From a bacterium (GTDB taxonomy: Bacteria; Bacteroidota; Ignavibacteria; UBA10030): a stretch of 27,812 bases of DNA. Numbering within the stretch: the stretch's first letter is position 1; each line of letters starts with the position of its first letter. A program made the translations under genes and the position numbers. Positions 1-27,812 of the stretch are shown in pieces. The notes below the pieces were generated by a model. That model had not been told where the DNA came from. It searched no databases and was given only the letters and a program-made list of their open reading frames with translations. The DNA is taken from the NCBI GenBank assembly GCA_043803945.1, contig JAZDJN010000117.1, positions 1 through 27,812 of the forward strand, written 5' to 3'.

Positions 1-170
1 GACTGCACCCACGATCAATCAAGTTGTTCAGATGCTTGCACGATTAGGTGGGTTCTTAGGACGCAAGGGTGATGGATATCCGGGTGTGAAAGTATTATGG
101 CGCGGCTTGAGACGTCTCGATGATATTGCTCAAGCCTATCTGATTTTTAAAAGATATGGGTAATGATAAG
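1..170 (+). mobile_element. Right end of an IS4-family (IS50/Tn5-group) insertion sequence, cut by the window edge
   Basis: Transposase C-terminus runs to TAA 161-163, which lies inside the terminal sequence AGATATGGGTAATGATAAG (152-170). IS50-group elements often have the stop codon inside the right inverted repeat. The left end is not in the window, so the IR cannot be confirmed. Confidence 0.75.
2..163 (+). CDS. IS4-family transposase, C-terminal Tn5-like dimerisation domain (5'-partial)
   Basis: Hand translation of frame 2 gives TAPTINQVVQMLARLGGFLGRKGDGYPGVKVLWRGLRRLDDIAQAYLIFKRYG*. LGGFLGRKGDGxPGxKxLWRG is the characteristic C-terminal motif. Not in the supplied ORF track. Confidence 0.9.
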   Translation, partial: TAPTINQVVQMLARLGGFLGRKGDGYPGVKVLWRGLRRLDDIAQAYLIFKRYG

Positions 171-257
171 CTTTCCCAAGGGGGGCCGGGGGGATTTCGA
201 AAAGGTTCTACCTACTGAGAAAAATCAAATCCCCCTTCCCCCCTTTACGAAAGGGGG
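171..257. repeat. Inverted pair of CCCCCTTT-N3-AAAGGGGG REP-like palindromes; left copy truncated by the IS
   Basis: Right copy AAATCCCCCTTCCCCCCTTTACGAAAGGGGG (227-257) contains a perfect CCCCCTTT/AAAGGGGG stem. Left copy CTTTCCCAAGGGGGGCCGGGGGGATTT (171-197) is its inverted counterpart and lacks the leading C-run. Confidence 0.75.
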
Positions 258-401
258 AAATTCACTCCTCGTATAAACTAACTTCCGGAATCAAATAACG
301 CTGCCTTCTACATGTTGAGAACTGAAAAAATGTCGAAGTCGTGAAAATCACATTGAGGATTTACACTTCATCAAAGAAGTGTTCACGGTCTAATCCGCTT
401 T

Positions 402-2741
402 CTATTGTGGTTTATATTTCTGAATCTTCTCAACATTATCGATCACCCACATGCCGCGGCCATTGGTGGCAATGACTAGCGAGTTGTCCCGCGGGTGAAT
501 AATAAGATCCCAGACAAAACAATTCGGCAATCCATTCGCTACAACAGACCACTGCTTCCCGCCATCAACCGTGACATAGACTCCCAGATCTGTACCGACG
601 TAGAGGATATCTTTGTTCTTCGGATCTTCACGAATCACATTGACCGGTCCGCCGGGAATATTGCCGGAGATATCGATCCAGCTCTTTCCGTAATCAGTCG
701 ATTTGTAGATATAGTCATTGAAATCATCATCGCGCCTGCCGTTTAAGGTGAGATACACCGTGGCGGGATCGTACATCGAAGCCTCGATGCGCGAGACATG
801 CTTGTTGTACGGAAGCGTACCGGTGATCTCTTTCCATGTCTCTCCGCTATTCGTCGTAAGATGAACGCGGCCATCATCCGTCCCGGTATAGAGTAAACCG
901 AATTTAAACGGAGACTCCGAAATCTGTGTCAGGCATTGATGTGAAATCGCATACGGCAGCTTGCCCTGTTTCTGCGGATCGTTATAGGTTAAGTCGGGAC
1001 TGATCCGTTCCCACGTCTCTCCCCGATTCATCGAGCGATAGACATACTGCATACCGTGATAGAGCACATTGGAGTTGTGCGGAGAGAGAATTGTCGGCGC
1101 TAACCACTCACCCCTCAGCTCAGCTTCACCAGCGGCAATTTTCGGAAGGATGTTTTTATTTCGCCATGTTCCATTGCTCTGCAGCTCCGCTCTGGTGAGA
1201 TTGCCATAGAATGTCGATGAATAGACAATCTTAGAGTTAGAGGTGTCGATGGCATGCATCGAGCCTTCCCCTCCGGGACAGCTTTCCCAGCGAGTTGCAG
1301 GTCCGCCGCGACGAGGCATATTGTGCATTACATTGCCGCGGTGCGAGAAATGATCCTGGACGGATCCATAGACATTGAATGGTTTCTCCATATCGTACGC
1401 AACATTATAGAATTGTATTACCGGCAGCTCCTTGATAAATGTTCGCCAGGTTTTTCCATAATCGTATGAAAGTCCGATACCGCCGTCGTTGGCATTAATG
1501 ATATAGTTTGAATTCTCAGGATCGATCCAGAGTGCATGATGATCCATGTGTAATTCGCGCCCGACGTACTGGAATGTTTTTCCACCGTCGGTCGAACGGG
1601 CAAGGAAGAGCCCCATGAGGTAGACCACGTTTTCATTATTGGGATCGACACGAATTTGTCCAAAGACCCAGCCATAGGTTCCTCCGAATCCCTCCATCAT
1701 CGGGGCGTCATCGTTCACCTTGACCCAGGTCTCTGCCTTATCATCAGAGCGGTACACCTGGGCACCGACAATCTTCGGCGTGGTGCGGGGTCGTCCGTAC
1801 GAATCAAGCTCGCCTGCAGACGGCATCTTTCCCGGTGTGTGGTTGTCGACGTAGGCGTAAAGCACATTTGGTTTGTTCCGAGAGATATCGATGCCGACTC
1901 TTCCTGTAAATTTTGTATCGGGCAATCCTTTGGTTTTTTCCTTCCAGGTTTTTCCGGCGTCGGTAGTTTTGTAAATGCCATCTTCGCCCTCTGGCACCGG
2001 ATCACTCCATCGTTTACGGATTCGATTGAGCATTGAAGCATAGAGTGTGTTGCCATCGGAGGGATCCATCGCCAGATCGATGCAGCCAATTTTCTCGTTA
2101 AGGTATAAACTCTTCGTCCAGGTGTTTCCGCCATCGGTGGTTTTGTAAACGCCGCAATCGGGATTGTAGGTCCATTCATTACCGGAAGCTGCGACGTAGA
2201 TAATGTTTGGATTCGTCGGATGGATGACGATACGTGCAATTGTATGCGAGCCCTCGAGCCCCATGTGCTTCCACGTCTTTCCCGCATCGGTCGATTTATA
2301 GATACCGGTGCCGGCAACAGAGGCGCGGAAGATATTGGCTTCTCCGGTTCCAACCCAAACGATATTCGGATCGGAATCGGCAACAGCCAAATCGCCTACA
2401 GAAATTGAAGGTGCATCGTCGAAGATCGGCTCCCACGAGATGCCAGCATTTGTAGTTTTCCAGACACCGCCTGTAGCAGCACCGACATAGATTGTCATCT
2501 TATCGCCCTTGGGCACGGCGATATCGGTGCAGCGCCCGCTGATCATATCGGGGCCGATGAATCGCCACTTCAGATCTTTGAACGGCGATGTGCTTTTCAT
2601 GGCCTGATGTTCTTCAAACCACTTGAGACGTTGTGTATTGTCGGTCAGTTCAATTTTCTTTTGTCCTTTTTGCTGACCAGCCATTGGAAGAATGAAAAGG
2701 ATGCAGCAGCAGAGGATGAGAATAACATGCAGAAAACGCAT
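402..2741 (-). CDS. Secreted VPS10/sortilin-like BNR (Asp-box) beta-propeller protein (glycosyl hydrolase-like)
   Basis: 779 aa with an N-terminal signal peptide and many SxDxGxTW Asp-boxes. WRFIGPDMISGR and YVGAATGGVWKTTNAG are typical of this family. Confidence 0.85.
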   Translation of the reverse strand: MRFLHVILILCCCILFILPMAGQQKGQKKIELTDNTQRLKWFEEHQAMKSTSPFKDLKWRFIGPDMISGRCTDIAVPKGDKMTIYVGAATGGVWKTTNAGISWEPIFDDAPSISVGDLAVADSDPNIVWVGTGEANIFRASVAGTGIYKSTDAGKTWKHMGLEGSHTIARIVIHPTNPNIIYVAASGNEWTYNPDCGVYKTTDGGNTWTKSLYLNEKIGCIDLAMDPSDGNTLYASMLNRIRKRWSDPVPEGEDGIYKTTDAGKTWKEKTKGLPDTKFTGRVGIDISRNKPNVLYAYVDNHTPGKMPSAGELDSYGRPRTTPKIVGAQVYRSDDKAETWVKVNDDAPMMEGFGGTYGWVFGQIRVDPNNENVVYLMGLFLARSTDGGKTFQYVGRELHMDHHALWIDPENSNYIINANDGGIGLSYDYGKTWRTFIKELPVIQFYNVAYDMEKPFNVYGSVQDHFSHRGNVMHNMPRRGGPATRWESCPGGEGSMHAIDTSNSKIVYSSTFYGNLTRAELQSNGTWRNKNILPKIAAGEAELRGEWLAPTILSPHNSNVLYHGMQYVYRSMNRGETWERISPDLTYNDPQKQGKLPYAISHQCLTQISESPFKFGLLYTGTDDGRVHLTTNSGETWKEITGTLPYNKHVSRIEASMYDPATVYLTLNGRRDDDFNDYIYKSTDYGKSWIDISGNIPGGPVNVIREDPKNKDILYVGTDLGVYVTVDGGKQWSVVANGLPNCFVWDLIIHPRDNSLVIATNGRGMWVIDNVEKIQKYKPQ

Positions 2742-2944
2742 AGCGGGCCTCCTTCGGAGTGTTGGAAGTTCGGGCAGATAGAACAGTGAAACTGCGTTGA
2801 TGATAAGGTCTTTTTAAGAGTTATGCAATGGAGGGCAAGGTCGAGCGGTTGGAATGCAATCGTTCCGGTGGGACATTTCCGTGCCACTTGATTTTCCCTA
2901 AGGGAAGAGGTACGTTTCGATGGAGGGAGAGACCTGTTGCTCGG

Positions 2945-2970
2945 CCACAGAGACACAGAGAGCACAGAGG
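2945..2970 (+). repeat. CACAGAG short tandem REP-like unit (single arm)
   Basis: CCACAGAGACACAGAGAGCACAGAGG has three CACAGAG copies at 8-9 nt period. It resembles the arms at 17316-17384 and 27628-27734. Confidence 0.55.
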
Positions 2971-3041
2971 AATATAATTATGATAGGTCTCGTTACATAG
3001 AAGCACCGAGGGGTTGACTTAAAAACAAAATAATTACTGTA

Positions 3042-3075
3042 ATCCCCGTCCCGACATATCGGGACAATCGGGGAT
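3042..3075. repeat. Nested palindrome (REP-like)
   Basis: Outer arms ATCCCCG...CGGGGAT enclose an inner GTCCCGA-CATA-TCGGGAC. A degenerate relative lies at 6168-6204. Confidence 0.6.
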
Positions 3076-3407
3076 CTGGAAAAGAGAATAAATTTAGTTC
3101 GAGGCTCACGACTATGAATATATTAGACTGAATGTATCCTGGATGATAGATGTGCAGAGTTTAAAAAATTCCGTATTGTTTTTCAACCAAGATAGAAGCA
3201 CCTGGTACTTAGATATGCTATTGGGTGCATATTTATCTCCTTTTATCCATAGACCTTTACAGGATGATGAATAGATAGGCAGGAACCTGATTTATCATTC
3301 GCGAAACCAACATAGTCCATACGACACTTTTATGACGTTGATAATGTGCTCGGATTTCCGGACATTATATTCAGATAGGCCAATTATCATAATATCGTAA
3401 GTACCTC

Positions 3408-4307
3408 ATGCTAAAATCAAATTCTGCCAGGAAGCTTGCAGCACCAATTTCCCATCTAACACATTCCAGAAAGGTTTTGGCCTTTGGTTGGTACGGCGGG
3501 AAATATTCTCACCTTTCGTGGCTACTTCCAATGTTGCCCTCTTGTCACCATTACTGCGAGCCATTCGCCGGATCTGCTGCTATTCTCCTTAATAGACCGC
3601 CATCCCCCGTCGAAACTTACAATGACATAGACGGCGAGGTGGTTAATTTCTTCCGTGTGTTGCGAGAAGAAAAGGATCGACTTATTGAAGCAATAACTCT
3701 TACTCCCTTTTCTCGCGAGGAGTTTTCAAAGGCCTGTATGCTTGACCCAAGAGTAAGCAGTTTTGAGCGCGCCCGGCGGTTTTACATTCGCGCCAGACAA
3801 GTAAGGACTGGGTTAGCCCAAACTGCAAGCATTGGTCGTTGGGCTAACTGCAAGAATACTAGCCGAAGCGGAATGAGCGGTGTAATCAGTCGTTGGCTTG
3901 GAGGAGTAGATGATTTGGAAATTATTGCAAATCGTCTGCTTCGTGTACAAATAGAAAACAGACCTGCTATCGATGTCATAAAGCTATATGATTCCAAACA
4001 AACTCTCTTCTATTGCGATCCTCCCTATGTGCATGGAACAAGAGGCGACAAAAAAGCCTATGGGTTCGAAATGATTGACGACCAACATCGCGCGTTAGCG
4101 AGAGTTCTTAATCGCGTCAAAGGAATGGTCGCGATTTCAAATTATGATTGCGTCCTTATGGAAGAACTATATCCAAGCCCCAAATGGCGGAAGCATAAGA
4201 GTCCACTTCGCACTATTCATTCAACAAAAGACAAACGTCAAGAAACCCTTTGGGTTAATTTTAACATTGCAGCTACAAGAAACGAAATTTTACTATTCCA
4301 TGAATGA
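3408..4307 (+). CDS. Dam/D12-class (alpha-type) N6-adenine DNA methyltransferase
   Basis: Contains WYGGK, motif I EPFAGSAA, YNDIDGEVVNFF and motif IV YCDPPY, with a putative target-recognition region between motifs I and IV. Confidence 0.93.
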   Translation: MLKSNSARKLAAPISHLTHSRKVLAFGWYGGKYSHLSWLLPMLPSCHHYCEPFAGSAAILLNRPPSPVETYNDIDGEVVNFFRVLREEKDRLIEAITLTPFSREEFSKACMLDPRVSSFERARRFYIRARQVRTGLAQTASIGRWANCKNTSRSGMSGVISRWLGGVDDLEIIANRLLRVQIENRPAIDVIKLYDSKQTLFYCDPPYVHGTRGDKKAYGFEMIDDQHRALARVLNRVKGMVAISNYDCVLMEELYPSPKWRKHKSPLRTIHSTKDKRQETLWVNFNIAATRNEILLFHE

Positions 4308-5427
4308 TCCCGCAAAGATACTCGAATCTTACCTTGCCGAAGCAAACTCTCAAATTGATTCAAGCTTTGTCTCTGACCGAAATATCCGACAACTTATAGA
4401 GACCGTTTGCCGCTGCATTTCTAATCGCGCATCTACACGATTTCTTATGGCTTGTTGCCTCGGTAAAATCCACGAGCCAAATGTCGATATACGCAAACCC
4501 TACACAGAAATCTCTGGAGATGGAACATATTCTGGTCGGTCATATGACGAGCAATTTGTGGAGCCTTTTGTTCTCAAGAACCAACTACCGACCAACCAAA
4601 CAACTGCTTTCCTGACACCGGCCTTTCGCAACATCGACCGCACGCTTACAGTGAATTTGAAACTCGTTGGCCGTCCAGTTTCTCTTTATTCAAGCACATT
4701 AAAGCTTCTTGATGCCGTCTATAATGACGTACTATCACCAGTACTTCTACTCAAAGAAACAATCCGATTGCTCATTGTGATTAAGAATGAGAATGAGGAC
4801 CGGATGAGGCAACTATTGCGCCAACTTGAAAGCGTCCCGGATACGTTACCGCTTTCCTCTGAACAGATCCTTACACTTCTTCAACAACATCTTTCGAGCA
4901 AGAAGGTAAGTAGACTTCCAGTATTGATTATCGCCGCGGCTTACCATTCTGTTGGCTCGATGATCGGTGAAATCCCACGGGCGCTTCAATCGCACAATGC
5001 CGCGGATAGGCAAACGGGCGCTATTGGCGATATCGAGATCATGCTTGTCAACGAATCCAATGTCGTTACATGCTACGAGATGAAAGACAAGAAGGTCACA
5101 ATAACAGATATCCAAAATGCTGTGACTAAAATTTCCACACTTGATTATCACATTCAGAACTATATTTTCATCACAACAGGGTCAATTGAAGAATCTGTTC
5201 GAGATTTTGCTTTCACTCTTTATGAAAAAACTGCAGTGGAGTTTGTGGTGCTTGATTGTATCGGTTTTGCACGACACTTTCTCCATTTCTTTAATCGCTC
5301 TCGCATAAAATTCCTTGATACGTATCAGCACTTACTTCTTCAAGAACCTAATGGCTCTGTTGACCAATCACTCAAAGAGGCTTTTTTGGTATTGCGTAGA
5401 AACGCTGAAAGCGATCACGCCTCATAG
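4300..5427 (+). CDS. Type II restriction endonuclease, SacI-like PD-(D/E)xK family
   Basis: ATG 4300 overlaps the last 8 nt of the MTase, consistent with coupling. SHNAADRQTGAIGDIEI...CYEMKDK fits a (P)D...ExK active site and the AD-x3-G-x2-GDIE pattern I associate with SacI-family enzymes. Confidence 0.75.
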   Translation: MNDPAKILESYLAEANSQIDSSFVSDRNIRQLIETVCRCISNRASTRFLMACCLGKIHEPNVDIRKPYTEISGDGTYSGRSYDEQFVEPFVLKNQLPTNQTTAFLTPAFRNIDRTLTVNLKLVGRPVSLYSSTLKLLDAVYNDVLSPVLLLKETIRLLIVIKNENEDRMRQLLRQLESVPDTLPLSSEQILTLLQQHLSSKKVSRLPVLIIAAAYHSVGSMIGEIPRALQSHNAADRQTGAIGDIEIMLVNESNVVTCYEMKDKKVTITDIQNAVTKISTLDYHIQNYIFITTGSIEESVRDFAFTLYEKTAVEFVVLDCIGFARHFLHFFNRSRIKFLDTYQHLLLQEPNGSVDQSLKEAFLVLRRNAESDHAS

Positions 5428-5436
5428 CAATTCTGG

Positions 5437-5594
5437 TAACCGATATCCGCTCAAAAGACGGTGAACAAGCGTTCTCCAATAATATAAGCGCACAGAGGCT
5501 TTGTGAAATATAGAAGTGGTCATCAAGGAACTCGATTTATCCACAGCAAATTTGAAAGTTCACGTTGCCGCAGTCTATTTGCCATCAGTTAGTT
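5437..5594 (+). other. Possible degenerate integron attC-like site
   Basis: 5' part TAAC...ATCCGCTCAAAAGACGGTGAAC and 3' part GTTCACGTTGCCGCAGTCTATTTGCCATCAGTTAGTT. GTGAAC (5461-5466) pairs with GTTCAC (5558-5563). An RBS and ATG follow about 30 nt downstream. The outer arms pair poorly. Confidence 0.35.
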
Positions 5595-5624
5595 GGCGTA
5601 TGCAAAATTCAAGGAGGTCAGTCC

Positions 5625-6119
5625 ATGAATATGAAGCTTGCTTTGAGATCTTTTCTTCGGCAAAAAGGTTTTTTACCTCTTTCTCCACGAAATAAATTTT
5701 GGCATAAATTCCCTATTGTCCACACAACCGATATACAAACAGGCGAACAATTGAAGTTAGCGCGAATTAAGATCAAGAAAGAATTGCATAGAAAGAGCGG
5801 CCTGTACGCATATGTGAACAAAAAAGGAACACTTCTTTATGTTGGGAAATCAGAAAATCTTGCGGGACGTGTATATTCACATTATCAAGAAGCATTTCGC
5901 GGTGCGGGTGTTTGGCAAGCATTCTTTTCCAAATTCGCTGGCGAACTTACTATTCTCTGGTGCGAGATTTCGACCGACAGACAGCGAAGGGCAATCGAAG
6001 AAATGATCGAAGAAGCACAGCCGTCAGAATTCGAAAAACTCTATCCTCGAGGTAAACGCCGCCTGATCAGCAACTCCCCGCTACAAAGCAGCGGGATTCT
6101 CAATTCCACCACGACTTAA
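5625..6119 (+). CDS. Stand-alone GIY-YIG family nuclease
   Basis: SGLYAY...LLYVGKSENLAGRVYSHY provides the GIY/YIG motifs and the catalytic Arg, with a later RAIEE Glu. RBS AAGGAGG at 5611-5617 favours ATG 5625. Confidence 0.85.
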   Translation: MNMKLALRSFLRQKGFLPLSPRNKFWHKFPIVHTTDIQTGEQLKLARIKIKKELHRKSGLYAYVNKKGTLLYVGKSENLAGRVYSHYQEAFRGAGVWQAFFSKFAGELTILWCEISTDRQRRAIEEMIEEAQPSEFEKLYPRGKRRLISNSPLQSSGILNSTTT

Positions 6120-6291
6120 CTGAGGAACGTTAAGTATGTGGAATTGGAACATGCTGACCTCTACGAGATCCGTCCCGATAGGATGCATCTGGACAAGTCG
6201 GGGAAAGCGGAATGAGCACGCCCAAAAATAAAGCATAGCGCACAGAAGCTTTGTGAATTAGACATAACACCTGTGAAGTTTGGAGGATAGT

Positions 6292-6831
6292 ATGGAAACC
6301 TGCATAACAATGAAACGTGTTCTCCTGGAGGAGGCCAAGACAACTTATGCCATCACAGAAAAACTCTTTCGCCGAGTTACTGACGCAGATCTCTTGTGGA
6401 AGCCCACTACAGGCAAGAACTGGATGACCTTAGGACAACTCCTGATGCACTGCGCAAACTTCGGATGTGGTAAAGCTATTCAAGGTTTTGTAAAGGGGGA
6501 CTGGGGTATGCCCGAAGCGGTAGAACCAGTAGACTTAAACGCTGAACAGCATGTACCACCAGTGGCAATGTTACCCAGCGTCGAAAACGTCAAGCAGGCA
6601 TTGGAACTTCTTATGAACGACCGGAACCTCGCATTGCGCTGCATCGAGGAGACGGAGGAAGCTGATTTGTTGGCTAGAAGATTCACTGCACCATGGGGCG
6701 GTTCCGAGGCCTCGCTGTTCCAGCATCTCTTGCTTATGATTGCACATCTCGCTCAACATAAGGGTCAGCTCTTTTACTACCTAAAGTTGATGGAAAACGA
6801 TCTCAGCACCAGCGACCTTTGGGGCACATGA
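6292..6831 (+). CDS. DinB/YfiT-like four-helix putative metalloenzyme
   Basis: WKPT...MTLGQLLMH and HLAQHKGQLFYYLK give the three-His pattern. GGAGG RBS precedes ATG 6292. Confidence 0.85.
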   Translation: METCITMKRVLLEEAKTTYAITEKLFRRVTDADLLWKPTTGKNWMTLGQLLMHCANFGCGKAIQGFVKGDWGMPEAVEPVDLNAEQHVPPVAMLPSVENVKQALELLMNDRNLALRCIEETEEADLLARRFTAPWGGSEASLFQHLLLMIAHLAQHKGQLFYYLKLMENDLSTSDLWGT

Positions 6832-6832
6832 A

Positions 6833-7354
6833 ATGAAAATCTTCTTCTTTGGTCTTTTCCTAACGCTCACTGCTTTTGGACAACATTCTCATGAACAGAA
6901 GCAGTTAAAGCAGAATATCGACGTTGATAGATATACCGGTATTTATGAATATGTCTACCGTTATAATTCTCCCGGCTTAAAAGAAAATCATTATATCGTA
7001 CTGTCACGTTCCTCTAATACACTGGCAGGATTATATTACGGGACATCAGATGAATTCGATGAATCCAGAGAAGGTTATCTTCCAGGGTTCTTTGTTGCAC
7101 AAATGGATAGTCTAAAAATCCATGGAGATACAATTCGATTTACCTTAAAAGTCGCCAATAGTGATTTCTTAACAACAGCAGTTGATTTAAATATCAAGTC
7201 AACGACTGAAGCTCTCAAAGCGGGCTATAAGAATTGGGGCAATAAAATTCCTACTTCTCCAAAAAAATATGCAGGTTTGATTCAAGATTCAGTCACAATA
7301 TTCTTCAAAGGAGAGAAGGAGTTTTTGAATAAAACATTCAAGAAGAAGCAATAA
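6833..7354 (+). CDS. Hypothetical secreted protein
   Basis: 173 aa with a signal peptide (MKIFFFGLFLTLTAFG), starting 1 nt after the DinB stop. No family recognised. Confidence 0.7.
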   Translation: MKIFFFGLFLTLTAFGQHSHEQKQLKQNIDVDRYTGIYEYVYRYNSPGLKENHYIVLSRSSNTLAGLYYGTSDEFDESREGYLPGFFVAQMDSLKIHGDTIRFTLKVANSDFLTTAVDLNIKSTTEALKAGYKNWGNKIPTSPKKYAGLIQDSVTIFFKGEKEFLNKTFKKKQ

Positions 7355-7427
7355 CGCCACTCGACCGTAGTACTGATTTCGCAGGCAGAGCGGCCATCTA
7401 TACTATCACCGAAAAAGAGTCGTGAAC

Positions 7428-7652
7428 ATGGGAATTGTCGTTTCACTTAAGGATGTTGTGGAAGCATTAGAGCGGTCAAGTCAGACATTTGAATACATCC
7501 TTGATACCGAAACAGGGGAGGTTATTCTGATTACCGAAGACGATCGTATTACACTCGAAGGATCTGATACTGACTTTGTCCCGGAGTGGCAGATTGAACA
7601 CATACAATATTCTTCATCCTTTTCCCCAGGCACCAACAATCCACGATATTGA
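7428..7652 (+). pseudogene. Truncated UPF0158-like gene (N-terminal part only)
   Basis: VSLKDVVEALE...YILDTETGEVILITEDD...VPEWQ resembles the UPF0158 N-terminus. The frame then runs into the 3' end of the convergent hydrolase gene. Confidence 0.55.
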
Positions 7653-8351
7653 TAATTTGAGAGGAAGTATGTATCGGGTTGCAGGGCTATGATATGCATC
7701 ATCGAGCACGATATACTCTATAGAGACTCCTTTCTCTGTAAGCTTTCTGACCGCTTCATCTGTTTTTTCAATCGGCAGGATAACATCCAGGCGGCCATGG
7801 ATAATATACAATGGAATTTTCCAGTCGACGGAATACACCATCTCAGGCGGTTCGCCTGCGACGATAATCCCGCACGAGAAAATATCCTGATGGTTTCCGG
7901 CTAAATACCAGGTTCCTCTTCCACCCATGCTGTACCCTGTAAGCACGATTTTCTTGGGATATATTTTGTAATCCTTTTTGATGCTATCGATCAACATCAA
8001 CACATATTGCTCGCTGGTTTTATCCATCCAGTTCCCGCCCGCGGGGCAATCGGGTGCAATCATGATCGAGCGCAAACCGCGCAGTGAAGGTTCAACGAAC
8101 ATCTCGAGGAATTCTCTCCCGACATAGGGTTTTGCTTCACCGCTTACCCCATAATGAAGAGCGACAATGAGTGGAAGCGTATCGTTTGCAGAATAATTCT
8201 CCGGCAGCGCAACGGTGTAAAGATATCTTCCTGAAGAAAGCGACTTCTCTACGAACTGGCTTTTATGCTCGGGTTCATTCGCATCTGTAGTGCAAGCAGA
8301 AAATGTCCAGACAGAAAAGAACATAAGGAAAAGAAGAAAAAGCTTTTTCAT
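7614..8351 (-). CDS. Lipoprotein alpha/beta-hydrolase (esterase/predicted peptidase family)
   Basis: MKKLFLLF...FSAC lipoprotein signal, PLIVALH, nucleophile elbow GYSMGG, HGRLD and a C-terminal His. Start moved to ATG 8351. Confidence 0.85.
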   Translation of the reverse strand: MKKLFLLFLMFFSVWTFSACTTDANEPEHKSQFVEKSLSSGRYLYTVALPENYSANDTLPLIVALHYGVSGEAKPYVGREFLEMFVEPSLRGLRSIMIAPDCPAGGNWMDKTSEQYVLMLIDSIKKDYKIYPKKIVLTGYSMGGRGTWYLAGNHQDIFSCGIIVAGEPPEMVYSVDWKIPLYIIHGRLDVILPIEKTDEAVRKLTEKGVSIEYIVLDDAYHSPATRYILPLKLSISWIVGAWGKG

Positions 8352-8474
8352 GATCACACGCCTTTTGCAGCTAATAGACAAGGAGGAATGGGAATCGATT
8401 ACCTCAACTGATTGCACGAAAGGTAGCTCCCTGGATCATTTCTTCATAGATCTTTGTGATGAATAGGCTGCCAA

Positions 8475-9122
8475 TTATTCTAAAGAGTTCAACAAGTTTG
8501 GCGTGATGTCATTAATACTTTTCAGTATTTTCGCAGCACCAGGGAAGAGACTTCGCTTTGTCAGTTCAGTCGGAATGATCAGACAACGCAGCCCCGCGCG
8601 TTGAGCTGCGATGAGTCCGCGTTCAGAGTCCTCTACGGCGATACACTCATCCTTGCTCAATCCGACCCGCTCTATCGCGAGAATGTACCCTTCAGGGTCC
8701 GGTTTCACCTTTCCATAATCATCCGAAGTGAGAACAAAATCGAAATAGCGTTTCAGTCCGGTTGTTTGGTGAATGATCTCAAAATGATCACGATGCGAGC
8801 TCGTGACGACGGCCATTGTATATGTTCCATGCAATGCGCTTAACACAGTTTCTACTCCATTGATGATGATAGGCTCTTCACGAAGATACCGGGCATAGAG
8901 AGTTCCGCGTGCCTGCCGCATTGCCTCGATTTCAGTTTCGGAATACCCCTTCTCGGCCACCAGGTGCCAGGCTCCCCGGGCTTGCACAAGAAAAAGTTCA
9001 TAGAACAGATCGAAGGTCAAATCGATACCTGCCCCTGCAAAAATTTCCTTTGTTGCTCTGTAATAGAGATGTTCGGTATCGACCAGAATTCCGTCGTTGT
9101 CCCAAAAGATCGCTTTGACCAT
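8475..9122 (-). CDS. HAD-superfamily phosphatase (beta-PGM/CbbY-like subfamily IA)
   Basis: Motif I WDNDGILVDTE, VTSS, KPDPEGY and VEDSERG. Confidence 0.9.
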   Translation of the reverse strand: MVKAIFWDNDGILVDTEHLYYRATKEIFAGAGIDLTFDLFYELFLVQARGAWHLVAEKGYSETEIEAMRQARGTLYARYLREEPIIINGVETVLSALHGTYTMAVVTSSHRDHFEIIHQTTGLKRYFDFVLTSDDYGKVKPDPEGYILAIERVGLSKDECIAVEDSERGLIAAQRAGLRCLIIPTELTKRSLFPGAAKILKSINDITPNLLNSLE

Positions 9123-9138
9123 GATTTACTCTATTCTT

Positions 9139-9228
9139 AAAAGTCCGACTTTTACAAAAGGTATCGACTCGCTATTTGTAAAAGTCTGACTTTTTCATGT
9201 AGGTGTCTCTGCGAAAAGTCAGACTTTT
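9139..9228. repeat. Three copies of the 15-bp palindrome AAAAGTCNGACTTTT
   Basis: Copies at 9139-9153, 9180-9194 and 9214-9228. The first two extend into a 20-bp inverted repeat (AAAAGTCCGACTTTTACAAA / TTTGTAAAAGTCTGACTTTT). Confidence 0.85.
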
Positions 9229-9237
9229 CTCCTTCTT

Positions 9238-10398
9238 TTATTGAGCCTTCATCCGTAATCGTTGAAAGAGCCAGACCCCCAGCAAGAAATAAGTAACCGA
9301 TAAGACGGTCAATGCTACGAGTTCATAGAGCACATCGCCGAGGCCCGCTCCGAGGGTCAGAACTTTATTGATTGCCACAACGGCATGTGTTGGTGGTAGA
9401 ATCTCAAAGAGATTGATCGCCCGGCCACCGACCATGAACAGGTTCACCGGTGGGAGCGGAAACATTGCACCGGTAAAGATCATCAGGAATACGAGCGGAA
9501 TATTGGCGAAGATAAATGCATCGGAAACAGACTTTGAGAAACATGCGATCAACAATCCGACGCCAATGACTCCAAATGAGGTGACCACGCCAAGCAGCAT
9601 CGCGATCCACAATGAACCGGCACTTCGAAAACCAAATGCAACGGCAGTATAGAACGTCAGTACCACCGTGAGGATGCTGATCAGCACTTGTGTAAGGCTG
9701 ATGCCGCCCAGAATATCAAACGATGTGCATTGCGAAAGTTGGAGGCGACGCAGAGTACCCGATTCGACCTCACGGGCAACAGTCATTGCTGTTTGAAACA
9801 GCATGAGGACAATTGCGAGAATGAGCAATGGAGGCACGTAGAGCTCGAACTCTGTGCGGGTTGCCGATGATCCCAGCGGTTCTTCAATCATCTGCACCGG
9901 TAGTTTCACTCCGCACACCTGTTTGATGTAGTCATCAAGTGCAGCACTCGAAAGCACTGCCGCTACGGCATAATAGGGATTCGAGAGATCGCCGACAATA
10001 ACAAGACGCGATACAATGGAAGTATCACGAGACTGGAGAGCTTCTGAAAACGTCGGCGGAATAATCAGGAGTGTTGAAGCGACGCGGTCCTTGAGCTTTG
10101 CCTCTGCTTCCACTCTTTCAGTAACTGGAATGATGCGAAGAATTTGCTGACCGTCGGGATAGGATATCTTACTAAGCGATGCAATTGCACCGTTACTGTA
10201 GCGCCGGATTGAATTATCACTTTGGCGTATACCCCGATCTTCGTTCAACAACAGCACACCATATGTCGTCGAACCTCCACCCAAGAAGAGCCAATAGGCA
10301 AACACAAACAGCGGGGCAAAGGAAATAATGATGGCGAGAGTCCACCCGCTGCGAAGCTGTTCCTTCATACTCTTAAGGAAGATACTCCAGAGTCTCAT
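9238..10398 (-). CDS. ABC-2 type exporter permease
   Basis: One N-terminal TM helix, a large extracytoplasmic loop and five C-terminal TM helices. Contains AREVESGTLRRL and GAMFP. ATGA overlap with the ATPase gene. Confidence 0.9.
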   Translation of the reverse strand: MRLWSIFLKSMKEQLRSGWTLAIIISFAPLFVFAYWLFLGGGSTTYGVLLLNEDRGIRQSDNSIRRYSNGAIASLSKISYPDGQQILRIIPVTERVEAEAKLKDRVASTLLIIPPTFSEALQSRDTSIVSRLVIVGDLSNPYYAVAAVLSSAALDDYIKQVCGVKLPVQMIEEPLGSSATRTEFELYVPPLLILAIVLMLFQTAMTVAREVESGTLRRLQLSQCTSFDILGGISLTQVLISILTVVLTFYTAVAFGFRSAGSLWIAMLLGVVTSFGVIGVGLLIACFSKSVSDAFIFANIPLVFLMIFTGAMFPLPPVNLFMVGGRAINLFEILPPTHAVVAINKVLTLGAGLGDVLYELVALTVLSVTYFLLGVWLFQRLRMKAQ

Positions 10399-11399
10399 TC
10401 CCGAAGCCTCCTTCCTGTCAGTGTAATGAAGACATCTTCTAGTGAATTCTCCCGCAATCGGATTTCACCCGTTTGGAATCCAGCGGTCTTTAATCGTTCC
10501 ATTATTGATGGAAGCAGTTCTGCCGCCCATCGGGCTCTGATGATGAGAATGTGGTTTGAGAGAGAGACTTGAGAAGCGAGCGGCTTGATGGTTTCAAGAA
10601 CCGTTTCCAACGCAATTCCCTCGCGCGGGAAGACTTCAATTTCCAGGACATCACCCTCGCCAATCGATCGCTTGAGTTGGGCGGGTGTATCCAATTTGAG
10701 CAAGCGGCCATGATCAATAATGGCGACACGATCGGCAACGCGGTCGGCTTCATCCATATTGTGTGTTGTGAGGATGATTGTCTTTTTCCCTGCAAGCGAC
10801 TGAAGATACTCGCGAACGAGGACACGGCTTTGGGGATCCAATCCCGCTTCCGGTTCATCGAGCACAACAATCTCTGGATTGTGCACCAGTGCCATTATGA
10901 GATTCAACCGCCGCTGCATACCGCCGGAGAGTGTCTTTGCCAATTTATTGCGCTTCGCCTCAAGCCCTATCAAGGCCAGGAGTTCATTTCCCCTTTGACG
11001 TGCAACGGCTCCCGGTACGCCATACATGGTGCCGATAAATTCAAGCTGCTCGAGGCATGTCAACATTCCCCAGAGTACGATCTGTTGAGGGCAGAAACCA
11101 ATGCGAGTGCGGAGCGTACGATCACGTGAATCGATTTTTTGTTGATGGATCCACACTTCACCAGAATCGGCTTTTAATAAGCCGCAGATCATCCCGATGG
11201 ACGTGGTTTTGCCAGCGCCATTCGGCCCGAGAAATCCAAACACTTCGCCCTGCACAATCTCAAGACTCAGGTTATCCACGGCAAGTGTATCACCAAACCG
11301 CTTGGTGAGTTGGTTGGTGTGAAGAACTGCCTGAGTTGGTTCGGTACTATCCATATTCTTTTTTATTTGATGGCGGTGATCAGATGCCATACTCCTCAT
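10395..11399 (-). CDS. ABC exporter ATP-binding protein (DrrA-like)
   Basis: Walker A GPNGAGKT, signature LSGGMQRR, Walker B VVLDEP, TTH switch and SLEDVFITLTG tail. The true start may be 11390 or 11354. Confidence 0.93.
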   Translation of the reverse strand: MRSMASDHRHQIKKNMDSTEPTQAVLHTNQLTKRFGDTLAVDNLSLEIVQGEVFGFLGPNGAGKTTSIGMICGLLKADSGEVWIHQQKIDSRDRTLRTRIGFCPQQIVLWGMLTCLEQLEFIGTMYGVPGAVARQRGNELLALIGLEAKRNKLAKTLSGGMQRRLNLIMALVHNPEIVVLDEPEAGLDPQSRVLVREYLQSLAGKKTIILTTHNMDEADRVADRVAIIDHGRLLKLDTPAQLKRSIGEGDVLEIEVFPREGIALETVLETIKPLASQVSLSNHILIIRARWAAELLPSIMERLKTAGFQTGEIRLRENSLEDVFITLTGRRLRE

Positions 11400-11445
11400 T
11401 TATTTACACTTAAAAGAATATAGCCTCAAAAGACATGCTTATCGT

Positions 11446-12426
11446 TTAATGTACATATTTTAAAATTTCTCCCTTTGACGTAAACGCCCATCCATTCCGT
11501 CGATCGATGAATGAGAGGTCAACGAGAAAGGTATCACCGGAAATCTGATACTGTTCGCTCCAATCTTTACCGCCATTGGAGGTGGAGAATATTCGTTGCG
11601 ATCCGATTGCCCACCCTGCATTATGATCAAGAAATACAAGCGACAGAATCCAATCGGTCGGGATGATTGCTAGCAGGTTCCATGATTTTCCGCCATCGTC
11701 CGTCCGGAAGAGCGGTGTTCCTGTTTCTCTCATTGAACTTGCTAAAATATTTGTGCTAATCCATCCTGTTTGATCATCGATGAACTCTACATCGTCAAAG
11801 ATAGCAGGAGAGGGATAATCGATCTTTTGTTGCTGCCAGTGCATACCCTCATCGGATGTGACAAGGACAATCCTGTTCGTAGCAACAGCGATGCATTTAG
11901 ATCGGCTCAATGCCTTGACACCTGTAATTGCCCAGGGAATGCCGCTCTGCTGCTGCTTCCATGTGTCACCGCCATCGGTTGTATGAAGGATTTCACCGTA
12001 GTTTGTCGATGCCCATCCTGTGAACGGATTGGAAAATGAAACGTCCATAATCAGACGATTATTGGCGACAGGGAGGTTTTGCTTTTTCCAGATCAAACCA
12101 CCATTGGTAGTCCATAGAATCGTTGCGCTGTCTCCCGTTATCCATCCACTCTCGTCATCCAGCATTGACAGAGCGTGCAATCTAGTCAACACTCCGCTAT
12201 TTTGCGGCTTCCAGGTTATTCCACCATCTGTTGTATGAAGAATTCTTCCTTCAGATCCGATAATCCACCCGTTCAAACCATCAACAAACTGAAGAGCGTT
12301 GTATGTGCCTTTATCGAGTTTGGTCAACAGGTTCCACATTCCTTCTTGAGAATTTGTTGAAAGGTCACACGAAGAACACAGAAAGACTATGAGCAAAAAG
12401 GAAAAATGATATCGTTGCGTCAGCAT
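11446..12426 (-). CDS. YCF48-like BNR beta-propeller lipoprotein
   Basis: Repeated F-x-D-x3-GW...ILHTTDGGxTW blades and lipobox-like LCSSC. Start placed at ATG 12426. Confidence 0.8.
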   Translation of the reverse strand: MLTQRYHFSFLLIVFLCSSCDLSTNSQEGMWNLLTKLDKGTYNALQFVDGLNGWIIGSEGRILHTTDGGITWKPQNSGVLTRLHALSMLDDESGWITGDSATILWTTNGGLIWKKQNLPVANNRLIMDVSFSNPFTGWASTNYGEILHTTDGGDTWKQQQSGIPWAITGVKALSRSKCIAVATNRIVLVTSDEGMHWQQQKIDYPSPAIFDDVEFIDDQTGWISTNILASSMRETGTPLFRTDDGGKSWNLLAIIPTDWILSLVFLDHNAGWAIGSQRIFSTSNGGKDWSEQYQISGDTFLVDLSFIDRRNGWAFTSKGEILKYVH

Positions 12427-12487
12427 CTCTCTTCTTTCTTCCGGCAACAGATCATAGTGGTACGATGGATGATCGATCAAATAGTAT

Positions 12488-13270
12488 CTACAATTTCTTC
12501 ACTCTTTTTTCAATCTTCTTTCGGAGTTTCTCATACGGCGGCGGCGGACCTGTGCGCACTTCTTTGGCATCGATGAAGAGTGCATCGGTTCTTCCCCACT
12601 CGAGAACATTCTCCCGATGAAGCGTATCGATTTCGTTGAAAGCCACCTTCTCTCCAAATGTAGCTGCCGCCCGTTTGGCTCGCTCGTGAACGAGGTTCAT
12701 CGCCGGGCACCAGCCATTGATGAATGATGTGATCGTTACATGTTCTGGAACTGCTTGCGGAGTTTTCTTCGGCTTCATCCACATCGGTGGAACGGCATCT
12801 TCGGAAAACGATTTCCAGAGGAGCACAGAAATTCCAAGACGATCAGCTTTTTTATATCCATGCCGCCGGAACCAGCTTGCCTTCATCCAGAATGGCAGCG
12901 CCAATCCCCAGGCAACAATTCCTTTCCGCCCCATCGACCGAACATCGTCTTCCGCCGCTTGCAGCAGTGACTTCCCCAATCCCTTCTTTTGAAAATTTCC
13001 ACGCCCTGTTTTATATCCATGCACCCAGATACAATGGATCACGTACAGGTCGCTCCCCTGAACGAAGGAGTGTTCAATCGGAAGATACTGAATCATTCCC
13101 CCGACCTCGCCATTGTCATCCAGGGCGAGTTTGACACGAAGCCCTTTTTCTTTCATTGCCGCATGCCAGCATTTCTTATGATCGCCGGCTTCTTTGATTT
13201 CATCCGACCAATCTTCCAGACAAACATGGTAGAGATGGTCATATTCCGGTGTAAGGTCGATGATGCGCAT
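12488..13270 (-). CDS. GNAT acetyltransferase (YoaP-like) with thioredoxin-like C-terminal domain
   Basis: Acetyl-CoA motif FQKKGLGKSLL, IHCIWV and a C-terminal NGWCP motif. Confidence 0.8.
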   Translation of the reverse strand: MRIIDLTPEYDHLYHVCLEDWSDEIKEAGDHKKCWHAAMKEKGLRVKLALDDNGEVGGMIQYLPIEHSFVQGSDLYVIHCIWVHGYKTGRGNFQKKGLGKSLLQAAEDDVRSMGRKGIVAWGLALPFWMKASWFRRHGYKKADRLGISVLLWKSFSEDAVPPMWMKPKKTPQAVPEHVTITSFINGWCPAMNLVHERAKRAAATFGEKVAFNEIDTLHRENVLEWGRTDALFIDAKEVRTGPPPPYEKLRKKIEKRVKKL

Positions 13271-13338
13271 TTTGTTTCTCTTAGATTGATGGAAGTATAA
13301 TTGTCTGTGTGCTCTGGTTCAAGGGTTATGGGATGAGC

Positions 13339-13387
13339 TTACAAGTTACAGGTTATGGGTCACGGGTTACAGGTTTCAAGTTAGAAA
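13339..13387 (+). repeat. Degenerate 7-mer tandem array (TTACAGG-like x7)
   Basis: TTACAAG TTACAGG TTATGGG TCACGGG TTACAGG TTTCAAG TTAGAAA. Confidence 0.75.
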
Positions 13388-13441
13388 GTCCGAGCTATGA
13401 ATTTGAATGTTGATCAATAGAAAATATTCTCTACCCTCTCG

Positions 13442-14017
13442 TCATTTCATCCCCAATTTCATTCTCCGGGCAAGCAGGGAAATTGCTTCCTTCATCCTTT
13501 TACACTGCGTCTCTTCTTTCTTTGCTGACATAATCCATCCGAGATACATGGTTTTCTGGGATAGAGAAAGTCCATTGAAAAATTCAAATGCCTGTTTATG
13601 GGATTCAAGAAGTCTCTGCAAGACAGGTGCCAAGGTATGCTTGATTCTGCTGGCAGGTATGTTGTTCCAGCTTCCATCTTCTTTTGCCTGCTGGACCAGA
13701 GCCAAACCAGCCTGTGCCATTCGGCCTTCCTTGATCAATAATTGAACTCTGCGCTTGTTGGATTCACTCCAGACACTGCCCTTCCTTCGAGGAGTAAATT
13801 TATAAACATACCGATCATCGTCAAGTCGCTGCTTGATGGAATCTATCCACCCAAAACAGAGCGCCTCTTCCACCGATTCATTATACGAGATAGTTGGCAT
13901 CTGCGTATGCTTTTTATAGAACACAAGCCAGATTTCCATCTCGCTGCGATGATGCTTTTGCAGCCACTTGCGCCATGCGGCACGTGTCGGCACATTGAGA
14001 GTTTTCTCTGTGATCAT
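13442..14017 (-). CDS. YdeI/OmpD-associated (bacteriocin-protection-like) family protein
   Basis: WRKWLQKHH...WLVFYKK...VEEALCFGWIDS...FTPRRKGSVWSESNK and WIMSAKKEET. Confidence 0.88.
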   Translation of the reverse strand: MITEKTLNVPTRAAWRKWLQKHHRSEMEIWLVFYKKHTQMPTISYNESVEEALCFGWIDSIKQRLDDDRYVYKFTPRRKGSVWSESNKRRVQLLIKEGRMAQAGLALVQQAKEDGSWNNIPASRIKHTLAPVLQRLLESHKQAFEFFNGLSLSQKTMYLGWIMSAKKEETQCKRMKEAISLLARRMKLGMK

Positions 14018-14051
14018 TTTTATCTTTCCATTGATTCACTTATTCTTTTGT

Positions 14052-14156
14052 AATCACCATTCGCAAATCGTCAATCGACAATCGACAATCACACCTACTC
14101 TCTCATCCTCTTACTCTCTTACCCTCTTACTCTCTTACCCTCTTACTCTCTCATCA
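14052..14156 (+). repeat. Adjacent 7-mer (AATCGAC-like x6) and 8-mer (TCTTACYC-like x8) tandem arrays
   Basis: 14052-14093: AATCACC ATTCGCA AATCGTC AATCGAC AATCGAC AATCACA. 14093-14156: ACCTACTC TCTCATCC (TCTTACTC TCTTACCC)x2 TCTTACTC TCTCATCA. Confidence 0.85.
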
Positions 14157-16551
14157 CCCCCATCACAACATTCACTTCATGCATAGAGCCGCTTGGCTGC
14201 GGAGGAATCGGAAACCGAATCTCTTTCCCATCCATGGTCACGCTCCTAATTCCTTTCTCAACTCCTTCAGGATTTGTTACAGTAATCCTAAACGCTGCTC
14301 CCCGCCATTTCCGAACAATCTGAAACTTTTTCCAACCCGAAGGAATGCATGGATCCACAACGAGTCCATCGAACTCTATCCGCACACCAAGAATCCACCG
14401 GGTTGCAGCAATGTAGTTCCAGCCGGCACTTCCTGTCAGCCATGGATGCCGGGCACGACCGAACGCCGTGTGGTCTTTGCCCATAATAAATTGACAATAG
14501 GAATAAGGCTCTGCTTCACGAATCTCGATCATGTCATTCTGATTATATGGAAGCATGGCGTTATAGTATTCCATTGCTCGTGAACCCCGGCCAAGTTTAC
14601 ATTCGGCAATCATCGCCCAGGGATTCGGGTGACTGAAGATCGCTCCGTTTTCTTTTATCCCTTTATACACGCGTGTGATATATCCGATATCATCGTTGGG
14701 AGATGAGAAGGAGGGCCAGACCAGATGAATTCCATATTTCGAAAAAAGATGTTCATAGACGGCATCCATACACTTCGTGCCCCGTTCATTTGAAACGGCG
14801 CCGGACATCACAGCCCAGCTATTGCTTTCAAGGAAAATCTTTCCTTCCTCATTGGTGTGTGAACCGATTTTGATTCCTTTTTTTGTTATGCCGCGGATAT
14901 ACCATTGCCCATCCCACAATTCACGATCGCACGCTTCACGCACTTTCTCTGCCATTTCTGAATAGCGTTTTACATCGTCTGTTCGATGCAGAGTTCGGGC
15001 TGCCTCGACAAAGGCAGACAACGCCCAGTAGTGCATGAAAGACACCATCGCACTCTCGCCGCCGTCGAGATTCAGGCAATCGTTCCAATCGGCGCGTAGT
15101 CCTTTGCAGATGCCGGTCTGCCCGACCTGTTCGGCAGAAAAATCTAATGCGCGCTTCATATGCTCATAGACGGTCGCCTCGCCTTCATCCGCAAATGGCA
15201 CAAGTTGATTGAAGAATTGTAGATCACCCGTTTCTTTCACTAGTTCACAAATAGATACCACGATCCACAAGGCATCGTCCGAACAGACATCGGCAAGTCC
15301 GTGAATGATATCCTGCGCACTGGGTGTCGGCACAACAGTCGGGAGTTTTACTCCGGGGAGCTTTTCCTCTTTGGGTTTGAAGACTTCGGGATCAAACAGA
15401 TGGAGACCATAACCCGCACTGACTTGTCCATGCAACAGCTCGAGGATTCGCTCCTCACACTTCTCGGGATTTGTATGAACAACCGCCATGACATCCTGTG
15501 ATGTATCACGATACCCGAGCCCGGTCCGTCCCCCCACCTCGATAAACGATGCAAACCGCGACCAGACAACACAGGTCTCTGCCTGAAGAAGTGTCCATGT
15601 GTTGATCATACTGTTCAGGCCCTGATTGGGGGTTGTGCATTGAAGGACAGAAGTTTTTTTCTTCCAGTATTCCTTCAACTCCTGAAACGCGTGATCGACG
15701 ACAGCAGGATCTGAGTACCGGCGGCGGATTTCTTTTGCTACTGAACGATTTCCGACACCCAGTATAAAGAAAAGCCGATTCTCTTCTCCAGGTGCAAGTG
15801 TCAGCTTCTTGTGCAGGGCACCACAGTGGTTACCGCCAAGCTCAGTACTATTGCTGCATTCCCCTCGTTCAACGGCAACCGGATTCGACTCAGTCCGATA
15901 GTTTCCCAGGAATTTATCGCGGACACAATTGTAACCGTCCGGTTCAACGCTCGATGTGAAGTAATGATAGGTCCAGGGTTCATAGAAGAAATCGTATTCG
16001 ATGATGCCATCGGAATAATTTGATCCGGCAGCATACAAGGACATCTGCAGGTTCTGGCTATCAATTTCAATATGATGGAATGAAAACTCGACGTACGCGA
16101 AGAGGCTCAGTTGGCGCGGCCTTGTGCTGTGGTTCACAAGGTGAACATCCCATACTTCAACATCGTCGTTGAGAGGGATGAACAGAAGTTGTTCTGCTTC
16201 AATTTCCTTATAGGCGCAGCGGAATTTGGAGTAGGATAAACCATGGCGGCATTCGTACTGTGCGGTTGTTAGATCTTTTCCCACCGGCTGCCACGATACC
16301 GACCAGTATTCACCTGTTTCATCATCGCGGATATAAAGGTAATGGCCAGGCCGATCGAGCGGAACACCATTCTGCCTGAACCGTGTGATACGATGATGCT
16401 CTGCGGTTTTATAAAACGAATAGCCTCCGGCATTGTGGGAGATGACAGTACAAAGATTGTTCACACCGAGGTAGTTTGTCCAGGAAACTGGAACATCGGG
16501 ACGGTCAATGACATATTCTCGATTCACATCGTCAAAATAGCCATAGCGCAT
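14143..16551 (-). CDS. chbP: GH94 glycoside phosphorylase, most like N,N'-diacetylchitobiose phosphorylase
   Basis: MRYGYFDDVNREYVIDRPDVP..WTNYLG, SRFASFIEVGGRTGLGYRDTSQD, catalytic ADWNDCLNL, KENGAIFSHPNPW and HPWLTGSAGW match my recollection of the Vibrio ChbP subtype. Start moved to ATG 16551. Confidence 0.82.
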   Translation of the reverse strand: MRYGYFDDVNREYVIDRPDVPVSWTNYLGVNNLCTVISHNAGGYSFYKTAEHHRITRFRQNGVPLDRPGHYLYIRDDETGEYWSVSWQPVGKDLTTAQYECRHGLSYSKFRCAYKEIEAEQLLFIPLNDDVEVWDVHLVNHSTRPRQLSLFAYVEFSFHHIEIDSQNLQMSLYAAGSNYSDGIIEYDFFYEPWTYHYFTSSVEPDGYNCVRDKFLGNYRTESNPVAVERGECSNSTELGGNHCGALHKKLTLAPGEENRLFFILGVGNRSVAKEIRRRYSDPAVVDHAFQELKEYWKKKTSVLQCTTPNQGLNSMINTWTLLQAETCVVWSRFASFIEVGGRTGLGYRDTSQDVMAVVHTNPEKCEERILELLHGQVSAGYGLHLFDPEVFKPKEEKLPGVKLPTVVPTPSAQDIIHGLADVCSDDALWIVVSICELVKETGDLQFFNQLVPFADEGEATVYEHMKRALDFSAEQVGQTGICKGLRADWNDCLNLDGGESAMVSFMHYWALSAFVEAARTLHRTDDVKRYSEMAEKVREACDRELWDGQWYIRGITKKGIKIGSHTNEEGKIFLESNSWAVMSGAVSNERGTKCMDAVYEHLFSKYGIHLVWPSFSSPNDDIGYITRVYKGIKENGAIFSHPNPWAMIAECKLGRGSRAMEYYNAMLPYNQNDMIEIREAEPYSYCQFIMGKDHTAFGRARHPWLTGSAGWNYIAATRWILGVRIEFDGLVVDPCIPSGWKKFQIVRKWRGAAFRITVTNPEGVEKGIRSVTMDGKEIRFPIPPQPSGSMHEVNVVMGVMRE

Positions 16552-16814
16552 GAGAAATTCCTTCAAACAGAATTACCGTTTTTAGTGGTATCCGGCCATA
16601 AGCGCTTATGAAGTGTGGTAGAACTTTCGGACTCGTTGAATAATGGTACTCATCATTACTGTGGAATTCAATACAACACAGATATCTTTACTTTTAGTTT
16701 TCAAATTATCAAATTCTATAAGCTCAATTGAATACGAGGCTACATGCGGCAAGAATATTCTATCACTTCATAACCCATTCTGTCATTGCTTAATATTTCA
16801 GAGAAGGTAAATCT

Positions 16815-17297
16815 ATGAAATCGACATTTCGTTCACGCATTCCATGGCGTGAGAAGATGAACAGACCGCAAGAACCTCAGATCATCGAAATCACTCCGGC
16901 TATGCAGCAGCGATTCGGTACAGGTACAATGCTGATACCAACGCCGCGACTCATCGACGATTTGATAAAGAAAACACCCAAAGGCAAACTGCTGACCATC
17001 GGCGAGATTCGTAGACGGCTGGCGAAGGACTTTAAGGTCAATACCGTCTGTCCACTCACTACCGGCATTTTCATACGTATCGCAGCAGAGGCTGCAAACG
17101 AGGAGTTGATGGAGGGGAAAAAACGAGTGACTCCCTTCTGGCGTTTGATACGCAACGATGAAAGCTTACTGGAGAAAAATCCGGGTGGCATCGCAGGCCA
17201 GGCGAAGATGTTAAAAAACGAAAGCCACGAGATAATTTCCACCAAAGGAAAAAAGCTCCGGGTGAGTGAATTCGAAAAAAAACTAACGACACTGTAA
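16815..17297 (+). CDS. MGMT-family DNA-binding / alkyltransferase-like protein
   Basis: PKGKLLTIGEIR, CPLTTGIF, TPFWRLI at the PCHRV position, and QAKMLKNESH. Confidence 0.75.
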   Translation: MKSTFRSRIPWREKMNRPQEPQIIEITPAMQQRFGTGTMLIPTPRLIDDLIKKTPKGKLLTIGEIRRRLAKDFKVNTVCPLTTGIFIRIAAEAANEELMEGKKRVTPFWRLIRNDESLLEKNPGGIAGQAKMLKNESHEIISTKGKKLRVSEFEKKLTTL

Positions 17298-17315
17298 CTG
17301 ACGTATTCAACCAAC

Positions 17316-17384
17316 TGCAGTGAGTATCAGTGTTCCGATTATGACAAAAGATAGGACACTGAACACGCAGAAGAGACACAGATT
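17316..17384. repeat. Imperfect inverted repeat between convergent genes (REP-like, possible bidirectional terminator)
   Basis: CTGCAGTGAGTATCAGTGTTCC pairs imperfectly with GGACACTGAACACGCAG, followed by ACACAGATT. Confidence 0.45.
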
Positions 17385-17401
17385 ACCTGCTTATGTTGCA
17401 T

Positions 17402-18559
17402 TCAATATTGGACTTGAACGAAATTGATTACTTGATTCTGAAAAGCGTATTCATAGTATAATATTGGCATGGCAAGATTTCTCATGTTGAAATCATTGAA
17501 CGCGTCACGAATCTCCTGCCAAAATGAAGTTGTACACATATTCAGTTCGAATTTCTTTCTTTTAAGTCTATTGCTCCCAGTGTTCGGAATTTCAGATGCG
17601 ACCACGATAGGTTGAATGTTAGCATTAATCGCGCCTTGTATATATTGGCTCGTCCAATTTACATACTTGAAAAGCTGGCGTGTGATGCTTGGACTTACTT
17701 GTTCATCTTTGAGTTCAATAATTCGATGCTGTCGAATATTACGTGGTAGATTCAATAAGGAAAAAACATCGATACTACGCATTCCAACTCCACACTTTAC
17801 TTCATTACCAAGCCAAATAATTTGATTGGCTGGTCCTGTGATTGCATCAAGTGTAGCATTAACACTAAGTCCAGCATTCTCAGTAAAATAGCCCTGTAGA
17901 TAAACCTCGAACGCTCTTCCTGCGCGTGCAAGTCTTAGTGCTTCCGGAAGTATTAGCGATGTAGGGTTAGTATGTCCTCCATAAGCATGCCTGCCATTTG
18001 GAACAACTCGGATTTCCTGTGCTGCAGGATCGTAGGTGAATCCGTCAGTATTGGTGTATGTAGTGAGGTGTCCATTATTTGCCCTCTGAATCATGTCCAT
18101 CAAACGATTAGATTCTTCAAGGGTCAATGGAGTGCAACCTCTTTGACCTTTCAGCTTCCTGTAGATTAAGCTCCATAATATTTCTTTTGCATAAATCGGC
18201 AAATCATCAAGCGCCTGATATTCAACGACTCCTTTCGCATAAACATCAGTTGGTTCAAGACGGACTCGGTAAATTAATTTCTTCCCAAGTTGTTGTTCCA
18301 AATAAGTTGGATTACCGTTGTCATGAACAACAAGTGGGTAGAGGTCAGCGACTTTGAATGCGCCGAAAAATCCCCCATCTATGCCAGCGCTTTCTTTTGT
18401 CTCCAAGTAAAAAATAACACGATCCCCTGGTCTGATTCTCTTGATGTCAGCCAACAATCCTGCATGATCATCAGCATCTGCTGCACCAGTTCCAGCAAAA
18501 AGATATTGCAGATGTATCGGAAAGGAACTTTCATTGACAATAAAGACATGTGTTTTCAT
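17402..18559 (-). CDS. Putative restriction endonuclease: EVE/PUA-like N-terminal domain plus NucS-like PD-(D/E)xK domain
   Basis: N-terminus ADIKRIRPGDRVIFYLE...FFGAFKV...YRVRLEP fits an EVE/PUA pattern. C-terminus FEVYLQGYF...NEV...SIDVF...IIELKD...RQLFKYVNW fits E...D...ExK...QxxxY. ATGA overlap with the upstream MTase. Confidence 0.72.
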   Translation of the reverse strand: MKTHVFIVNESSFPIHLQYLFAGTGAADADDHAGLLADIKRIRPGDRVIFYLETKESAGIDGGFFGAFKVADLYPLVVHDNGNPTYLEQQLGKKLIYRVRLEPTDVYAKGVVEYQALDDLPIYAKEILWSLIYRKLKGQRGCTPLTLEESNRLMDMIQRANNGHLTTYTNTDGFTYDPAAQEIRVVPNGRHAYGGHTNPTSLILPEALRLARAGRAFEVYLQGYFTENAGLSVNATLDAITGPANQIIWLGNEVKCGVGMRSIDVFSLLNLPRNIRQHRIIELKDEQVSPSITRQLFKYVNWTSQYIQGAINANIQPIVVASEIPNTGSNRLKRKKFELNMCTTSFWQEIRDAFNDFNMRNLAMPILYYEYAFQNQVINFVQVQY

Positions 18560-19689
18560 CTCGAAACCTTTTTAAAAAGCAGTATGTATTCGTGTTTGAA
18601 AATGTAGAATCCACCAACGAGCGCACGATATCGCCATAGTTCTTTCTGGTTACGTTTTGCAAGCGTTTCTTCAAAGTTTTTTACTATGATACCTTTGAGT
18701 ATATAACCATGCTTTAAAACTTCGTTCATTAGCATGAAACCTAAAGGGATCCATTCGCCTTTGGAATACTTGTCTCCTATTACAACTGCTAAGTAGCGAC
18801 CTTTTTCTAGCACGGGGAAAGTGTTGGAAACCACTTTTCCAAACATCTCAATAAAAGCTTCAGTTGATCCTGCATTCGAAAGATCTTTTGGATCCTTGCT
18901 GAATTTGATGATATCGTAATAGGGGGGATGCAGTATTAAAAGTTGCGCAGACTTCGCTCCGTGCGTCCTTAACAACTTTACAAAGTCAACTTCTGTGCTA
19001 TCCCCAACCTCAATGATAGTTTTTACTTTTTCGGCACTGTGATTTGTTGGGAAAGACTCTGAGAATAAATCCTCAGTCGCCGATCGCCATCCCATTTTTA
19101 GCAAACCTGTGGCTTTTAATGCAATCTCTGGTTGAAGTTCAACTCCTAAGCCATTTCTACCCAACCGTTGACACTCCAAGAGAGTGGTTCCACTTCCAGC
19201 AAAAGGATCAATCACCCAATCATCTTTTTTGGTATAACGAAGCATAAGCTGATGCGGGATCTGAGGGATGAAATTACCCCAATACCAAGAAGAATGCGGA
19301 CCGGAAGTATCTCTCTTCTGAAGTATCCAAAGGCTGTCGGTGAGAATGTTATCATATTCTTTCCAACGATTCAGATTGATTTCGTTAATCTTGGATGTTT
19401 TCGTTTCGGATATCGCTTTTACAAGTCTTGATAGATAATATTTTGCCCGCTCAATTGTCTGGGTTTTCTCTATTTGCTGAATTTCTTTGACTAAATATTT
19501 CTGCGAAATGGAAAAGGCCTCTCCATTTGTATCGATGTTCAGGACACCATCCACGTCATCTGTTGTCGAAGAGATGTCTTCTCTCAATTGAAAGAGTTGT
19601 TTACGCAATGTTGGTAAATCTTGAGTGGACGACATTTCTGAAAGCAGTTCTATCATCTTAGGCTTGTTGATTATTACTTCACTTTCCAT
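18556..19689 (-). CDS. N4-cytosine/N6-adenine DNA methyltransferase, permuted motif order, HPPY catalytic motif
   Basis: GNFIPQIP..LMLRYTKKDDWVIDPFAGSGTT (motifs X and I) precede LILHPPYYDII (motif IV, 18919-18930). Start moved to ATG 19689. Confidence 0.88.
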   Translation of the reverse strand: MESEVIINKPKMIELLSEMSSTQDLPTLRKQLFQLREDISSTTDDVDGVLNIDTNGEAFSISQKYLVKEIQQIEKTQTIERAKYYLSRLVKAISETKTSKINEINLNRWKEYDNILTDSLWILQKRDTSGPHSSWYWGNFIPQIPHQLMLRYTKKDDWVIDPFAGSGTTLLECQRLGRNGLGVELQPEIALKATGLLKMGWRSATEDLFSESFPTNHSAEKVKTIIEVGDSTEVDFVKLLRTHGAKSAQLLILHPPYYDIIKFSKDPKDLSNAGSTEAFIEMFGKVVSNTFPVLEKGRYLAVVIGDKYSKGEWIPLGFMLMNEVLKHGYILKGIIVKNFEETLAKRNQKELWRYRALVGGFYIFKHEYILLFKKVSR

Positions 19690-19952
19690 CTTATTCAATG
19701 TCGGGTTTAGTTTGTAGTTCGTTTTCCTAATCAATATATGAAATCGTGATAGCGTAAGCAAAATTGTGTATGTCAATCCCGAGTATAGATCCAGCAATCC
19801 CAGTCTTTGTTTCTGAAGAAATCGATTCCCATGGGTGAGAGCAAAAACTGAGCATGCAATGCCACCTCATTTTCTCCATTGCGCTTCAGTTTCTCTGTGC
19901 GTAGATTTCAGCCGTGGCAGTAAACCTGTTCTGTTTGCTAATCTGAACTGCA

Positions 19953-20087
19953 ATGAACGAATATCTCCTTACAGCAAGAATCCAGATCCCTTTGCCAAGG
20001 CCGCTGGTGCAACGACAATTGAACAGAATATTCGCCTATCGTAAAGAAGCTGTTGAACGTATTCTCCTCAGGAAGGAATCACACTGA
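19953..20087 (+). pseudogene. Internally deleted SRPBCC-like gene remnant (44 codons)
   Basis: Hand translation MNEYLLTARIQIPLPRPLVQRQLNRIFAYRKEAVERILLRKESH*. Resembles the N-terminal strand joined directly to the C-terminal helix (L-x-x-IF-x-YR) of SRPBCC proteins. Stop lies 1 nt before the creatininase ATG. Confidence 0.55.
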
Positions 20088-20088
20088 A

Positions 20089-20862
20089 ATGGCTGAGCCA
20101 TCACGACCATATCTCCTGCTCGAAACAAATTGGAAAACAATTCAAACCACTCACTATGAAGCTGCGGTACTGCCATGGGGAGCTACCGAACCGCATAACT
20201 ATCACCTCCCTTTCGGGACAGACATTCTTGAAGCAACAGCCATCGCCGCGGAGGCAGCGCGCATCGCATGGGAAGCCGGTGCAAAAATAATCGTCCTCCC
20301 TACCATTCCCTTCGGTGTCAACACCGGCCAGATCGATCTCAAGCTCACAATCAATATGAATCCAAGCACCCAGTTCATCGTGCTTCGCGACGTCGTCGAT
20401 TCGCTGAACAGACAAGGCATTCATAAACTCATCATTTTCAACAGCCATGGGGGAAATGATTTCCGGCAGATGATCCGCGAACTGCAGCCGATCTTTCCTG
20501 CAATGTTGATCTGTGTTATCAACTGGTGGCAGATCATCACGCAAAAAGATTTTTTTGAAGAACCAGATGACCATGCGGGTGAAATGGAGACAAGCGTTAT
20601 GCTCTCGCTGGCACCGTCTCTCGTGCTGCCGCTGTCAGAAGCCGGCGACGGAACGACGAAAGGATTTACGCTGAAGGCGCTGAAAGAAAAATGGGCATGG
20701 TCTCCCCGCGAATGGCGGAAAGTAACGGAAGACACCGGTGCGGGAAATCCCAGGAAGGCCACACAGGAAAAGGGAGAGCGCTATTTAAAAGCAGTGACAT
20801 TAAAAGTTGCGGATTTTCTTATAGAACTCTCAAAATCTGAACTCGATAGACTCTATGCATGA
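20089..20862 (+). CDS. Creatininase / creatinine amidohydrolase family protein
   Basis: LPWGATEPHNYHLPFGTD, NSHGGN and DHAGEMETS metal-binding motifs. Start at ATG 20089. Confidence 0.92.
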   Translation: MAEPSRPYLLLETNWKTIQTTHYEAAVLPWGATEPHNYHLPFGTDILEATAIAAEAARIAWEAGAKIIVLPTIPFGVNTGQIDLKLTINMNPSTQFIVLRDVVDSLNRQGIHKLIIFNSHGGNDFRQMIRELQPIFPAMLICVINWWQIITQKDFFEEPDDHAGEMETSVMLSLAPSLVLPLSEAGDGTTKGFTLKALKEKWAWSPREWRKVTEDTGAGNPRKATQEKGERYLKAVTLKVADFLIELSKSELDRLYA

Positions 20863-20895
20863 AATAGGATAATGAAACTTGATGAATGACTAAAT

Positions 20896-21987
20896 ATGGA
20901 GCATAAATCTATCCTTAAAAAGATTGTCACTAGTCCTACCTGGTCTGTTTTGAGTGTGATCCTTGCATTGGTTTTTTTCTTTTGGGATAATATTTATAAT
21001 CCATTTGATTTTAGGATGCTAATCGATGCTGAATTCACATTGATTGATGTAAAGGAACGAGTGAACGATTTAAAAATTCTTTATAAAGATTATGATTTGA
21101 TAGAGAGCAATAAGGAGATACGAGTTGTTACACTTACCATGTATAATAAAGGAAAAAATATTTTACAGGAAAGCTACGATCAACAACAACCATTCGGTCT
21201 GAAATTGAATGCAGGGATATTTCTTGGCTATGATGTTGTCAACTCCAATTCGGATTATCTAAACAATAATATTTTAGCCTATCAAAATATTAGTATTACC
21301 ACCAAGAAAGCAGACACTCATTCATCGTCCAAATCATCAGAACCAGATTCAACTATATTATATCTATCGAAATTAATATTTGAGAAAGAAAAATTTGTAA
21401 CATTGAAATTATATGTTTTGCGTCAAAGGGATTCAAGTCTTATTGAATTGACACCAATTGGAAAAATTGCAAATATCGAAAAGTTAGAAATTAGCAGGAA
21501 TCGGAGCGAAGAAAAAACCACAAATGACTTTTTTAAAAATTACTTAATTATCGCTATTCTACTTTATATGTTTATCAGCCCCATAATATTACGGGTTCGA
21601 TCGAGTAGAAAACAAAAGATTAAGGTTAATAAAATCCATTCCTATATAAGTGAAAATCCCAATCTATCAATAGAACAACTTAGGATAATCCGTATCTATG
21701 AAAACAATTGGAGTTGGAGATACACCGAAATAATTCAATCTTTATTATCTGGCGAAAAAGTAATCGATCTAAGAGACTATATAAAACCTGAGTTGGTAAG
21801 ACTTTTTAAAATACATCGAATATTTACAAACTTTGCACTTTACATCCGCAGGATTGAATTTGCTTACTTACCAGCGGAAGTCTTCACGGTTTCAAATACA
21901 ATGGTATCCATAAACAAAAAGCATCGAGAATTTCTTATGCATTTTTTCAAAGAAATGGACCTGATTCCAAATAAAGAAACTGAATAA
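20896..21987 (+). CDS. Hypothetical membrane protein (TM, beta-rich soluble domain, TM, helical tail)
   Basis: 363 aa with hydrophobic segments WSVLSVILALVFFFW and YLIIAILLYMFISPIIL. Visibly much more AT-rich than its neighbours. Confidence 0.75.
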   Translation: MEHKSILKKIVTSPTWSVLSVILALVFFFWDNIYNPFDFRMLIDAEFTLIDVKERVNDLKILYKDYDLIESNKEIRVVTLTMYNKGKNILQESYDQQQPFGLKLNAGIFLGYDVVNSNSDYLNNNILAYQNISITTKKADTHSSSKSSEPDSTILYLSKLIFEKEKFVTLKLYVLRQRDSSLIELTPIGKIANIEKLEISRNRSEEKTTNDFFKNYLIIAILLYMFISPIILRVRSSRKQKIKVNKIHSYISENPNLSIEQLRIIRIYENNWSWRYTEIIQSLLSGEKVIDLRDYIKPELVRLFKIHRIFTNFALYIRRIEFAYLPAEVFTVSNTMVSINKKHREFLMHFFKEMDLIPNKETE

Positions 21988-22021
21988 TTTCCTGACAAGA
22001 ACACATTTATGCGAGGAATGT

Positions 22022-22933
22022 ATGTATCAAAATTATAAATTGACCACTGGCTTTTTATTCTTAATTGCTTTTATAACACAAACGCTTAACGCACAGCTTT
22101 CCGAGACTGCCGCGTGGCTGGCCGACCTCAATAACAAATATCGGATCGTTCCGGATCTTGTTTATTCCACAGCAAGCAACTATGAGTGTAAACTGGATCT
22201 CTACTTACCGCGCGTTCTCAGCACACCGAATACGACGGTGATGTTTATTCACGGCGGCGGGTGGGTCGGCGGAACAAAAGAAGGTGCAATCCTCGCGGCG
22301 CTTCCTTATCTTGAAATGGGTTTTTCTGTGGTGAATGTTGAATACCGTCTTGCGCGTGTTGCTCTCGCTCCCGCGGCGGTTGAAGATTGCCGGCTTGCCC
22401 TGCGCTGGATTTTCACCCATGCGAAAGAGTACAGTTTCGATACCACAAAAGTGATTGTCACCGGAGGATCGGCTGGCGGCCATCTTGCATTGATGACCGG
22501 GATGCTGCATGGCAATGCCGGATTTGACTTCCCGAAGGAATGGGAAGGTCAAGCGGTCGAGCCCAAAGTCGCTGCAATTATTAATTGGTACGGCATCATC
22601 GATGTAAACGACCTGATGGCTTCGACTGTGAAACCGAACTATGCACTGTACTGGATGAGCAGTCTGCCAAACCGTGATGAGATTGCAAAGAGGGTGTCGC
22701 CCCTGACCTATGTGAGAAAAGGATTGCCTCCAATTCTCACTATCCACGGTGATAAGGATCAACTCGTCCCTTATCATCAGGCCGTCCGGCTGCACGAGGG
22801 ATTAGCGAAAGCGGGAGTTCCGAATGAATTCCTCACCATTCCTGGCGGAAACCACGGCGGATTCACCCGCGAGGAGACGATCAAAATCTATGAAACGATT
22901 CGCGGCTTTCTGAAGAAACATCACCTGTTCTAA
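22022..22933 (+). CDS. Secreted alpha/beta-hydrolase (HSL-like / BD-FAE-type esterase)
   Basis: Signal peptide, HGGGW oxyanion motif, GGSAGG nucleophile, IHGDKDQLVP and GGNHG. Confidence 0.9.
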   Translation: MYQNYKLTTGFLFLIAFITQTLNAQLSETAAWLADLNNKYRIVPDLVYSTASNYECKLDLYLPRVLSTPNTTVMFIHGGGWVGGTKEGAILAALPYLEMGFSVVNVEYRLARVALAPAAVEDCRLALRWIFTHAKEYSFDTTKVIVTGGSAGGHLALMTGMLHGNAGFDFPKEWEGQAVEPKVAAIINWYGIIDVNDLMASTVKPNYALYWMSSLPNRDEIAKRVSPLTYVRKGLPPILTIHGDKDQLVPYHQAVRLHEGLAKAGVPNEFLTIPGGNHGGFTREETIKIYETIRGFLKKHHLF

Positions 22934-23027
22934 TTTATGTAGCTTCAACTCACTTGCTCAGGTTACGCATAAATATAAAATGAGACTCTTTGAAATACTT
23001 TGACATCTTACTGCTAAGGAGAATCTT

Positions 23028-24671
23028 ATGTCAGCACTGACAGAATCCCAGGCTTGGAAAGCATTACAGCAGCATCACACCGAGGTTGAACATCTTCAGA
23101 TGCGCGATCTCTTTGCCGCAGATCCGAGTCGTTTTCAGCAATTCTCCCTTCGATGGAACGATCTGCTTCTGGATTATTCCAAGAATCGAATCACAGCCCA
23201 GACACTCAAGCTTCTCATTGCACTCGCCGAGCAGGCCAATGTCAAAGGATGGATTGGGAAGATGTTCAATGGCGAGAAAATTAATTTTACAGAAAACCGC
23301 GCCGTGCTCCACTATGCTTTGCGCAATCGTTCCAACCGGCCGATTCTCATCGATGGGAAAGATATTATGCCTGACGTCAATGCAGTGCTTGGCCATGTAC
23401 GGGAATTCTCCGAGTCGGTCCGCAATGGTGCGTGGAAAGGGTACACCGGAAAACCAATGACCGATATCGTGAATATCGGCATTGGCGGTTCGGATCTTGG
23501 ACCGTTGATGGTAACGGAGGCATTGAAACCATACGCCCACCCCCATTTGCGAATGCATTATGTTTCAAATGTCGACGGAACGCATATCGCAGAGACGTTG
23601 AAAAAACTGAATCCGGAAACAGCCCTCTTCATCATCTCCTCCAAAACATTTACAACCCAGGAGACCATTACCAATGCCCTCTCAGCGAAGGAGTGGTTCC
23701 TGAAACAATCCAACGATCAAGCTGCGATTGCGAAGCATTTCGTTGCTGTTTCGACCAACGTGAAGGAGGCAACGGCATTTGGTATTGATCCGAAGAACAT
23801 GTTCGGATTTTGGGATTGGGTTGGCGGGCGGTATTCCCTCTGGTCGGCTATCGGACTCTCCATCGCTCTGGCCGTTGGGATGGAGAACTTTGAGGAGCTG
23901 CTAACCGGTGCCCATGAGATGGATGAGCACTTGCGATCGGCACCGTACGAGAAGAATATCCCGGTGCTGCTTGCCCTCCTTGGCATTTGGTACAATAATT
24001 TCTTCGGCGCCGAGTCGCACGCTATCATCCCGTATGATCAATATATGCACCGCTTCACCGCCTATTTGCAGCAGGGTGATATGGAGAGCAATGGCAAGTT
24101 CGTCACCAGAAACGGTGAGGCCGTTGATTATTCGACAGGGCCGGTCATCTGGGGCGAACCGGGCACCAACGGACAGCATGCATTTTTTCAACTGATCCAT
24201 CAAGGCACCAAGCTCATCCCGGTCGATTTTCTTGCACCGGTTCAAACGCACAATCCAATCGGGGAACATCACCAGATTCTGCTCTCGAACTTCTTCGCCC
24301 AGACGGAAGCCTTGATGAAGGGCAAATCGAAGGAGGAAGCCCGTAAGGAGCTCGAATCGAGTGGAATGCCGGGCGAAGAAATTGAAGCACTGCTTCCGCA
24401 TAAAGTATTCAAAGGAAACCGTCCAACGAATTCCATTATGTTCAAGAAGCTTACGCCGCGCGTGCTGGGTTCCTTAGTGGCAATGTATGAGCAAAAGATA
24501 TTTGTCCAGGGAATTATCTGGAATATCAATTCCTTCGATCAATGGGGAGTGGAACTGGGAAAGCAGCTTGCCAAGAAGATTTTCCCCGAACTCTCCGGAC
24601 CAGGTACGGTAAGCTCTCATGATTCATCAACGAACGGACTGATCAATTACTGTAAGGCAGAATGTTCGTGA
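23028..24671 (+). CDS. pgi: Glucose-6-phosphate isomerase
   Basis: [31 protein letters not shown] and [19 protein letters not shown] upstream. Confidence 0.98.
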
Positions 24672-24766
24672 TGAGGCTTATTCGAGCCACCGAAGCGGGA
24701 ATCCTAAGTGCCGAACGGGCGTTACGATAGCAAGAGGATAGTGCTTCGGAAAATTGACGAGAGCTC

Positions 24767-24874
24767 ATGCGGAACAATCTAAGATATATTGGTATCGCTG
24801 CGGTTGTGATTGTTGCAGGAATGCAATTCGTTCACACTTATCTGGTTTTTCTCCCGAAACTTTTGTACTCTTAG
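24767..24874 (+). pseudogene. 35-codon hydrophobic ORF, possibly an N-terminal gene remnant or small membrane peptide
   Basis: MRNNLRYIGIAAVVIVAGMQFVHTYLVFLPKLLYS*, a signal-anchor-like sequence ending in QFV. Confidence 0.3.
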
Positions 24875-25034
24875 CACGCAATTTGTCTTGCTGATCTAAC
24901 AAGAAGGTGAAGAGCATGGATAAAGGCGTCGCTTTCTGGTTCACCCATAGTCGATTTTACCCGCGAGCACAGCACCACCGCTTCCCGCACGACCGGCATT
25001 GTAATCTCACTGCACTGGAGAAAGGATCAGTTAC

Positions 25035-27596
25035 ATGAATAAGCCTATTTATACGTACACCGTTGCTCCATCACTTCCACAGGAATTAAATGCCCTGAAT
25101 GACCTCGCCTATAATCTCCTCTGGGTGTGGGATCCAGAAATGATGCAGCTCCTTATCCGGCTTGATCCCGACTTGTGGGAAAAGACAAATCACAATCCTG
25201 TGCTGATGTTAGGGATTATTCGTCAGGAACGATTGAACTCAATCTCCCGCGACGATGCGTTCCTCGCACTCCTTGAACGCTCTTACGAACGGTACAAAAA
25301 GTACCTCGACACCAGCACCTCCTGGTTTAATAAAAAGTATTCCGAGATCGCCTCGCATCAAATTGCGTACTTCTCCGCAGAATTTGGATTAACGGAATGC
25401 CTGCCGAATTACTCCGGCGGACTCGGGATTCTCTCGGGCGATCATCTCAAGTCCTCAAGTGATCTCGGCCTGCCCTTAATTGGTGTCGGCTTGATGTACC
25501 AGCAGGGATACTTCCGCCAATACCTGAACGCGGATGGGTGGCAGCAGGAACGGTATCCTGAAAATGATTTCTACACCCTCCCCATCCAGTTGGAGCTGGA
25601 CAAAGAGGGCAAACCAATTTTAATCTCGGTAGAACTTCCCGGAAGATCAGTCCATGCTCAGATTTGGCGTGCGCAGGTTGGGCGAGTACCTCTCTACCTT
25701 CTCGACACCAATATTCCCAAAAACTCAGAGGAAGATCAGGATATCACTGATCAATTGTACGGCGGTGACCGCGAGTATAGAATTAAACAGGAGATCCTCC
25801 TCGGTATCGGCGGCTTCCGTGCATTGAAAGTGCTCGGACTTGCCCCATCAGTCTACCACATGAATGAAGGACACTCGGCATTTCTTTCCCTGGAACGATG
25901 CCGCGACCTGATGCACACACACCATCTCTCCTTCGCAGCAGCACGTGAGGCAATAGGAGCTGGGTTGGTATTCACGACACACACACCGGTTCCGGCAGGG
26001 AATGATTTCTTCACCCCGGAACTGATCGAGAAATATTTTGGCGATTACTACCGCAGCCTTGGAATCTCGGGAAAGGAATTTCATGGTCTCGGCCGGCAGG
26101 ATCCAAACAATGATTCAGAAGCATTTTGCATGACGGTGCTTGCACTTCGAATGGCGAGTGGAAGCAATGGCGTCGCACTGCTCCATGGAAAAGTTTCACG
26201 AAAGATGTGGCAAAATGTTTGGAGCGGCGTTCCCGTGGAGGAAATACCGATTATCTCCATCACCAATGGTGTTCATGCACCGTCGTGGATCAGTCATGAG
26301 ATGATGGGGCTGTACGACCGCTACCTTGGGCCCCGCTGGCGCGAGGACCCGGGTGACATGGGATTATGGAGCCGTGTCCACCATATTCCCGATGAAGAGC
26401 TCTGGCGAACCCACGAACGCCGGCGGGAACGGCTCGTCGCCTTTGCCCGTACACGCTTGAGTGGACAGCTTGAGGCGCGCGGTGCACCTCCCTCCGAAGT
26501 AACACAGGCTGCAGAAATATTAAACTCCGATGCCTTAACAATCGGATTCGGCCGCAGATTTGCCACGTACAAGCGTGCATCACTGATTCTCAAAGATGCC
26601 GAACGCCTTGCCCGCATCCTGACGGATAAAGATCGGCCTGTGCAGATCATCTTCGCCGGCAAAGCACATCCACACGACACGCCCGGAAAAGAATTCATCC
26701 GGCAGATCGTCCATTTTGAACGCCGATCCAATATCCGCCGCCGAATGGTCTTCCTCGAAGACTACGACATGGTTGTTGCACGCTATATGCTGCAAGGTGT
26801 CGATGTCTGGCTGAACACCCCCCGGCGCCCCCTCGAGGCGAGCGGCACAAGCGGGATGAAGGCAACGCTGAACGGTGCTATCAATCTCAGCGTTCTTGAT
26901 GGATGGTGGGATGAAGCGTATAATGTGCATACGGGATGGGCCATCGGCAGAGGCGAAGAGTATACCGATGAAGTGCTGCAGGATGAAGTGGAATCGAACG
27001 CACTGTACGATCTTCTCGAGAAAGAGCTCGTACCGCTCTTCTACACCCGCGGTGCCGACAGCCTTCCACGCCAATGGATCAGTAAAATGAAGAGTGCCAT
27101 GCGCGCAATTGGGCCCGAGTTCAACACCAACAGAATGGTACGCGAATACACGGAGAAGATGTACCTGCCGTCCCTCGATAAATACACACACTTAACGGCA
27201 AATCACTACGACCGTGCGAAACAACTTGCCGAATGGAAGAAAAAGATGTACGAACACTGGCACCGGATCAAGATTCTGGATGTCAAGGTGGACAAGCATG
27301 AGCGCTTGAAAGTTGGCGACACGATTACCGTCCGTGCGCGGATTGATCTTGGCCACTTGGTGCCCAGCGATGTCTCTGTCGATCTCTTCCATGGCTCGAT
27401 CAATGCACAGGGTATCCTGGAATTCCCGCGCTCCATGCACATGAAAGCTCTGGATTCGGCGAGCGGCAGTATTTATCAATTTGTCGGCACGCGGAAGATG
27501 GAGACCAGCGGTCGCCTCGGCCATACCATCCGGGTCCTGCCCCGTCATGAAGATCTGGATAATATTTTCAGGATGGGTTTGATCATCTGGGCCTAG
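25035..27596 (+). CDS. glgP: Alpha-glucan (glycogen/maltodextrin) phosphorylase, GT35
   Basis: YFSAEFGL...YSGGLGILSGDHLKS, HMNEGH, RRFATYKRA and the PLP-lysine motif EASGTSGMKA. Confidence 0.96.
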   Translation: MNKPIYTYTVAPSLPQELNALNDLAYNLLWVWDPEMMQLLIRLDPDLWEKTNHNPVLMLGIIRQERLNSISRDDAFLALLERSYERYKKYLDTSTSWFNKKYSEIASHQIAYFSAEFGLTECLPNYSGGLGILSGDHLKSSSDLGLPLIGVGLMYQQGYFRQYLNADGWQQERYPENDFYTLPIQLELDKEGKPILISVELPGRSVHAQIWRAQVGRVPLYLLDTNIPKNSEEDQDITDQLYGGDREYRIKQEILLGIGGFRALKVLGLAPSVYHMNEGHSAFLSLERCRDLMHTHHLSFAAAREAIGAGLVFTTHTPVPAGNDFFTPELIEKYFGDYYRSLGISGKEFHGLGRQDPNNDSEAFCMTVLALRMASGSNGVALLHGKVSRKMWQNVWSGVPVEEIPIISITNGVHAPSWISHEMMGLYDRYLGPRWREDPGDMGLWSRVHHIPDEELWRTHERRRERLVAFARTRLSGQLEARGAPPSEVTQAAEILNSDALTIGFGRRFATYKRASLILKDAERLARILTDKDRPVQIIFAGKAHPHDTPGKEFIRQIVHFERRSNIRRRMVFLEDYDMVVARYMLQGVDVWLNTPRRPLEASGTSGMKATLNGAINLSVLDGWWDEAYNVHTGWAIGRGEEYTDEVLQDEVESNALYDLLEKELVPLFYTRGADSLPRQWISKMKSAMRAIGPEFNTNRMVREYTEKMYLPSLDKYTHLTANHYDRAKQLAEWKKKMYEHWHRIKILDVKVDKHERLKVGDTITVRARIDLGHLVPSDVSVDLFHGSINAQGILEFPRSMHMKALDSASGSIYQFVGTRKMETSGRLGHTIRVLPRHEDLDNIFRMGLIIWA

Positions 27597-27627
27597 AGAT
27601 CTGGCCGAAAAGTTAAGAACATAATCA

Positions 27628-27734
27628 AACCACAAAGTTCACCAAGGACACAAAGGAAAAACTGTTGAATTAATTTAAATTTCCATTACTCCTTTTTCTT
27701 TTTATTCTTCGCATCCTTAGTGTCCTTTGCGGTT
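27628..27734. repeat. Inverted pair of 9-mer-periodic REP-like arms downstream of glgP
   Basis: AACCACAAAGTTCACCAAGGACACAAAGG (27628-27656) versus TCTTCGCATCCTTAGTGTCCTTTGCGGTT (27706-27734), whose reverse complement is AACCGCAAAGGACACTAAGGATGCGAAGA. AT-rich spacer between them. Confidence 0.7.
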
Positions 27735-27812
27735 AGACTTTTCGTCCAAGTTTCTAGGGAAACGACTGGAACTGTACGTTGGAAATACATTGCAGAAGAG
27801 AGAACCACTTAG

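Follow-up and report, generated by a model that had tools for sequence, protein, structure and literature searches.

PUA-superfamily domains (SRA, EVE, YTH, and ASCH) fused to a nuclease are the current bioinformatic flag for Type IV restriction, and this argument leans partly on the absence of neighboring methylases. In the available text of Lutz et al. (2019, PMC6765204), fewer than 6% of 350 PUA-nuclease ORFs have a methyltransferase within 3 kb. Another such protein is Madara, reported in 2026, in which a NucS-like nuclease is joined to an EVE-like domain; the accessible description classifies it as Type IV and places it beside BREX (10.64898/2026.09.05.749240). As far as the available accounts go, the characterized PUA/EVE-nuclease fusions are all modification dependent and have no methylase (PMC6765204; PMC12707154), which counts against the explanation that we favor below. 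A precedent for a different arrangement is LlaJI, in which, according to the available part of PMC12707154, modification-dependent machinery of the McrBC type is used with methylases against unmodified DNA.

The EVE-NucS family that we describe here breaks the rule. The window that we analyzed is a stretch of 27,812 nucleotides from a bacterium of the Ignavibacteria (contig JAZDJN010000117.1), and it carries a methyltransferase gene coupled to a gene for an EVE domain fused to a NucS-like nuclease. A preliminary description had read this as an EVE plus PD-(D/E)xK nuclease coupled to an HPPY methyltransferase, and that much stands, while the three mechanisms that it offered fare differently. 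The pairing is atypical because such nuclease fusions normally lack a methylase, so the way in which the module restricts DNA is probably new. Our best explanation, to which we give a probability of about one half, is a mobile two-gene pair that resembles a Type II restriction-modification (R-M) system, probably with CATG as its site and m6A as its mark, in which the EVE-NucS protein would serve as the restriction enzyme and methylation would block it. Among the mechanisms proposed before, this corresponds to the one in which a PUA fold has come to read a site that is unmodified.

Both genes are on the minus strand. The ORF listing gives 17402-18559 (385 amino acids) and 18556-19797, which begins with TTG, and an ATG at 19689 would yield a methyltransferase of 377 amino acids. 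The start at 19689 is likely, since alignments with homologues and with the PADLOC model begin at residues 1-5 of the 377-residue form. At 18556-18559, the sequence reads ATGA, so that the stop codon of the methyltransferase (TGA) overlaps the start codon of the nuclease (ATG), an arrangement for translational coupling. Both genes are real, given that there are 2223 homologues of the nuclease (E <= 1e-3; 472 clusters at 50% identity) and, among 8000 candidates scored, at least 6846 homologues of the methyltransferase at the same threshold. The separate, adjacent methyltransferase and endonuclease genes (18556-19689 and 17402-18559) are as expected for Type II R-M. GC content is 0.38-0.43 over 16.5-20 kb, as compared with 0.48-0.52 in the flanks and 0.465 genome-wide. 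The gene pair, its overlap, and its AT-richness had all been pointed out earlier, and we see them too; likewise, every motif that had been named (IRPGDRVIFY, FFGAFKV, E218, D264, E282-L-K284, Q295LFKY299, and HPPY) is present, and so is DPFAGSGTT. A promoter scan found 9 promoter-like sites where 8.6 were expected, and a terminator scan found 0 terminators where 3.1 were expected.

The module is absent from all 40 of the nearest relatives and is present in just 2 of the 401 genomes in a sample of the phylum. This patchy distribution, together with the low GC content, points to horizontal acquisition. More broadly, the EVE-NucS family occurs in bacteria, in archaea, and in a few viral contigs. 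We found no match to the nuclease in an annotated phage collection, and among 80 viral loci that were selected with a D12 profile, many of them from giant-virus bins, only one (L098) has a nuclease homologue.

The upstream gene (18556-19689) encodes an amino-methyltransferase of a family that we call M1, with motif I ahead of motif IV. It matches the Pfam family N6_N4_Mtase (3.4e-21) and, over residues 1-374, PADLOC's model PDLC03351 of a Type II methyltransferase (2.5e-137). It has the two motifs that are expected of a Type II amino-methyltransferase: a motif I for SAM binding, DPFAGSGTT (19183-19209), in which 65/65 ungapped M1 sequences agree on the F, G, G, and T of FxGxGT, and a motif IV of the (D/N/S)PP(Y/F) type, HPPY (18919-18930), in which H and Y are invariant in 66/66 and the first P is kept in 65/66. 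(Histidine in the first position of motif IV is unusual.) The window's protein is a long form, M1-long: its N-terminal extension (residues 1-95; 19405-19689) is found only in long forms and is modeled as a small alpha/beta domain (pLDDT 74-93). If we consider the M1 genes that lie beside a nuclease homologue, then all 20 long ones are at loci without a D12 methyltransferase, and all 39 that share their locus with a D12 methyltransferase are short. The source genome also contains a second M1 paralogue (59% identity) next to an unrelated ORF of 212 amino acids, so the M1 family may not have one single specificity.

The AF2 model of M1 (pLDDT 76.4) is most similar to amino-methyltransferases of the Trm11/Trm14 type, with Trm11 first. 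The other hits of the fold search are generic Rossmann amino-methyltransferases, and the search gives no hint of specificity. Because the nearest folds are tRNA m2G methyltransferases, the assignment of DNA as the target comes from the PADLOC match and the gene context. The same likeness to Trm11 and Trm14 would suit a pair that is not for defense at all, either an RNA pair (an m2G-type methylase with an EVE reader of RNA) or a system for methyl-directed repair or strand discrimination, similar to MutH and Dam. EVE and PUA folds do often bind RNA, according to the available text of PMC6765204, and the NucS-like domain comes from a family of mismatch-repair nucleases. Nevertheless, we consider such roles very improbable: the module is mobile and has a scattered distribution (none in 40 relatives, viral contigs, low GC), its relatives are embedded in R-M cassettes of the NlaIII type, and the model of a Type II DNA methylase aligns with M1 along the whole protein.

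The downstream gene (17402-18559) encodes 385 amino acids plus the stop codon, and its AF2 model has a pLDDT of 87.9 and a pTM of 0.85. Residues 1-158 (18086-18559) had been proposed to be EVE/PUA-like, and in the predicted structure they do form an EVE-type pseudo-barrel. In VIA-align comparisons, they match the EVE protein PH1033 with Z 14.2 (rmsd 2.4, 135 of 143 residues aligned) and the EVE domain of VcaM4I with Z 11.2 (rmsd 3.6, 141 residues aligned). Other matches are 2ar1 (Z 11.6), THYN1 with 5mC DNA (Z 10.4), and YTH domains (Z about 9.5), and Foldseek matches the domain to 1wmm (E 2.7e-5). Thirteen residues of the domain are each conserved in 81 or more of 83 sequences (H4, H16, D38, D46, F50, G66, R98, E113, W129, Y133, R134, K135, and R140). 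This is agreement at the level of the fold: the support from sequence comparison by itself is weak, as the score for the Pfam EVE family (PF01878) is 18.4 bits, under the gathering cut-off of 23 (E 0.0022), and a search of the family profile against PDB sequences gave no EVE entry and a sole match, to NucS, at E 0.77.

The C-terminal part had been identified as a PD-(D/E)xK nuclease. Residues 217-379 (17423-17911) match the nuclease domain of NucS (2vld; Z 9.8, rmsd 2.6, 108 residues aligned), which makes this a NucS/RecB-like domain. The protein as a whole is not a NucS/EndoMS: only the C-terminal domain matches structurally, and the NCBIfam model for NucS (NF003270) hits residues 279-340 alone (E 0.0016), with 17.6 bits, far under the cut-off of 216. 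The catalytic core (17663-17770) consists of D264, E282-x-K284, and Q295xxxY299. Of these, D264, E282, K284, Q295, and Y299 are each identical in all 79 ungapped sequences (of 83), across all classes of gene context, and for E218 (17906-17908) the count is 79 of 80. This conservation predicts that the nuclease is active. None of PADLOC's models of restriction endonucleases, which are derived from REBASE, matches it.

The nuclease is also predicted to be a symmetric homodimer. In the dimer model, ipSAE is 0.51, versus 0.00 for the best control; among proteins with solved structures, 20 of 30 same-chain pairs reached that mark, as did 1 of 23 single chains. Agreement between runs covers at least 88% of contacts, with a partner pLDDT of at least 88. 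The loop at residues 113-127 (18179-18223) would form the core of the interface, and the contacts with the lowest predicted error are between residues 120-127 of one copy and 120-127 of the other. A homodimeric enzyme is what one would expect for a palindromic site.

How often does this nuclease have a methylase? We used HMM searches to survey 80 loci with a nuclease homologue, from genomes of many phyla. An M1 methyltransferase, a D12 methyltransferase, or both were within 4 kb of the nuclease at 74 of these loci. Of the remainder, two (L005 and L074) have fragments of M1 at contig ends, three (L049, L058, and L069) have the methyltransferases elsewhere in the genome, on separate contigs, and one (L017) has neither, but there the nuclease is at the edge of its contig. 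Overall, 79 of the 80 nuclease-carrying genomes encode M1 and/or D12, so the gene pair is indeed conserved across genomes, as the preliminary description required. The pairing is not due to chance and the association is obligate; an endonuclease that is not kept without its cognate methylase is a hallmark of Type II R-M. The window's arrangement, M1-long and the nuclease only, is found at 23 loci, which form one clade, and in this clade the EVE-NucS protein is the sole nuclease. The same M1-nuclease pair is also in genome G295 and in a viral contig (L082). Most of the M1-only loci have the methyltransferase upstream with a gap of 0-14 nt. In three of the 80 loci (L024, L025, and L068), a truncated or split nuclease lies beside the M1 gene, a pattern of decay that is typical of R-M. 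Genome G003 speaks against the R-M interpretation, in that its sole M1 match is interrupted by a TGA and its nuclease nevertheless looks intact.

These counts bear on the idea that the enzyme is a Type IV nuclease that rides along with a methylase system. Its EVE domain would read foreign 5hmC-type or other hypermodified bases, it would complement CATG R-M against phages that escape, and the linked methylation would spare the host from off-target cutting. By its architecture, a PUA-superfamily domain fused to a nuclease, the protein does belong with the Type IV candidates, and the closest characterized architectures, the EVE-HNH enzyme VcaM4I (Z 11.2; PMC6765204) and Madara, are modification dependent in the accounts available. 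Madara is described as restricting T4 with glucosyl-hmC and as cooperating with BREX (10.64898/2026.09.05.749240, available part). Also, the sole match in a plasmid collection is a distant haloarchaeal hypothetical protein (24.9% identity), and the annotation of its neighborhood, 5 kb in each direction, lists no DNA methylase. However, Type IV enzymes need no cognate methylase, whereas one of two specific methylase families accompanies this nuclease in 79 of 80 genomes, within 4 kb at 74 of 80 loci, as against the adjacency of under 6% in the available text on true PUA-type modification-dependent enzymes (PMC6765204). At 23 loci there is nothing but the methylase and the EVE-NucS nuclease, translationally coupled. 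So we think that the Type IV interpretation is unlikely. An earlier suggestion of a DpnI/DpnII-like system, in which the host's mark blocks cleavage of a different phage mark, is close to it and survives only as a minor rival.

The gene neighborhoods of the relatives are the basis for our guess about specificity. The decisive context is that relatives lie in cassettes of the NlaIII/IceA type (CATG) with a second, D12-class methylase. Specifically, 35 loci are four-gene cassettes with M1-short, IceA, the EVE-nuclease, and D12; 43 of the 80 loci have a gene that resembles IceA/NlaIII (PF05315, up to 1.3e-119); and 48 have a D12 methyltransferase of a single family whose members are closely related (48-66% identity). 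The D12 family is linked to IceA at 16 of the 80 D12-selected viral loci as well. Nine loci have D12 without M1, and for six of these nine, among them the draft of the type strain of Helicobacter canis, a search found no M1 anywhere in the genome. Either methyltransferase alone can accompany the nuclease, so both probably make the same protective mark. (We had considered that M1 might be the obligate protector and D12/IceA a separate system, and we rejected this, as no M1 turned up in those six genomes.) In H. canis, the nuclease is directly upstream of the D12 methylase gene, with an overlap of 1 nt, and this upstream position is the one that iceA1 holds relative to hpyIM in H. pylori. Because of the company that the relatives keep, we infer that the site is CATG with m6A. 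In the source genome itself, neither gene turned up in tblastn searches with three queries of the IceA type and three of D12. CATG has an observed/expected ratio of 0.79 there, the third lowest of 16 palindromic 4-mers after CTAG (0.51) and GGCC (0.74), but this under-representation is mild and is not diagnostic of specificity.

The same cassettes contain a challenge to the R-M interpretation, in that 43 of 80 loci already hold an NlaIII-like restriction gene and a second enzyme with the same specificity would look redundant. A possible way out, although we doubt it, is that the methylase loads the host genome with m6A; breakdown of the chromosome by a phage frees m6-dAMP or fragments with m6A; and the EVE pocket binds this ligand and activates a non-specific NucS-like nuclease, which leads to abortive infection. 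In the 35 four-gene cassettes, the nuclease would then back up the NlaIII-like R-M as a second line of defense, and the redundancy would disappear. It would also make sense that either of two unrelated methylase families suffices. The available part of a 2026 preprint (10.64898/2026.01.15.699771) describes a PUA-like domain that senses Dam-derived m6-dAMP, and places that family within R-M operons that have N6-adenine methylases and also with N6-adenine methylases that lack restriction enzymes. The C-terminal part of our nuclease resembles the ligand-activated effector nucleases Card1 (Z 8.2) and Can2 (Z 7.6-7.7), but Z values of 7-8 are at the level of a common fold, and a ligand for the EVE pocket is hypothetical. 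Furthermore, any source of m6A should do for such a sensor, yet the partner methylases are limited to two CATG-linked families; the nuclease fills the slot of the restriction gene beside the D12 methylase; and the window's domain is most similar to EVE proteins, while we know the PUA-Cal family by description only.

Under the R-M interpretation that we favor, the upstream stand-alone, long HPPY amino-methyltransferase would mark the host genome, most likely on N6 of the adenine in CATG, and the translationally coupled downstream gene, the module's only nuclease, would encode the enzyme that cuts DNA without the mark. This enzyme would be a homodimer of EVE base-pocket domains fused to NucS/RecB-like PD-(D/E)xK domains. 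The two EVE domains might flip out and inspect the target adenines, and an unmethylated base would license cleavage by the C-terminal domains, while an N6-methyl group would either not fit or veto cleavage. Our model for the EVE step is NucS/EndoMS, whose N-terminal domains inspect flipped mismatched bases. The opposite use of the mark, in which the methylase tags incoming nucleic acid and the EVE-nuclease destroys whatever is tagged, was among the earlier proposals and we disfavor it: a constitutively co-expressed methylase would put the same mark on the host chromosome, so the pair would be suicidal. We see no sign at the locus that the methylase would be directed at invaders. All that speaks for this idea is the general rule that EVE and YTH folds bind methylated bases, and we find it hardly credible.

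If methylation does block the enzyme, then the EVE fold would be a checker of unmodified bases. Restriction enzymes would have a recognition principle that is new, and this would be the first PUA-family domain that licenses cleavage of unmethylated sites only. There might also be a new CATG-type reagent. If methylation feeds a sensor instead, then danger signaling that derives from the methylome would be generalized: the m6-dAMP signal would extend to a nuclease effector with its own dedicated methylase, and this would explain why the nuclease gene rides inside complete NlaIII-type R-M cassettes. Either way, EVE-NucS is a small, well-defined family that fills in a gene of iceA1-type clusters; a description of such a cluster in C. 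jejuni leaves two locus tags unmentioned, which may encode it. The chlorovirus CATG enzyme R.CviAII may be similar to the nuclease in size. UpaP162, a Ureaplasma enzyme that cuts CATG to blunt ends, has "no predicted domain," and its methylase is annotated as m5C-type in the available text (PMC6191088). For M.Fnn23.I (CATG), the accessible part of a Fusobacterium preprint gave us no information on the methylase family.

How does the module compare with known systems? With the Type IV group of VcaM4I and TspA15I (EVE-HNH and other PUA-nucleases), it shares an N-terminal EVE fold and a C-terminal nuclease, but those enzymes have HNH domains and require modified DNA, while the EVE-NucS family has PD-(D/E)xK; and a methylase accompanies 79 of 80 genomes here, versus fewer than 6% of 350 in the available survey text. 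Madara, which we can compare by its available description only, has the same two types of fold in one protein and adjoins a methylation-based defense. It differs in that its nuclease is N-terminal (the order is reversed), it needs modified T4 DNA, and it has no dedicated Type II methylase. With NucS/EndoMS, the similarity is in the C-terminal RecB-like domain (Z 9.8) and the E-x-K ... QxxxY motif. NucS/EndoMS is a dimer with N-terminal base-inspecting domains and C-terminal cutters, which is why it is our model for the mechanism, but the N-terminus here is EVE rather than the NucS N-domain, and the context is R-M rather than repair.

The PUA-Cal-HAD sensor of m6-dAMP also has a PUA-superfamily pocket domain that depends on adenine methylation of the host. 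As described in the available part of the report (10.64898/2026.01.15.699771), its effector is a filament-forming Calcineurin-CE/HAD nucleotide sink and its methylase is the housekeeping Dam. Our module has a nuclease as its effector and a dedicated methylase, and ligand binding is hypothetical. Domain profile searches found no Calcineurin-CE or HAD domain in either gene of the pair. (A HAD-family ORF at 8475-9122 is 8 kb away, in an unrelated context.) The four-gene relatives resemble the DpnII system in carrying one D12 methylase and one short methylase of the N6_N4 type, and M1 matches the "DpnA" structure 5hek (E 2.7e-5). DpnII itself consists of the D12 methylase DpnM, the N6_N4 methylase DpnA, whose role is to methylate single-stranded DNA, and one restriction enzyme. 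It recognizes GATC instead of the presumed CATG, and the four-gene cassette has two nuclease genes. Finally, the NlaIII and HpyI (iceA1-hpyIM) systems are Type IIP systems for CATG, and the relatives of the window's nuclease sit inside cassettes of this kind. The window's genome lacks both IceA and D12, its nuclease is EVE plus NucS-like and unrelated to IceA, its methylase is of a different, HPPY, family, and CATG is established there but inferred here. Still, the logic that we propose would be the same: a methylase, and a nuclease that is blocked by its mark.

We put the chance at about one in two that two minus-strand genes of the window form a Type II-like restriction-modification module, with the EVE-NucS protein (an EVE fold joined to a NucS-like nuclease domain) as its restriction enzyme. 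The nuclease ORF (17402-18559, 385 aa in the ORF listing) and the methyltransferase ORF (18556-19689, 377 aa counted from the ATG) have the four bases ATGA at 18556-18559 in common. The ORF listing also includes a TTG-extended methyltransferase frame (up to 19797, also minus strand); alignments to relatives and to the PADLOC profile begin at residues 1-5 of the ATG form, so translation probably starts at 19689. GC content is 0.38-0.43 across 16.5-20 kb as compared to 0.48-0.52 on both flanks (and 0.465 for the 5.54-Mb genome). So the preliminary description was right about the overlapping pair and its AT-richness, and all of the motifs that it quoted are found in the two ORFs.

Family searches alone hardly detect the nuclease: Pfam's EVE family is below threshold (E = 0.0022), NCBIfam's NucS matches residues 279-340 well under its cut-off (E = 0.0016), and no PADLOC family matches. 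The AlphaFold2 model, built with 34 homologues as input, is confident (pLDDT 87.9, pTM 0.85). In this model, residues 1-158 resemble the EVE protein PH1033 (Z 14.2, rmsd 2.4 over 135 residues), the EVE domain of VcaM4I (Z 11.2), THYN1 bound to 5mC DNA (Z 10.4), YTH domains (Z about 9.5), and ASCH (Z 9.0); residues 217-379 resemble the nuclease domain of NucS (Z 9.8), and Foldseek is concordant. E218, D264, E282-x-K284, and Q295xxxY299 make up the predicted RecB/NucS-type active site; in an alignment of 83 sequences, D264, E282, K284, Q295, and Y299 are identical in all 79 that are ungapped. In the EVE domain, H4, H16, D38, D46, F50, G66, R98, E113, W129, Y133, R134, K135, and R140 are each kept in at least 81 of the 83; of the conserved residues in this domain, F50, Y51, F64, W129, and Y133 are candidates for its predicted pocket. 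The PD-(D/E)xK C-terminus and the EVE/PUA-like N-terminus that had been proposed from the sequence both hold up in the model. Modelling also supports a symmetric homodimer: ipSAE is 0.51 (best control, 0.00), at least 88% of contacts agree between runs, and pLDDT is at least 88. Of proteins with solved structures, 20 of 30 that pair two copies of one chain attained that mark, as did 1 of 23 single-chain ones.

The methyltransferase belongs to a family that we call M1. It matches PADLOC's Type II methyltransferase family PDLC03351 over its full length (2.5e-137) and Pfam's N6_N4_Mtase in two pieces (3.4e-21), which implies a permuted motif order: motif I (DPFAGSGTT, residues 161-169) lies ahead of motif IV (HPPY, 254-257). 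We aligned 67 M1 proteins (the window's copy, the genome's second copy, and copies adjoining nuclease homologues). All 66 sequences that are ungapped at HPPY have its H and Y, and all 65 that are ungapped at FxGxGT have that motif. The top sequence matches in the PDB are a putative DNA methylase of the Thermus TTHA0409 type (6.5e-13) and "DpnA" (2.7e-5). The nearest structures to the AlphaFold2 model (pLDDT 76.4) are exocyclic-amino methyltransferases of the Trm11/Trm14 type; this modelled likeness fits the motif order and is uninformative about the target site. Elsewhere in the same genome (contig C65, locus L081, region 4959-9021), there is a second M1 of the long form described below (355 aa, 59% identical, PDLC03351 at 8.2e-145), followed by a 212-aa ORF without any family match, a truncated integrase, and an IS91-type transposase.

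The nuclease family has 2,223 members at E ≤ 1e-3 among 90% clusters, or 472 clusters at 50% identity. We sampled 80 genome loci, from Omnitrophota, Ignavibacteria, Kryptonia, WOR-3, Chloroflexota, Nitrospirota, archaea, Bacteroidales, Clostridia, Treponema, Alphaproteobacteria, Elusimicrobia, Helicobacter canis, and others. By tblastn, the window's methylase has matches in 67 of them. We then used HMMs to search within 4 kb of each nuclease for M1, for IceA, and for D12, which is a second methylase family. M1, IceA, and D12 are all present at 35 loci, M1 only at 23, D12 only at 5, M1 and D12 at 4, IceA and D12 at 4, M1 and IceA at 3 (two cut by contig ends), IceA only at 1 (contig cut), and none of these at 5. 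Among the six loci where this search gave no methylase, two (L005 and L074) carry M1 fragments at contig ends, and three (L049, L058, and L069) belong to genomes with M1 and/or D12 on other contigs, so one or the other family is present in 79 of the 80 nuclease-bearing genomes. The exception (L017) is a 1.2-Mb bin in which the nuclease begins at the contig edge. The pairing of nuclease and methylase is real and recurs in almost all of these genomes. As for more remote relatives, a homologue on a Halobaculum limi plasmid (L164, NZ_CP120469.1, 153888-155060; annotated as hypothetical) is 24.9% identical over 73% of the query, and no DNA methylase is annotated within 5 kb on either side, so such relatives may be methylase-independent.

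The near-obligate link, above all at the 23 loci with M1 only, argues against a purely Type IV role, in which the nuclease would be the modification-dependent partner of a methylation-based system. There is a precedent for such a partner: Madara, which has a NucS-like nuclease and an EVE-like domain, lies beside BREX and restricts modified T4 (10.64898/2026.09.05.749240). We consider this role unlikely here.

Many loci have a further gene, placed between those for M1 and the nuclease, whose product belongs to IceA (PF05315, up to 1.3e-119) or is a distant relative that matches PADLOC's REase_II family PDLC03537. In Helicobacter, the homologue of the CATG-cutting enzyme R.NlaIII is IceA1. The "IceA1 gene cluster" of Campylobacter jejuni ST-677 includes two methylases and a gene that was termed a homolog of IceA1/NlaIII; two of its locus tags, which could encode this nuclease, go unmentioned in the passages covered (PMC4202330). 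The second methylase of these cassettes is a single close D12 family (48-66% identity, n = 14; DPPY motif; PDLC03257). The order of the genes in the cassette varies, yet all four stay together. M1 comes in a long form, with about 95 additional N-terminal residues as in the window, and a short form: none of the 20 long forms is accompanied by D12, the 39 M1 genes at loci with D12 are without exception short, and there are 6 short forms without D12 in the locus, 4 of them cut by contig ends. Some cassettes adjoin ORFs of about 205 aa (L030, 7957-8577; L076, 295-912) that have no Pfam match (nor, for L030, a PADLOC match) and may be an additional accessory gene. We also examined 80 viral loci (L084-L163, many from giant viruses) that were chosen with the D12 profile. 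IceA lies beside D12 in 16, all four genes are present in one, and in 64 D12 is alone, without adjoining M1, IceA, or EVE-nuclease. A lone viral D12 is consistent with self-methylation that escapes NlaIII-type restriction.

In a midpoint-rooted tree of 79 nucleases (4 of the 83 were left out because their coverage was below 70%), an environmental clade that includes the window almost always has M1 only, while host-associated clades mostly have the four-gene cassette, with scattered reductions. D12 occurs without M1 at nine loci, and for six of these a search of the entire genome found no M1 (for example, the draft genome of the H. canis type strain). It follows that either methylase suffices and that IceA is optional, while the nuclease is always accompanied by a methylase (79 of 80 genomes). 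On the simplest reading, M1 and D12 make one common mark, presumably Cm6ATG, to which the nuclease responds.

The nuclease is found in none of the 40 nearest relatives and in 2 of 401 genomes of a phylum sample (the other, G295, has a long M1 directly upstream), and two IMG/VR contigs carry it. This mobile context, embedded among restriction-modification genes, makes a repair or RNA-directed role for the pair quite improbable. At 3 of the 80 loci (L024, L025, and L068), the nuclease is truncated or split and M1 adjoins it. Around the window's pair, there is a 160-aa ORF of similarly low GC (16815-17297, plus strand) between the 3' end of the nuclease gene and a GH94 phosphorylase gene; its match to the DNA-binding domain of MGMT is below threshold (PF01035, E = 0.0091). 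This ORF and the nuclease-methylase pair lie between the two copies of an imperfect 23-nt direct repeat (16810-16832 and 19733-19755, 78% identity), which may mark the ends of an inserted segment or, given just two copies, be due to chance. Past a creatininase-family gene (20053-20862), which separates it from the pair, a 363-aa ORF (20896-21987, plus strand; GC 0.30-0.31) without matches in Pfam, NCBIfam, or PADLOC is possibly a further foreign insertion. Elsewhere in the window, 3408-6119 (plus strand, GC 0.39-0.45) is a putative second module resembling restriction-modification: a D12-class methylase (3408-4307; PF02086, 9.5e-24; PDLC03244, 1e-53) of a different subfamily from the CATG-linked D12, an overlapping 427-aa ORF (4144-5427) without a Pfam or PADLOC match, and a 184-aa ORF (5565-6119) that matches GIY-YIG weakly (6.8e-6).

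Several observations count against the nuclease as a restriction enzyme. None of the REBASE-derived restriction enzyme models in PADLOC match it, CATG is only mildly depleted in the window's genome (observed/expected 0.79), and in one genome (G003) M1 contains an internal TGA and the neighbouring nuclease looks intact. In the window's genome, the second M1 lies by an unrelated ORF and IS elements; the downstream partners of M1 methylases thus comprise three or more unrelated genes. Also, more than half of the 80 loci already have an NlaIII-like enzyme. This redundancy of two nucleases disappears if the methylase instead supplies an m6A ligand and the nuclease is an abortive-infection effector. 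As reported in a 2026 preprint, a PUA-like domain senses m6-dAMP released from Dam-methylated host DNA, and some of its relatives lie within operons that also encode N6-adenine methylases (10.64898/2026.01.15.699771). Such an alarm would leave unexplained why just two CATG-linked methylase families are used, and we doubt it. A methylase that marks invaders for the nuclease, as the preliminary description also suggested, would be suicidal, and we give that idea almost no weight. The preliminary interpretation holds in part: the coupling of an EVE/PD-(D/E)xK nuclease to an HPPY methylase stands and extends to other genomes.

In the main texts searched, we found no account of an EVE-NucS nuclease in an NlaIII-type or other methylase-linked system, although REBASE or a supplementary table may already list it as a putative enzyme. 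In the passages covered, Bell et al. (2020) do not mention NlaIII, IceA, or NucS (PMC7641849), and Iyer et al. (2016) note only ASCH domains with N6A methylases (PMC4738411). Every PUA-nuclease fusion characterised so far is reported to be modification-dependent (PMC6765204; PMC12707154), which also counts against the nuclease as a restriction enzyme blocked by methylation, and a 2025 review presents PUA domains as tools that modification-dependent enzymes use (PMC12707154). Lutz et al. report a methylase within 3 kb for fewer than 6% of 350 PUA-nuclease fusions (PMC6765204), which is the opposite of the link in 79 of 80 genomes. If the pair is a restriction-modification module, then NucS/EndoMS may serve as a model: by analogy, the N-terminal domains of the dimer would inspect flipped bases and the C-terminal domains would cut. 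The EVE pockets would examine the target adenines, and N6-methylation would block licensing.
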